Below, one piece after another: positions 1-64,000 of a stretch of 64,000 bases of DNA (within the stretch, counting starts at the first letter, position 1; every line of letters begins with the position of its first letter). The notes below the pieces were generated by a model, which had not been told where the DNA came from, made no database searches, and saw only the letters and a program-made list of their open reading frames with translations. The DNA comes from Trueperaceae bacterium. Lineage in GTDB: Bacteria > Deinococcota > Deinococci > Deinococcales > Trueperaceae. The translations under genes were made by a program, and so were the position numbers. The stretch is taken from positions 736,001 through 800,000 of the forward strand of contig JAXHLW010000013.1 of the NCBI GenBank assembly GCA_034521815.1, given 5' to 3'.

Positions 1-2
1 CC

Positions 3-443
3 GCGCTTCACGCCGCCGGGGTGGCTGCCGACCGACTCGGGGACGTCGTGAGCCATGCGGACGGCGTCAGCGTGATCGTCGGCGACGATCTCGCCGCGTC
101 GTTCGGAGATCCGGTGCGCGTGCGCGGACGACCGACGGAGGTCGAGGCGGTTCCGCTGGGCCACGTCGCGAGGGGCTCGTCGAAGACCGTGAGCCTGGTG
201 GTGCCCTCGCTCCGCGCCGACGTGCTGGGCGCGAAGGCGTTCGGCGCCTCGCGGTCGTGGTTCGCCAAAGGCGTCGCCGGCGGCAAGGTTCGCGTCGACG
301 GCGAGACGGCGGGCAAGTCCGCCGTACTGGAGCCGGGCTCCGAGCTGTGGGCCGAAGGCTTGGGGCGCGCACGCCTGCTCGCCGTCGAGGGCGAGACGAA
401 GCGGGGCAACGTCAAGGTCCGGGTCGAGGTCGAGAAGCCGTGA
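3..443 (+). CDS. YlmH/Sll1252-like S4-domain RNA-binding protein (5' partial)
   Basis: Frame is open from the window edge. SLRAD...FGASRS, GKVRVDG and GLGRARL...GETKRG match the YlmH-type S4 C-terminus. Confidence 0.8.
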   Translation, partial: ALHAAGVAADRLGDVVSHADGVSVIVGDDLAASFGDPVRVRGRPTEVEAVPLGHVARGSSKTVSLVVPSLRADVLGAKAFGASRSWFAKGVAGGKVRVDGETAGKSAVLEPGSELWAEGLGRARLLAVEGETKRGNVKVRVEVEKP

Positions 444-458
444 CGACGTCCGACCCGT

Positions 459-1775
459 CTACAGCCGGACGCGCTTGCCGTCGCCGCTGCGGCTCTTGAA
501 GATCATGCGGAACGGCACCTCGGCGAAGCCGAGGTCTTCGCGGATCCGGTTCCGCAGGTACGACTCGTACGACCGCGTGATGAACGTCTCGGAGTTCACG
601 CTGAACACGAACGTCGGTGGCGCCACGTCGGCTTGCGTCGCGTAGAGCAGCTTGAGCGGCCGGCCCTTGAAGTTCGGTGGCGCCTGACGCTGCGTCCAGA
701 CCTCGATCCAGCCGTTCAGCTCGCCGGTCGCGACACGGCGGCGTGCGGTGTCGTGGACGCGCACCACGGTCGCGAGGAGCTCGTGCAGGCCGAACTCGGT
801 GAGGGCGCTGACGAACACCCGCGGCGCGAACGCGAGGTGAGAAAGCTCCTGGCGGATGTGCGCGCGGAACGCGACGAGCTGCTCGTCGCTGACCAGGTCC
901 CACTTGTTGATCGCCAGGACGACCGGCTTGCCCGCCTCCAGCGCGTAGTTCGCGATGCGCATCTCGTGATCGCCAAGCTCGAACGGGTCGACGACCAGGA
1001 TCGCGACCTCGGCACGCCGCATCGCGGTCTCGGCGCGAAGCTTGGAGTAGTACTCGACGTCCTCGGTGGGCTTGCGCCGGATCCCGGCCGTGTCCACCAG
1101 CACGAACGGTCGTCCTCCGAAGTCGAACCGGACGTCGATCGAATCGCGGGTGGTGCCGGCCACGTCCGAGACGATGACCCGCTCGTCGCCGATCAGGGCG
1201 TTGAGCAGCGACGACTTGCCGGCGTTCGGCCGGCCGACGATCGCGACCGTGATCGGCTCCTCGCCCGCGACGTCGTCGTCCTCGCCCAGCTGCGCCTCGA
1301 CCGCCGTCTCGAGCTCCGGCACGCCGCGGGCGTGCGCGGCCGAGGTCACGATCGGCTCGCCGAAGCCCAAGGCGTACGCCTCGAACAGCTCGGGACGCTC
1401 CTCGTGCCGCGGATCGTCGATCTTCGTCGCCACGAGCAGCACCGGACGCCCCTGCCGCCGCAGCCAGTCCGCGATCTCGTGGTCCGCTCCCGTCGGCGCC
1501 ACTCGGCCGTCGACGCAGAACAGCACCAGGTCGACCCCCACGAGGGCCGTCTCGATCCGGTCCCGGATCGGGGTTTCCCACTCGTCGCCCGACCACAGGC
1601 CGCCGGTGTCCAGCAAGGTGAAGGTTCGACCCGAGTCGGTCTCGACGACCCCCTCCTTGACGTCGCGCGTGATGCCGGGCTGATCGGCCACGATCGCCTC
1701 CCGGCGGCCGATCAGACGGTTGAACAGACTGGACTTGCCGACGTTCGGCCGTCCCACGATCGCGACGTTACGCAA
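459..1775 (-). CDS. der: Ribosome biogenesis GTPase Der (EngA)
   Basis: Two G domains (GRPNVGKS, GRPNAGKS), DTGG/DTAG, NKWD and a KH-like C-terminus with PPTF. Confidence 0.98.
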   Translation of the reverse strand: MRNVAIVGRPNVGKSSLFNRLIGRREAIVADQPGITRDVKEGVVETDSGRTFTLLDTGGLWSGDEWETPIRDRIETALVGVDLVLFCVDGRVAPTGADHEIADWLRRQGRPVLLVATKIDDPRHEERPELFEAYALGFGEPIVTSAAHARGVPELETAVEAQLGEDDDVAGEEPITVAIVGRPNAGKSSLLNALIGDERVIVSDVAGTTRDSIDVRFDFGGRPFVLVDTAGIRRKPTEDVEYYSKLRAETAMRRAEVAILVVDPFELGDHEMRIANYALEAGKPVVLAINKWDLVSDEQLVAFRAHIRQELSHLAFAPRVFVSALTEFGLHELLATVVRVHDTARRRVATGELNGWIEVWTQRQAPPNFKGRPLKLLYATQADVAPPTFVFSVNSETFITRSYESYLRNRIREDLGFAEVPFRMIFKSRSGDGKRVRL

Positions 1776-2712
1776 GACGCTCGCCCTCCTCCAGGTGCGC
1801 TCCTCGCGCCCAATCGGCGGCCGGCATCGACGCTCGGCCCGCCGGCGTGACGGTGCGCAGCCGCACGGCGCCGGCGCCGCACGCGACCGCGACGCCGTCC
1901 GCGTCCACGCTCAGAACGTCCCCCGCGCTGGCCTGCCGTCCCTCGGAGGCGGCCAGCTCCATCAGATCGACACGGACCTGCCGATCGTGGTGACGAAAGC
2001 GCGTGCCGGGCCAGGCACGCACGCCGCGCCAACGGTTGACGACGTCGGCCGCATCGTCCTGCCAACGCACGTCGCCGTCGTCCTTCGTGAGCAGCGGCGC
2101 GTACGTGGCGTTCGCGTCGTCCTGCGGCGTGCGCGGGAGACGGCCCTCGGCCAGCATCGAAAGCGCCTCCGAGATCGCTCGCGCCGCGAGGCGGGACAGC
2201 CTCTCCGAGAGCTCGGGCGCCGTCTCGGACGGCTCGATGGCGGTCCGGAGCACGTGCCGCACCGGGCCGGTATCCATGCCCGCTTCGGTCTCCATCACGG
2301 TGATGCCGGTCTCGTGGTGACCGAGGATCAGCGCCCACTGGATCGGCGCGGCGCCGCGCAGCTGCGGGAGAAGACTGGCGTGCGCGTTCAGGAACCCGTG
2401 GCCTGGAATCGACAGCAGCGACGCCGGCAAGATCTGTCCGTAGGCGGCCGTGACCGCGACGTCCGGACGGGCGGCCCTGAGCCGGTCCGCGAACTCGCCG
2501 TCGCGCCGGACGCGGGCGGGCTGGTCCAGCGGAAGACCCGCCAGACGCGCCTCGGACGCGACCGGCGGTACGCGGACACGCATCCCGCGACCCGCCGGGG
2601 CGTCCGGCTGCGTGACGACCAGGACCACCTCGTGCTCGGCCTGCAGGCGCTGGAGCACCGGAACCGCGAAGGCGGGAGAGCCGAAGAACGCGACACGCAG
2701 CGGCTGGCTCAC
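1768..2712 (-). CDS. fmt: Methionyl-tRNA formyltransferase
   Basis: FFGSPAFA, VTQPD, NAHASLLPQLRGAAPIQWA and MDTG motifs. GTG start overlaps the def stop (GTGA). Confidence 0.96.
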   Translation of the reverse strand: MSQPLRVAFFGSPAFAVPVLQRLQAEHEVVLVVTQPDAPAGRGMRVRVPPVASEARLAGLPLDQPARVRRDGEFADRLRAARPDVAVTAAYGQILPASLLSIPGHGFLNAHASLLPQLRGAAPIQWALILGHHETGITVMETEAGMDTGPVRHVLRTAIEPSETAPELSERLSRLAARAISEALSMLAEGRLPRTPQDDANATYAPLLTKDDGDVRWQDDAADVVNRWRGVRAWPGTRFRHHDRQVRVDLMELAASEGRQASAGDVLSVDADGVAVACGAGAVRLRTVTPAGRASMPAADWARGAHLEEGERLA

Positions 2713-3416
2713 CGCCGAGCCGTATCCGCCGGGGCGCGGTCGGGGGCGCGCAGCTCTCGGAGGAACGCCTTGGCGCGACGCTGGAGCTCGGCGAGCTCGG
2801 TCCGGTGGTCCTCGAGGAACGCCCGCCGCGTGTCGGCCGGGAGCCGATCGAAGTAGAAGATCCCGTCGAGGTGGTCGAGCTCGTGTTGCACGACGTGCGC
2901 GAAGTGCCCCGAGACGTCCCGCTCGTGCCAGGCACCGGCGAGGTCCTGGAAACGAACGCGAACCGCGGCGTCGCGCTCCATCTCCTCGACCCACACGCCG
3001 GGAACGCTGAGGCAGCCGTCGGGAGCGATCTGCACGCCGCGCCGCTCCACGATCGCCGGGTTCACCATGACGTGCAGCGCCAGAACCTCCGGACCGTCGT
3101 CGTCCGAATCGTCGTCAGCGTCGGCGTCGTCGTCGGCGTCGTCGTCGGCGTCGCGTTCGCCACCAACGATTTCGTCCCCGGCGGATTCGTCCCCGGCCAA
3201 GCGGCTCTCGCCTGGGGAGGGCGGCGCCAGCTCGGCCGCGACGAAGATCCGCTTCGAGACGCCGATCTGCGGACCGGCCAGGCCGACACCGTTCGCGTCG
3301 TGCATGGTCTCGATCATCTCGTCGGCCAGGCGTGCGAGGTCGTCGTCGAAGCGATCGACGGGAGCGGCGCTTCGACGCAGCACCGGATCGCCGTACAAGC
3401 GGATGGGATGGATCAC
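2709..3416 (-). CDS. def: Peptide deformylase with acidic insertion
   Basis: GVGLAGPQIG, DGCLSVP and QHELDHLDG motifs. GGAGG SD precedes GTG 3416. Confidence 0.96.
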   Translation of the reverse strand: MIHPIRLYGDPVLRRSAAPVDRFDDDLARLADEMIETMHDANGVGLAGPQIGVSKRIFVAAELAPPSPGESRLAGDESAGDEIVGGERDADDDADDDADADDDSDDDGPEVLALHVMVNPAIVERRGVQIAPDGCLSVPGVWVEEMERDAAVRVRFQDLAGAWHERDVSGHFAHVVQHELDHLDGIFYFDRLPADTRRAFLEDHRTELAELQRRAKAFLRELRAPDRAPADTARR

Positions 3417-3440
3417 GTCAGGTCCTCCAGCGCGCACGTG

Positions 3441-4376
3441 CTACCGGGCACCGTCCTCGACCTCGCTCTGGGCCGATACGATTCGGACGGTGACCACGAC
3501 GTCGTCCTCGCGCGAGACGTCTGCGGGCAGCTCGAGCCGCGCCGGAAGATCATAGCGCCCCGGTGGAAGAGAGGAAGTCGCGTCGGGGACGGATCCTTGG
3601 ACCACGGGCAGATCGGCCAGAACGCTCGCGGGGCCCAGCAGGCCGATCTGGGTCGGCGTCACGGCCTCGATGGTCACCGAGGAGCCGCCCGTCGACGCGA
3701 TGGCGACCGGACGAACGACCCGAACGCGGCGAGGCTCGGCGTCGAACGCCACGCGCGCGGCCCCTGGAACCACGCGGGCCTCGGGCACGGGACGCCCCTG
3801 AGCGTCCACCGCCACGAGCTCCGCGAGCACCGACGATCCGTCGCCGGGACGGGCCGGGGCGAGAACCGAGGCGACCTGACCGAGGATCGGATCGCGCGCC
3901 TCGACCACGGCGGTCGGAGGGTCGATGCGCACCGAGGTCGCGACGCGCTCGCCTCCCAGCGGCGCGATCAACGGCACGATCTCGAAGGTGGCGCTCCTGA
4001 CGGCCTCGACCCGACCGAGCACCTCGGCCGGAACGACCCGGATCAGGCGCAGAGCGTTGGGAACGCGCGCCTCGACGTCGCGTGCGAACTCGCCGCCGAC
4101 GCCGGTCAGATCGATCGAGGCGTCGACGTCGTCGGCCCGCAGCCGGTCCATCCGATCGGCCGGACCGCTGATCACGACCTCGACGCGCGGCGGAACGCCG
4201 ACGGGTACCTCGTCCGCCTGCGCGCCGACGACCTCGAGGGGAACGAGCAGGCTGCGCTGCGCCGTCGTCCCGGCATCGCTGGACGCCACCCACCACAGCA
4301 CCAGGGCCGCGGCGACGGCACCGACCTTGCCCGGCCAGTTCCGGCGTAGCGATCTCCAAGCCAGCGCCCACCGCAC
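3441..4376 (-). CDS. cdaR: CdaR (YbbR-like) regulator of diadenylate cyclase
   Basis: N-terminal TM (RNWPGKVGAVAAALVLWWV) and YbbR-like VEVVISGP/ASIDL repeats, directly downstream of cdaA. Confidence 0.85.
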   Translation of the reverse strand: MRWALAWRSLRRNWPGKVGAVAAALVLWWVASSDAGTTAQRSLLVPLEVVGAQADEVPVGVPPRVEVVISGPADRMDRLRADDVDASIDLTGVGGEFARDVEARVPNALRLIRVVPAEVLGRVEAVRSATFEIVPLIAPLGGERVATSVRIDPPTAVVEARDPILGQVASVLAPARPGDGSSVLAELVAVDAQGRPVPEARVVPGAARVAFDAEPRRVRVVRPVAIASTGGSSVTIEAVTPTQIGLLGPASVLADLPVVQGSVPDATSSLPPGRYDLPARLELPADVSREDDVVVTVRIVSAQSEVEDGAR

Positions 4377-4384
4377 GCCCGGCC

Positions 4385-5134
4385 TCACGTGGTGGGCTCC
4401 ACGTACGCCTCCCGCAGGGCCTTGACCAGGTCGGAGGGCGCGACGTCGGTCGACAGTCGTCCCTCGCGCGCCAAGGAGACCGTGCCTCGTTCCTCGCTGA
4501 CGACCACGACCAGCGCGTCGCTGGTCTCGGCCAGTCCCAGGGCCGCACGGTGGCGCGTGCCCAGCTCCGACGCCCAGCCCTCCTGCTGCTCCGAAAGCGG
4601 GAAGATCGCGCCCGCCCAGGTGATCTGGTCGCCGCGGACGATCACGCCCCCGTCGTGCAACGGCCCGCGCGAGTCGAACAGCGTCTCGAGCAGCTCGGAC
4701 CGGACCGGCGTGTCGAGAAGCGTTCCCTGCTGGCCGAAGTCGCCCAGCGGCGTGCCCCGCTCGATCGCGATCAGCGCTCCGACCCGCCGGGCGGCCAGCT
4801 CGCGCACCGCGGACATGATCTCCTTGACGGGATCGCCCGTGACCGCGCGTTGGGTACGGCCCCTGCCGACCCGCTCGAGCGCCGCCCTGAGCTCCGGCTG
4901 GAACACGATCACCAAGGCCAGGATCCCGACCGGCGCGAGGCTCTCGAACACCCACTTCGTGCCGCGCAGGCCGACCGCGCTGGCGAAGACCCACAGCACC
5001 GCCAACGCCGCGAGACCGCGCAGGACGTTCCATGCGCGCGAGCCGAGCAGCAGCAGGTAGCCCTGGTAGAGGAGGACCGCGAGAACCGCGACGTCCACGG
5101 CGTCCAGAAGGCCGAAGCGGTCCAGGATCGTCAC
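4385..5134 (-). CDS. cdaA: Diadenylate cyclase CdaA/DacA
   Basis: Three N-terminal TMs, IVFQPELR, GALIAIER, PLHDGG, LGTRHRAALG and VVSEERG. Confidence 0.96.
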   Translation of the reverse strand: MTILDRFGLLDAVDVAVLAVLLYQGYLLLLGSRAWNVLRGLAALAVLWVFASAVGLRGTKWVFESLAPVGILALVIVFQPELRAALERVGRGRTQRAVTGDPVKEIMSAVRELAARRVGALIAIERGTPLGDFGQQGTLLDTPVRSELLETLFDSRGPLHDGGVIVRGDQITWAGAIFPLSEQQEGWASELGTRHRAALGLAETSDALVVVVSEERGTVSLAREGRLSTDVAPSDLVKALREAYVEPTT

Positions 5135-5298
5135 GCAGCCTCCCTCGCTGGCGTATGGGAAATCGGAGTCGTCCACGGGTTCGACGGATCTGGGCCCGAC
5201 GGATCCGGACCCGGACGGTAGGATACCATTGCGCACCGACACCACCGCGCCCGACGGGCGCGCGCTCGCGGGCCCACCGTCCGCCTGGGAGGAACAGC

Positions 5299-6394
5299 GT
5301 GGAAGAACTGAAAGAACGCCTCTTGCACCTCCGGGGGTATCTTTGACCTGGCCGGCAAGCAGTCCCGGCTCCAGGCCCTCGAACCGCAGCTGAACGACCC
5401 GACGCTCTGGAACGATCCCGAGCGTGCTCGGGACGTGACGCAGGAAGACGCGCGGCTGCGCCGCGTGGTGGATGCGTATCGCCGAATCGAGGACGACGTC
5501 GAGGGCCTCGTCGAGCTGGCCGAGCTGGCCGGCGTGGACGACGCGGACGAGCTGGCCGAGGAGCGCAGCCGCGTCGAAGCCGAGCTCGAGACGCTCTATC
5601 GCGAGACCCTGTTCCAAGGCCCGCACGACGAGCGACCGGCGATCGTGACGATCAAGCCGGGCGCTGGGGGCACGGAGTCGTCGGACTGGGCAGGCATGCT
5701 GCTCCGGATGTACCGCCGCTTCGCCGAGCGCTCGGGCTTCCGTGTCGAGCTGCTCGACGCGGTCGGCAACGACGCCGCCCCTCAGGGCGTGGACTACGCG
5801 CAGATGATCGTCCGTGGCGAGCGTGCCTACGGGATGCTGTCGGTCGAGAACGGCGTGCACCGGCTGGTCCGCGTCAGTCCGTTCGACGCCCAGGGGCGAC
5901 GCCACACCAGCTTCGCGTCGGTCGAGGTCATGCCCGAGATCGACGACAAGATCGAGCTGGCCATCGACCCGAACGACGTTCGCGTCGACGTGTACCGCTC
6001 GTCCGGTCCCGGGGGGCAGTCCGTGAACACGACCGATTCCGCGGTGCGCGTGGTGTACAAGGCGGGCACGCCCGAGGAGGTCGTCGTGACCTGCCAGGAC
6101 GGCAAGTCCCAGATCAAGAACCGCGAGAAGGCGATGACGGTGCTCCGTAGCCGACTGTTCGAGCGCGAGGAGCGCCGCCGCCGCGAGGAGCAGATGAAGG
6201 CCCGCGGCGAACAGAAGGCGATCGAGTGGGGCTCGCAGATCCGCAGCTACGTGCTGGACAAGCAGTACGTGAAGGACCACCGGACCGCCGCCATGAGCCA
6301 CGACCCCGACGCGGTCCTCGACGGGGACATCGACGCCCTTCTCTGGTCGGGGTTGGAGTGGCAAGCCTCCGAAGCCATCGAGGCGGCCGACTGA
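5299..6394 (+). CDS. prfB: Peptide chain release factor 2, programmed +1 frameshift at CTT TGA C
   Basis: GGAGG SD, GTG 5299, then GGGGGTAT CTT TGA C (5341-5347). The +1 frame carries SPF and GGQ. Confidence 0.97.
5333..5347 (+). promoter_or_regulatory. RF2 autoregulatory frameshift site
   Basis: GGGGGTATCTTTGAC: internal SD-like G run followed by the slippery CTT-TGA-C. Confidence 0.95.
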
Positions 6395-6428
6395 CCGTGC
6401 GCCGGACGCCGATGGACGTGCCGCGACG

Positions 6429-7055
6429 GTGAAGATCCTCGCGATCGCCGACACCGTCTCGCCGTTCGTCTACTCCGAGAACTTCCCGGGGAACCTGCCG
6501 CCCATCGACGTGATCCTGTCGGCCGGCGACATGCCGGGCCACGTGCTCGAGTTCATCGCCACGAAGACGACGGTGCGGCCGGTGTACGTGCTGGGCAACC
6601 ACGGCAACGGCTACCTTCAGCACGCCGACGGCGACGTCCCGACCCTGCCGGGCGGATGCACGAACGCGCACGGCCGCGTGCTGGAGCGGGCCGGGCTTCG
6701 GATCGCCGGAATCGAGGGAAGCGCTCGCTACCGGCCCGGCCCGCACCAGTACTCCGAGGCCGAGATGGAGCGGTTCGCGCTGCGGCTCGGGCCACGCCTC
6801 GCCTGGCATCGCTGGCGCGAGGGGCGCGCGCTGGACGTGCTGCTGACCCACGCGCCGCCCAAGGGTCCGCACGAGGGCGAGGACCACCCCCACCGCGGCG
6901 TCGCCGCGTTCAACCGGATCCATCGTTGGTGGCGTCCGAAGCTCCACGTTCACGGGCACGTCCACCTCAGCGGCGCGAACGCTCCGCGCGAGTACGTGAC
7001 GGACGAGGGCGTGCGCGTCGTGAACGCGTTCGGCTTCGCCCTGATCGACCTGTGA
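6429..7055 (+). CDS. Calcineurin-like metallophosphoesterase
   Basis: AIAD, AGD, GNH, THAPP and HGHVH motifs. Confidence 0.9.
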   Translation: MKILAIADTVSPFVYSENFPGNLPPIDVILSAGDMPGHVLEFIATKTTVRPVYVLGNHGNGYLQHADGDVPTLPGGCTNAHGRVLERAGLRIAGIEGSARYRPGPHQYSEAEMERFALRLGPRLAWHRWREGRALDVLLTHAPPKGPHEGEDHPHRGVAAFNRIHRWWRPKLHVHGHVHLSGANAPREYVTDEGVRVVNAFGFALIDL

Positions 7056-7127
7056 GGCTCGCTGCGCGGCGACGGTCGCGCCACGGCGCGACGATGCGGG
7101 CGACCGCGGCGCGATAGCCTCGGCGCG

Positions 7128-8141
7128 ATGGAGATCCTGCCCCTGCCCGACCCCTCCGCGCCCGACCCCGCCGCCTGGACCGCGCTCGAAGCCGGCGCGA
7201 TCGTCGTCGAGCTTCCCTCGGTCGGCTCGCTGCGGATCACGGGAGACGACCGGATCGCGTTCCTTCACGGCCAGCTCGCCCACGACGTGCGGTCGCTGCC
7301 CGTCGGCGGCGCGCTGCGCACCCTGCAGCTGAACGTCAAGGGACATGCGCTGGCCGAGATGACGCTCCACCGCCGCGAGCAGGACGTGCACCTCGCCGTC
7401 GAGGACGGCGCGGCGGCCGAGGTGGCGCGCCGTCTGCACGACCACGTGGTGTTCGACCAGGTGACGATCGAGGATCTAGGCGGCGTTCTGAGGACGGTGA
7501 CGTTGCAGGGTCCATCCGCCCTCGCCGTCGTCCAGCGCGCGTTCGACGTGGCGCCTCCAGCGAGCGGGTTCGCCCCGGTGGCGTTCGACGACGCCACGCT
7601 GCTGGTCGTCCGGTCGCGCCGGAGCGTGCCGGGCGGCGTCGACGTGCACGTTCTGGCGCGGCAGGCGGACGCCGTCGTGCGCCGGCTCGTGGACGCCGGT
7701 GCCGCCATCGGCGACGTCGCCTCGCTCGAGGCGTCCCGCGTCGAGGCGGGCGTTCCCCGCGCCGGACGCGAGGCGGGCCCCGGCGTGCTGCCGCAGGAGG
7801 CCGGGCTGCACGATGCGATCAGCACGCGCAAAGGCTGTTACCTGGGGCAGGAGACCATGGCGCGGATCGAGGCGAGGGCGCAGGTGCGTCGCGGCCTGGC
7901 TCGCCTCACGCTGGGCGAGGAGCGGGCCGACCTCGCGGCCGACCTCGAGCACGATCGCGCGCAGCGCGGCGACGCCGCGGCGAGCGACGTGCGCGCTGGC
8001 GACCGGGTCGTCGGCCGCCTGGGCACGCTGGTCCGCCATCCCCGCCTGGGGCTCGTGGCGCTCGCCGTCGTCCGGTCCGGTCTGGAGCCGGACGCGACGC
8101 TCGTGGCGGCCGGGCGCCCCGCTGCTATCGTGCGTCCATGA
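7128..8141 (+). CDS. ygfZ: YgfZ/GcvT-family folate-binding protein
   Basis: [13 protein letters not shown] and the KGCYLGQE signature. Confidence 0.92.
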
Positions 8142-8593
8142 CGCCCTCACGGCCCAGCGCGGAGACGGCGACCCTGCCGGCGACCCTGCCGATCCGCGTG
8201 CTGGTCGCCAAACCGGGTCTGGACGGTCACGATCGCGGCGCGAAGGTGATCGCGCGAGCGCTTCGCGACGCCGGGATGGAGGTCGTCTATACCGGCCTTC
8301 GCCAGACGGCCGAGATGATCGTGGCCGCGGCGCTGCAGGAGGACGTGGACGCGATCGGCTTGTCGGTGCTGTCAGGGGCCCACATGCACTACTTCCGCGA
8401 GGTGCACGAGCGACTCTCGGCCCAGGATGCCGAGGATGTCCTGCTGTTCGGCGGCGGCATCGTTCCCAGCACGGACGCAGAGGAGCTTCGCCGGCTGGGC
8501 GTCGGACGGATCTTCACGCCCGGATCGGCCACGACCGACGTCGTCTCCTACCTCAGGGAGGAGATCGCCCGCCGACGGACGACAGCGTCCTGA
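8138..8593 (+). CDS. Methylmalonyl-CoA mutase-type cobalamin-binding small subunit
   Basis: [26 protein letters not shown] and FTPG. Confidence 0.93.
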
Positions 8594-8696
8594 GGGACGG
8601 CGAGATCGCAGCGAGGTCCCAGCGCGGTCGCGCTACCAGCCGGCCGCTCACGAAAATCTCACGCACGCAGCGATCGATACGTGTACGCTCGCACGA

Positions 8697-9713
8697 GTGT
8701 CGTACTACCGTCCTGCACCCCTTCTGATCAGCGCACGCATCATCGTCCTCGCCGCGTCCCTCGGGTTCGCGGCGTTCGTTCATGCCGACGGCTATGCGCT
8801 GCGCACGGTCCGACCGGGCGACACGCTCGGAGGCGTGGCCTCGCTCTACGGCCTTCCCGTCGAAGCGCTTCAGGAGGCGAACGACCTGAACGGCATCCTC
8901 GTCCATCCGGGCGACGTGCTTCGCATCCCGCTCGGGGAAGCCACCGGTGGTCTTGCCGATCCCGCGCCCGAGCCGCCCCCGGGCTTCGGCCGGCACGTCT
9001 TGGCGCCCGGCGAAACGCTGAGCGAGATCACCTCCGCGTACGGCATCGACCTGCAAGCGCTGGTCGGTGCGAACCCGGACCTCAGCTCGCTCGACAGGCT
9101 CCCGGTGGGCGTGGAGCTGCTGATCCCGCCGGGCCCCGGACTGCTCGTCACCTGGGAGCCGGGCCTGGATCTCGCCGAGCTGCTCCGTGAGCACGGCGCC
9201 GACCCGGTGTCGGTGCTGCGCACGAACGCGATCCACGCTCCCAGCGACCTGCGGCCCGGCATGCTGCTGTGGCTCCCCGGCGTCGAGCCGTCCCGTGCGC
9301 TCGAGCGTCTAGCGAAGGTCCGCGAGCTCGAGAACCGCTACGTCTGGCCGGTCCACGGCCGCATCACCAGCTACTACGGACGCCGCAATCTGGGACTCGG
9401 AACGTCGAGCTTCCACCGCGGACTGGACGTCGCGGCACCGACCGGAACGACCATCGTCGCGTCTCGGAGCGGCACCGTGTCGTTCGCCGGCTGGTCGGGG
9501 AGCTACGGCTACCTGGTCCGCATCCGCCATTCCGGCGGCGACGAGACCTGGTACGCGCACCAGAGCAGCATCCTGGTCTCGGTCGGACAGTGGGTCGAGC
9601 AGAACCAGCCGATCGGTCGCGTCGGGTCCACGGGGCTCTCCACGGGCCCGCACATCCACTTCGAGATCCGCCGTCGCGGAACGTCGCTCGATCCGCTGGG
9701 CGAGCTGAACTGA
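8697..9713 (+). CDS. LysM-repeat M23 peptidase
   Basis: Signal peptide, LysM repeats (VRPGDTL, LAPGETL) and M23 motifs HRGLD and GPHIHFE. TACGCT lies 7 nt before the GTG. Confidence 0.92.
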   Translation: MSYYRPAPLLISARIIVLAASLGFAAFVHADGYALRTVRPGDTLGGVASLYGLPVEALQEANDLNGILVHPGDVLRIPLGEATGGLADPAPEPPPGFGRHVLAPGETLSEITSAYGIDLQALVGANPDLSSLDRLPVGVELLIPPGPGLLVTWEPGLDLAELLREHGADPVSVLRTNAIHAPSDLRPGMLLWLPGVEPSRALERLAKVRELENRYVWPVHGRITSYYGRRNLGLGTSSFHRGLDVAAPTGTTIVASRSGTVSFAGWSGSYGYLVRIRHSGGDETWYAHQSSILVSVGQWVEQNQPIGRVGSTGLSTGPHIHFEIRRRGTSLDPLGELN

Positions 9714-9752
9714 GCCGGAAGCCGACCTGAGCCGGAACGCGATCTGAACCGG
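9710..9752. repeat. 17-bp degenerate tandem repeat, about 2.5 copies
   Basis: CTGAGCCGGAAGCCGAC / CTGAGCCGGAACGCGAT / CTGAACCGG. Confidence 0.7.
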
Positions 9753-9764
9753 GGGCGGGCGGCC

Positions 9765-10466
9765 TCAGCCGTCCTTGGCCCAGAGGATTCGTCCGCACGA
9801 CGGGCATCGCACCACGGACGCCCCCTTCTTCGCCTTCTGCACCACGTGGATCGGGAGCTGCACGTTGCAGCCTCCGCACCGCCGGCCCTCGGCCAGCTCG
9901 ACCAGGCCGACGCCGCGCTTCGAGCGCCGCACCTGCTCGTACTGCTTCAAGAGCGGCTTCTGCACGTCGGCGGCCAGGGCGTTCCGAGCCTCGCGCAGCT
10001 CCGTCTCGCGCACGTCGATCTCGGCGAGACGCTCTTCCTCCTGGGATTCCATCTCGTCGTGCCGGGGCACGAGCTCGGCGAGCTGGGCCTCGAGCTCGGC
10101 GACGACCGTCTCGAGCTCCTCGAGCTCGCCCATGAGCGGGAGGGTGTCCTCCTCGAGCTCCTGCGCACGGGTGGAGAACTGCAGCTCCTGATTCTGGAAC
10201 TGGGCCGCCTCCTTGGGGCTGTCCGCCCGCAACGACGACTCCGACGCGACCTTCACGCGGTCGCGCAATCCTTGCAGCTCGACGTCGGCTGCGCGCACGC
10301 GCGCCCGGAGCGCATCGCGCTCGGTCGTTCGATCGGCGAGACGCGACTCGAGAGCGCGGCGCTCGCTCCGGATCTCGACGAGCTCGGCGGGCACCTGCGC
10401 CCGCTCGGCGTCGAGGGAATCGAGCTGCAGATCGCGGGCCTGCACCTCGCTCAATCGTTCCAGCAT
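9765..10466 (-). CDS. Coiled-coil C4 zinc-ribbon protein (DUF164/CdsZ-like)
   Basis: Long coiled coil, CGGC...CPSCGRIL and a GGAGG SD before ATG 10466. Confidence 0.9.
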   Translation of the reverse strand: MLERLSEVQARDLQLDSLDAERAQVPAELVEIRSERRALESRLADRTTERDALRARVRAADVELQGLRDRVKVASESSLRADSPKEAAQFQNQELQFSTRAQELEEDTLPLMGELEELETVVAELEAQLAELVPRHDEMESQEEERLAEIDVRETELREARNALAADVQKPLLKQYEQVRRSKRGVGLVELAEGRRCGGCNVQLPIHVVQKAKKGASVVRCPSCGRILWAKDG

Positions 10467-10597
10467 GTCGTCCTCCAGAATGACGCTGCAGCGACGCCTC
10501 CCGGCAGGCGCGCCCAGTGACGCGCCCAATGAAAACTCCGTCCGGCGTCGGCCGAACGGAGGAACGTTCCGTCCAATTTTGCGGAGGCTTCGGTCAC
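10451..10597 (-). CDS. Putative leaderless Trp-rich uORF (48 aa)
   Basis: TGC-TATCCT extended -10 lies 7 nt before GTG 10597. Peptide MTEASAKLDGTFLRSADAGRSFHWARHWARLPGGVAAASFWRTTCWND. Confidence 0.35.
   Translation of the reverse strand: MTEASAKLDGTFLRSADAGRSFHWARHWARLPGGVAAASFWRTTCWND
10528..10561 (-). terminator. Terminator-like hairpin in the leader of the zinc-ribbon gene
   Basis: Minus strand CTCCGTTCGGC-CGAC-GCCGGACGGAG-TTTTCATT: 11-bp stem with one GU pair. Confidence 0.55.
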
Positions 10598-10637
10598 GCC
10601 CACCAGGATAGCACGCGTCCGAGGTATGGTCGTGGCC

Positions 10638-11129
10638 ATGATCGAGGAGGGTCCCGACGCGTTCATGAAGCGCTGGCGCGAGTACGCGTCCGACGCCGTG
10701 CTGTTCGCGCGGCCGGAGGGCAGTCCGCTCCTCGAGGCGGAGCTCGGCGGAGCCGTCTTGCAGCTGCTCGAGCGCACGAATCCGTACCTGGCGAGCCCCG
10801 GCGCCGCCCGGCTGCTCGTCAACCCCACCGCGACGCTGATCGAGGTCGCCGAGGAGCCGGCCGGGGAGGACGAGGCCCCCGAGCTGATCGTGCCTGCCAG
10901 GGGCGCCGTCTCGGGACGGGGGCGCGTCGTCGAGGCCGAAGGGCGCATCGTGGTCGTCGACGCCGGAACGCCGATCGTGCTGGCGTGCGAAGGCGTTCCG
11001 CCGGAGGGCGCCACGACGATCGGCGCCTGGGTTCGCTTCGAGGCCGCCCCGCCGATCCACGGCTTCGTCGTGTCGGCGGGCGTGCGCGCGAGACCGACCG
11101 AGCTCACCCCGATCGACGAAGCGCACTGA
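10638..11129 (+). CDS. Hypothetical protein
   Basis: Host-like codon usage. TATGGT 7 nt before ATG 10638 (alternative start 10626). Confidence 0.75.
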   Translation: MIEEGPDAFMKRWREYASDAVLFARPEGSPLLEAELGGAVLQLLERTNPYLASPGAARLLVNPTATLIEVAEEPAGEDEAPELIVPARGAVSGRGRVVEAEGRIVVVDAGTPIVLACEGVPPEGATTIGAWVRFEAAPPIHGFVVSAGVRARPTELTPIDEAH

Positions 11130-11135
11130 CGCGGC

Positions 11136-11168
11136 GCGCGCGGCCGAGCGCGCGGCCGAGCGCGCGGC
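11136..11168. repeat. 12-bp tandem repeat, about 2.7 copies
   Basis: GCGCGCGGCCGA units. Confidence 0.8.
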
Positions 11169-11247
11169 TCACGACGCGCGCCGGCGAGCGGTCGGTCTGT
11201 CGTCCTGCCGGGCGCGCCGCCGCCGCCGCTCTGCTACGGTGGCCCGC

Positions 11248-12636
11248 ATGCCGCTTCCAGATCCCCTCCGGCCTACCCCCACGGTGCACCGCGTCACGCC
11301 CGGCAGTCCTGCCGAGCGCGCCGGCGTTCGCCCGGGATGGCGCCTGTGGGACGTGGGCGGCGCCGAGATCCCCGACATCCTCGCCTACCGTCGCGAGCTG
11401 GCACGCGGCGACGTCGAGCTTCGGCTCGTCGATCCAGGCGGCCATGAGCATCGACTCTCGGTCGCGTGGGAAGACCCCGGCCTCGAGTTCGACGACGTGA
11501 TCTTCGACGGCATCCGCCGCTGCGCGAACAAGTGCGAGTTCTGCTACGTCCACCAGATGCCGCAGGGGTTCCGCAAGAGCCTGTACATGATGGACGACGA
11601 CTTCCGCACCAGCTTCCTCTACGGCAGCTTCGTGACGATGACGAACCTCAGCGACCACGACGTGCAGCGCATCCTCGACGAACAGCTGAGCCCTCTCTAC
11701 GTCTCGGTGCACACCGCGAACGAGGACCTTCGCGCCGACATGATGAAGTGGTGGCGGCTCAAGGTGAAGGATCCGCGGGCGACGCGCATCCGCGACATGA
11801 TCGAGCGTCTGGAGCCGATCGATCTGTACACGCAGATGGTGCTTCTGCCCGGACGCAACGATGGCGAGCACCTCGAAGAGACGCTGGCCTACCTGGCGTC
11901 GCGGCCCAACGTCCAGGCGGTGGCCGCCGTCCCCGTGGGCCTGACCGATCACCGCAGGAACCTGCCCGACCTGCGTCCCTACCGGCCGGACGAGGCCGAG
12001 GACGTGATCAGACGGACCGAAGCGGTGCAGCGGCGCATGCTGGCCGAGCGTGGCTCGCGCTTCGTGTTCCTCTCCGACGAGTTCTACCTGACGGCGGGGC
12101 GCCCCCTGCCCTCCGCCGAGGCGTACGAGGGGTTCCCGATGCTCGAGAACGGCGTCGGCATGGTGCGCGACTTCCTGGCACGCCCCCTGCCTCCGTTGCC
12201 GGCGGCGCTCGACCGACCGCGCAAGGTCCTGTTGGCCACCGGCGCCCTGTTCGCGCCCGTGCTCGAGCGGGCCGTCGAGCCGTTGCGTGCCGTGGGCGGC
12301 CTCGAGATCGAGGTCCGCGCGCTCGCGAATCGCACCTTCGGCGAGGTCACCACGGTGGCGGGCCTGCTGGCGGGACGCGACATCCTGCTCGGCATCGAGC
12401 CGGGCGAGGCCGACCTGCTCCTGCTCAGCCCCAACGTGCTCAAGTACGGCACCGAGACGCTCCTGGACGACCGCACGCTGGACGATCTCCGCCGCGAGCT
12501 GCGAATGGCCGTCGAGCCGGGGGGGACCGACCTGGCCGAGCTGGCCACCAGCATCCTGACCGGCGCGGGCGAGCGCCACCTGCCGCAGTTCGGCTTCTCG
12601 ACGCACGCCATCAAGGAGAGCGCCAAGCAGCACTGA
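11248..12636 (+). CDS. DUF512 radical-SAM-like Fe-S protein with N-terminal PDZ domain
   Basis: PGSPAERAG, CANKCEFC, DDDFRTSF and FLSDEFY...ENGVG. Confidence 0.9.
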   Translation: MPLPDPLRPTPTVHRVTPGSPAERAGVRPGWRLWDVGGAEIPDILAYRRELARGDVELRLVDPGGHEHRLSVAWEDPGLEFDDVIFDGIRRCANKCEFCYVHQMPQGFRKSLYMMDDDFRTSFLYGSFVTMTNLSDHDVQRILDEQLSPLYVSVHTANEDLRADMMKWWRLKVKDPRATRIRDMIERLEPIDLYTQMVLLPGRNDGEHLEETLAYLASRPNVQAVAAVPVGLTDHRRNLPDLRPYRPDEAEDVIRRTEAVQRRMLAERGSRFVFLSDEFYLTAGRPLPSAEAYEGFPMLENGVGMVRDFLARPLPPLPAALDRPRKVLLATGALFAPVLERAVEPLRAVGGLEIEVRALANRTFGEVTTVAGLLAGRDILLGIEPGEADLLLLSPNVLKYGTETLLDDRTLDDLRRELRMAVEPGGTDLAELATSILTGAGERHLPQFGFSTHAIKESAKQH

Positions 12637-12682
12637 ACGGCGGCCCACGGGCGTTCGCGCTCGTGGGCGGTAGCATGGCGTC

Positions 12683-14065
12683 ATGATCGACATCGACCTC
12701 CGCAACCTGTCCGCGAGCCGCATCGGCCCCGACCGAGGGTTCGACCTCGACGCAGAGACGGCCGCGCTGGCGCCGCACCTGGACCGCGACGCCGACGCGC
12801 TGCGCGGGCGACGGAGCGATCCGGCGCAGATGCTGGGCTGGATCGACCTTCCCACCGACCAGGACGCCGTCGTGGACGACATCGAAGCGTACGCGCAGGA
12901 GGCTTTCGGCCGCTTCGACGACCTGGTGGTGCTGGGGATCGGCGGGTCCAGCCTGGGGGCGGCGGCGGTCGTCTCGGCGCTGCAGCATCCGGCCCGCGCG
13001 CTGCAGGGGAGCGCCGGGCACGGCCTCCGCGTCCACTTCGTGGACAACGTCGACGCGGACGTGGTGGGCGGTCTGCTCGAGGTGCTCGACCCCGCGCGAA
13101 CGCTCGTGAACGTGATCAGCAAGAGCGGAACGACGGCCGAGACGATGGCCGCCTACCTGGCGTTCGAGGCGTGGCTCCGCGCGGAGCTGGGCGACGGGTT
13201 CCGCGAGCACGTCGCGATCACCACCGACCCGGAGACCGGCATCCTGCGGCCGCTGGCCGAACGGGACGACATCCGCGCGTTCGCGGTGCCGCCCTCGGTC
13301 GGGGGCCGCTTCAGCGTCCTCTCGCCGGTGGGGCTCCTGCCCATCGCTTTGGCGGGCGCGGACGTCCGAGCCTTGCTGGCGGGAGCCGCCCGCGCCAACG
13401 AGGCCGCCGCCCGTCCGCTCCACGAGAGCGCGCCGAAGCTGGGCGCGGCGGCCCAGCTGTTGACCGCACGCCGTGGAGCGATGATCAGCGTCCTGATGCC
13501 GTACTCGACGCGGCTGCGGCGCCTCTCGGACTGGTTCGTGCAGCTCTGGGCCGAGTCGCTGGGCAAGGCCGTGAACCGTCGGGGCGCCCGCGTCCACGCC
13601 GGAACGACGCCGCTGCCCGCGGTGGGGACGACCGATCAGCACTCGCAGGTCCAGCTGTTCAACGAGGGGCCGTTCGACAAGGTCGTCGCCTTCGTCCGCA
13701 TCGGCGAGCCCGATCAGGACCGTCCGATCCCGGAGCCGCGCGAAGGGCTCGGCGCTCTCGCGTACCTGGGCGGGAAACGCTTCCACGAGCTGATGAACGC
13801 CGAGCTGGCCGCGACCGCGCACGCGCTGGCCGCTCACCGCCGAGCGAACTACACGCTCCGCCTGCCTCGGGCCGACGCCGAGCACCTCGGCGAGCTGCTG
13901 CAGACGCTGATGTGGCAGACCGCCCTGGTCGGCGAGCGCTGGGGGATCGACGCCTACGACCAGCCCGGCGTCGAGCTGGGCAAGGTGTACACCTACGCCC
14001 TGATGGGTCGCGACGGGTTCGACGAGGAGCGCCGCGAGCTGGCCGACGCCGGCGTGGACGCCTAG
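12683..14065 (+). CDS. pgi: Glucose-6-phosphate isomerase
   Basis: GIGGSSLG, SKSGTTAET, GGRFSV, QLWAESLGK and DQPGVELGK. Confidence 0.97.
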   Translation: MIDIDLRNLSASRIGPDRGFDLDAETAALAPHLDRDADALRGRRSDPAQMLGWIDLPTDQDAVVDDIEAYAQEAFGRFDDLVVLGIGGSSLGAAAVVSALQHPARALQGSAGHGLRVHFVDNVDADVVGGLLEVLDPARTLVNVISKSGTTAETMAAYLAFEAWLRAELGDGFREHVAITTDPETGILRPLAERDDIRAFAVPPSVGGRFSVLSPVGLLPIALAGADVRALLAGAARANEAAARPLHESAPKLGAAAQLLTARRGAMISVLMPYSTRLRRLSDWFVQLWAESLGKAVNRRGARVHAGTTPLPAVGTTDQHSQVQLFNEGPFDKVVAFVRIGEPDQDRPIPEPREGLGALAYLGGKRFHELMNAELAATAHALAAHRRANYTLRLPRADAEHLGELLQTLMWQTALVGERWGIDAYDQPGVELGKVYTYALMGRDGFDEERRELADAGVDA

Positions 14066-14075
14066 CCAGGTGCCC

Positions 14076-14954
14076 ATGAGCGACACCTTCATGGCGCGAC
14101 CACGGCGCGACGTGCGCACCTTCCTGTCGTTCGTGAAGTTCGAGCACACCCTGTTCGCGCTGCCGTTCGCGTACGCGGGGATGGTGCTGGCCGCGCGCGG
14201 CTGGCCCGGGCTCGCGACGTTCGCGTGGATCACGGTCGCCATGGTCGGCGCCCGGACCGCGGCGATGGCGATCAACCGGGTCGTGGACGCACGCATCGAC
14301 GCGCGCAACCCACGGACGGCGGACCGCGAGATCCCGACCGGCAGGCTGACGCGTCGCGACGGGATCGCCCTGGCCATCGTCGGCTTCGCGCTGCTCGGCG
14401 TCGCCGGCTGGGCCCTGAACCCGTTGACCGCCGCGCTGCTGCCGGTCGCGGCCCTGTTCCTGATCCTCTACCCGTGGACGAAACGCGTGACCTGGGCATG
14501 CCACGCCTGGCTGGGCGTCACGATCGGCGCCGCCGCGGCAGGAGGGGCGATCGCCGTCACCGGCCGATTCGACGTCGAGGCGGTGCTGCTCTGGGTGGCG
14601 GTCGGCGCCTGGATCGCGGGGTTCGACGTGATCTACGCGCTGCTCGATCTCGAGTTCGACCGGGAGCACGCCGTGCACAGCGTGCCGGCGCGGTTCGGCG
14701 TGCGCCGCGCGCTCGCGATCTCGGCGGGGGCGCACGTCGTCGCCAGCGCCGCGCTGCTCGCGCTGGGGGCGGTGTCGCCGTTGGGCTGGCCGTACCTGGT
14801 CGTCGTGTCGCTCGGCGTGGTGCCGCTGCTGGTCGCGCAGCAGCTGCTGGTCCGTCGGCGCGGCGCCGGGGCCGCGCTCCGCGCGTTCAACGCCAACTTG
14901 TGGGTGTCGGCGCTGGTCCTCATCGGCGTCGCGTTGGATCTGGCACGAAGCTAG
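14076..14954 (+). CDS. mqnP: UbiA-family prenyltransferase of futalosine menaquinone pathway (MqnP-like)
   Basis: KFEHTLFALPF, ARTAAMAINR..DARIDARNPRT and FDVIYALLD. Confidence 0.85.
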   Translation: MSDTFMARPRRDVRTFLSFVKFEHTLFALPFAYAGMVLAARGWPGLATFAWITVAMVGARTAAMAINRVVDARIDARNPRTADREIPTGRLTRRDGIALAIVGFALLGVAGWALNPLTAALLPVAALFLILYPWTKRVTWACHAWLGVTIGAAAAGGAIAVTGRFDVEAVLLWVAVGAWIAGFDVIYALLDLEFDREHAVHSVPARFGVRRALAISAGAHVVASAALLALGAVSPLGWPYLVVVSLGVVPLLVAQQLLVRRRGAGAALRAFNANLWVSALVLIGVALDLARS

Positions 14955-14979
14955 CGCCCGTCGCTGGTAGCCTGGGGGC

Positions 14980-15663
14980 GTGGACGAACTCGCGGTCTTT
15001 CCGCTCGGCGTCGTCGTGTTCCCCGGCATGACGGTCCCGCTCCACGTGTTCGAGGAGCGCTACAAGCGACTCGTCAAGCATGCGGCGTCGCTCGAGCCAC
15101 CCCGTTTCGTGATCGCTCCGCCCCCCAGCGACGGCCTGGAGGACGAGGGCGCGGCGCGACCCGGCGAGGTGGGCACCATCATGGACGTCCTGGACACGAC
15201 GGAGAACCTGGACGGATCGATTCGCCTGCTGGCGCACGGTCGCGAGCGCTGCCGGGCGAGGCACGTGCGCGAGGAGCGCGTGCAGGAGCCCGGCGGGGGA
15301 GAGCGACCCCTCTGGTTCGCCGAGGTGGAGCCGTGGCCGGTCGAGCGGGGCGATCCGAACGAGGAGCGGGTCGCGGCGTGGGACGCGCTCGAGGCGTTCG
15401 ACGCGTACGGATCGGTGTTCTTCGCTCCGCAGGCGCGCGATCAGGCGTCGAACGCGATGCCCGACGACCCGCTCTACCAGGCGTCGTTCATCTGCGCGAA
15501 CCTCAGGTTGCCGACCGATCGTGCCCAGCGGCTGCTCGAGGCGCCCACGCTGGTGGATCGCTTCAAGGCGGCACGGGCGGCGATCGACGCCCGGATCGCC
15601 TCCCACGACGCCGGCGCGCCGGACGACGGGTTCGACGTCGGCGAGCCCAGCGGTCTTGCGTGA
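14980..15663 (+). CDS. Stand-alone LON substrate-binding (N) domain protein
   Basis: FPLGVVVFPG..VPLHVFEERY; no AAA+ or protease domain. Confidence 0.88.
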   Translation: MDELAVFPLGVVVFPGMTVPLHVFEERYKRLVKHAASLEPPRFVIAPPPSDGLEDEGAARPGEVGTIMDVLDTTENLDGSIRLLAHGRERCRARHVREERVQEPGGGERPLWFAEVEPWPVERGDPNEERVAAWDALEAFDAYGSVFFAPQARDQASNAMPDDPLYQASFICANLRLPTDRAQRLLEAPTLVDRFKAARAAIDARIASHDAGAPDDGFDVGEPSGLA

Positions 15664-16751
15664 CGTCCGTCGGACCGGTCTTCAGCTGGGACCGGCTGCC
15701 GGCCGTGAGCGGCGATCTCGAGCCGACGGGCGGAACGATCCGGGGGACGCCCGACGAGTTCCGGGTCACCGAGATTCCCTCCTACCTGCCCGAGGGGCGC
15801 GGCTCGCACCTGTACCTGCGGGTGCGCAAGCGCGGGCTGACCACGCGTGATCTCGTGGTCGCGCTGCGCGATGCCGGGATTCCCGACGCGCGAATCGGCG
15901 TCGCCGGCCTGAAGGACAAGCACGCCGTGACGGAGCAGTGGCTGTCGGTACCGTGGGCGCTCCGCGAGGAGGCGTCGGCCCTGGACGAGATGCCGGGAGC
16001 GGAGGTGCTCGAGCGGTCGCGCCACCGCAACAAGCTGGGCGTCGGCCACCTGCGCGGGAATCGGTTCGAGATCGTGCTTCGCGACGTCACGGGCGACGCG
16101 GAGAGCCGGGCACGAGCCGTGGCGGACAGGCTCGCGGAGGTCGGCGTGCCGAACTACTTCGGTCCGCAGCGCTTCGGTCGCTTCGGGCGGAACGCCGTCG
16201 ACGGTCTGCGCCTGCTGGCGGGCGAGAAGGTTCCGGGCGACCGCAGGCTGCAACGCTTCTTCCTCTCCGCGGTGCAGAGCTGGATCTTCAACGAGCTCCT
16301 CGCCGGACGCATCCGCGACGGGCTGTACCGGACCGTGCTGCCCGGCGACTGGGCGCGCCGGCACGACAGCGGTGGAACGTTCCGCGTCGAGGACGCCCCG
16401 GCGGAGGCGCCGCGCGCCGAGCGGCTCGAGATCAGCGCGCTGCTGCCGCTGCACGGTCGGAAGGTGCGCATCTCGGCGGGCGAGCCGGGTCGGCGCGAGC
16501 AGGCGGCGCTTTCCGAGCTGGGCATCGCCTGGACCGACCTGACCGGGCGGCGCGGCGACCGGCGGCCGTCGCGCGTGGTCGCCGAGGACGTCACGATCGA
16601 GGCGGAGGACGATCGGCTCCGGATCGGCTTCACGCTGCCCAAAGGCGCGTACGCGACGTCGTTCCTGCGGGAGATCACCGGCCAGCCGGTGGACCAGCCT
16701 GCCACCGACGCCGACGCCGACGTTCACGAAACCGACGGCCACGAAGCGTAG
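15660..16751 (+). CDS. truD: tRNA pseudouridine(13) synthase TruD
   Basis: FRVTE, AGLKDKHAVTEQ, GNRF, PNYFGPQRFG and FTLPKGAYAT. Confidence 0.96.
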   Translation: MTSVGPVFSWDRLPAVSGDLEPTGGTIRGTPDEFRVTEIPSYLPEGRGSHLYLRVRKRGLTTRDLVVALRDAGIPDARIGVAGLKDKHAVTEQWLSVPWALREEASALDEMPGAEVLERSRHRNKLGVGHLRGNRFEIVLRDVTGDAESRARAVADRLAEVGVPNYFGPQRFGRFGRNAVDGLRLLAGEKVPGDRRLQRFFLSAVQSWIFNELLAGRIRDGLYRTVLPGDWARRHDSGGTFRVEDAPAEAPRAERLEISALLPLHGRKVRISAGEPGRREQAALSELGIAWTDLTGRRGDRRPSRVVAEDVTIEAEDDRLRIGFTLPKGAYATSFLREITGQPVDQPATDADADVHETDGHEA

Positions 16752-16778
16752 GGTCCGGCGCCCGACAGCGCGGCCGCC

Positions 16779-19178
16779 TCAGCGTCGACCGAGCCGGCGC
16801 CACGCCAGCTCCGTGAGCAGCAACGCGCCGGCCAGGGCCGCCGCCCACGGCGCCAGCGACCTGGGCCTGGGCGCGGGACCGGGGTTCCATGCCGCGCCGA
16901 CGTCCAGGACGGTTCCTCCGCTGGCCTCGGCCAGCGAGCGGAGCGCCGCCGCACCGTCCCCCGAGCGGAACTCGGGATCCTGGGCGACGAACCGTGCCCG
17001 CGCGACCACCTCGCGCCCCTCGGCGACGACGACCGGCTCTCCCGCCGCCGACAAGGGGAGGGGCACGGCGTAGCGGCCCGGCCCGACCGCCCGCAGCGGA
17101 AGCTCCTCGCCCCCCGTCCGCGCGACCAGCGACAAGCCGTCCAGGAACCGGCCGTTCTCGACCGCGTCGACGATCAGCGTGCCGGCGCCCGTGCCGGCGC
17201 CCGTGCCCGCCGCCCCGTCGTCGATGGTCGCCGCGAAGCGGTCGGGACGCGCCGCCAGCCATCGCACCACGTCGCCCAGCAGGCCCGGCAGCGGCTCCCA
17301 CCCGCCGAGCTCGCCCGCCCAGGCCGAAAGATCGGTGGTGAACGCGGCGGTCCGCCCCAGGCCCTGCCGACGGACGGACAGCAGCGTCTCCTCGTCGCCG
17401 TAGCTCCACAGCGCCTCCGCGTCGGGCTTCAGCGTCGTCGCCACGTAGGCGTTGGGGCCGGGCGGGGCCGGACGCCCGGCCAGCAGCGGGTGCGGCCGGA
17501 CCGCGGGGGCTCCGGGCTCCTGACGAACCAGCGACCTCGTGGCGGTGAGCGCCTCGCCGGCGAAGATCCGGGGCAGGGTGGCGACGTCCAGTGCCTCGTA
17601 GTACCGGCCCCCGCCGGCCCTGGCCAACGAGCGCAGCCGGTCGAAATCGGCTTGGGCTCCTACCGCGATGGTGCTGATGCTGATCCCGTCGTCTCGTGCC
17701 GAGACCGCCTCGGCGTCGAGGTCCAAGGGCGGCCCGCCGAACGGCCCCTCGCCGTCGTAGAGACGACCGTCCGTCAGCACGATCACGTGCTTGATCGCCG
17801 CCTCGCTGGCGCGCAACGCCTCGACCGCGTCGCGCAGGGCGGGTCCGAGCACGGTGCCGCCCCGCGTGGTGAGCGTGCGCACCGCGGCCAGCATCTCGAG
17901 CTTCCCCCGAGCGGTCGCCGGCCGTAGCTCGAACACCCACTCGCGCTCGTCGCTGAACGCGATCAGCCCCAGCAGATCGCGTTCGAACGCCAGCTCGACG
18001 ACCTCGGCCGCCCCTTGCCGCGCCAGCGCGATCTTGCTTGGCGACCCGCCTGCCATCGACTGCGAGCGGTCCACCACCATCACCATGGCCACGAGCGGAA
18101 CCCGCACGTCGGTGCGCAGGTCGCCGTCGACAGGAAGGGTGGCCTCGATCGGCGTCCGGTACCAGCCGCCGAGGCCGAAGCTCTCCGGCCCACCGGTCAT
18201 CATCAGGCCGCCGCCGTCGTCCACCCAGCCCGCGAGCGCGTCGAGCTGCGAGCTCGTGAACGATGTGGCCGGCGCGCGCAGGACGACGGCGCCGGCGTCG
18301 ATCGGCAGGCGCAGATCGCCGGGCTCGAGCTCGACGACGTCGAGACCCTGGGCGCGGAGCATCGCGGCCAGGGCAGCGTCGCCGACGACCCGGACGGGAT
18401 CCCGCGTCGTCAGGTCCACGCTGGCGACCAGCGTGTCGTCGGCGGTAGGTTGCTCCCACGGCACCTCGAGGCGCGCCTCGACGCGGGCGGGACCGGCCAC
18501 GGGCAGCGGGATCCGGAACGACTCGGAGGTGCCGGCCGGACCGAGGGCGGTGACGCGCCGCGCCACCTCCTCGCCCCCGACGAAGAGCGTGATCACACCG
18601 TCGCCCGGTCGGTCGGACCGCACCCGGACGTCCGCACGGACGGTGGCGCCCGGATCCGCGTCGACGGGCAGATCCAGCCCCTCCACGCGCGCGTCGTCGC
18701 GTCGCGTCACCGGCAGCACGTCGACCGGCACCGCCGGACGCGCCTGGGCGAGGCCCGAGCGCGTGTCCAACCCGTCGGAGATCAGCAGCACCCGGCCGAC
18801 GCCGCGAGCGGCGACGGTGTCCAGCGCCCGCGCCAGGTCGGAGCGTCCCGGCGCCAGGACCGGATCCACGCTGGCCTCGAGCGACGCGACCTGCGCGGCC
18901 TCGCCGGCCGCGAACCACACCTCGACGTCGGCGGGAAGACCCGTGCCTGCGACGGCTCGCGCGGCAGCGAGCGCGGCTGGGCGTGCGCTGTCGGAGACGT
19001 CGACCACCAGCGCGGTCGTCTGAGCGGGACGGGGAGCGACGGGCTGGGCCAACGCGACGAACAACGAGGCCAACGCCGCCGCACGCAGCACGAAGCCGCG
19101 TCCGCGCGGGAGCCACGGAAGCGCCAGCAGCCCGAGCAGCCACCACGGGTGCGCCAGCGCCAACGGAAAGCCGTCCAC
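16779..19178 (-). CDS. Membrane-anchored vWA / glutamine amidotransferase-like protein
   Basis: N- and C-terminal TMs, MIDAS DVSDS and DRSQSM, LTDG and GGGLMMTGGPESFGLGGW. Confidence 0.85.
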   Translation of the reverse strand: MDGFPLALAHPWWLLGLLALPWLPRGRGFVLRAAALASLFVALAQPVAPRPAQTTALVVDVSDSARPAALAAARAVAGTGLPADVEVWFAAGEAAQVASLEASVDPVLAPGRSDLARALDTVAARGVGRVLLISDGLDTRSGLAQARPAVPVDVLPVTRRDDARVEGLDLPVDADPGATVRADVRVRSDRPGDGVITLFVGGEEVARRVTALGPAGTSESFRIPLPVAGPARVEARLEVPWEQPTADDTLVASVDLTTRDPVRVVGDAALAAMLRAQGLDVVELEPGDLRLPIDAGAVVLRAPATSFTSSQLDALAGWVDDGGGLMMTGGPESFGLGGWYRTPIEATLPVDGDLRTDVRVPLVAMVMVVDRSQSMAGGSPSKIALARQGAAEVVELAFERDLLGLIAFSDEREWVFELRPATARGKLEMLAAVRTLTTRGGTVLGPALRDAVEALRASEAAIKHVIVLTDGRLYDGEGPFGGPPLDLDAEAVSARDDGISISTIAVGAQADFDRLRSLARAGGGRYYEALDVATLPRIFAGEALTATRSLVRQEPGAPAVRPHPLLAGRPAPPGPNAYVATTLKPDAEALWSYGDEETLLSVRRQGLGRTAAFTTDLSAWAGELGGWEPLPGLLGDVVRWLAARPDRFAATIDDGAAGTGAGTGAGTLIVDAVENGRFLDGLSLVARTGGEELPLRAVGPGRYAVPLPLSAAGEPVVVAEGREVVARARFVAQDPEFRSGDGAAALRSLAEASGGTVLDVGAAWNPGPAPRPRSLAPWAAALAGALLLTELAWRRLGRR

Positions 19179-19241
19179 GGCGCCATGCTAGCAGCCTTCG
19201 GCGCGGGTCTCCGCCTCGTCGCGCTGCTATGATGGCCGGCG

Positions 19242-20429
19242 ATGGACTCGTCGCGCTCTTCGCCGACTACGAAGGCCACGGTGGTACTCGCGACCGACGG
19301 CGAAGCGCGCGGCGTCGGACTCAGGCGCGTGACGGACGCTCTGGGCTACGCCAGCGAGGTGTTCACCGACGTCGAGGCGCTGCTCTACCACACGCGCGGG
19401 AACGTCCCCGAGGCGCTGGTGATCGAGCAGGCGCTGATCGATCGGGTGCCGCAGCTCGACGTGCTTACGCTGCTGCGGCGCAGGACCGCGCTCGCGGAGG
19501 TCCCGTTCCTGGTGCTCGGGGCGGACGACGCGGAGCGGCACGAGCGCGCCATCGCGTCGGGCGCGGACGTGTACCTGTCGCTACCGACGCGTCCCGCCGT
19601 GCTCCGTGCGCACCTGACGCGGCTGCTGGACCGCCGCCAACGCGACCGCCAGCTTCGCGCCGCGCTCGAGCGTGCCCGCAGCTTCGAGCAGGCGTACAAG
19701 GAGTCCGAGCGCGTCAAGGACGACCTCACCCACATGCTCGTGCACGACCTGAAGAGCCCGGTCGCGAGCGTGATGGGTCTGCTGGACCACAGCATCGAGA
19801 TGCTGGCCGCGGACAGCGGCGACGCCTCGATCGCCGAGCTGCTGGCGCTGGCCCGCAACGAGTCGCAGCACCTGCTCAACCTCGCGGCGAACATCCTGGA
19901 CGTGCGCCGCATGAAGGAGGGGCACATGCCGTTCGCGCCCGAGTCGGTGGCCAGCCTGACCGACCTCGCGAAGGAGGCTCTGGGCGACGTCGCGGGCGGA
20001 CCGCGCGAGCGGAACTTCGGCTTCCTCGTGAGGCCGGAGGCCGAGATGCTGGACGCCGATCCGAAGCTTCTGCGCCGCGTGATCGCGAACCTGCTCGCCA
20101 ACGCGATCAAGCACACCCGCCGCGGCGGCTACATCGACTTCCGGGCGTGGAAGCAGGACGACGGCTACGTGCTGTCCGTGCGCGACGACGGCGAGGGGAT
20201 CCCCGAGGCCGACCAGAAGCGGATCTTCAATGCGTTCGAGCAGTCGCGCCACACGATCCACGACCGGTTCGACACCGGCATGGGCCTGACGTTCTGCAAG
20301 CTCGCCGTCGAGAAGCACGGCGGCGCCATCTGGGTCGAGTCCAAGGTCGGCAAGGGCAGCACGTTCTTCTTCACCGTCCCCGCGCAGGTCCCCGAGCCCA
20401 CGCTGGATCCTCCCGTGGACGTCGTCTGA
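19242..20429 (+). CDS. Soluble histidine kinase with N-terminal degenerate receiver domain
   Basis: H-box HDLKSP, N-box NLLANAIKH, G1 DDGEGIP and G2 GMGLTFC. Confidence 0.92.
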   Translation: MDSSRSSPTTKATVVLATDGEARGVGLRRVTDALGYASEVFTDVEALLYHTRGNVPEALVIEQALIDRVPQLDVLTLLRRRTALAEVPFLVLGADDAERHERAIASGADVYLSLPTRPAVLRAHLTRLLDRRQRDRQLRAALERARSFEQAYKESERVKDDLTHMLVHDLKSPVASVMGLLDHSIEMLAADSGDASIAELLALARNESQHLLNLAANILDVRRMKEGHMPFAPESVASLTDLAKEALGDVAGGPRERNFGFLVRPEAEMLDADPKLLRRVIANLLANAIKHTRRGGYIDFRAWKQDDGYVLSVRDDGEGIPEADQKRIFNAFEQSRHTIHDRFDTGMGLTFCKLAVEKHGGAIWVESKVGKGSTFFFTVPAQVPEPTLDPPVDVV

Positions 20430-20445
20430 TCGTTCCTCGGGCCTC

Positions 20446-21120
20446 GTGGTGACGTCGCCCCCAGGCCGGTCGACAGCGTCGCGCCGGTCGACACCGTCGC
20501 GCCGGTCGTCGTTGCCGGGGTGGTCGTTCGAGGAGCGCCTCTGGGCGGCGGGCCACACGCCGGTCGCGGGCGTCGACGAAGCCGGCCGCGGGGCGCTGGC
20601 CGGACCGATCGTCGCGGCGGCGGTGATCCTGCCACCGGGCGACCATCCGTTCAGGGATTCGAAGACCGTGGCGCCGGCCACGCGCGAGCGTCTGGCCGAC
20701 GAGGTGCGGGCCTGCGCCGTCGCGTGGGGGGTGGGCCGCGCCGAGGCGGACGAGATCGACGAGCTGGGGGTCCCCGGCGCGACCCGTCTGGCGGCCCGTC
20801 GCGCGCTGGCGAGGCTGCCGATACGGCCCGGCGGACTGGTGACGGACTGGCTGGACCTGCCGGGCCCGTGGGCGGTCCTGGCGCCGGCCCGTGCCGACGC
20901 CCGTAGCCTGCAGGCCGCCGCCGCCAGCCTGCTCGCCAAGACCGAGCGAGATCGCTGGATGGTCGGGACCGCCGAGCTTCGCTGGCCCGGGTACGGTTTC
21001 GCACGGCACAAGGGGTACGGCGCCCCGGCGCACCTTCGCGCCCTTCACGCGCTCGGGCCGTGCGCCACCCACCGACGCCGCTTCGCTCCTGTCGCGCAGG
21101 CGCCGTTGTTCGTGCCTTGA
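20446..21120 (+). CDS. rnhB: Ribonuclease HII
   Basis: AGVDEAGRGALAGP, DSK, AAASLLAK and HKGYG. Start uncertain. Confidence 0.95.
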   Translation: MVTSPPGRSTASRRSTPSRRSSLPGWSFEERLWAAGHTPVAGVDEAGRGALAGPIVAAAVILPPGDHPFRDSKTVAPATRERLADEVRACAVAWGVGRAEADEIDELGVPGATRLAARRALARLPIRPGGLVTDWLDLPGPWAVLAPARADARSLQAAAASLLAKTERDRWMVGTAELRWPGYGFARHKGYGAPAHLRALHALGPCATHRRRFAPVAQAPLFVP

Positions 21121-21243
21121 GGGCCGCGCCGTCGTGCCTGCGCTTGGGGCCGAGCGGCGACCGCGGTATCCTCGCCTACGATTCGACCTACTGCGGAGCT
21201 ACCGAGTGCCAGTTACGCGGCCCAGCCGCGCGAGGAGGAACCC

Positions 21244-22041
21244 GTGGCCGAGTGCATCGGCGTCAAGTACGACAACGGTCCCAAGATCCATTGGGTGACG
21301 GCCGGCGAGACCGTGCCCGATCCGGGACAACGCTGCGTGATCCGGAGTCGGCGCGGGCTCGAGATCGGCCTCGTCCGGTCGGGTCCGACCTCGCAGGAGC
21401 GCAGCTCCGGCGAGGTCGTCCGGATCGCCGACGAGCAGGACCTCGCCACCCGGCAGCACCTCGCCCAGCGGGCGGAGGACCTCACCTGGCTGCTCAGGGC
21501 CCGCTCGCGCCAGAGCGGTTCGGACGTGAAGATCGTGTCGCTCGAGTTCACGCTGGACGAGAGCGTTCTGATCGTGCACTACGCGTCGGAAAAGAGGCCG
21601 ACGCTGCGCGTGCTGGCGCAGGAGCTCGTCAAGCACACCGCGGCACGCGTCGAGTTCGTGAACGTCGGTCCACGCGACGAGGCGCGGATCCTGGGGACGT
21701 TGGGCGCGTGCGGAAGCGGCTCGTGCTCCTCGACCTGGCTGCAAGGGTTCAGCTCGGTCTCGATCCGCATGGCGCGCGACCAGCAGCTGCCCCTCAACCC
21801 GGAGAAGATCAGCGGACCCTGCGGACGCCTGATGTGCTGCCTGCAGTACGAGCACGACATGTACAAGCAGCTGCTCAAGCGGCTTCCCAAGCGGGGCGGC
21901 AAGGCGTGCCACACCGAGACGGGCGCGTGCGGACGCGTCGTGAAGCTCGATCCGCTGCGCGGGACGGCGGACCTGAAGACGGACGAGGGCTACCTCGAGA
22001 ACGTTCCCGCGGACCAGCTCGAGCGTCCCAAGAGCCGCTGA
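21244..22041 (+). CDS. PSP1/RicT (YaaT) family Fe-S protein
   Basis: GPRDEARILG..GACG and MARDQQLPLNPEKISGPCGRLMCCLQYE. GAGGAGG SD. Confidence 0.92.
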   Translation: MAECIGVKYDNGPKIHWVTAGETVPDPGQRCVIRSRRGLEIGLVRSGPTSQERSSGEVVRIADEQDLATRQHLAQRAEDLTWLLRARSRQSGSDVKIVSLEFTLDESVLIVHYASEKRPTLRVLAQELVKHTAARVEFVNVGPRDEARILGTLGACGSGSCSSTWLQGFSSVSIRMARDQQLPLNPEKISGPCGRLMCCLQYEHDMYKQLLKRLPKRGGKACHTETGACGRVVKLDPLRGTADLKTDEGYLENVPADQLERPKSR

Positions 22042-22051
22042 CGCGAGGCGC

Positions 22052-23005
22052 TCAGGAACGACCGCGGGCCGGGACCGGCGTCGCGTCCGCCGGGGCCGCT
22101 GGGCCCGCCGCGCGCACGCGCAACGTCAGGGCGTGCGCCACGACGGCGCTCGACACGTACGCTCGTCGTGCGTCGTCGGCCTCCAGGACGGCGTCGAGCG
22201 CGGCGGCGTAGCGTTCCGGCGCGTCGCGCCGCACGTGCTCGAGCAGCACGCCCATCGGCGAGCGCTGCTGATGCGTGCCCCACGCCTCCAGCCAGGCCTC
22301 GCCCGCGGCCAGCGCCTCGTCCAGAGGCCCGTCGAGCGCCGCGACCCAGGCGGCCGCGGCGTCGCGCAGGGCGCGCTCGGCGTCGGGGTCGTCGCGAGCG
22401 GCTCGCAGCCGGCCCAGCTGCCCGGTCCGTAGCGCTGGATGCGGGGCGAGGTCGTCGTACCCGTCCGTCGGCGCGGCCCCGAAGCGCACCACCAGGCAGC
22501 GCGACGCCAGCGTCGGAAGCAGGGCGTCCGCGCTCGGCGCGATCAGAACGATCGTCGCCCAGCCGGGCGGCTCCTCGAGCATCTTCAGGAAGGCGTTCCC
22601 GGCCGCCTCGTTGAGCGTGTGCGCGTCGTCGATCACCCCGACGCGCCGGCGGAAGCGGGGACGCTGCTCGAGCCAGCGCGACAGCGGCTCGGGATCGGCC
22701 TTCGGGCCCGTTCTCGGTACCATCTGATCGATCGTCAGGGTGGGCCGGAGCGACGTACGGCCGCTGCGGGTGGTGGCCTGCGGCGCCTTGATCATCAGGT
22801 CGGGATGGGCCCCGTGCTGCGCCACGCGGCAGCTTTCGCAGCGACCGCACGGCTCGGCCTCGGGACGCTCGCAGTTGAGCCAGCGCGCCCACCAGAGCGC
22901 GACCGTGCGGCGCCCGACGGCCTCCGGACCGACGAACGCCAGCGAGCGGGCCGACACCAGGCGCAGCAGATCGCGCGCCTCCTCGTGCCCGACGACGTCG
23001 TTCAC
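22052..23005 (-). CDS. holB: DNA polymerase III subunit delta'
   Basis: GPEAVGRR, C...PCGRCESC, HPD, AGNAFLKMLEEP and LLPTLASRC. Confidence 0.9.
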   Translation of the reverse strand: MNDVVGHEEARDLLRLVSARSLAFVGPEAVGRRTVALWWARWLNCERPEAEPCGRCESCRVAQHGAHPDLMIKAPQATTRSGRTSLRPTLTIDQMVPRTGPKADPEPLSRWLEQRPRFRRRVGVIDDAHTLNEAAGNAFLKMLEEPPGWATIVLIAPSADALLPTLASRCLVVRFGAAPTDGYDDLAPHPALRTGQLGRLRAARDDPDAERALRDAAAAWVAALDGPLDEALAAGEAWLEAWGTHQQRSPMGVLLEHVRRDAPERYAAALDAVLEADDARRAYVSSAVVAHALTLRVRAAGPAAPADATPVPARGRS

Positions 23006-23769
23006 CGACCGACCGCCAGACGGGCGGCCAACGCCTCGGGGTACTCCGCCTCGCGAACGGCACGTTGGACCTTGACGATGTCGAACGCCACCCGGATCAC
23101 GTCGAACCGCCGCCGCTCCACGTCGAAGAGCCCATACGACGCGAGGGGGAGGCTGTCGCGCGGCTGGCCGACCGAGCCCGGGTTCAGGAAGCCCGACGCG
23201 CGCGGGGGCATGCGATAGGTGCCCGCTTCCTCGCGGAACGTCACCTGGCGCCACATCGCCGTCCCGTTGGGCGCGGTGGCGGCGGCCAGCACGCGCGGGA
23301 CGTGGGTGTGGCCCACCAGGCAGATCGGCCGGCTGAGGTAGGGGAGATTCTCCTCGGCCTCGGGCAGTCCGTGCAGGTACTGCCACGGCCGGACCAGTCC
23401 GCCGTGGACCGCCTCGAACGACGCCTCCACGTGGTGCGTCTCGAGCGTCCGGAGCCAGTCGAGCGCGGCCGGAGAAAGCGCTTCGGCCTGCCTCTCGAGC
23501 ACAGGGCCGACCACCGACCCGCCGCTCATCCCGCTCGGTCCGGTCGTCCCGTCGACGACGGACAACAGCTGGGCGTCGTGGTTGCCCAGCAGGTTGAAGG
23601 CGGGCTCCAGCTCCTGTAGCGCCGTCACCACCTCCTCGGGCGCGGGGTAGTACCCCACGGCGTCGCCCAGGAACACGGTGGCGTCGAAGCCCCGTCTCCG
23701 TGCGTCGCGGAGCACGGCGTCGAGGGCGACCGCGTTGCCGTGGACGTCGCTGATGACCAGGTAGCGCAC
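23002..23769 (-). CDS. Metallophosphoesterase
   Basis: SDVHGN, GDAVGY, GNHD, GHTH and NPGSVGQPRD. Confidence 0.92.
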   Translation of the reverse strand: MRYLVISDVHGNAVALDAVLRDARRRGFDATVFLGDAVGYYPAPEEVVTALQELEPAFNLLGNHDAQLLSVVDGTTGPSGMSGGSVVGPVLERQAEALSPAALDWLRTLETHHVEASFEAVHGGLVRPWQYLHGLPEAEENLPYLSRPICLVGHTHVPRVLAAATAPNGTAMWRQVTFREEAGTYRMPPRASGFLNPGSVGQPRDSLPLASYGLFDVERRRFDVIRVAFDIVKVQRAVREAEYPEALAARLAVGR

Positions 23770-23834
23770 GCCGAACGATATCACCGCGCTGGTCGGCGCT
23801 CCTGGGGTGCGCCGGCACGGGCTATACTGGCGCG

Positions 23835-24953
23835 ATGCCCGCCCGCTCGGTCGCGACGCTCGTTCGATTGCTGCTGATCATCGGCGCCCTCTCCGGATGG
23901 GCCGCCGCACAGATCACCGTGCCCCGGCTGGGGACGCGGGGCGACGTGCCGGGCGCCCTGGTGGACGAGGTCACGACCGGCATCCGTGCGGGCCTGCTCG
24001 AGGCGGGTCTCGAGGTGCGGCTGGGCGAGCTGATCACCCCAGGCATCGCGGGAAGCCTGGAGCCGGAGTTCACGCGTCTGATCGGCGAGATCGACGGCAG
24101 CGCGTACGCGGTGTCCGGCGAGGTCGCCGAGGCGGCGCCGGGCGCGGCCGCGCCGTGGCTGGTGAACGTCATCGCCGTCGACGTCGAGACCGGCCGTGCG
24201 ACCGATCTGCTCAGCCGTCCCGTCGTGAGCGACGGAACGGCCGCCGGGCTACGGCTGGCCCGCGAGATCGCGGTGTTCGCGCAGCCCCTGGCGAGGCTCC
24301 CCGCCGGGGACGCCGGGCTGTTCGTGTCCAGCGAGCCGCGCGGCGCCCGTGTGCTGGTCGAGGGCGTCGGCATCGGCGTCACGCCGGACGTCGAGCCGAT
24401 GATGCTCGAGCCGGGACGCTATCGCATCGAGCTTCGTTCCGACGGCTTCCTCCCCGAGACCCGGAGCGTCGAGGTCCGCCCGGGCGAGACGCGGTTCGTG
24501 CACGTGGTGCTGACCCCGATCAGCGGCGGCAGCGTGCGCGTCGAGTCGGTCCCAGAAGCCCGCGTGTCGCTGGACGACGACCCGCACGGCCGGACGCCGG
24601 CCACCCTTCCGGCGCTGCCCGGTCGGCACGTGCTGCTGCTCGAGCGCGCCGGCTTCGCGCCCGAGCGCATCGAGGTACCGGTGCGAACCTACCGGGTCAC
24701 GCGCGTCAGCGCTCAGCTCGAGCCGTTGCGTCAGCCGACGGTGTTCTGGGACGAGGAGCGCAGCACCGTCGTCCGCATCGACGGCCGGCTGCAGGTCGGC
24801 GGGTGGGCCGAGACGATCGAGCCGGGGCTGCGGCGGATCGAGCTGATCCGCCCCGAGGGACGGATCGACGTGCTGCGCGCGATCCCCCTCGAGGGCGTGT
24901 TCGAGCTCGATCTCGAGACCGGCGATCTGCGCCGCATCGACACGTCGCCCTGA
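23835..24953 (+). CDS. Secreted PEGA-domain protein
   Basis: Signal peptide and PEGA repeats (VSSEPRGARV..G..TP, ESVPEARV..GRTP). Confidence 0.85.
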   Translation: MPARSVATLVRLLLIIGALSGWAAAQITVPRLGTRGDVPGALVDEVTTGIRAGLLEAGLEVRLGELITPGIAGSLEPEFTRLIGEIDGSAYAVSGEVAEAAPGAAAPWLVNVIAVDVETGRATDLLSRPVVSDGTAAGLRLAREIAVFAQPLARLPAGDAGLFVSSEPRGARVLVEGVGIGVTPDVEPMMLEPGRYRIELRSDGFLPETRSVEVRPGETRFVHVVLTPISGGSVRVESVPEARVSLDDDPHGRTPATLPALPGRHVLLLERAGFAPERIEVPVRTYRVTRVSAQLEPLRQPTVFWDEERSTVVRIDGRLQVGGWAETIEPGLRRIELIRPEGRIDVLRAIPLEGVFELDLETGDLRRIDTSP

Positions 24954-24959
24954 CCCCTC

Positions 24960-24998
24960 GCCCCGACCCCGCGCCCCGACCCCGCGCCCCGACCCCGC
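24960..24998. repeat. 13-bp tandem repeat, 3 copies
   Basis: GCCCCGACCCCGC units. Confidence 0.85.
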
Positions 24999-25038
24999 GC
25001 GTCGCCTTGTCGTCGGGCCGGCGCCCGCCGTCCTCGGC

Positions 25039-26034
25039 TCAGCGCCGGTCCCGCCACGCCGGTCCCGCCAGCTCGCGTCGATAGACGATCCCGACGCTCC
25101 AGCCGGTCCCGGGATCCCCGCCGGCCCGGGCCCCGGCTCGGACCTCGACGGTGCCGTCCCACGCCGGCCTGCGCCAGCTCGCGTCCAACGACCAGGGGGA
25201 GCGCTCGCTGCCGCCGGGCCGCGCCACCGCCGTCCAGGCCAGCCGGTCGCTGCCCAGCGCCCAGGCGCCCTCGCTCGACAGGCCCGGCACGACACGCACG
25301 CCGTCCGCCGTCGGGGCCGCGTCGAGCCACGCCGTCGCCGCGATCTCGGGGGCTCGCCGGGGGGCCACGACGATGCCGGCGCCCAGCGCCGCGCGGCCGT
25401 CCGCCCGGCCCGCGAGCCGACCGTGCGCCCGCACCGTCAGGTCGAGGTCGTCGCCGAGCGCACGGCGACCTCGCAGCCTGACGTCCAGATCGAGGGCGGT
25501 CCGTCCGCCGTCGCCGCGCCAACCGGTGGCGCCGCCGGCAAGCAGCCAGGTCCGGTCCAGCCGGCCCTCGCCGGCCAGCGCGAGCGACACGCCCCGGTCG
25601 AACGGCGCCCGGCCGCTGCCGGCCGTCGCGAGGAACCGCTCGGGCGGCGCTCCCCAAGCGGAGGCGCGGAGCGAGGCGGCGACCGGACCCAGCACGCCGC
25701 GAGCGGCGGCGCCCAGGCGTGCGGCCGGGGTCGCCGCGAAGCGCGCGCTGGCGTCGGCCTCCAGGACCAGCGTGCCCAGCGGACCGAACGCCTGGCTGCG
25801 CCGAACCGTCAGCTCGGCGCCAGGGTCGGCCGCCACGATCAGGGCGGCGTCCAGCTCGTCCGCCCCGCGCGGCACGGAGCGCACCCCGATCCGCGCTTCG
25901 GGCGACGTTCCGACGCTCGCCGCGACGTGGAACGTCTGCGCCACGGTGGCGCCGAGCAAGGCCCAAGCGACGACGAGAACGATGGCGAGAACGATGGCGA
26001 GCGACGCAGGACGGGCCGAAGGGAAGCCGAGCAT
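25039..26034 (-). CDS. Hypothetical exported protein, possibly outer-membrane beta-barrel
   Basis: Signal peptide and alternating hydrophobic beta-strand pattern ending WSVGIVYRR. Confidence 0.6.
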   Translation of the reverse strand: MLGFPSARPASLAIVLAIVLVVAWALLGATVAQTFHVAASVGTSPEARIGVRSVPRGADELDAALIVAADPGAELTVRRSQAFGPLGTLVLEADASARFAATPAARLGAAARGVLGPVAASLRASAWGAPPERFLATAGSGRAPFDRGVSLALAGEGRLDRTWLLAGGATGWRGDGGRTALDLDVRLRGRRALGDDLDLTVRAHGRLAGRADGRAALGAGIVVAPRRAPEIAATAWLDAAPTADGVRVVPGLSSEGAWALGSDRLAWTAVARPGGSERSPWSLDASWRRPAWDGTVEVRAGARAGGDPGTGWSVGIVYRRELAGPAWRDRR

Positions 26035-26142
26035 GCCGCACCCTGACACGCCGAGCCCTGACACGTCCGAGACGGTGTACTGGGACCGCGGTGGTACACT
26101 CGGTGCCGTTCTCGCTTCATGCGCACGGAATTGGAGAGGTCC

Positions 26143-28683
26143 ATGAACATCCTCGGTCGCCTGACCGTTCTGCCCGAACTGCCCGAATCGATCGCCCAGC
26201 TCGACGAGCTCGCCCGCAACCTGTACTGGACCTGGTCGCCGGAGGTGCGGGCCCTGTTCCGCCGACTCGACCGGGGTCTGTGGGAGTCGTCCGGCCACAA
26301 CCCGGTGATGGTCCTGCGCGACGTGCCGCAGTCACGCCTCGACGAGGTCGCGGGCGACGACGCCTATCGCGAGGAGGTGGCCCAGGCGTACGCGTCGTTC
26401 CGCGACTACATGGAACAGCCGCGGGCCGACGTGGACGGCGCCGACGAGGACCACGTGTACGCCTACTTCTGCGCCGAATACGGCTGGAGCGAAGCCGTCG
26501 CCCTGTACTCCGGCGGGCTCGGCATCCTGGCCGGGGACCACACGAAAGCCGCCAGCGATCTGGGCGTGCCGCTGGTCGGCGTGGGCCTCTGGTACCCCGA
26601 GGGCTACTTCCACCAGCGAATCGCGGCGGACGGCAGCCAGGAGGCGGTGTACGTGCGCCGGGAGCCGGACGAGATGCCGCTCCGTGCCGTGCTGGACGAC
26701 GAGGGCGAGCCGGTCCTGGTCCGCGTGCAGGTGTTCGGCCGCGACGTCGCCGTGCGGGCCTGGCGGACCGACGTGGGGCGCGTGCCCGTGTACCTGCTCG
26801 ACGTCGACGTCGAGGGGAACGGACCCGACGACCGGCAGATGCTGAGACGTCTGTACGGCGGCGACCAGCGGACCCGCATCGCGCAGGAGATCGTTCTGGG
26901 CGTCGGTGGCGTGCGGATGCTGCGTGCCATCGGCGTGGCGCCGACCTCGTGGCACATGAACGAGGGCCACAGCGCGTTCATGGCCCTGGAGCGCAGTCGC
27001 GAGCTGGTCGAGAAGGGCATGACGTTCGATGCCGCGCGCGAGGCCGTCTCGGCCAGCACCGCGTTCACCGTCCACACGCCGGTCGCGGCAGGCAACGACG
27101 CCTTCCCCTTCGACCTCGTGAACGAGGCGTTCTCGGGCTGGTGGGGCGCGCTGGGGATTCGCCAGCACGAGTTCTACGACGTCGGCCGCGGCGACCACGG
27201 CTGGGGACCGGTGTTCAGCATGCCGGCGCTGGCGCTACGCTTCTCGTCGGTCCGCAACGGCGTCGCCGAGCTGCACGGCGACACCAGCCGCCGGATCTGG
27301 AACGATCTCTGGTCCGACGTCCCGACCGAGGAGGTGCCGATCGATCACATCACGAACGGGGTGCACGCCGCCTCGTGGATGGCGCCCGAGATCGCCTCGC
27401 TTCTCGACGGCGTGCTGGCGAGCGATTGGCGGCGCAAGCTGGCCGACCCCACGGTGTTCGCGGCCGCCGAGGCGCTCGATCCGGTCGAGCTGTGGCGGGT
27501 CCGTCGCTCGCTCAAGGCCCGCTCGGTGCGCTTCCTCCGCCGGCGCGTCCAGACCCAGCTGACGCGTCAGGAGGCCAGTCCGACCACGAAGCACCACAGC
27601 GAGCAGCTGTTCGATCCCGACTGCCTCACGATCGGGTTCGCACGGCGTTTCGCGACGTACAAGCGCGCGACGCTGATCTTCCGTGACCTCGACCGACTCG
27701 AGCGGATCGTCAACGATCCGGACCGCCCCGTTCAGCTGGTGTTCGCCGGCAAGGCTCACCCCGCCGACCAGGAGGGGCAGGCGCTGATCGAGCGGATCGA
27801 CGAGCTGAGCCGCGATCCGCGCTTCGCCGGTCGGATCCTGTTCGCCGAGGACTACGACATGGCGCTCGGGCGTGCCCTGACGCGGGGCGTGGACGTGTGG
27901 CTGAACAACCCGCGCCGTCCCCTGGAGGCGTCGGGCACCTCGGGCCAGAAGGCGGCGATGAACGGGGTGCTGAACCTGTCGATCCTCGACGGCTGGTGGC
28001 CCGAGGGGTACGACGGCATGAACGGCTGGGCGATCGGGAACGGCGGCACGTACGCGGATCACGACCGGGCGGACGAGGCGGACGCCGACGCGCTGTACGA
28101 CCTGCTCGAGCGCGAGGTCGTTCCGCTCTACTACCAGCGTGACGCGGCGAACGTGCCCACGGAGTGGATGGCCCGCTCGGCGCGCGCCATCGCGACGGTG
28201 ACGCCCGACTTCAACGCCCAGCGGATGGTGCGGGACTACGTGAGCATGGCGTACGCGCCCGCTTCGCGTCGCGGCGAGAGGATGGCCCAGAACGACCACC
28301 AGCCGGCGGCCCGCCTGGCCGCGTGGCGAAAGCACGTGCGCGAGGCGTGGAGCGAGGTGTCCCTCTCCGCCCAGCCTGCGGACGGGGGTCTCCGCCGGAT
28401 CGGCGAGACGATCGAGCTCGACGCCGTCCTGAACCCTCGCAGTCTCGGCGACGTCGAGATGCGCGTCGAGGCCGTGTACGGTCCGGAGGCCGAGGCGCTG
28501 CGGCACGACCTGAAGATCGTGCCGATGGAGGAGATCGAGCGCTACGACGACGGTGGCGTGCGCTACCGGGCCCGCTTCGTGCCGACGATCAGCGGTCGCC
28601 TGGCGTACGGCGTCCGCGCCTACCCTCTGCACGAGGATCTCGCGAACCCGTTCGACGCGCACGCCATTCGCTGGGCCAGCTAG
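26143..28683 (+). CDS. glgP: Alpha-glucan (glycogen) phosphorylase
   Basis: YSGGLGILAGDH, HMNEGH, FARRFATYKR and EASGTSGQKA (PLP lysine). Confidence 0.97.
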   Translation: MNILGRLTVLPELPESIAQLDELARNLYWTWSPEVRALFRRLDRGLWESSGHNPVMVLRDVPQSRLDEVAGDDAYREEVAQAYASFRDYMEQPRADVDGADEDHVYAYFCAEYGWSEAVALYSGGLGILAGDHTKAASDLGVPLVGVGLWYPEGYFHQRIAADGSQEAVYVRREPDEMPLRAVLDDEGEPVLVRVQVFGRDVAVRAWRTDVGRVPVYLLDVDVEGNGPDDRQMLRRLYGGDQRTRIAQEIVLGVGGVRMLRAIGVAPTSWHMNEGHSAFMALERSRELVEKGMTFDAAREAVSASTAFTVHTPVAAGNDAFPFDLVNEAFSGWWGALGIRQHEFYDVGRGDHGWGPVFSMPALALRFSSVRNGVAELHGDTSRRIWNDLWSDVPTEEVPIDHITNGVHAASWMAPEIASLLDGVLASDWRRKLADPTVFAAAEALDPVELWRVRRSLKARSVRFLRRRVQTQLTRQEASPTTKHHSEQLFDPDCLTIGFARRFATYKRATLIFRDLDRLERIVNDPDRPVQLVFAGKAHPADQEGQALIERIDELSRDPRFAGRILFAEDYDMALGRALTRGVDVWLNNPRRPLEASGTSGQKAAMNGVLNLSILDGWWPEGYDGMNGWAIGNGGTYADHDRADEADADALYDLLEREVVPLYYQRDAANVPTEWMARSARAIATVTPDFNAQRMVRDYVSMAYAPASRRGERMAQNDHQPAARLAAWRKHVREAWSEVSLSAQPADGGLRRIGETIELDAVLNPRSLGDVEMRVEAVYGPEAEALRHDLKIVPMEEIERYDDGGVRYRARFVPTISGRLAYGVRAYPLHEDLANPFDAHAIRWAS

Positions 28684-29404
28684 AGCGTCAGGTCGGTGTA
28701 GACCCGGAGCTCGTCATGAGCCGTGATCGCTGCGGCGGGGACGCGCTCCGGGTCGCCGCCGTCCAGCGTGGCCACGAGCGCGTCACGCTTCGCTTCGCCC
28801 GACACCAGGAACCACACCTGCCGTGACGACGACAACGCCATGGGCGTCAGCGTGACCCGCGCGGTCGGCTGTGCCTCGGACGATCCCTCGGACGATCCCC
28901 GGTCCGCACGGCGGTCGCAGCGCCCGCGGCGCGCGTCGCGCCACTGCCGGGGAACAGGCTGGCGGTGTGGGCGTCCGCCCCGAGGCCCAGCAGCGTCACG
29001 TCGAACCAGGGCGCCGACCGTGGATCGCCCAACGTCCGGCGAAGGCTCCGTTCGTACGCCTGGGCCTCGTCGTGGGGATCGGCGTCCTGGACCCACGGCC
29101 AGGCCAGGATCTGGTCCTCCGGGACGGGGACGTGGTCCAACAGGGCTTCGCGCGCCGCGCGCTCGTTGCGGTCCTCGTGCTCCGGCGGCACGTCGCGCTC
29201 GTCGCCCCAGGCGATCCACACCTGGCGCCAGGGAAGGTCGCCGCGCCGGGCCAGCACGCGGTAGGCGGGCAGAGGCGTGCTCCCGCCCGCGAGGCAGAGC
29301 ACCGCCCGCCCGCGCTGACGGACGGCCGCGGCGACGGCGTCGGCGAGGTCGGCGGCGACGGCGGAAGCGACGTCGGGCACGGTGCGCAGCTGAGTTCGGT
29401 CCAT
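28680..29404 (-). CDS. pgl: 6-phosphogluconolactonase, frameshifted near 28900
   Basis: LAGGSTP, GDER and LGLGADAHTASLFP in one frame; RVTLT...FLVSGEAK in another. The switch maps to a G4 run. Confidence 0.9.
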
Positions 29405-29451
29405 GCCCGGAGCGTACCCGGATCGGCCCGACGACCGTGGTAGCGTCCCGC

Positions 29452-30048
29452 ATGAGCTCCGAACCGACCCTGCGCGACCGCGCGTACGACCTGATGACCG
29501 AATGGACGCCGTCCGAGGCGCTGCGCCGGCACATGCTCGCCGTCGAAGCCGCCGTCGTGGCGTACGCTCGCGCCGAGGAGGCCGACGAGGAGAACGTGGA
29601 CCTCTGGGCCGCGACCGCGCTGCTGCACGACTTCGACTACGAGCGGCACCCTGATCCCGACGAGAACGGTCACCCGTACGTCGGTGTACGGCACCTGAGG
29701 GAGAACGGCTGGCCGGAGGAGATGTGCGAGGCGATCCTGGGGCACGCCGACTACACCGGTGTGCAGCGCACGTCGCGGCTCGCGAAGGTGCTCTACGCCT
29801 GCGACGAGATCACCGGCCTGATCACCGCCGCGGTGCTGGTCCGTCCCGACAAGGACATCGCCAACCAGACGGTGAAGAGCCTGAAGAAGAAGTTCAAGGA
29901 CAAGGCGTTCGCGCGCGGCGTGCACCGTGACGAGGTGCGCCGCGGCGCGGAGGAGCTGGGCGTCGATCTTTGGGAGCACGTCACGTTCGTGCTGCACGCC
30001 ATGCAGGAGCGCGCGGACGCGTTGGGCCTCGACGGCCGCGACGGCTAG
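29452..30048 (+). CDS. HD-domain phosphohydrolase
   Basis: RRHMLAVE, LLHDFDYE, AILGH, DEITGLI and KKKFKDKAFA. Confidence 0.9.
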   Translation: MSSEPTLRDRAYDLMTEWTPSEALRRHMLAVEAAVVAYARAEEADEENVDLWAATALLHDFDYERHPDPDENGHPYVGVRHLRENGWPEEMCEAILGHADYTGVQRTSRLAKVLYACDEITGLITAAVLVRPDKDIANQTVKSLKKKFKDKAFARGVHRDEVRRGAEELGVDLWEHVTFVLHAMQERADALGLDGRDG

Positions 30049-30073
30049 GGCGCGCTAGGGTGCGCTAGGACGC
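30044..30073. repeat. 10-bp tandem repeat, 3 copies
   Basis: GCTAGGGCGC / GCTAGGGTGC / GCTAGGACGC. Confidence 0.8.
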
Positions 30074-30074
30074 G

Positions 30075-31040
30075 TCAAGGAGCGCTCGCGGACGGCTCGC
30101 TCGGAACGGCGTCGAACGCGTCGGGCGGCGTCAGGCGCCGCCAGTTCCATTCGCCGTCGCGCCTGGGCGGCCAGATCACGGCCGTCGCCCGACCGGCGAT
30201 GGTGATCTCGTCGATAGGACCGAAGTAGCGCGAGTCCTCGCTTCCGCCCGCCGAGGCCTGACGGTTGTCGCCCATCACCCAGTAGGTGTCCTCCGGAAGC
30301 ACGATCTCGTGCAGGAACGGCTCGCCCTCCGGCGCATCCGCCGGAATGGGCGCGAGGGCGTCGACGGTCTCGCCGTAGTACAGCTGCAGCCGAGGATCGG
30401 ACAACGGCACGGCGGGCGGGAAGCGATCGTTCATCGGCAGCTGCGGCACGGCGGTGCCGCCCAGCGTCGTCGCGAAGCGCACGTTCAGGCCCGCCAGCTC
30501 GCCGTCGCGCACCGTCACCACCGGAAAGTCGATGGCATCGGGCGTGATCTCGCCGCTGCCCGCGATGAAGCCCTGATCGACCTCCACGCCGTTCACGATC
30601 ACCTGTCCGTCGTCGATGCGGACCGAGTCGCCCCCCTTGGCGATGACGCGCTTGATGAAGAACGGCCGACGGTCGCGCTCCTGGGCGGTGGGGGCGTTCG
30701 GCGGCTCGCGCACGACGACGATCTCGCCGCGCCGGTACGGCCCCAGCACGCCGGCACGGCGAAGCCAGGTGTCGTACTTCGGGATGAACACCCGGTCGCC
30801 GGTGGCCAGCGACAACAGCACGTTCGAGCTGCCCACCCCGCCGTTCAGGTTGGGCCGCATCGAGCTGCCCACGACGCCGACGGTGTTGAACACGAACGTG
30901 ACGACGAGGAACGCGATGGCCAGCGCCTCGGCGTAGCCGCGCACCTCGGTCCAGAAACGTTGCGAGAAGGACGGCTTGGCTGCGCGTCCAGACGAGGTCC
31001 TGTCGGAGCGTGCGGTCGACGCGCGGCGCGATTCAGGCAT
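30075..31040 (-). CDS. lepB: Signal peptidase I
   Basis: TM, GSSMRPNL, FIKRV and MGDNR...SEDSRYFG. Confidence 0.95.
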   Translation of the reverse strand: MPESRRASTARSDRTSSGRAAKPSFSQRFWTEVRGYAEALAIAFLVVTFVFNTVGVVGSSMRPNLNGGVGSSNVLLSLATGDRVFIPKYDTWLRRAGVLGPYRRGEIVVVREPPNAPTAQERDRRPFFIKRVIAKGGDSVRIDDGQVIVNGVEVDQGFIAGSGEITPDAIDFPVVTVRDGELAGLNVRFATTLGGTAVPQLPMNDRFPPAVPLSDPRLQLYYGETVDALAPIPADAPEGEPFLHEIVLPEDTYWVMGDNRQASAGGSEDSRYFGPIDEITIAGRATAVIWPPRRDGEWNWRRLTPPDAFDAVPSEPSASAP

Positions 31041-31050
31041 GCCGGAGAGT

Positions 31051-31998
31051 CTACCGCGGACGCGTCTTCGGGCCCGCCTTTCGCCTGGACGCCGACACGG
31101 TCTCGGTGGCCTGCCCGGCCGCCTGGTCAGCGGCTCTCTCGCGGTCGGGCGTCGGCGGGAGCTTGTCGGGCCGCTCGCGAGCGAGATCCTCGAACGTCCG
31201 CTCCGCCGTCGTTCGACCCATGGCGACGATCGCCTCGAACTCCCGGAACGACTCGATCCGGTACTTGGGCATGTCCAACGCGACGCGTACGTCCGCGGGG
31301 TGCAGCGTGTACTGCAGCTCGGTCAGGATCGCCTGCATCACGTCGGTGGACCGAAGCAGCATCTCGGCCATCGGGCTGCGACGCTCCAGCCGGACGGTCG
31401 CGACCATCCGCTCCCACCAGCTTCCCTCGCCGCCGTTCAGCACGAACGTCGAGCGACGTGGAGGGGTCGCGTCGGAGGCGATCACGTAGTCGCACCCCAG
31501 CAGCCCGGCGGCGGCGACGGGCAGGTTGTTCACGATCCCGCCGTCCGCCAGCGTTCGTCCCTGGATCACGACCGGCTCGAACGCTCCGGGAAAGCTGCTC
31601 GACGCCCGCACGGCGTCCGCGAGCGGGCCGTCCAGAACGATGTGCTCCTCGCCGGTCTCGACGTCCGTCGTGGTCACGGCCAAGGGAACCTCGAGATCGG
31701 CGAAGGTGGCCGGCAGGTGCGCGGCCAGGAACGCCTGGAGCTTGTCGCCCTTCAGCAATCCGGCCTGCAGGCTGAGATCGAACACGTCTCGCCAGCTGAG
31801 CGCGTGGGCCAAATCGTAGATCTCGTCGGCGGAGCGTCCTGCGGCGTAGAGGGCCCCCAAGATCGCGCCCATCGACGTGCCCGCGACGGCGTCGATGCGC
31901 ACGCCGCGCGCCTCGAGCGCCTGCAGCACGCCGATATGCGCGAACCCTCGCGCGCCGCCGCCCGACAGCACCAAGCCGACCCCGCGCCGCTTCCTCAT
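31051..31998 (-). CDS. Patatin-like phospholipase
   Basis: GGGARG, GTSMG and DGG. Confidence 0.93.
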   Translation of the reverse strand: MRKRRGVGLVLSGGGARGFAHIGVLQALEARGVRIDAVAGTSMGAILGALYAAGRSADEIYDLAHALSWRDVFDLSLQAGLLKGDKLQAFLAAHLPATFADLEVPLAVTTTDVETGEEHIVLDGPLADAVRASSSFPGAFEPVVIQGRTLADGGIVNNLPVAAAGLLGCDYVIASDATPPRRSTFVLNGGEGSWWERMVATVRLERRSPMAEMLLRSTDVMQAILTELQYTLHPADVRVALDMPKYRIESFREFEAIVAMGRTTAERTFEDLARERPDKLPPTPDRERAADQAAGQATETVSASRRKAGPKTRPR

Positions 31999-32083
31999 GG
32001 CACGACCGTAGCATCGTCGCGCGGCCCTCGAGGGCCCCGCGACGATCGATCGTGGTTCTGCGTTCGACGTACCGCTGCGTCGC

Positions 32084-33388
32084 CTACTCGGTCTCGGCGT
32101 CCTCTTCGGGCGCGACCGATTCGGGCACGACCGAGAGCGTCACCTCGACGGTGATCTCCTCGCCGCTGCGAAGAACGGTGAGGGAGACGGTATCTCCGGC
32201 GTCCTTGGCGAAGACGACGCGCTGCAGGTCGCGGGCCGACGTCACCGGCTCGCCGTCGATCGCGGTGATCACGTCGTCGGGCACGGGCAGCGTCCGCCCG
32301 CCCACGTCGAGCGCCATGCCGCTGGGTCGCAGGCCGGCCTCGTCCGCCGCGCTGCCGGGCGCCACCTCGATCACGGCCACGCCTTCGTCGGGCAGCGACA
32401 GCCGGTCCCGCACCTGTCGCGGGTAGGCGGCGACGTCCTGCACCGTGATGCCCAGCCGCGGCCGGGTCTCGACGCTGACGAAGCCGCCCTCGCGGAGCTC
32501 GTCCAGCGTCTGCGCCAGGACGGAGCTGGGCACGGCGAAGCCGATCCCCAGCGATCCGCGCTGGCCGGTCGCGCCGACGTTCGGGATGATCGCGGTGTTC
32601 ACGCCGATGAGGCGGCCGCCCGAATCGAGCAGCGGGCCACCCGAGTTGCCGGGGTTGATCGCCGCGTCGGTCTGGACCAGCGACACCCCGACCTCGCCGA
32701 CGCCTTGCAGGGTCCGGCCGATCGCCGAGACGATGCCGGTGGTGACGGTCGACTCGAACCCGAACGGATTGCCGATGGCGATCGCCTTCTGGCCGACGAG
32801 CGGCAGCTCCTCGCCCAGCGGGATGGGGTTCAGTCCGCTGGGAAGCTCGTCCGGGTCCACCAGCTCCAGCAGCGCGAGGTCGTACAGCGCGTTCGCGCCG
32901 ACGACGCGGACGGGGACCGTGGAGCCGTCCTGGAAGCTGACCGTCATGTCGGCCCCGTCCAGCAGCTCGGTCGAGCTCTCCTGAAGCGCTCGTTCCACGA
33001 CGTGGTAGTTCGTGACGATTCTGCCGTCGGCATCGACCACGAACCCGCTGCCCGAGCCGCGTTGCGGCGCCTGGCGCTGCTCGAACTGCGGCAGGAACTG
33101 GCGGAACATCGGCGGGATCTGGTCCTCGGGGATGCCTTCGAGCGGATTCGTCATCCGCCCCTCGACCGTGACGTTGACCGCGACGACGGCGGAGCCGTAG
33201 CGCTCGACGATCTCGACGGTGTTGCGCTCGTCCTCCAGCAGCGGCCCGTCGGCGACGGGATCGCTGGCGTTCTGGGCGTCGGCGCTCGCGAACGGCGTCA
33301 GCTGCCACGCGGCCAGCAGCGACGCTGCGGCCAGCAGCGAGGCGAGAATGATTCGGATGCGGGGCGTTCGGGTCATCGTTCGGGACAT
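32084..33388 (-). CDS. htrA: HtrA/DegP-family serine protease with PDZ domain
   Basis: Signal peptide, TNYHVV, DLALL, DAAINPGNSGGPL and a C-terminal PDZ. Confidence 0.95.
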   Translation of the reverse strand: MSRTMTRTPRIRIILASLLAAASLLAAWQLTPFASADAQNASDPVADGPLLEDERNTVEIVERYGSAVVAVNVTVEGRMTNPLEGIPEDQIPPMFRQFLPQFEQRQAPQRGSGSGFVVDADGRIVTNYHVVERALQESSTELLDGADMTVSFQDGSTVPVRVVGANALYDLALLELVDPDELPSGLNPIPLGEELPLVGQKAIAIGNPFGFESTVTTGIVSAIGRTLQGVGEVGVSLVQTDAAINPGNSGGPLLDSGGRLIGVNTAIIPNVGATGQRGSLGIGFAVPSSVLAQTLDELREGGFVSVETRPRLGITVQDVAAYPRQVRDRLSLPDEGVAVIEVAPGSAADEAGLRPSGMALDVGGRTLPVPDDVITAIDGEPVTSARDLQRVVFAKDAGDTVSLTVLRSGEEITVEVTLSVVPESVAPEEDAETE

Positions 33389-33512
33389 GGGTCGTCCTCC
33401 TCGTCGAAACGGCGCTCGATCGGGAGCACCTCGTGGGTTTACGTACCCAAAGGATAGACGCTGCGTCTGAGAGTCACGTTGTAGGGAGATGAACGGGTCG
33501 TGATAGCGCGGC

Positions 33513-34469
33513 TCAGGCCTTGTCGTCCGCGGCCGTCCCGGTGCCGGTCTCCGTCGCAGCCGCCTCGCCGGGCGAGCGGCCGACCGGCTCGCTGCTCGAC
33601 GCGCGCTCGATCGCCACGACGACGCCGATCGCGATCGCCACCAGCGCAGCCGCCACCGCCGCCTCCCACGCCCCGGGCGGAAGCTCGGCGACGCTCCGTG
33701 CCCCCTCCAGCCGTTGCCACGGCCACACCTTGCGAAGGGAGCCGGCCAGGAACCCGGCCAGAACCCCGAGCACCGACGCCGGCCAGCGAGCCAGCATGGT
33801 CGCCAGCAGGCGCGAGAACCCCAACAGCCCGATCACCATGCCGAGCCCCAGCGGAACGAGCACCGAGGTGTCGAAGCCCGACACGGCGGCGAGCACCTCC
33901 TCGTACTTGCCGAGAAGCACGAGGATGAACGCGCCCGACACGCCCGGCAGCAACAGAGCGCTGACGGCCAACGTCCCGGAGAGGACCAGCATCGCGGGCG
34001 TGTCGGGCGTGGCGGCCGGCACCAAGCCGACCAGGACGAACGCGAACACGGCGCCGACCACGGCGAACACCGTCGCGACACGGCGCCGTGAGCGAATCCG
34101 GCGCACGACGACCCCGACCGAGGCGGCGATCAGGCCGAAGAACACGGCGTAGACCGAGACCGGGTACGCCTGGAGCAGGCCGTGGAGCACGCGGGGGAGA
34201 GCCACGATCGCCACGGCGATGCCCGTGGCCAGGGCCGCAAGGAATCCACCGTCGACGCTCCGCCACGCCTCGCCCAGGCGGCCAGCGAGCAGAGCCCGCC
34301 AGGTGGGGCCCGCCGTGATCGCACCCAGCGCGGCGATCAGCCGCCGGTAGATGCCGAGCACCAACGCCATCGTCCCGCCCGAGACGCCCGGAACGAGGTC
34401 CGCAGCGCCCATGGCGATCCCCCGTAGCGCGATGGCCCATGGACGGTGACGACGATCCGGCTCCAGCAC
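33513..34469 (-). CDS. DUF368 membrane protein (putative undecaprenyl-phosphate translocase)
   Basis: GAADLVPGVSGGT and LLPGVSGAFIL repeats. TAGCGT 7 nt before GTG 34469. Confidence 0.9.
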   Translation of the reverse strand: MLEPDRRHRPWAIALRGIAMGAADLVPGVSGGTMALVLGIYRRLIAALGAITAGPTWRALLAGRLGEAWRSVDGGFLAALATGIAVAIVALPRVLHGLLQAYPVSVYAVFFGLIAASVGVVVRRIRSRRRVATVFAVVGAVFAFVLVGLVPAATPDTPAMLVLSGTLAVSALLLPGVSGAFILVLLGKYEEVLAAVSGFDTSVLVPLGLGMVIGLLGFSRLLATMLARWPASVLGVLAGFLAGSLRKVWPWQRLEGARSVAELPPGAWEAAVAAALVAIAIGVVVAIERASSSEPVGRSPGEAAATETGTGTAADDKA

Positions 34470-34568
34470 GGCCCGAACGCTAGCACGCAGGAACGCTGCG
34501 CAGGCGTGACCCGACACGTGCGACGACGACGCGACGTGGCCGGGTGCGGTACGCTCGGACCTGCCGAT

Positions 34569-34871
34569 ATGGACGACGACCGCAGCCACGACCCGACCGA
34601 CGATTCGCGCACCGACCCCCAGGGCACGCTCGACGACGTGCCCGAGGCAGGGGTCGACCCGGCGCTGTTGGACAGCCTGGCGGGCCAGCTGGTGTGGCGC
34701 ATCGGTCGTGCGGCCGAGGACGCGCCGGTCACGGTGCGCGTCGGGCTCGCCAGCGCCGCGTCGGCCTTCGCCGAGCTCCCGCGCCTGAGGAACGCCACCG
34801 ACGCGGAGCTTCGCGACGCGATCGACGCGGGCGAGGTCCGTGTCGAGTGGGTCGGGACGAAGGGGCGTTGA
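34569..34871 (+). CDS. DUF3248-like protein
   Basis: LVWRIGR...VRVGLAS...FAELPRL...VRVEWV, recalled as a Deinococcota family. Confidence 0.8.
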   Translation: MDDDRSHDPTDDSRTDPQGTLDDVPEAGVDPALLDSLAGQLVWRIGRAAEDAPVTVRVGLASAASAFAELPRLRNATDAELRDAIDAGEVRVEWVGTKGR

Positions 34872-34873
34872 CG

Positions 34874-35377
34874 GTGCGCCTGGTCCGTCATGTGGAGTTC
34901 GACGTGTTCTCGACCCTGAGTCGTGCGAGCGCCGTCTCGTTCGTTCGCGACGTGCGCAGGAGCCTGTCCCACGCGGAGTTCCTGGAGCGGCTCGAGAGCG
35001 ACGCCGATGGCATCGTCACGGCGCAGCTTCCGGTGAACGCCGCGCTGTTCGGGCAGCAGAAGCTCCGCTTCCGGAGTCGGCTCGTACCGACCCCGACCGG
35101 CGGGATGCTCGAAGGCCTGGAGCTCGACGACGTGCCCGGCTGGGCGCGCGTGTCCGGCCAGGCGGTCGTCGCTGCCGAGCCGGGCGGAAGCCGCCTACAC
35201 TACCGCTTCGAGATCGAGATCCACCTCGCGCTGCCCGAAGCCGAGCGCTGGGGCGGCCGAGCGCTCGTGAAGATGATCGAGGTGACGGCGGACCAGGTGC
35301 TTCGGCGCGTCGGCGAGCGGTTTCCCGACGCGGTCGAATCGGCCGCCCGGGCGTACGAAGCGACCGTCGCCGTCTGA
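34874..35377 (+). CDS. DUF3809-like (SRPBCC/CoxG-like) protein
   Basis: FRSRL, GWARVSG and LPEAERWGGRALVKM. Abuts the DUF3248-like gene. Confidence 0.7.
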   Translation: MRLVRHVEFDVFSTLSRASAVSFVRDVRRSLSHAEFLERLESDADGIVTAQLPVNAALFGQQKLRFRSRLVPTPTGGMLEGLELDDVPGWARVSGQAVVAAEPGGSRLHYRFEIEIHLALPEAERWGGRALVKMIEVTADQVLRRVGERFPDAVESAARAYEATVAV

Positions 35378-35406
35378 GTCGCGTACGTCCGAGCCTCGCA
35401 CGCACG

Positions 35407-36762
35407 TCACTTTCCGACGCAGAAGTTCGCGAACACGTGCTCCAGCGTGGCCTCGGCGATGTCGCCCCGGCCGGTCAGCGACGCCAGCGTGTCCAGCGCG
35501 TCCACCAGGTCCAGCGCCATCAGGTCGTCGGGCGCATCGACCGCTCGCGCCAGCGCCGCCTCGGTGCGGGCCAACGCGTCGGCGTGGCGCTCGTGCGTGA
35601 TCCACAGCTCGCTGCCTGCGGCGTCGCCCAGCAGCCGTTCCGAGATCGCGTCGCGGAGCTTCGCCAGCCCATCGCCGCGCGTGGCGCTGACGGCGATCTG
35701 GGTCGGCGCCCCCGCTCCGGCGTCGCCCTCGCTCCACGCGGCGGGAAGGTCGGCCTTGCTGGCGACGATCAACGTCCTCTGGGCCGCGAGCCGCTCGATC
35801 AGATCGAGATCCGAGCGCTCCAGCGGTACCGAGCGATCCAGCAGGCACAGCACCAGATCGGCCTGATCGGCAAGCTCCAGCGCCCGCTGCACCCCCGACG
35901 CCTCGACGGCGTCCTCGGTCGCGCGCACCCCAGCGGTGTCCACCGCCGTCAGCGGAACCCCTCCGAGCTCCAACGGCGCCTCGAGGTAGTCGCGCGTGGT
36001 GCCCGGCACGTCGGACACGATCGAGCGCTCGTACCCCAGCAGCGCGTTCAGCAGGCTGGACTTGCCGGCGTTGGGCCGGCCCACGATCGCGAGCCTGGCG
36101 CCACGCTGCACCAGCGAGCCGGCGTCGGCGGTGGCCAGCAGCTCGGCGATCCGTCGCCGCACCGCCGTCAGGGCGGGTCGCACGTCACGTAGCTCGACGC
36201 CCTCTTCGGGGTAGTCCAGAACCGCCGTCAGATCGCCGTACGCCTGCGTCAGATCGTCCTGCAGGCGATCGAGCTCGCTGGAGAGCCGGTGGGTGAGTCC
36301 GTGCGCGGCGCTCCGTCGCGCACGCTCGCTGCGAGCCTGCACGATGCCGAGCACGCTCTCGGCCTGGACCAGGTCCATCTTCCCGGCCAGGTACGCCCGC
36401 AAGGTGAACTCGCCGGGACCCGCCGCGCGCGCGCCGTGCGCCAGGCACGCCGCCAGCACGCGACGAAGCACGGCCGGTCCGCCGTGCGTCTGGATCTCGA
36501 CGGCGTCCTGCCCGGTGTAGCTGCGTGGTGCCCGGAACACCAGCAGGAGTCCTTCGTCGACGACGCCGCCTCCGTCCTCGACCCGCCCGACGACCACCTG
36601 GTGGCTGGGCCGCCGCGAGGGAGAGGGCCCTCCCAGCGGGCGGAAGACCGCGTCGGCGACCTGCAGGGCGTCGGGTCCGGCGACGCGAACGACGCCGATC
36701 GCGCCCTCGCCGGGCGCGGTGGCGATCGCGGCGATGGTGTCTCCAGGCGGGGGGAGCGGCAC
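35407..36762 (-). CDS. mnmE: tRNA modification GTPase MnmE
   Basis: DTIAAIAT, PRSYTGQD, GRPNAGKSS and C-terminal FCVGK. Confidence 0.98.
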   Translation of the reverse strand: MPLPPPGDTIAAIATAPGEGAIGVVRVAGPDALQVADAVFRPLGGPSPSRRPSHQVVVGRVEDGGGVVDEGLLLVFRAPRSYTGQDAVEIQTHGGPAVLRRVLAACLAHGARAAGPGEFTLRAYLAGKMDLVQAESVLGIVQARSERARRSAAHGLTHRLSSELDRLQDDLTQAYGDLTAVLDYPEEGVELRDVRPALTAVRRRIAELLATADAGSLVQRGARLAIVGRPNAGKSSLLNALLGYERSIVSDVPGTTRDYLEAPLELGGVPLTAVDTAGVRATEDAVEASGVQRALELADQADLVLCLLDRSVPLERSDLDLIERLAAQRTLIVASKADLPAAWSEGDAGAGAPTQIAVSATRGDGLAKLRDAISERLLGDAAGSELWITHERHADALARTEAALARAVDAPDDLMALDLVDALDTLASLTGRGDIAEATLEHVFANFCVGK

Positions 36763-36763
36763 C

Positions 36764-38056
36764 TCAGGCGGCCGCCTCCACGAACGACTCGGCGGCGGCC
36801 TCGACGATGCGCTCGACCTGGGCCTCGCTCAGGGCGTAGGACAGGAACGCCGACTCGAACGCGCTGGGCGGCCAGTACACGCCGCGCTGGAGCATGCCGT
36901 GGAACCAGCGGCCGAAGGTGCGAGCGTCGGTCGTGCCCGCCGTGACGTCGTCGCGCACGGGAACGTCGGTGAAGAACGGGGTGAGCATCGATCCGACCCG
37001 GTTGACGATCAGGGGGACGCCGGCAGCGTGCGCGCCCGCCTCCAGACCGGCCTGGAGCTGCGCGCCTCTCGCTTCGAGCGTGGCGTACAGGTCGGGGAGC
37101 GCGTCCATCGCCCGGAACGTGGCCTGTCCGGCCGCCATCGCGAGCGGGTTTCCCGACAGGGTCCCCGCCTGGTACACGCGGCCGACCGGCGAGACGTGGT
37201 CCATGATCTCGGCCGGGCCGCCGTAGGCGCCGACCGGCAGGCCGCCGCCGATGATCTTGCCCCAGCACACCAGGTCGGGCTCGAGCTCCAGCAGCTCCGT
37301 CGCGCCGCCGCGCGCCAGGCGGAAGCCGGTCATCACCTCGTCGGCGATGAGCAGAGCGCCGTGCTCGCGTGTCAGCTCGCGCAAGGCGTCCAGGAACGCC
37401 GGCTCCGGCTCGACGACGCCCATGTTGCCGACGACAGGCTCGAAGATCACGGCGGCGATCTCGTCGCCCTCCTTCTCGAACAGCGCGCGCAGACCGTCCG
37501 GGTCGTTGTAGCGAGCGACCGAGGTGAGCCCGGCGATCGCGTCCGGCACGCCGGCGCTGGAGGGGATCCCCGTCGTCAGCGCGCCCGATCCGGCCGCGAC
37601 GAGCAGCCCGTCGGCGTGCCCGTGGTAGTTCCCCGCGAACTTCACGATCCGGTCGCGGCCGGTCGCGCCGCGGGCCACGCGCAGCGCGCTCATCGTGGCC
37701 TCGGTGCCGCTGTTCACGAAGCGGATCCGGTCGAGGGCGGGGTAGCGACCCAGAACGGTCTCGGCGAGGTCCACCTCGCGCCGCGTCGGCGCACCGAAGC
37801 TGGTGCCGTCGCGAGCCGCGTCGGTCACCGCCTCGACGACCTCTGGATGCGCGTGCCCCAGGATCATCGGCCCCCACGAGCCGACCGCGTCCAGGTAGGC
37901 GTTTCCGTCCTCGTCCCAGACGGTCGCCCCCTCGCCGCGGACCAGGAACGGGGGCGTGCCGCCGACGCTCCCGAAGGCGCGGGCGGGCGAGTTGACGCCC
38001 CCGGGGATGAGGCGCTGCGCACGGGCGAACAGGTCCTTCGATCGGCTCGTATCCAT
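36764..38056 (-). CDS. hemL: Glutamate-1-semialdehyde 2,1-aminomutase
   Basis: PGGVNSP, NSGTEATM, DEVMTGFR and GKIIGGGLP. Alternative start 38065. Confidence 0.97.
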   Translation of the reverse strand: MDTSRSKDLFARAQRLIPGGVNSPARAFGSVGGTPPFLVRGEGATVWDEDGNAYLDAVGSWGPMILGHAHPEVVEAVTDAARDGTSFGAPTRREVDLAETVLGRYPALDRIRFVNSGTEATMSALRVARGATGRDRIVKFAGNYHGHADGLLVAAGSGALTTGIPSSAGVPDAIAGLTSVARYNDPDGLRALFEKEGDEIAAVIFEPVVGNMGVVEPEPAFLDALRELTREHGALLIADEVMTGFRLARGGATELLELEPDLVCWGKIIGGGLPVGAYGGPAEIMDHVSPVGRVYQAGTLSGNPLAMAAGQATFRAMDALPDLYATLEARGAQLQAGLEAGAHAAGVPLIVNRVGSMLTPFFTDVPVRDDVTAGTTDARTFGRWFHGMLQRGVYWPPSAFESAFLSYALSEAQVERIVEAAAESFVEAAA

Positions 38057-38119
38057 GGGCCGCATGTTCGCACGCGTGCGCGCCCTGGCCCGTGTCCGCG
38101 CCTGCCCGTCCGCATGCTC

Positions 38120-38155
38120 GCGTGTCCTGCCTGCGTGTCCTGCCTGCGTGTCCTG
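38120..38155. repeat. 13-bp tandem repeat, about 2.8 copies
   Basis: GCGTGTCCTGCCT units. Confidence 0.85.
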
Positions 38156-38238
38156 TCCGGGCGGCTCGGGCCGGGCAGGCGCACGGCGAGTTGGTATCGT
38201 CCGCCGTGGCCCGCGCTGCGCGGCCCCCGGAGGTGCGC

Positions 38239-39100
38239 GTGGACATCATCGTCGCTCTGCAGGCCGTCGCGAACCCGACCTTCGACGCCTTCGCGTTGGC
38301 CTTGACCAACATCGGCTCGGAAGAGGCGTACGTCGCGCTGCTCGTGGTCGGCTACCTGGCGATCGATGCCCGCGCGACCCGGACCGTCGGACTGGGGCTC
38401 CTTGCCGGCTACTACCTCAACCAGCTGCTCAAGGAGGCGTTCGACACCGTCCGCCCGTACGTCGAGCATCCCGAGCTGCTGAGAGGCGAAGCGGCGCGCC
38501 GGACCGGGCCCGGTCCGGCCTTCCCCAGTGGACACGCGCAGAGCGCCGCGACGTTCTGGGGGCTGATCGCCGCCGTGGCGCGCCGCGCCTGGGTGACGTG
38601 GACGGCCGTCGCGCTGATCGTCGTGATCGGCGCGACCCGCGTGTACCTGGGGGTCCACTGGCCGATCGACGTGGCGGGCGGCTGGGTGGTGGGGGCGGCG
38701 ACGGTGGCGGCCGTCGTCCTGATCGCCGGCCGGCGACCCCGCCTGGGCACCGTCGCGACGGTGGCGGCGTTCGTGGTCGTGCCTGTCGCCGTGCACCTGT
38801 GGCTGACCACCCCCGAGAGCGGCCGGCTCGCGGGCGCGTTCGCGGGCTTCGGCACTGCGCCGCGGCTGTATCGCCATCAGGTCCGCGGCGGACCCGCCCA
38901 GCCGCACGGCCCTCGCCCTGCTCGGCTTGGCGCTGGTCTTCGCGTGGCTTCTCGGCACCAGCGTGCTGCTTTCCGACGCGGTGAAGGGGCACGCTTTGGT
39001 CGCGCCCGTGCGCTACCTGCTGCTGGCCTGGGCAGGCCTCGTGGTCGCCCCCTGGCTCGGAGCGCGGCTGGGCCTGGTTCCGCGCCCGGAGCGTGCGTGA
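38239..39100 (+). CDS. PAP2-family membrane phosphatase, frameshifted near 38899
   Basis: K......RP, FPSGH and RVYLGVHW..D motifs. The hydrophobic C-terminus continues in the +1 frame to TGA 39100. Confidence 0.85.
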
Positions 39101-39912
39101 GCGAAGGGAGCGTCCGACGGGTCGCGCTGACCGTCGAGTTCGACGGCACCGCGTTCAAGGGCTGGCAGTGGCAGCCGACCGGTGAGCGCACCGTCCAGGC
39201 CGCGCTCCAAGACGCGTTCGCGGCGCTTCCGGGACGCCACGGCGCGGTGCACGCGGCCGGCCGCACCGACGCGGGCGTTCACGCGCTGGCGATGGTCGCG
39301 CACTGCGACACCACCAGCCTCATCGCGGACGACAAGCTGCGGCTCGCCCTGAACGCGCACCTGCCGCGCGACGTGGCGGTCTTGGCGGTCGGCACGGTCG
39401 GGCCCGACTTCGAGGCGCAGTTCTCGTGCCGCTACCGGCGCTACCTGTACCGGATGCGGGTCGTTCGCGGCCGCCCCCGCGGGGTGGCGTTGGACCGCGG
39501 GCGCGTGCTGATGATCCACCGCGAGCTGGACGTGGACGCCATGCTCCTGGCCGCTCCACGCTTCGCGGGACGGCGGGACTTCTCCAGCCTCGCGACGCAG
39601 GAGACGCGCAGTCGGGTACGCACCGTGCACCTGTGCGAGCTGCGACCCGAGCTGGGCGAGCTGCGGCTCCACGTGGCGGCCGACGGGTTCCTGCGCGGCA
39701 TGGTCCGCGCCATCGCCGGCACGCTCGTTCGGATCGGCGAGCTCGGCTCGGACCCAGGGCTCGTGGACGAGATTCTGGCGGCCCGGGACCGACGACGAGC
39801 GGGAGCAGCGGCCCCTCCGCACGCGCTGTACTTCGCCGAGGCCGGCTACGAGCCGTGGAGCCTCGCCCGGAGCGACGTTCGGCTGGCCGAGCGGCTGGAC
39901 CTGCCGAGGTAG
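39097..39912 (+). CDS. truA: tRNA pseudouridine(38-40) synthase TruA
   Basis: FDGTAFKGWQ, AGRTDAGVHA and FLRGMVR. GTGA overlap with the corrected PAP2 stop. Confidence 0.96.
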   Translation: MSEGSVRRVALTVEFDGTAFKGWQWQPTGERTVQAALQDAFAALPGRHGAVHAAGRTDAGVHALAMVAHCDTTSLIADDKLRLALNAHLPRDVAVLAVGTVGPDFEAQFSCRYRRYLYRMRVVRGRPRGVALDRGRVLMIHRELDVDAMLLAAPRFAGRRDFSSLATQETRSRVRTVHLCELRPELGELRLHVAADGFLRGMVRAIAGTLVRIGELGSDPGLVDEILAARDRRRAGAAAPPHALYFAEAGYEPWSLARSDVRLAERLDLPR

Positions 39913-39921
39913 GCTCGGGCC

Positions 39922-40380
39922 ATGGCGAGCACCCACTTCCGTGAAGGCCGTCCCCTCATGGTCGACGTCGGCGACAAGGCGCCCAGCACGCGCGAAGCGG
40001 TCGCCGAGGCGATCGTCGTCCTGCCGCCCGCCGCCGCTGCGGACCTGGACGGGGACGCGAAGAAGGGCGATCCGTTGCGCGTCGCCGAGCTGGCGGGGAT
40101 CATGGGGTCGAAGAAGACCGCGGAGCTCATTCCGCTCTGCCACCCGCTGGCCCTCGACGCGACCGAGGTCGAGGCGGTGCGCGAAGGCGACAAGGTCCGC
40201 ATCACCGCGCGATGCCGGACGCACGGCCGCACCGGGGTCGAGATGGAGGCCCTCACCGCGGCCAGCGTCGCGGCGCTGACCCTGTACGACATGCTCAAGG
40301 GGCGCAGCAAAGGGATCGTGATCGAGTCGGTTCGCCTACTCTCCAAGGAGGGCGGGGTGAGCGGCTCGTGGTCCGCGTGA
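39922..40380 (+). CDS. moaC: Cyclic pyranopterin monophosphate synthase MoaC
   Basis: [19 protein letters not shown] and YDMLK. Confidence 0.97.
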
Positions 40381-40805
40381 GACCGCTGGACTCGACCGAC
40401 CTCGAGAACGTCCAGAGCGTCGACGCCGTGGCGGCCCGGACCGCCCGGCGTCCCCCGGTCGCGACGCGCGGGGCGATCTCGTTCTACGCACGCACCGGGC
40501 ACGCGTTCGTGGCCGAGGACGCCGGCGGCGTCCGTGGCTTCGCGTTGGCGCAGGCCGTCTGGGACGGGACCCGACCGACGGTGAGGCTCGGGACGCTGGC
40601 GGTCGCCCAGAGCTCGGACGCAGAAGCGCGGGCCGCGTTGCTCGAAGCGGTCACCAAGAGCGGCTACGACGCCGCCGTCTACGACCTGACCTGCGAGATC
40701 CCCGACGGCGACGACGACGCTCGCGCCCTGCTCGACGCCGCAGGCTGGACGCCTCAGCCGATCCGCGTGTACGGCCGGACCCTCGGATCGAGAGGTGCCA
40801 CGTGA
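40377..40805 (+). CDS. DUF1999-like GNAT-fold protein
   Basis: [20 protein letters not shown] and [15 protein letters not shown]-coupled to moaC. Confidence 0.75.
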
Positions 40806-41029
40806 CCCGTCCGGCGGGCGGGGTCCGCGTCCTGCTGGGCGTCCGCGGATTGGACGACGACGACGACCGCCGCCGCGTGCACGAAGCCCTCGCGGCCACG
40901 CCCGGGGTCCTCGACGTCGGCGCGGGCGACGCCGGTCAGGTCGAGGTGCGCTACGACGACACCGAGACGACCGTCATGGAGATGATCCGAACGCTTCGCC
41001 GGCTCGGCTACCTCGCCGGCATGGAGTGA
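40802..41029 (+). CDS. HMA-like small protein lacking cysteines
   Basis: HMA-like pattern (GVRGL...ALAATPGV...VEVRYD...LRRLGY), coupled on both sides. Confidence 0.7.
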   Translation: MTRPAGGVRVLLGVRGLDDDDDRRRVHEALAATPGVLDVGAGDAGQVEVRYDDTETTVMEMIRTLRRLGYLAGME

Positions 41030-41334
41030 GCGCGTCGTCCAGCGGCGTCTGGGTAGGCGTGCTCACCTTCGTGGTGGCCACCCCGGGCGCACGCTCGTTG
41101 AAGGACAAGCGCGGCATGATCACGCCGATCGTCGAGCGGCTCAGGCAGCGTTTCCCCGTGTCCGTCGCCCGCCTGGCCGACCTGGACCGCTTGGACCGCG
41201 AGCGCCTGGGCGTGGTGATCGTCAGCGCCGATGCCGAGGTGTGCCGGCGCGTGCTCGAGCGAGCGCTCCGCTTCGCGGAGAGTTTCGGCCTGCGCCTCGA
41301 GGCGACGCGAATCGACGTGGACCGCTGGGACTGA
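41026..41334 (+). CDS. DUF503 (YlxP-like) protein
   Basis: SLKDKR...LRQRFPVSVA. Confidence 0.85.
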   Translation: MSASSSGVWVGVLTFVVATPGARSLKDKRGMITPIVERLRQRFPVSVARLADLDRLDRERLGVVIVSADAEVCRRVLERALRFAESFGLRLEATRIDVDRWD

Positions 41335-41350
41335 GCGCCGTCGCCGGCGC

Positions 41351-41397
41351 GCAGCTCGACACGTGCAGCTCGACACGTGCAGCTCGAGGCGTGCAGC
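41351..41397. repeat. 14-bp tandem repeat, about 3.3 copies
   Basis: GCAGCTCGACACGT units. Confidence 0.85.
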
Positions 41398-41555
41398 GCG
41401 AGACCCGTGCCGCGCTGCCCGTGCAGCGCGGTGGGTTGGGCCGCAGGCGCGCCCACGGGTACACTGTCGCCAACGACGCGACGGTGCCGATCGCGCAGGC
41501 GGGATTCGACGCCCTCCTGGTCGCACGCGCAGGGCGCCTCGCCAGGAGGTCCGAG

Positions 41556-41978
41556 ATGACGCAGCACCCCTCGCCCGAGACGCCGGGCGACGAGAAGAAG
41601 GTCCAGGCGCGCGGAAAGCGTTCCGCTCAGAAGCCCGTCGGCGACGCCACGAACGTTGCCGACGGCGCGCTGTCCACGCTCATCGGCCTCGCCGCTCACG
41701 AGGTGCCCGGCGTCGTGGGCATGGCGCCGACCAGCCTGGGCGAGGGGATCCGTCGCATTCTGGGCGTGTCGCAAGCGGACGAGGGGGTCGAGATCGAGCG
41801 GTCGGACGAGGCGCCCGATCGACCCGACGTCGTGCTCCACGTCGTCGTCGCGTACGGGGTGAACATCCCCGTGGTCGCCGAGTCCGTCATGGAACGCGTC
41901 CGCTACGCGGCGCGGCATTACGGCGGCGTCGAGGTGCGCGAGGTGAAGGTGCACGTCGCCGGGGTGTCCCGTGGCTGA
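41556..41978 (+). CDS. Asp23/Gls24 family protein
   Basis: IGLAAHEVPGVVGM, YGVNIP and VHVAGV. AGGAGG SD; upstream of the DAK2 gene. Confidence 0.92.
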   Translation: MTQHPSPETPGDEKKVQARGKRSAQKPVGDATNVADGALSTLIGLAAHEVPGVVGMAPTSLGEGIRRILGVSQADEGVEIERSDEAPDRPDVVLHVVVAYGVNIPVVAESVMERVRYAARHYGGVEVREVKVHVAGVSRG

Positions 41979-43578
41979 GGCCACCGACGGCTCTCCGAAC
42001 GTTCTGACCGCTCCCGACCTGGCCGACGCGTTCGCCTTCGCGACCGACTGGCTGGGCGTTCACATCGAAGAGGTCAACGCGCTGAACGTCTACCCGGTCC
42101 CGGACGGCGACACCGGCACGAACATGCACCTGACGATGCAGAGCGTCCGGCGTCAGATCGAGGGCGAAGCGCCGCGGACGATGGACCGTCTGGCGCACGC
42201 CCTCTCGTACGGCTCGCTGCTGGGCGCGCGCGGCAACTCGGGCGTGATCCTGAGCCAGATCCTCAAGGGATTCGCGGCAGCGATCCGCAAGCGTCGCAGC
42301 CTCGACGCGGACGGACTCCGAGACGCGCTGTCGAAGGCGACGGAGAGCGCCTACGCAGCGGTGATGAAGCCGGTCGAGGGGACGATCCTCACGGTCTGCC
42401 GAGCGATGAGCGAGCACGCGGCCAAGCGAGGCGGACCGGCGCGGCCGCTGGAGCTGCTGACCGCGACGGTGGCCGCGGGGCACGAGGCCCTCGCGAAGAC
42501 GCCGGAGCAGCTTCCGATGCTCAAGCAGGCCGGCGTGGTGGACGCGGGGGGCCTCGGCCTGCTGCGCATGCTGGACGGCGTGGTGGCGCACTACGAGGGT
42601 CGCGACCTGCCGCCGCCTCCGAAGGTCGAGCATCACGCCCAGGAACAGTTCGAGGAGGAGGCGTTCGGGTTCTGCACCGAGTTCCTGCTCTCGGACGTGA
42701 CCGTGTCGACGAAGGAGATCCAGGATCTGGTCGAGCCGTACGGCGACTCGCTGCTGGTCGTGGGCGCCGAAGGCTACGTCAAGGGGCACATCCATACCGA
42801 GGAGCCCGAGCGGCTCCTGGCCGAGGTCGGGCAGTACGGCCGGATGGTGCGCTCCAAGGTCGAGGACATGAGCGAGCAGCACAGCGAGATCCTCGCGAAC
42901 GTCGAGCTGGGAGAGGCCGAGGCGCCCACCGTGGCGCTCGTCGCGGTGAGCGACGGCTACGGCGTGACCAACGTGTTCCGCAGCCTGGGCGCGCGGGTCG
43001 TGGGCGGGGGACAGACCAACAACCCTTCGGTGCAGGACATCGCCGACGCGGTCCGTTCGGTCGGCGCCCAGACCGTGATCGTGATGCCCAACAACAAGAA
43101 CATCGTCATGGCCGCCGATCGCGTCATGGAGCTCGTCCCGGATCGCGACGTGCGGGTGCTGCCCACGAAGACGCTGGGGCAGGGGTTGGCCGCCGCGGTG
43201 CTGTTCCGCGACAACGCCGATCCCGACTCGCTGATGTCCGAGATGCAGGAGGCGGCCGAGGCGGCCGTCACGCTCGAGGTCACCACCGCCAGTCGCGACG
43301 CCACGATCGACGAGGTCAGCGTCGAGGAGGGCCAGTTCATCGGCCTCGCCGAGGGCAAGCTCCGGACCAGCGGCGACGAGCCCGAGCAGGTGCTCCGCAC
43401 CCTCGTCGACCAGGTCGGCGAGGACGCCGAGATCGGAACGCTGTTCTACTCCTCCGTCATCGATGCAGCCCGCGCCAAGAAGGTCGCCGAGGCGCTGATG
43501 GAGGAGCACGACGGCCTCGAGGTCGAGGTGCACGCCGGGGCTCCGGACCTGTACCCGTTCCTGATGGTGCTCGAATAG
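41971..43578 (+). CDS. fakA: DAK2-domain fatty acid kinase subunit A
   Basis: NVYPVPDGDTGTNM, GARGNSGVILSQ, VVDAGG and GGQTNNPS. Confidence 0.92.
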   Translation: MAEATDGSPNVLTAPDLADAFAFATDWLGVHIEEVNALNVYPVPDGDTGTNMHLTMQSVRRQIEGEAPRTMDRLAHALSYGSLLGARGNSGVILSQILKGFAAAIRKRRSLDADGLRDALSKATESAYAAVMKPVEGTILTVCRAMSEHAAKRGGPARPLELLTATVAAGHEALAKTPEQLPMLKQAGVVDAGGLGLLRMLDGVVAHYEGRDLPPPPKVEHHAQEQFEEEAFGFCTEFLLSDVTVSTKEIQDLVEPYGDSLLVVGAEGYVKGHIHTEEPERLLAEVGQYGRMVRSKVEDMSEQHSEILANVELGEAEAPTVALVAVSDGYGVTNVFRSLGARVVGGGQTNNPSVQDIADAVRSVGAQTVIVMPNNKNIVMAADRVMELVPDRDVRVLPTKTLGQGLAAAVLFRDNADPDSLMSEMQEAAEAAVTLEVTTASRDATIDEVSVEEGQFIGLAEGKLRTSGDEPEQVLRTLVDQVGEDAEIGTLFYSSVIDAARAKKVAEALMEEHDGLEVEVHAGAPDLYPFLMVLE

Positions 43579-43641
43579 CCGCGCAGTCCGCTGCGCGTCG
43601 GGACGCGCGTCCGTGGACGAGGATGATGAACGCGCCGTGAA

Positions 43642-43669
43642 GACGGAGTGGCAGCTGCGTCACTCCGTC
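43642..43669 (+). terminator. Hairpin downstream of fakA
   Basis: GACGGAGTG...CACTCCGTC perfect 9-bp inverted repeat; no strong U tract. Confidence 0.4.
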
Positions 43670-43706
43670 GCGACGTTTCCCGCTATGCTCGACGACAAGG
43701 AGGTTC

Positions 43707-44525
43707 ATGATGACGAGATTCTTCTACCTGCTTTCGGCCGCCGCCATCGCCGCGGTTCTGGGTGCCTGCACCGTGACCTTGTCCATCACCGACCAGGTGG
43801 ACAGGACCGTCGCGGCCGGCGCCTTCACGGGCGCTGACCTGGCCGCTGCAGCCCCCGCCGACGACGTCACACTGGGCGCCGGCGAGTCGATCATCTACCG
43901 TGTGAACGTGCCCAGCACGTCGGCCGACGCGCTGTACCTGTACCTGGACGCGGAACTGGACCTGTACGTGTACCGCGACTCGGGCAGCCTCTACGCGACC
44001 AGCGCCAGCGCCGATTTCTTCGCCGGTGGGAGTGCTGGGCTGGCCGTGTCGGCGACCGGAGCCACGCTCTCGCCGACGGACGTTTCGGCGAACCTCGCCT
44101 GCCCAGGTAGCTGCGTGATCCTCCCCAGCGGCACCAGCGATCCGGTCTACGTGCGCATCCGCAACACCTCTTCGTCCGATCGGAGCGTGTCGTTCTACGC
44201 TGCGCTGCGTGATTTCGAGGACACCTCGGAAGCGACCAGCGGCCTCGACGCCCTCGAGGTCGGTGTCACGACTGGTGCGCTCGAGACGCTTAGCGACGTC
44301 GACGCGTACGAAGTGCAGACGCCCGGCACGCTCTACTTCGACGGAACCCTCGATGCGGGAATCGTGTTCGAGGCCGAGATCACCGATCCGATCTACGGTA
44401 CGACACGCGTCCTGTCGAGCGGAGACTCCGCCGCGGTGTTGGATTTCGAGGAGGTCCGCGTCTACGCGGTGAACGACCGCGCCGCCGTGTCCGGCAAGAG
44501 CCTGTACTTCCTCGAGCTCCAGTAG
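43707..44525 (+). CDS. Hypothetical lipoprotein
   Basis: TATGCT, AAGGAGG SD, lipobox VLGA-C and a beta-rich body with CPGSC. Confidence 0.8.
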   Translation: MMTRFFYLLSAAAIAAVLGACTVTLSITDQVDRTVAAGAFTGADLAAAAPADDVTLGAGESIIYRVNVPSTSADALYLYLDAELDLYVYRDSGSLYATSASADFFAGGSAGLAVSATGATLSPTDVSANLACPGSCVILPSGTSDPVYVRIRNTSSSDRSVSFYAALRDFEDTSEATSGLDALEVGVTTGALETLSDVDAYEVQTPGTLYFDGTLDAGIVFEAEITDPIYGTTRVLSSGDSAAVLDFEEVRVYAVNDRAAVSGKSLYFLELQ

Positions 44526-44608
44526 TCGATCCGAGCGCTGTGCGGCTCGCGATCATCGGCGCCACCGTTCCCATGCGGTGGCGCCGCGCTCGATGCGTGG
44601 TCGTCAGG

Positions 44609-45421
44609 ATGAAGACGTGCATCGTTGCGTGTCTCGTAGCACTGTCTTCGTCCGGCGCTGCGGCGTCGGCGTGCGCGTTCGCAACCGAGCCGAGCGTGCG
44701 GGACGCGTTGGCCAGCATCGAAGGCCCGTTGCCGGCGCTTCCTGAGCTGGCCGCGTCGGACCCGGCGCGAACGCTGCTGCAGGACCCGTCGCGTCGAAGC
44801 GAAGGCGACGCCGTCGATCCCGAGATCGCGGCGGGCCAGGTGTACGGCGTGCCGTGGCCCGCGGTCGCCGAAGATCACGCGCCGACGGCGCAGGCGGTCG
44901 CCGCCTGGGCGCAGGCCGCCTCGCGCTCGGTCAGCGCCTACGGCGTGTTCGTGCACGATCGCTCGCTGGGCGCGATCGTCGCGGCCGGCACCTACTGGAC
45001 CAGCCCGCTTGTCGATCGCCTCGAGGTCACCCGGCTGGCCGCGCCCTGGCCCGGCGCGATGCCGAACGCACGGCTGCTGGCCACGTCGGGATCGTGTCGG
45101 GTCACCGTGCGCACCTGGCTGGAGCTGCCGGTCGAGCTGGTGGAGGAGATGACGGCGCTGGACGACGAGACCGACGCGAGCGCCAGCGTCTACCTCGTGG
45201 CGAACGTGCCGGGCGGCGACCCCGCACGAAGCTGGATCGACCTGGACGAGCTGTTGGACGCCGTCACGTTCGACCACCCCGCCACGCGCGACGCCACGTC
45301 GTTCTACCTCTGGTTCGTGGGCCCGAGCGCGAACCCGGTCACGCTGGCCCGTGCGCTCCCGCGGGTCCGCAGCAATTTGGGGCCCCGCGCCCTGTGGGGC
45401 CTGGTGCAGGACCTGCGCTAG
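44609..45421 (+). CDS. Hypothetical exported protein
   Basis: Signal-like MKTCIVACLVALSSSGAAASA and host-like codon use. Confidence 0.65.
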   Translation: MKTCIVACLVALSSSGAAASACAFATEPSVRDALASIEGPLPALPELAASDPARTLLQDPSRRSEGDAVDPEIAAGQVYGVPWPAVAEDHAPTAQAVAAWAQAASRSVSAYGVFVHDRSLGAIVAAGTYWTSPLVDRLEVTRLAAPWPGAMPNARLLATSGSCRVTVRTWLELPVELVEEMTALDDETDASASVYLVANVPGGDPARSWIDLDELLDAVTFDHPATRDATSFYLWFVGPSANPVTLARALPRVRSNLGPRALWGLVQDLR

Positions 45422-46410
45422 CCGCTCGCGATCGCCGCTCGGATGGCGTCCCGCATCGCTCGCGTCGCGGCGGCCGCCTCGCGCGGCGGATCGTCGCCGT
45501 CACGGTAGGTGAGGCTCCGGCTGGCCGACACGACCGCTCCGAGCCCGTCGGCGTCGAACGCGGCGCGCACGCCTTCGGCGCTGGCGCCCTGCGCGCCGTA
45601 GCCGGGGACCAGCAGAATCGAGTGGGGAAGACGGCGACGCAGCGACGCCAGGCGCTCCGGCACGGTGCCGCCCACGACCGCGCCCAGCGGGCCGTAGCCA
45701 TGGGCGTCCACGCCCGCCTCGCGCGCCCGCTCGGTCAGCAGGTCGGCCAGCCGGTCGGCGACCGTCACCGCGCCCGTGCCGGTGTCGGCCAGCGCCAGCT
45801 CCTGCAGGTCGGCGCCGCCGGGGTTGCTGGTCCGAACCAGCACGAACACGCCGCGGTGCTCCCGCTGGGCGGCCAAGACGAACGGCTCGATCGCGTCCAT
45901 GCCCAGGTACGGCTGCACCGTCAGCGCGTCGGCGGCGAACACCCCGCCTCCGAGGTAGGCGTCGGCGTACGCCTCGGCGGTCGAGCCGACGTCGCCCCGC
46001 TTGGCGTCCAGGATCACGGGGATGTCGCGCTCGCGAGCGTCGGCCAGCAGCTGCGCCATGCCGATCAGGCCGGGCACGCCCATCCGCTCGAAGAACGCGC
46101 TCTGGAGCTTGACGCAGGCGAGGTCGTCGGCCGCCGCGTCGATGAGGTCGCGGAAGTACACGACCACGGCCTTGGCCACCTTGGCGGGGTCGCCGGCGTG
46201 GCTTGCGGGGTGCGTCGAGGGGTGCAGGTCCGGGCGAGGATCGATGCCCATGCAGACGTGCGTGCCCAGCGCCTCCATGCGGGCATGGAGGCGCTGGGCG
46301 AACGGCGCGGTCGGAGCAGACCCGGAGCCGCCGCCCGGCAGGTCGTCCTGGCCGTCCCCGTCCCGATCGCGGGCGAGGTGCGCGGCCGTGTGGCCCGCGG
46401 CGTGGTCCAC
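45418..46410 (-). CDS. pyrF: Orotidine-5'-phosphate decarboxylase
   Basis: CMGIDP, DAKRGDVGST, VRTSNPG and LVPGYGAQG. Start uncertain. Confidence 0.93.
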   Translation of the reverse strand: MDHAAGHTAAHLARDRDGDGQDDLPGGGSGSAPTAPFAQRLHARMEALGTHVCMGIDPRPDLHPSTHPASHAGDPAKVAKAVVVYFRDLIDAAADDLACVKLQSAFFERMGVPGLIGMAQLLADARERDIPVILDAKRGDVGSTAEAYADAYLGGGVFAADALTVQPYLGMDAIEPFVLAAQREHRGVFVLVRTSNPGGADLQELALADTGTGAVTVADRLADLLTERAREAGVDAHGYGPLGAVVGGTVPERLASLRRRLPHSILLVPGYGAQGASAEGVRAAFDADGLGAVVSASRSLTYRDGDDPPREAAAATRAMRDAIRAAIASG

Positions 46411-46411
46411 C

Positions 46412-49227
<2,816 letters not shown>

Positions 49228-49356
49228 GGTTCGGGTGAGTCTCCCTCCGCGGTTCGGCGGCCGCCGGGGTCGCCGGGCGTCGCCGGGGGCCGCATCGGCC
49301 GGTGCGGCCGCGTCGTCGCAATAGTCCGAGTCTAGCACCGGCATGGCGACGTTCCG

Positions 49357-49926
49357 TCAGCCACAGGACCGCGCCAGCACGGCGATCCTGGTCAGGGCGT
49401 TGGAGCCGTACCGACGCACCGACGGCGCGTCGTGCACCCCGCCCGGGTCCAGCACGGCGGCCAACGCAGGCGCCAGGTCCAGGCCGCTGGGGTGCTGGAA
49501 CACGTACACGCCGCCGGGCCGGGCAGGACCGTGGCGAACGATCTCCGCGAAGATCGCGCCGAGGTCCAGGGGGTAGGGCGGCGCAGCGAAGACCACCTCG
49601 TACCGTCCGGGTCGCGTGCGCGCGACCTTCAGCGCGTCGCCCTGGACGATCTCGGCCCGCACGCCCAGTCGCCCGGCGTTGCGGCGGAGAACCCCCGCCG
49701 CGGCGGCGTCCAGCTCGACCAACGTGGCGGGGAAGCCGCGACTGGCCGCCTCGAGCCCCACGGCACCCGAGCCGGCGTACAGATCGAGGAACGGCCCGCG
49801 CTCCCGGAACTGCAGCGCGTCGAACAGCGCCTCGCGCAGCCGCGACGGGCTGGGGCGCGTCCCGCGGGCGGGCGTGTCCAACGTCATGCCCTTCGCGCTG
49901 CCTGCGAGGATGCGCGGCTTCGACAT
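49357..49926 (-). CDS. rsmD: 16S rRNA m2G966 methyltransferase RsmD
   Basis: RILAGSAKG, RLREALF, DLYAGSGAVGLEAASRG and APPY. Confidence 0.92.
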   Translation of the reverse strand: MSKPRILAGSAKGMTLDTPARGTRPSPSRLREALFDALQFRERGPFLDLYAGSGAVGLEAASRGFPATLVELDAAAAGVLRRNAGRLGVRAEIVQGDALKVARTRPGRYEVVFAAPPYPLDLGAIFAEIVRHGPARPGGVYVFQHPSGLDLAPALAAVLDPGGVHDAPSVRRYGSNALTRIAVLARSCG

Positions 49927-50002
49927 GGCGGCATGGTCGCACGAAGACGGCGCGCACGCGCACGAACCCGAGGCGGCCGAGTCCCGCGGTAGAGTGCCGC
50001 TC

Positions 50003-50891
50003 GTGATTCGCGCCCTGGCCCCCGACGAGCTCGTGTGGTTTCTGGCGCGGGCGTTGGCCTTCCAGGGCCACGGAGACCCGATGGGGCTGGCGCAACGCCT
50101 CGCGCCCAGCTTGAAGAACGCCCGGCGCGACGGCCAGCGCACGTTCGTGTGGCTGGGCGCCGACGGGCCTCCCCGCGCCGGCGCCCATTTCCGCGCACCC
50201 GACCCGGACGACGACGCCCGCACCGCCCGGCTGGGCCCGCTGTGGCACGACGGCGACGAAACCGAGGCGCGGGCGTTCATCCACGGGGCTGCTGGGCACG
50301 ACGCCCCACGACGCCGTCGAGGTGCGCCTGGACGGCGTGCCGGCCGCGGCGCGCGACCGGCTCGCCAGCTGGCTCGGACCGCTGGGCTTCGAGCCGACCG
50401 AGCGAATCCGGATGCGCTTCCTGCTCGCGGACACGCCGCCGCTGGGTCGACCGCTGTCGCTGGACGCCTGGACGGCCGAGACGGACGCCGCGTTCCGCGA
50501 GCTCTACCTGGCCGCCGAGGGCGAGGCCGGGGGCGGACCGCGCTGGTCGTGGCTCAAGCGCCAGGGCGGCCGTTTCCGTCCCGACCTCTGGTTCCTCGCC
50601 CGGCCCGCGCCGGACCAGGAGCCGATCGGCTACGCGTTCTGTCACGGCGACGATGCGCTCGACGCACGCTACCGGCTGGTCGCCGTGGGCGTGCTGCCGG
50701 AGCATCGCGGCTCGACGGAGATGGTCCGTCGCCTGGTGCTGACGACGCTTCTCGAGCTCGCGGCACGGAGCCCGTTCGGCTCGGTCGACGTGCAGGCGGA
50801 CGTGCACGACCCGAAGCTGGTCCGGATCCTGCAGTCGCTGGGGTTCGACGACCTGGGGCACGAGCCCCGCTTGGAGCGTCGCCCCGACTGA
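50003..50891 (+). CDS. Tandem GNAT-like hypothetical protein, frameshifted near 50287
   Basis: IRALAPDEL N-half and VGVLPEHRG...LQSLGF C-half, joined by removing one G of CACGGGGCTG. TAGAGT 7 nt before GTG. Confidence 0.7.
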
Positions 50892-50982
50892 GCCACGACG
50901 TCGGCCACGACGCCGGCCACGATCCTGCCGGCTCCGTCGTTCGTCGGAGGACGACGGCACGCCGGCTTGCTACGCTCGCGTC

Positions 50983-51345
50983 ATGAACCTACTCATTCGC
51001 TGGGCGCTGAACGCGCTGGCCCTCTGGCTCACCGTGCAGCTCGACATCGGCGTCTCCATGGCGACGTCGGGCCTCGGACCGCTGCTGATCTCGGCCCTGG
51101 TGCTGGGGCTCGTGAACGCGATCATTCGACCGATCATGGTGCTGCTGACGCTGCCGCTCACCGTGCTGACGCTGGGCCTGTTCCTGCTGGTCGTGAACGC
51201 GTTGGCCCTGGGGGTCGTGGCCGCGCTGACGCCCGTCCAGCTGTCCGGCTTCGGCGGCGCGGTTCTCGGGGCGCTGGTCCTGACGATCATCAGCACCCTG
51301 CTGTCGCGGCTGTTCCGCGACGAGAAGGGAATCGTGCGGCGCTGA
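50983..51345 (+). CDS. YvlD-like 4-TM 'phage holin family' membrane protein
   Basis: LGLVNAIIRP..LLTLP..LTLGLF..VVNA. Confidence 0.9.
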   Translation: MNLLIRWALNALALWLTVQLDIGVSMATSGLGPLLISALVLGLVNAIIRPIMVLLTLPLTVLTLGLFLLVVNALALGVVAALTPVQLSGFGGAVLGALVLTIISTLLSRLFRDEKGIVRR

Positions 51346-51462
51346 CCGTCTCGCCCCGGCAGGTACGTTCGAGCGCGCGCCGCCTGGGCGCGCGCTCTTT
51401 TGGCATGCATCGCTCGCTCGATCGCGCTGCGCGCCGGCGCGCACCGCGTCGGCGGACGTCGC

Positions 51463-53844
<2,382 letters not shown>

Positions 53845-53963
53845 GCCCGAGTAGACACCGCGCGCCCCCGGCGATCGGTAAGCCGGCTGACGTCGCCTGG
53901 GAGACGCAGTACCGTCGGAGACGGACGTTTCGAACGTGAGCCCGTCGACGAGCGACGACGTCC

Positions 53964-54815
53964 TCAGCCGGCGCGGAGCCGCTCGAGCGACGCCGCGTCG
54001 GCGCGCAGACCCATCGCGCGGGCCGTCCCCAGCAGCTCGCCAAGCGTCGTCCCTGTCGGCGACCGCGCCTCGTGCGCAGGCGACAGCTGCAGCGCGCGAA
54101 CCCGCGCACGAAGCGCCAGTGGGCGATGAGGCGCGGCATCGGCGGCCTTCGCGGCCTCTACCAGTCGAGCCGCGTCACGCTCGGCCAGGCCCAGGGCCAG
54201 AAGCGCGCGGGCGATCCCGGCCGGGTCGCGGACGCGCTGGGCGCGGCCGAGGGCACGCGAGGCCAGGGGCGCCGCCTTGGCCGGCGCGCGCCAGCCCAGG
54301 TGCGCGAGGGCGAGGCCCGCGAGGGGAACGACCGAGACCGCCTCCGACGTCGAGAACTCGCTGACGCCGAGCGCCTCGCCGAACGCCTCGACCGCGTCTC
54401 GCGGCCGTCCGAGGGCCAGCGCCGCCTCGCCCCGCACGCACGACGCCCCGATCTGGAGCGGTCCGTCCCGGTGGCGCCGCGCGAGCGCCGAGGCGTGCCC
54501 CGCCCGCCGCTCGCCCTCCGCCAGCGCCTCCGCGTCGCCTCGCCACACCAGCGCCGCCGCCAGCTGCAGCTCCAGGTAGCCGTCCTCCCAGCTGCCCAGG
54601 GCCTCATACAACACGCCCACGGCGTCGTCGATCCGGCCCAGGAAGATCCGCAGCTGCCCCAAGCGAGCGTGCAGGCGCGCGCGCTCGGCAGGGTCGAACC
54701 GCGATGCCTCTTCGAGCGCGCCGGCCAGGCGCGCCTCGGCGGCAGCCGGATCGGTGCCCCAGGTCCGGGCGACCTCGTCCAAAAGAAGCTTGGCACGCGC
54801 ATCGCTCGTCGCCAT
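53964..54815 (-). CDS. TPR-like hypothetical protein
   Basis: Helical repeats (LGQLRIFLGRIDDA, GEAALALGRPRDA). TATCGT 7 nt before ATG. Confidence 0.7.
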   Translation of the reverse strand: MATSDARAKLLLDEVARTWGTDPAAAEARLAGALEEASRFDPAERARLHARLGQLRIFLGRIDDAVGVLYEALGSWEDGYLELQLAAALVWRGDAEALAEGERRAGHASALARRHRDGPLQIGASCVRGEAALALGRPRDAVEAFGEALGVSEFSTSEAVSVVPLAGLALAHLGWRAPAKAAPLASRALGRAQRVRDPAGIARALLALGLAERDAARLVEAAKAADAAPHRPLALRARVRALQLSPAHEARSPTGTTLGELLGTARAMGLRADAASLERLRAG

Positions 54816-54861
54816 CGGGGCCACGATAGCGGGCTCCGCGCCGAAGCGGTAGCGTGGATGC

Positions 54862-56007
54862 GTGCGACGCATCGTTCATCTCGACGCCGACGCCTTCTAT
54901 GCGGCGGTCGAGCAGCGCGACCGACCCGAGCTGCGGGGACGGCCGATCGCGGTGGGCAGCGGCGCACGCCGCGGGGTGGTGATGACGGCCAGCTACGAGG
55001 CTCGGCGCTTCGGGGTGCGGAGCGCGATGCCCTCGGCGCAGGCGCTCCGGCTCTGCCCGGAGCTGCAGTTCGTGCCGGCACGCATGGACGCCTACGCCCA
55101 GGCGGGCCGCGCGCTGCTGGACCTGTACCGCTCCTACACCGACCTGGTGGAGCCGCTGGCGCTGGACGAGGCCTACCTCGACGTCAGCGATCCCAAGCGC
55201 GGCCCGGCCAGCGGAACGCGGATCGCCCAGGCGATCCGCCACGAGGCCGTCGTCGCGACCGGCCTGATCGTCTCGGCCGGCGTGTCGTACTGCAAGCTGC
55301 TGGCCAAGCTGGCCAGCGACGACGCGAAACCCGATGGGCTCCGCGTCGTTCCGCCAAACGAAGCAGGCGCGTTCCTGACGAGTCTCCCGGTTCGCAGGAT
55401 CCACGGCGTCGGCCCACGCACGGCGGAGCGACTGGCCCAGCTGGGGACCTACACGGCCGGTCAGCTAGGCGAGCAGGACCCCGCCGAGCTGGAGGCACGC
55501 TTCGGCAAGCTCGGCAGACACCTGTGGCTCATGGCGCGCGGCGAGGACGACCGACCGGTACGCCCCGACCGCGAGCGCAAGTCGGTGTCGTCCGAGACGA
55601 CGTTCGATCGCGACCGCGTCGGCGTCGCGGCGCTGCTCGAGGATCTCCCTGCCGTGTGCGCGTCCACCGCGCGGCGCGCCGGCCGGGCACGGGTCGCGGG
55701 GCGCGTCGTCGTCGTCAAGATCAAGGACGCCGATCACCGGATCGTCACGAGGCAGCGCCGCACGGCGCGCCCGGTCGCGAGCGCGGCCGAGCTGCGGACC
55801 GTCGCGGCCCAGCTGCTGCGCGAGCGGGTCCCCGTGGACCGACCGGTCCGTCTGCTGGGCGTCGGGCTCGCCGACCTGGTGCCCGAAGGAGCGCCCGAGA
55901 TCCAGCCGGCGCTGTTCCCGGGCCTCGTCGAGGTGGACGCCTCCTTCGACGTGTCGCACGCAGGCGCCACGCGCGCCTACCCTTCGGACGAGTCCGCCGC
56001 GAGCTAG
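54862..56007 (+). CDS. dinB: DNA polymerase IV
   Basis: HLDADAFYAAVE, ASYEARRFG, LDEAYLD, AKLASD..KPDG and RLLGV. Confidence 0.96.
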   Translation: MRRIVHLDADAFYAAVEQRDRPELRGRPIAVGSGARRGVVMTASYEARRFGVRSAMPSAQALRLCPELQFVPARMDAYAQAGRALLDLYRSYTDLVEPLALDEAYLDVSDPKRGPASGTRIAQAIRHEAVVATGLIVSAGVSYCKLLAKLASDDAKPDGLRVVPPNEAGAFLTSLPVRRIHGVGPRTAERLAQLGTYTAGQLGEQDPAELEARFGKLGRHLWLMARGEDDRPVRPDRERKSVSSETTFDRDRVGVAALLEDLPAVCASTARRAGRARVAGRVVVVKIKDADHRIVTRQRRTARPVASAAELRTVAAQLLRERVPVDRPVRLLGVGLADLVPEGAPEIQPALFPGLVEVDASFDVSHAGATRAYPSDESAAS

Positions 56008-56014
56008 CGCCGGG

Positions 56015-57433
56015 TCAGCGCTCGATCCGGAGCTCGCTGGCCACGCCGTCCTTCGCCACCTCCGCCGACCAGCCCCGTTGGCGCAGGTGATCGCGGAACG
56101 AGGCGAGCACGTCCGGCTCGCCGTGGACGAGGTGGACCGAGGCGTCGCCCGAGTCCGCCAGCCACGCCGTCAGGTCGTCGCGGTCCGCGTGGGCGGAGAG
56201 GCCGCCGATGGTGTGGATGCGGCCGCGCACCGCGATCTCGTCACCGACCAGCCGGACCCGTTGCGCCCCGTCGACCAGCGCCCGCCCCAGCGTCCCCGAC
56301 GCCTGGTAGCCGACGACGATCAGGTGGGTCTCGGGCTTCCAGATGTGGTGCTTCAGGTGGTGCACGATGCGGCCGCCCGTCATCATCCCCGAGCCGGCCA
56401 ACACGATCGCGGGCTCGTCCAGATCGTTCAGGGCGCGGCTCTCGTCGCTGGACACCGTGGTTTCGAAGCGTGGCGGCGCGAACGGATCGATCCCGGCGTC
56501 CACCAGCTCGCGCACCTCGGGCCGGAACCGGCCCACGTGCTCCTGGTAGACCGCCGTCATCCTCGTCGCCATCGGCGAGTCCAGGAACACCGGCAGCTCT
56601 GGGATCTCTCCCGAACGCTGCAGGCGCGCGATCTCGTAGAGCACCGTCTGCGTCCGCTCCAGCGCGAACGTCGGGATCAGCACCCGGCCGCCGGCCTCGG
56701 CCGCTTCGGCCAGAACCTCGCGCAGCTCGGCGCGCGTCGCCTCGCGTGAGCGGTGCGTCCGGTCGGCGTAGGTGGCTTCGCACAGCACGGCACGTGCGCG
56801 CTTCGGACCGTCGGGTGGAGGGTGGAGGATGCTCTCGCGGTTGCCCAGGTCGCCCGAGGCGATGATCGTTCCCTCCCCGTCGTCGATCTCGAGCCAGGCG
56901 CTGCCGATGACGTGGCCGGCGGGATGGAAGCGGACCTTCAGCCCGACCACGTCCACGGTGTCGCCGAACGACACGGTGCGCATCGCGTCGAGCGCCCGGT
57001 CGACGTCCTGCTCCTCGTACGGAAGCGGCTCGACGTCGCCCTCGCGTCCGGCGCGGCGGGCCTTGCGAAGCGCTCGGGCACGATCCTCGCGCGCGATCTT
57101 GGCCGCGTCTCGCAGGATGATCTCGGCGATGGTCCGCGTCCCCGGCGCCGCCAGCACGGGCCCTTCGAACCCGTCGGCGATCAGCTTGGGGAGCCGGCCG
57201 ACGTGATCGAGGTGCGCGTGCGTGAGAAGGACGGCGTGGACCTCGGCCGGACCGAAGGGGAACGGCTCGCGGTTGCGGCGCTCCAGCTGGGGCGGCCCCT
57301 GGAACATGCCGCAGTCGACCAGGATTCGCGCGTCGCCGATGCGTAGCAGGTGGCACGAGCCGGTCACGGTCTCCGCCGCGCCCGCGCTCAGCAGGACGGC
57401 CGCTGCGGCGTCTTGGGGACTCGGGGTCGTCAT
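56015..57433 (-). CDS. MBL-fold beta-CASP ribonuclease
   Basis: VTGSCH, DCG, THAHLDH, AGH..GS, SGDLG, EATY and SAHAD. Confidence 0.93.
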   Translation of the reverse strand: MTTPSPQDAAAAVLLSAGAAETVTGSCHLLRIGDARILVDCGMFQGPPQLERRNREPFPFGPAEVHAVLLTHAHLDHVGRLPKLIADGFEGPVLAAPGTRTIAEIILRDAAKIAREDRARALRKARRAGREGDVEPLPYEEQDVDRALDAMRTVSFGDTVDVVGLKVRFHPAGHVIGSAWLEIDDGEGTIIASGDLGNRESILHPPPDGPKRARAVLCEATYADRTHRSREATRAELREVLAEAAEAGGRVLIPTFALERTQTVLYEIARLQRSGEIPELPVFLDSPMATRMTAVYQEHVGRFRPEVRELVDAGIDPFAPPRFETTVSSDESRALNDLDEPAIVLAGSGMMTGGRIVHHLKHHIWKPETHLIVVGYQASGTLGRALVDGAQRVRLVGDEIAVRGRIHTIGGLSAHADRDDLTAWLADSGDASVHLVHGEPDVLASFRDHLRQRGWSAEVAKDGVASELRIER

Positions 57434-57467
57434 GCGGACCTCCTGATTCAGGACCGAGCGCTCGACC

Positions 57468-58790
57468 TCACGATACGACCTCGCGCCGCCGGAGCCGGGC
57501 GACGAAGAAGCCGTCGAGCCCGTCCAGCGGAAGGATGAACGTCCCCGCTCCGGCCGGCCGCGCCTGGACCGGTGGATCGACCGCCTCCGGATCGAACGCC
57601 GGGTGACGCGACAGGAAGGCGTCGATGCGCCCTGGTCCTTCCTCCGGCGTCAGCGCGCACACGGCGTAGACCAGCACCCCGCCCGAGTCGGTCAGCGCGG
57701 CCGCGGTGTCCAGCAGCCGGTCCTGCGAGGCCGCCAGGGCGTCCACGTCGCCAGGACCCAGGCGCAAGGGGATCTCGGGATGGCCGCGCAGCGTCCCCGT
57801 CCCGCTGCACGGCGCGTCCAGCAGAACGTACGGAGCGGGCTGGACCCCGGCCGGCGGCTCGCGCAGGTCGGCGACCCGGTGATCCACCTCGAGTCCCAGC
57901 CGCGCCAGGTTGCGGCGCGCCTGGTCCACCTTCGACGCGGACAGCTCGATCGCCTCGACCGCCGCGCCGCGCGCGGCCAGACCCGCGGCCTTGACGCCGC
58001 GCCCGCTGCACAGGTCCAGGACGCGGTCGCCACGGCCGGCGCCGAGCATCTCCGCGACGATGTGCGAGGCAGGATTCTGCGGCTGCACCAGCCCTTCACG
58101 GAACGCCTCCAGATCGCCCAGGCGGCGCGAGGGACGAACCCGCAGCGTTCCCTCGACCGGGCCGGAAGCGACCTCGCAGCCATCGTCTTCGAGCGAGGCG
58201 CGCGCTTCGGCGGCGAACGCGACGAGCCACAGCGGGGAAGGGGTACGCATCGCGTCGGCCGCGCGCTCGGCGTCGTCGCCCAGAGCCGATGCGAGTCGCT
58301 CCCACAGCCAGGTCGGAAGCGACGCACGGGTCGCGGGAGACGGATCGACGGGGGGCTCGACGCGCCTGAGCACCGCGTTGGCCAGCCCCGCGAGGCGGGG
58401 GTGCCGCCTGCCTACGATGCCGACCCAGGCGTCGACCGCGGCGTGCGGTGGGGTGCCGCGGATCAGCTTCTCAAAGCTGCCCAGGCGGAGCGCGTCGACG
58501 ACGTCGCCCGGCAGCCCGTCCGGGTTCCTGAGCCGGGGCGCCAGGGCGGCGTCCAGCCAGATGCGCCAGCGCACGGCGCCGTAGACGAGGTCGGTGATCA
58601 ACGAGCGGTCGCGGGGCGACACGTGCGACCGGTCCAGCGCCCTCCCGAGCTCACGCGAGAGCAACGCTCCGCTGCTGGCGCGGAGCGTCGTCTGGAGCGC
58701 GATCTCTCGGGCCGTCCGAAGGCGCCGTCGCCGCCCGGGAGCGTCGGCCGTCACGGACCGTCCCGTGCCGGTCGCCGGCGACCGCGTCAT
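57468..58790 (-). CDS. rsmB: RsmB/Sun-family RNA m5C methyltransferase
   Basis: NusB-like N-terminus (LANAVLRR), DLCSGRGVK, DAPCSGTG and YAVC. Confidence 0.88.
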   Translation of the reverse strand: MTRSPATGTGRSVTADAPGRRRRLRTAREIALQTTLRASSGALLSRELGRALDRSHVSPRDRSLITDLVYGAVRWRIWLDAALAPRLRNPDGLPGDVVDALRLGSFEKLIRGTPPHAAVDAWVGIVGRRHPRLAGLANAVLRRVEPPVDPSPATRASLPTWLWERLASALGDDAERAADAMRTPSPLWLVAFAAEARASLEDDGCEVASGPVEGTLRVRPSRRLGDLEAFREGLVQPQNPASHIVAEMLGAGRGDRVLDLCSGRGVKAAGLAARGAAVEAIELSASKVDQARRNLARLGLEVDHRVADLREPPAGVQPAPYVLLDAPCSGTGTLRGHPEIPLRLGPGDVDALAASQDRLLDTAAALTDSGGVLVYAVCALTPEEGPGRIDAFLSRHPAFDPEAVDPPVQARPAGAGTFILPLDGLDGFFVARLRRREVVS

Positions 58791-58795
58791 CGTGG

Positions 58796-59455
58796 CTACT
58801 CGCGCGCGACCATCAGGAAGTACACCAGGTACATCACGCTGCCCGCCGCCGCTGCGACGTAGGTCAGCGCCGCGGCGTTGAGCACGCTGCGCGCGCCGCC
58901 CGCGTCGTTCTGGGTGACGATGCCCATCTCGCGCAGCTCGACGTGGGCGCGCCGGGACGCGTCGAACTCGATCGGCAGCGTGACCAGCTGGAACAGCACC
59001 GCCGCGCCGAAGAGCACGATGCCGACCTGCGCCAGGCCGGTCATGCCCAGCATCAGGCCGAAGATCGCCAGGTACGGCCCGAAGCGCCCGCCGATGTTGG
59101 CGACCGGCACCAGAGCGCTTCGCCATTGGAGCGGCGCGTACGCCTTGGCGTGCTGCAGGGCGTGCCCGACCTCGTGCGCCGCCACGGCCATGCCGGCGAC
59201 GCTGGCGGAGCCGTAGATCGGCTCGGACAGCCGAACCGTCTTCTTGGTGGGGTCGTAGTGATCGCTGAGCTGACCGCGGACGGACTCGACCTGGACGGTC
59301 CCGTCGAGGCCGTGCTTCCGCAGGATCGCCGTAGCGACCTCGCGACCGGTGAGGCCCGAGGTGTTGGGGCGCTGACTCCAGGTGCCGAAGGTGGACCGGA
59401 GGTACCACTGGGCGCCCAGCGTCATCACCATCATCAGAATGAAGATCGCGAACAT
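58796..59455 (-). CDS. YugP-like membrane zinc metallopeptidase
   Basis: LSDHYDP, AAHEVGHALQ, TLPIEFDAS and AAALTYVA. Confidence 0.93.
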   Translation of the reverse strand: MFAIFILMMVMTLGAQWYLRSTFGTWSQRPNTSGLTGREVATAILRKHGLDGTVQVESVRGQLSDHYDPTKKTVRLSEPIYGSASVAGMAVAAHEVGHALQHAKAYAPLQWRSALVPVANIGGRFGPYLAIFGLMLGMTGLAQVGIVLFGAAVLFQLVTLPIEFDASRRAHVELREMGIVTQNDAGGARSVLNAAALTYVAAAAGSVMYLVYFLMVARE

Positions 59456-59523
59456 GATGTTTTCGTCGTCCTCCTCGTGCGCGGGCCCGCAGACGTGGGT
59501 GCCCGGGGGTCGTCGTTCGGCCA

Positions 59524-59564
59524 GGGTGTCGCCGGGGTGTCGCCGGCGTGTCGCCGGGGTGTCG
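59524..59564. repeat. 11-bp tandem repeat, about 3.7 copies
   Basis: GGGTGTCGCCG units. Confidence 0.85.
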
Positions 59565-59618
59565 TTCGCCTCGGATCGTTAGCGTACCTGTCGGTGACGG
59601 TCGGTGACCGTGTTCAGG

Positions 59619-59936
59619 CTACCCGGGTGCGGCCCGGTCGGCCGGCGGCTCGTCGTCCAGGGGAATCGCGGTCGCGTGGAAGCGGAGCGCGGTGCGCTCC
59701 TGATCGTGCAGCTCCAACGTCACGAACGACGGGACGGTCGACAGGTCCAGGCGGTCGTCACGGATGTAGCCGCGCGCGATGGCCAGCGCCTTGACCGCCT
59801 GATTGACGGCTTGCGGCCCGATCGCTTGCAGCTCGACCGTGCCTTCGCTTCTGAGGAGGGCGGCGATCGCACCCGCGACGGCGTTGGGGCGCGAGGTGCC
59901 GGAGACGCGAAGCACTTCGATGGCGACCACCTCCAT
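59619..59936 (-). CDS. spoVS: SpoVS family protein
   Basis: VLRVSGTSRPNAVAGAIA...QAIGPQAVNQAVKALAIARG. Confidence 0.95.
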   Translation of the reverse strand: MEVVAIEVLRVSGTSRPNAVAGAIAALLRSEGTVELQAIGPQAVNQAVKALAIARGYIRDDRLDLSTVPSFVTLELHDQERTALRFHATAIPLDDEPPADRAAPG

Positions 59937-59970
59937 CGGATGGCGATGCGGCAGGCGCGAGCGCCATTCG

Positions 59971-59999
59971 TTGACAGTCACCCTAGCACCCCGTATACT
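59971..59999 (+). promoter_or_regulatory. Sigma70-type promoter of the ilv-leu operon
   Basis: TTGACA-17 nt-TATACT. Confidence 0.9.
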
Positions 60000-60007
60000 C
60001 CGGCCCA

Positions 60008-60169
60008 GTGAGCGACGTGGCAACCATCCCTGCAATCGCACTCGGCAACGAACGGACTCGCGGCTTCGGTCGGAACGATCGCGCCAGCCATCGATCCCGA
60101 TCGTCGATCGATCGGATCGTCGGCCTCGGTCGGTACGTAGTCCTACGGTCGAGGGGTGGCGCCGCGTAG
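60008..60169 (+). CDS. Putative ilv leader peptide (53 aa)
   Basis: GTG 8 nt after the -10. Ends ...IDRIVGLGRYVVLRSRGGAA* with rare GTA and CTA codons, just before a terminator. Confidence 0.7.
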   Translation: MSDVATIPAIALGNERTRGFGRNDRASHRSRSSIDRIVGLGRYVVLRSRGGAA

Positions 60170-60193
60170 TCGTTTCACGACGCTAGAGTGGCC

Positions 60194-60234
60194 CGCACCC
60201 CGCCGAAGTCCCATTCGGCGGGGTGCGTTGTTTT
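60194..60234 (+). terminator. Attenuator terminator upstream of ilvB
   Basis: CGCACCCCGCCGAA-GTCCCA-TTCGGCGGGGTGCG-TTGTTTT: 14-bp perfect stem. Confidence 0.9.
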
Positions 60235-60259
60235 GACTCAGGGGTCCACGGAGGAAGCC

Positions 60260-61957
60260 ATGAATGGTGCGGAAGTCCTGATTCGTGCGCTCGAACGCCA
60301 AGGGGTCGAGGTCATCTTCGGCCACCCCGGCGGAGCGATCATGCCCGTCTACGACGCTCTCTACGATGCCGATGTACGGCACGTCCTGGTGCGTCACGAG
60401 CAGGCGGGGGCGCACGCTGCGGACGCGTACTACCGTGCGTCCGGCCGCCCCGGCGTGGTGTTCGCCACCAGCGGACCCGGCGCCACGAACCTGGTCACCG
60501 GCCTGGCGACGGCGATGATGGACTCGAGCGCCGTCGTCGCGATCACCGGCAACGTCCCCACCTCGCTGATCGGTACCGACGCCTTTCAGGAGGCCGACGT
60601 CTACGGCATCACCGGCCCCGTCACGAAGCACAACTACCTGGTCAAGAACGTCCAGGACCTCCCGCGCGTCGTCGCCGAGGCGTTCCACATCGCGACCACG
60701 GGCCGTCCCGGCCCGGTCCTGATCGACATCCCCAAGGACGTGCAGCAGGCCGCGTTCGACGGGGGCGACGAGGCGTTCGACGTCGAGATCGACCTGCCCG
60801 GCTACCGGCCCACGGTCGTCGGTCACGCCGGTCAGATCCGCAAGGCCGTCGAGGCCATCAAGGCGGCGAAGCGCCCCGTGATGATGGTCGGCGGCGGCGG
60901 GCAGATCGCGGCGGAGGAGGTCATGGCGTTCGCCCAGCGGACCGGCATCCCCGTGATCACGACGCTGATGGGTATCGGCGCGTATCCGGCCGGCGCGCCC
61001 CAGGCGCTGGGCATGCCCGGCATGCACGGGACCGTCACCTCGAACCGGGCGATCACGCACTGCGACCTGATCATCGGGGCCGGCGTGCGGTTCGACGACC
61101 GGGTGACGGGCAAGATCAGCCGTTTCGCCCCGAACGCCACGGTCGTGCACATCGACATCGACCCGGCCGAGATCAGCAAGCTGGTCCACGCCCACGTGCC
61201 CGTCGTCGGCGACCTCCGCGACGTCCTGCCCCGACTGGGCGAGGCGCTGGAGACGCTGGACCTGAGCGACTGGTGGGCGCAGCTGAACGACTGGAAGGGC
61301 CGCTACCCCGAGCGGTACAAGACGGAGAAGCCGCTCGTCAGTCAAGAGGTGATCGAGCTGCTGCGCGAGCACACCGACGGGAAGTGCGTCGTCACGACCG
61401 AGGTGGGGCAGCATCAGATGTTCGCCGCCCGGCTGTTTCCGACCAGCGAGCCACGTACCTGGATCACCTCGGGCGGGCTCGGAACCATGGGGTTCGGCCT
61501 GCCCGCCGCGATCGGCGCCGCGTTCGCCCGACCGGGCGAGCGGATCGTGTGCGTCGCCGGCGACGGCAGCATCCAGATGAACATCCAGGAGCTCGCCACG
61601 ATCGCCAAGCACCGCCTCCCGATCCTGATCGCGATCGCCAACAACGGCGTGCTCGGGATGGTCCGGCAGTGGCAGGAGCTGTTCCACGCCGAGCGCTACA
61701 GCGAGATCTACCTGGCCGACTCGAACCCCGACTTCGCCAAGCTCGCCGAGGCGTACGGCATCGAGGGTCACAACGTGTTCGACCGCGATACCGCGCGGCG
61801 CCTCGTGCCCGAGGTGCTGAGCCGAGGAGGACCCGCCCTGATCAACTTCGTGGTGTACGAGTCCGAGAAGGTGTACCCGATGGTTCCCTCGGGCGCCGGC
61901 GTCGACGAGATGCTGATCGGCGACCAGGAGCCCGACGTCGAGGAGGCCCCGGCGTGA
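60260..61957 (+). CDS. ilvB: Acetolactate synthase large subunit
   Basis: FGHPGGA, RHEQ, TSGPGATN, GGLGTMGFGLP and GDGS...NN. Confidence 0.97.
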   Translation: MNGAEVLIRALERQGVEVIFGHPGGAIMPVYDALYDADVRHVLVRHEQAGAHAADAYYRASGRPGVVFATSGPGATNLVTGLATAMMDSSAVVAITGNVPTSLIGTDAFQEADVYGITGPVTKHNYLVKNVQDLPRVVAEAFHIATTGRPGPVLIDIPKDVQQAAFDGGDEAFDVEIDLPGYRPTVVGHAGQIRKAVEAIKAAKRPVMMVGGGGQIAAEEVMAFAQRTGIPVITTLMGIGAYPAGAPQALGMPGMHGTVTSNRAITHCDLIIGAGVRFDDRVTGKISRFAPNATVVHIDIDPAEISKLVHAHVPVVGDLRDVLPRLGEALETLDLSDWWAQLNDWKGRYPERYKTEKPLVSQEVIELLREHTDGKCVVTTEVGQHQMFAARLFPTSEPRTWITSGGLGTMGFGLPAAIGAAFARPGERIVCVAGDGSIQMNIQELATIAKHRLPILIAIANNGVLGMVRQWQELFHAERYSEIYLADSNPDFAKLAEAYGIEGHNVFDRDTARRLVPEVLSRGGPALINFVVYESEKVYPMVPSGAGVDEMLIGDQEPDVEEAPA

Positions 61958-62481
61958 ACGACCGTCGACGCGTCATCTCCGTCACCGTCCGCGACGAGCC
62001 GGGCGTGCTGGTCCGGATCGCCGGCCTTTTCGCGCGCCGCGGGTTCAACATCGCCTCGCTCTCGGTCGCGCAGTCCGAGACCCCCGGCTTCAGCCGGACG
62101 ACGTTCGTCGTCGACGGCGACCCGGCCACCATCGAGCAGGTCCAGAAGCAGCTTCAGAAGCTGATCGACGTGATCAAGGTCGTCGACCACACCGAGACCG
62201 CGTTCGTCGATCGCGAGCTGATGCTGATCAAGGTCGCCGTGCGCCAGCCGGAGGACCGCGTCGAGATGCGTCAGGTCGCGCAGGACTTTCGCGCCCGCAT
62301 CGTCGACGTGGGCCGCAGAGCGCTCGTGTTCGAGGTGACCGGCGACGAGGGCAAGATGGACGCGTTCATCGAGCAGATGCGCGAGTTCGGCATCGTCGAG
62401 CTGATCCGTACCGGTCGCGTGGCCCTTCCGCGCAGCGCCCAGTCCCAACCTTCCCAGCCCGCTCGCGCCAAGGTGGCGTGA
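61954..62481 (+). CDS. ilvN: Acetolactate synthase small subunit
   Basis: PGVLVRIAGLFARRGFNI, KQLQKLIDV and RELMLIKV. GTGA overlap with ilvB. Confidence 0.96.
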   Translation: MNDRRRVISVTVRDEPGVLVRIAGLFARRGFNIASLSVAQSETPGFSRTTFVVDGDPATIEQVQKQLQKLIDVIKVVDHTETAFVDRELMLIKVAVRQPEDRVEMRQVAQDFRARIVDVGRRALVFEVTGDEGKMDAFIEQMREFGIVELIRTGRVALPRSAQSQPSQPARAKVA

Positions 62482-62505
62482 CGCGCCCCATCTAGGAGAT
62501 TCCCC

Positions 62506-63498
62506 ATGGCCAACATCTACTACGACGACGACGCCAACCTGCAGCTTCTCTCCGGCAAGAAGATCGCCATCCTGGGCTACGGCAGCCAAGGCCACGCGCA
62601 TGCGCTGAACGCCAAGGAGTCCGGCCTGGACGTGGTCGTCGGACTGCGCAAGGGATCCTCGTCCTGGACCGAGGCCGAGCAGGCGGGCCTGCGCGTCGTC
62701 ACCGTCGCCGAGGCGGCCGCCGAGGGCGACGTGGTGATGGTGCTGCTCCCCGACGAGGTGCAGGGCAAGATCTACCGCGAAGAGATCGCGCCGGGCCTCG
62801 AGGCCGGCGACACGCTGGCGTTCGCGCACGGGTTCAACGTGCAGTTCCACCAGATCGTCCCGCCGGACGGCGTCGACGTGATCATGGTCGCTCCGAAGGG
62901 GCCCGGGCACCTGGTGCGCCGGGTCTACGCCGAGGGGGCCGGCGTTCCGTGCCTGATCGCGGTCCACGTCGACGCCACCGGCGAGGCGAAGGCTCGCGCC
63001 CTGGCGTACGCCAAGGCGATCGGCGGCACGCGCGGCGGTGCGCTCGAGACGACGTTCCAGGAGGAGACCGAGACGGACCTGTTCGGCGAGCAGGCGGTGC
63101 TGTGCGGCGGCGTGACCGAGCTGATGCAGGCCGGGTTCGACACGCTGGTCGAGGCGGGCTATCAGCCCGAGATCGCCTACTTCGAGTGCGTGCACGAGAT
63201 GAAGCTGATCGTCGACCTGATCTACGAAGGCGGCTTCGAGAAGATGCGGCACTCGGTCAGCAACACCGCCGAGTACGGCGACTACCGCACCGGCAAGCGG
63301 ATGGTGACGGAGGAGACCCGCGCGGAGATGCGCCAGGTCCTGCGCGAGATCCAGACCGGTCGGTTCGCCCACGAGTTCCTGCTCGAGAACCAGGTCGGCC
63401 AGCCGCGCCTGAAGACCGAGCGGGCGGCCAGCGACCGCAGCCAGGTCGCCGAGGTAGGCCGGCGCCTGCGCAAGATGATGTCGTTCATCGAGAAATGA
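62506..63498 (+). CDS. ilvC: Ketol-acid reductoisomerase
   Basis: [24 protein letters not shown] and SNTAEYG. Confidence 0.98.
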
Positions 63499-63593
63499 CC
63501 CCAGCGCCGGCGTCCCTCCTTCTTCACGGCCGCACCGCCCCGGTCGCCGCGGCCGCGGCGCACCCGCGACTATCGCGATTCGCGAGCAGCTAG
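63495..63593 (+). CDS. Putative leucine-sensing leader peptide (32 aa) before leuA
   Basis: ATG overlaps the ilv[36 protein letters not shown]; the Leu codons are complementary to the leuA SD. Confidence 0.7.
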
Positions 63594-63660
63594 TCGCGCG
63601 ACCGCGTCGCGACCCGTACCCGCGACGTCGTTTCCGTCCAGACGAAGAAGGAGCATAGAC

Positions 63661-64000
63661 GTGGCCCGAATCAAGATCTTCGACACCACCCTCCGCGACG
63701 GCGAGCAATCGCCCGGCGTCGCCCTGAACACGCGCGAGAAGCGCGAGATCGCACGGCAGCTCGCCCGCCTGGGCGTGGACGTGATCGAGGCCGGCTTCCC
63801 GGTCGCTTCCGAAGGCGACTTCAGAAGCGTCCAGGAGATCGCCGAAGCCACCGGGGAGGAGGATCCGCGCGTGATCGTCGCCGGGCTCGCCCGCGCTCAC
63901 CGGGGCGACATCGAGCGCGCCGCCGCGGCCATCGAGAAGGCGTCCGCCCCGCGCATCCACACCTTCATCGCGACCAGCTCGATCCACATGGAGAAGAAGC
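63661..64000 (+). CDS. leuA: 2-isopropylmalate synthase (3' partial)
   Basis: [35 protein letters not shown] and RIHTFIATS. Confidence 0.95.

Follow-up and report, generated by a model that had tools for sequence, protein, structure and literature searches.

The ilvC-leuA junction and its predicted fold

Near the end of the window, by which the whole analysed stretch of 64,000 nucleotides is meant, ilvC is followed by leuA, and a small upstream open reading frame (uORF) takes up part of the spacer between them (Table 1). The N-terminus of leuA inside the window was recognised by its HMGL-like domain (Pfam), and the full-length product of 521 amino acids (locus L001) scored 760.9 bits against NF002086, whose cut-off is 532, and 704.4 bits against TIGR00973, also above the cut-off. 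A first-pass annotation of this DNA had described a 32-codon frame that opens on an ATG overlapping the ilvC stop, and this anatomy was confirmed. The frame contains four Leu codons, all of non-preferred types, and the Leu run CUC-CUU-CUU makes up its codons 8-10. CTT had been called uncommon, and it is: of the Leu codons counted over 1143 long ORFs of the genome, it makes up 4.8%. CUA accounts for 1.1% of Leu codons and CGA for 9.4% of Arg codons, and tRNA-Leu(UAG) is represented by one gene.

Table 1. Features of the ilvC-leuA junction (SD, Shine-Dalgarno; positions in the window)
Feature	Position	Strand	Details
ilvC (ketol-acid reductoisomerase)	62506..63498	+	ORF; Pfam KARI_N 252 bits, KARI_C 212 bits; TGA stop 63496-98
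Leader uORF, 32 codons	63495..63593	+	ATG in ATGA 63495-98, over the ilvC TGA; stop TAG 63591-93
5' arm of predicted sequestering helix (GCCG.CGUC.CUCCUUCUUC)	63506..63525	+	anti-SD with Leu codons CUC CUU CUU 63516-24; in MFE and centroid
CAC CCG CGA CUA (His-Pro-Arg-Leu)	63561..63572	+	CGA-CUA 63567-72, codons 25-26; proposed pause/sensor site
ilvC-leuA spacer	63499..63660	+	C-rich: C 69, G 48 of 162; no intrinsic terminator
3' arm of predicted helix	63644..63665	+	leuA SD region GAAGAAGGAG 63644-53, then GACG and UGGC, which between them hold the GTG start 63661-63
leuA (2-isopropylmalate synthase)	63661..64000	+	GTG start 63661; gene cut by the window end

The segment CTCCTTCTTC (63516-25) proved exactly reverse-complementary to the leuA SD region, as the annotation had stated, and a perfect complement of at least 10 nt between 63495-63630 and 63636-63663 was reached in 2 of 5000 dinucleotide shuffles. 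When 63495-63670 was folded, as the annotation had advised, the anti-SD/SD helix appeared in both the minimum free energy (MFE) structure and the centroid, with a folding energy of -79.7 kcal/mol (z = -3.0) that was equalled by 1 of 200 shuffles. The helix is lengthened by CGUC 63511-14 with GACG 63658-61 and by GCCG 63506-09 with UGGC 63662-65, so that the GTG start codon would be buried along with the SD. A different extension had been suggested earlier, between ACGG (63526-29) and CCGT (63634-37); these two segments do not pair with each other in either structure, and ACGG is not kept in the closest relatives. The AAGGAG of the leuA SD has a predicted unpaired probability of 0.00 in free RNA, and the accessibility of the SD in free RNA is 0.00-0.17 in six of seven members of the genus.

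The flanks of the CUCCUUC core covary within the genus, as UUC/GAA (L001), GC/GC (L004, L006) and CC/GG (L005). The same architecture was obtained by RNAalifold in genus g30, with 27 pairs of which 9 carry compensatory changes; there the 5' arm spans the ilvC stop and the opening codons of the uORF, and the 3' arm extends to the SD. Sequestration of the SD is not general in the family, the duplex reaching z <= -2 against shuffles in just 13 of 44 related elements and lying near 0 in several. Pair counts were taken from codon-anchored scripts, as whole-spacer MAFFT alignments misaligned the distant copies.

Metatranscriptome contigs were recovered in small shares only (0.15 or less). One contig of 190 nt in run X2 covers 63492-63681 with 13 differences, and one in run X1 joins 63498 to 63634. 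Both derive from relatives, and they reveal neither RNA ends nor transcription at the window locus.

A reading frame and a fixed codon pair among relatives

Conservation was followed in 111 leuA upstream regions of the same family, apparently Deinococcota. An in-frame homologous uORF was found in 44 of the 111 regions and in 7 of 11 genomes of the same genus, where the 44 elements were partly picked by the CGA-CUA motif itself and the relatives are not independent of one another. An in-frame start overlapping the ilvC stop (R-TGA) recurs in 18 of the 44, in the four genera g1, g7, g33 and g36, and among the remaining 26 an in-frame start follows an SD-like 4-mer in 18, against 10 of 52 control frames. 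Within the genus the distances from start to CGA are 72, 72, 72, 72, 81, 84 and 78 nt, the differences all being multiples of 3, and the codons of the uORF motif vary synonymously (CGC, CGG, AGG, AGA or CGT in Arg-Arg, AAC or AAT for Asn, four codons for Gly). Synonymous variation of the motif, frame-preserving indels and the link to start codons argue for translation of the uORF, and judged by these sequence signatures the uORF is under coding constraint. It is not Leu-rich: with the anchor codon excluded, Leu makes up 9.6% of the uORF codons versus 5.5% and 8.1% in the other frames. The annotation had pointed to relatives as a check on the ATGA overlap, the Leu run and the SD pairing; the uORF and the overlap recur and, within the genus, the pairing persists with compensating changes in its flanks, whereas the Leu run is not conserved. 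The element is missing from 4 of the 11 same-genus genomes, three having spacers of 28-34 nt and one a spacer of 81 nt without the motif, and is thus dispensable.

The feature shared in the family is a fixed codon pair, CGA-CUA (Arg-Leu), usually within the peptide R-R-L-G/T-N-N-x-R-L; the first-pass annotation had not picked it out. When 22 spacers were chosen solely by the peptide pattern [GT]NN.RL, the Arg codon was CGA in all 22 and the Leu codon CUA in 20, even though at most one other Leu codon is rarer than CUA; in lower-GC relatives it makes up 5.2% of Leu codons and is the rarest there. An 18-nt pattern of the motif occurs in 17 of 127 family genomes, every time just upstream of leuA: 16 of these matches lie within the leuA upstream regions of the sample and the 17th (G067) lies between ilvC and leuA. 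In other families the pattern matched 1 of 236 genomes, at L202, within a coding region that has neither ilvC nor leuA in its vicinity, and this match was set aside as chance. In named leuA loci from other phyla the motif was found in 0 of 80.

Such fixation could also mark an element that acts as RNA, in which a CG-ACUAN-CG mini-hairpin presents CUA in its loop to a protein or to tRNA-Leu and the frame is incidental. A small stem around ACUAN is indeed predicted in g1 (columns 71-74/80-83) and g30 (columns 51-55/61-65), and protein binding was favoured for LEU elements in passages of Seliverstov et al. (PMC1262725). This explanation is considered extremely improbable: the synonymous codon variation, the frame-keeping indels and the association of the frame with starts argue for translation, the mini-stem is weak or absent by eye in L145, L149 and L152, and an Rfam scan of 59000-64000 returned no family, T-box included, at E up to 1. 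A T-box or other tRNA-binding role of the ACUA loop was dropped, given the lack of an Rfam match and the strength of the coding signals.

A uORF that is translated need not sense anything, and a constitutive relay was weighed in which it ferries ribosomes from ilvC over the long structured gap, unfolds the leuA start and sets the ilvC:leuA ratio, while the slow CGA-CUA only prolongs residence. The recurring stop-start overlap with ilvC, the lack of Leu enrichment in the uORFs and the helix of g30, whose 5' arm takes in the ilvC stop and the uORF start, all fit such a relay. It is nevertheless judged very unlikely, as the element stays with leuA at loci that lack ilvC upstream (L178, L181, L133), many relatives join ilvC and leuA by spacers of 0-50 nt and manage without a relay, and the codon fixed in the A site specifies Leu and is the very one that serves as a starvation sensor elsewhere.

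Leucine supply and access to the leuA start site

The reading preferred here, held with about even confidence, is that the element would be a leader-peptide translational attenuator of leuA inside the ilvBNC-leuA operon: the tiny uORF most likely lets ribosomes gauge the leucine supply and then uncover the leuA start signal. Ribosomes ending ilvC could restart at the overlapping AUG 63495, and in free RNA the pairing of uORF codons 4-11 with the leuA SD and start codon would hide the leuA start site. A shortage of charged tRNA-Leu, most of all of the minor UAG isoacceptor, which reads CUA, would make ribosomes dwell on the uORF, and in this genus also directly on CUC-CUU-CUU within the anti-SD. 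The anti-SD would be kept from pairing by any ribosome that occupies the 5' arm, whether it pauses there itself or waits in a queue behind one paused at CUA, and leuA would become accessible to 30S subunits. If leucine is plentiful, translation would run through the uORF, the ribosome would exit at UAG 63591, the helix would reclose and leuA translation would drop. Such leucine-specific control of leuA would add to the Ile/Val/Leu attenuator at the 5' end of the operon.

Folding with masked ribosomes indicates where a pause could act. A ribosome masked on the CUU codon of the arm raised the predicted SD accessibility from 0.00-0.17 to 0.26-0.78 in six genus members, whereas one ribosome masked at CUA left it at 0.00 in the window, with no change in this genus, and two queued ribosomes were required there for an accessibility of 0.25-0.65. 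The proposal that a pause at CUA directly frees the SD was rejected for this genus, single-ribosome thermodynamic masking leaving the SD closed, and the link from CUA to the SD would here be indirect, through a queue of two. In most elements the SD was likewise not opened by single-ribosome masking at CUA. In L141, L151 and L198 the anti-SD lies at or right after CGA-CUA (duplex z -3.2 to -3.7), and one ribosome masked at CUA raised accessibility from 0.10 to 0.43, from 0.00 to 0.73 and from 0.05 to 0.39, respectively. By these folds a paused ribosome would itself disrupt the helix at CUC-CUU-CUU but not at CUA in this genus, and at CUA in those three.

These folds favour the first-pass proposal in so far as a ribosome on the CUU of the arm opens the SD. 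In a stricter version, CUC-CUU-CUU within the anti-SD would be the sole sensor, a pause there opening the helix directly and CGA-CUA serving another purpose. The low share of CUU among Leu codons speaks for a sole sensor of this kind, as does CUU CUU CUU in the leuA leaders of a sister genus near a metagenome-assembled genome (MAG) labelled Deinococcus (4 of 4 loci and the MAG), and the design matches that of the LEU element. The three-Leu run is, however, unique to this genome: four relatives (L002-L005) have CUC CUU in the arm, L006 has CUU alone and L010 has no Leu codon there. Moreover, CUCCUU is what an anti-SD must read, and in that frame it gives Leu-Leu without any selection as a sensor, so the run may be a by-product. 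Since the strict fixation of CGA-CUA across the family would also be left unexplained, a sole Leu-run sensor is regarded as unlikely. In the preferred attenuator reading, which best fits the sequences, the run would be a local extra sensor.

Control of transcription rather than translation has precedents in the tna and mgtA/corA leaders, where translation or pausing on a uORF controls Rho-dependent termination. At this locus the C-rich spacer would be a Rho loading site, and translation or pausing on the uORF would decide whether transcription ends before or within leuA. Set against 8266 sense-strand coding windows from the genome, the spacer ranks within the top 1.6% for its C-G excess, and in 37 of 44 elements C outnumbers G between CUA and the SD. 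The genome encodes Rho (Rho_RNA_bind 89.6 bits, C13:1034698-1034913), and the gap is free of an intrinsic terminator. Against these points, the C-richness on the 3' side may mirror pairing with a G-rich 5' arm, with G outnumbering C on the 5' side in 32 of 44 elements; a ribosome paused at CUA would shield only about 12 nt of the C-rich tract; and strong folding of the spacer disfavours Rho loading. Rho-dependent polarity as the main explanation is thus held to be decidedly unlikely.

A further tentative possibility concerns the peptide. R-R-L-G/T-N-N-x-R-L with the fixed CGA-CUA may define a new family of leader or arrest peptides, in which the nascent chain, together with CGA in the P site, would make the ribosome so sensitive that one CUA in the A site suffices to report how far the minor tRNA-Leu(UAG) is charged. 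Ribosomes that queue or collide on the uORF would pass the signal on to leuA, and stop-start coupling to ilvC would allow the sensor to be inserted mid-operon. On the way to leuA an upstream anti-SD could be masked, a collision could trigger cleavage and so remove the anti-SD, or Rho could be blocked.

Relation to known leader systems

Control of leucine genes by leader peptides is textbook knowledge in enterobacteria. A literature search found no report of the leuA element described here, and Rfam contains no matching family. In related genera the same peptide appears to be connected with the leuA SD by three or more arrangements, in which the anti-SD follows the pause site, falls within the 5' portion of the uORF, or covers the region of its start. 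This provides a natural variant series in which to test how the pausing of a ribosome leads to translation of the gene that follows, and it allows a test of whether peptide and P-site context make a single hungry codon sensitive enough.

In the best reading of the sequence, the element resembles the actinobacterial LEU element with a different leader peptide, and the parallel to LEU elements that the first-pass annotation had drawn is accurate. As presented in parts of Seliverstov et al. 2005 (PMC1262725), the LEU element lies upstream of leuA, its uORF Leu codons pair with the leuA SD as the base stem of a compact structure, and it has no terminator; the window likewise has a uORF with a Leu run directly upstream of leuA, and the run forms a base stem with the SD. 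The run of three is weaker than the five Leu codons of the LEU copies L031 and L049, and it is not conserved in the genus. A conserved interior, formed as a pseudoknot or an alternative hairpin, also belongs to the LEU element. The LEU copies used for comparison, L031, L047 and L049, read ...LLLLLP.RGE* and continue with a C-run/G-run hairpin; the window has neither, and its interior differs from theirs. Unlike the LEU element, the window carries CGA-CUA with the peptide motif, in a mid-operon position coupled to the ilvC stop. Its host phylum also differs from the Actinobacteria of the LEU element: the 364-genome phylum sample is composed like Deinococcota, and order-level relatives have 76-78% DNA identity to the MAG labelled Deinococcus. 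In S. coelicolor, LEU-element mutants deviated from the predictions of classical attenuation, according to a passage of the same paper (PMC1262725), which by analogy counts against the attenuator reading.

The enterobacterial leuL attenuator is similar in that its leader peptide gauges charged tRNA-Leu with the rare CUA as control codon, as stated in sections of PMC1183508 and PMC8384417; in the window, Leu codons are likewise found in the leader ORF, and CUA is fixed family-wide. In contrast to the choice between terminator and antiterminator and the several tandem CUA codons of leuL, the window has a single CUA, a predicted SD-sequestering helix and no terminator. Classical leuL-type terminator attenuation was rejected, because no terminator-like site was detected within 63495-63663, consistent with the earlier remark that the gap lacks a U-tailed terminator, and a hairpin with a U-run, weak even there, was present in 3 of 44 relatives.

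Closer by lineage, D. deserti was predicted to use leader peptides for attenuation (PMC4007540). The Deinococcus-type leuA leaders (L034, L016-L018, L025) belong to the same phylum and the same gene and encode a short leader peptide with rare CUU, but their peptide M..(G/S)LLL(L)..PPVE* is followed by a GC hairpin and a U-run (by eye), and they have neither CGA-CUA nor a link to ilvC.

In translational attenuation of the ermC and cat type, the SD of the downstream gene is hidden in a helix, which melts when a ribosome pauses on the leader ORF, and the trigger is an antibiotic together with the nascent peptide. The pairing of the SD with a segment of the leader ORF is present in the window, and in the family it stands clearly above shuffles in 13 of 44 elements; by analogy, the trigger in the window would presumably be the charging of tRNA-Leu instead. 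In conclusion, beside these systems the leuA element would represent a third compact design, in which a fixed rare codon pair within a conserved peptide acts mid-operon, without a terminator and coupled to the upstream stop.

Anatomy of the ilvC-leuA junction

The junction between ilvC and leuA holds a leader uORF, whose ATG overlaps the ilvC stop as the first-pass annotation had described. The 10-nt complement which that annotation drew between the Leu run of the uORF and the leuA Shine-Dalgarno (SD) region is exact, and an equally long perfect complement joining the uORF region to the region of the leuA start arose in only 2 of 5000 dinucleotide shuffles. Folding of 63495-63670 (-79.7 kcal/mol, z = -3.0) placed the anti-SD/SD helix in both the MFE and the centroid structures, with extensions pairing 63511-14 with 63658-61 and 63506-09 with 63662-65, so that the SD and the GTG start are both predicted to be buried. 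A further extension proposed earlier, ACGG with CCGT, was absent from these folds and is not conserved among relatives. The full leuA gene, read in fetched leuA locus L001, scored 760.9 bits against NF002086 (cut-off 532). An Rfam search returned no family at E up to 1.

The 5' leader of the operon (59971-60260) looks like a classical Ile/Val/Leu attenuator. A second HMGL-like gene starts just after leuA (contig coordinates G000:C13:801232-801366, locus L001), with 71% DNA identity to the leuA N-terminal region; it could be a paralogue of the citramalate or homocitrate synthase kind.

Features of the operon leader and of the ilvC-leuA junction (window positions)
Feature	Position	Strand	Remarks
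Promoter-like site	59971-99		TTGACA-17 nt-TATACT; operon 5' leader
Leader ORF	60008-60169		53 codons; ends ...IDRIVGLGRYVVLR..., rare GUA GUC CUA included
Terminator-like hairpin and U-run	60194-60227		directly before ilvB ATG 60260
ilvC	62506-63498	+	KARI_N and KARI_C; stop TGA
Leader uORF	63495-63593	+	32 codons; ATG 63495 over ilvC stop as ATGA; stop TAG 63591-93
Anti-SD	63516-25	+	CTCCTTCTTC; contains Leu codons 8-10 of the uORF
leuA SD region	63644-53	+	GAAGAAGGAG; exact complement of CTCCTTCTTC
leuA start	63661	+	GTG; 2-isopropylmalate synthase

A conserved leader peptide and its distribution

Of 121 family genomes, 112 yielded leuA, and upstream regions were taken from 111 of these, with genome G058 left out; 44 of the 111 carry, between leuA and ilvC or another upstream gene, a uORF with an in-frame Arg-Leu pair, the ambiguous loci L122, L125, L133 and L150 being excluded. 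The Arg codon is CGA in 39 elements and CGG in 5, and the Leu codon is CUA in 42, CUG in 1 and CUU in 1. These elements were chosen in part through the codon motif itself; in an unbiased check, all spacers were scanned for the peptide pattern [GT]NN.RL with any codons, and the 22 matching spacers used CGA in 22/22 and CUA in 20/22. The same alignment shows the two Arg residues further upstream in the motif encoded by CGC, CGG, AGG, AGA and CGT, the upstream Leu by six different codons, Asn by AAC or AAT, and Gly by four codons. These codon choices indicate that the uORF peptide is under coding selection, with the closing Arg-Leu pair of the motif additionally fixed as codons. The consensus reads R-R-L-G/T-N-N-x-R-L in the lower-GC genera, ...G-R-W-x-F/Y-G-x-x-H-R-L-P in genus g7 and ...H-P-R-L in the window's genus (g1). 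Relatives keep the uORF, but its conserved centre is CGA-CUA and not the Leu run on which the first-pass annotation had centred. Locus L133 (genome G056), with no ilvC upstream, has CGA-CUA twice in one uORF (…QRLAWLRLGERLS…).

An ATG or GTG over the ilvC TGA, in frame with CGA-CUA, recurs in 18/44 elements from four genera (g1 7, g36 7, g7 2, g33 2), so the ilvC-coupled start proposed for the window is a recurrent form and no accident of its genome. The distance from these overlap starts to CGA varies from 27 to 84 nt with the frame kept; in the window's genus the values are 72, 72, 72, 72, 81, 84 and 78 nt, every one a multiple of 3. Among the remaining 26 elements, an in-frame start stands behind an SD-like 4-mer in 18/26, versus 10/52 for two control frames. 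The uORF of genus g30 starts 5 nt past the ilvC stop, and loci L178 and L181 have the element without an upstream ilvC.

The element is evidently dispensable within the window's genus, where 7 of 11 genomes carry it; the four others (L007, L008, L011, L021) have spacers of 28-34 nt in three cases and a motif-free spacer of 81 nt in one. RNA-library contigs represent relatives both with and without the element, and in a contig from metatranscriptome run X1 position 63498 is joined straight to 63634. Together, the element-free genomes and this junction suggest that the whole module, which runs from just past the end of ilvC to a point some 27 nt short of leuA, was gained or lost as a single block. 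In a phylum sample of 364 genomes, the 18-nt pattern GGNAAYAAYNNNCGACTA matched 17 of the 127 species of the window's family, once each and always directly upstream of leuA (16 inside the fetched regions, and the 17th, in G067, between ilvC and leuA). Four other families gave 0/125, 0/23, 0/68 and 0/1, and a fifth 1/19, the match lying within a coding region with leuA not nearby; the reversed control pattern gave 7 matches in the phylum-sample scan. The motif was found in 0/80 named leuA loci of other phyla.

SD pairing, ribosome masking and readout

The SD tends to pair with a segment associated with the uORF, but not invariably: the duplex z against shuffles is <= -2 in 13/44 elements, with a mean of about -1.1. 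Three placements of the anti-SD were observed: (a) at or just past CGA-CUA (L141, L151, L198; z -3.2 to -3.7); (b) within the 5' portion of the uORF (the window's genus and g30, for which RNAalifold gave 27 pairs, 9 of them compensatory); and (c) across the SD and start that belong to the uORF itself (L147, L148; z -5.6 and -5.8). The spacers of genus g42 (L147, L148, L154) are very long, at 328-374 nt, and a helix of about 20 bp (z about -5.7) between the uORF's own SD region and that of leuA would lock the two start sites together.

When one ribosome with CUA in its A site was masked in type (a), SD accessibility rose from 0.10 to 0.43, 0.00 to 0.73 and 0.05 to 0.39, making this type, in the model, the clean case for a CUA pause that would free the SD. 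In the window's genus one ribosome at CUA left accessibility unchanged (0.00 to 0.00); accessibility was 0.26-0.78 with the ribosome placed on the arm's CUU, and 0.25-0.65 when two further ribosomes queued behind one paused at CUA. Bases beside the CUCCUUC core covary within this genus (UUC/GAA in L001, GC/GC in L004 and L006, CC/GG in L005), and a C·A mismatch occupies this place in L002 and L003. Based on the masking results and this covariation, the window's element is read as a two-sensor translational attenuator. Of the sensors, CGA-CUA would be the ancestral one, acting in the window through queuing of the ilvC-fed ribosome stream, while CUC-CUU-CUU would be a second, local sensor acting directly. 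Less likely are a constitutive coupling relay and a hairpin that binds RNA or protein.

The reading of CUA as a sensor follows a precedent, since CUA is the most sensitive Leu control codon of the enterobacterial leu leader in the relevant passages of PMC1183508 and PMC8384417. Among 1143 long ORFs of the window's genome (71% G+C), CUA makes up 1.1% of Leu codons and CUU 4.8%, uncommon as had been supposed, and CGA makes up 9.4% of Arg codons; one gene encodes tRNA-Leu(UAG). Lower-GC relatives likewise use CUA least among Leu codons (60/1164, 5.2%), and CGA accounts for 11.7% of their Arg codons. Against the two-sensor reading stand the inferred status of the queue behind CUA, the dispensability of the element, the absence of Leu richness in the uORFs (Leu content 9.6%), and the S. 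coelicolor LEU mutants, whose behaviour, in the part of Seliverstov et al. (PMC1262725) concerned, does not match classical attenuation.

Rho-dependent readout of the uORF is a possible though less probable alternative to the two sensors. Consistent with it, C exceeds G between CUA and the SD in 37/44 elements, the window's spacer ranks within the highest 1.6% of coding windows for C excess, and Rho is encoded in the window's genome. Just 3/44 elements have even weak candidates for an intrinsic terminator, and no terminator-like site was detected in the window's gap, in agreement with the first-pass annotation. The Rho RNA-binding domain (G000:C13:1034698-1034913) lies within a 672-aa open frame, so this Rho appears to carry a long extension.

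Relation to known leuA leaders

Two other leuA leader designs were met among the fetched loci. In order-level relatives leuA DNA is 76-78% identical to that of a MAG labelled Deinococcus sp., which fits the Deinococcota guess of the first-pass annotation; by elimination, the window's family (f1) is probably the Truepera-like one. This MAG and four loci of a genus close to it (together L016, L017, L018, L025, L034) have, about 150 nt upstream of leuA, a leader M..(G/S)LLL(L)..PPVE* with CUU CUU CUU runs, then, by eye, a GC-rich hairpin and U-run. This leader, by its layout a classical attenuator, differs from the window's and agrees with predictions of leader peptides for D. deserti in PMC4007540. 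Actinobacterial loci L031, L047 and L049, one of them from a Solirubrobacterales MAG and another from a MAG labelled Bifidobacterium breve, have a classical LEU element, with a leader ...LLLLLP.RGE*, a C-run/G-run hairpin and, as outlined in the LEU passages of Seliverstov et al. (PMC1262725), Leu codons complementary to the SD.

Literature searches found no description of the window's element. In common with the LEU element, it pairs a Leu-codon run to the SD as a base stem and has no terminator; unlike it, the window lacks the LEU peptide and interior. The earlier observation holds, and its interpretation is supported in part; the element's peptide is its own and carries a fixed rare codon pair. 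In conclusion, comparative evidence points to a genuine leuA leader, conserved and of the ribosome-read type, with the LEU element as its nearest known design.
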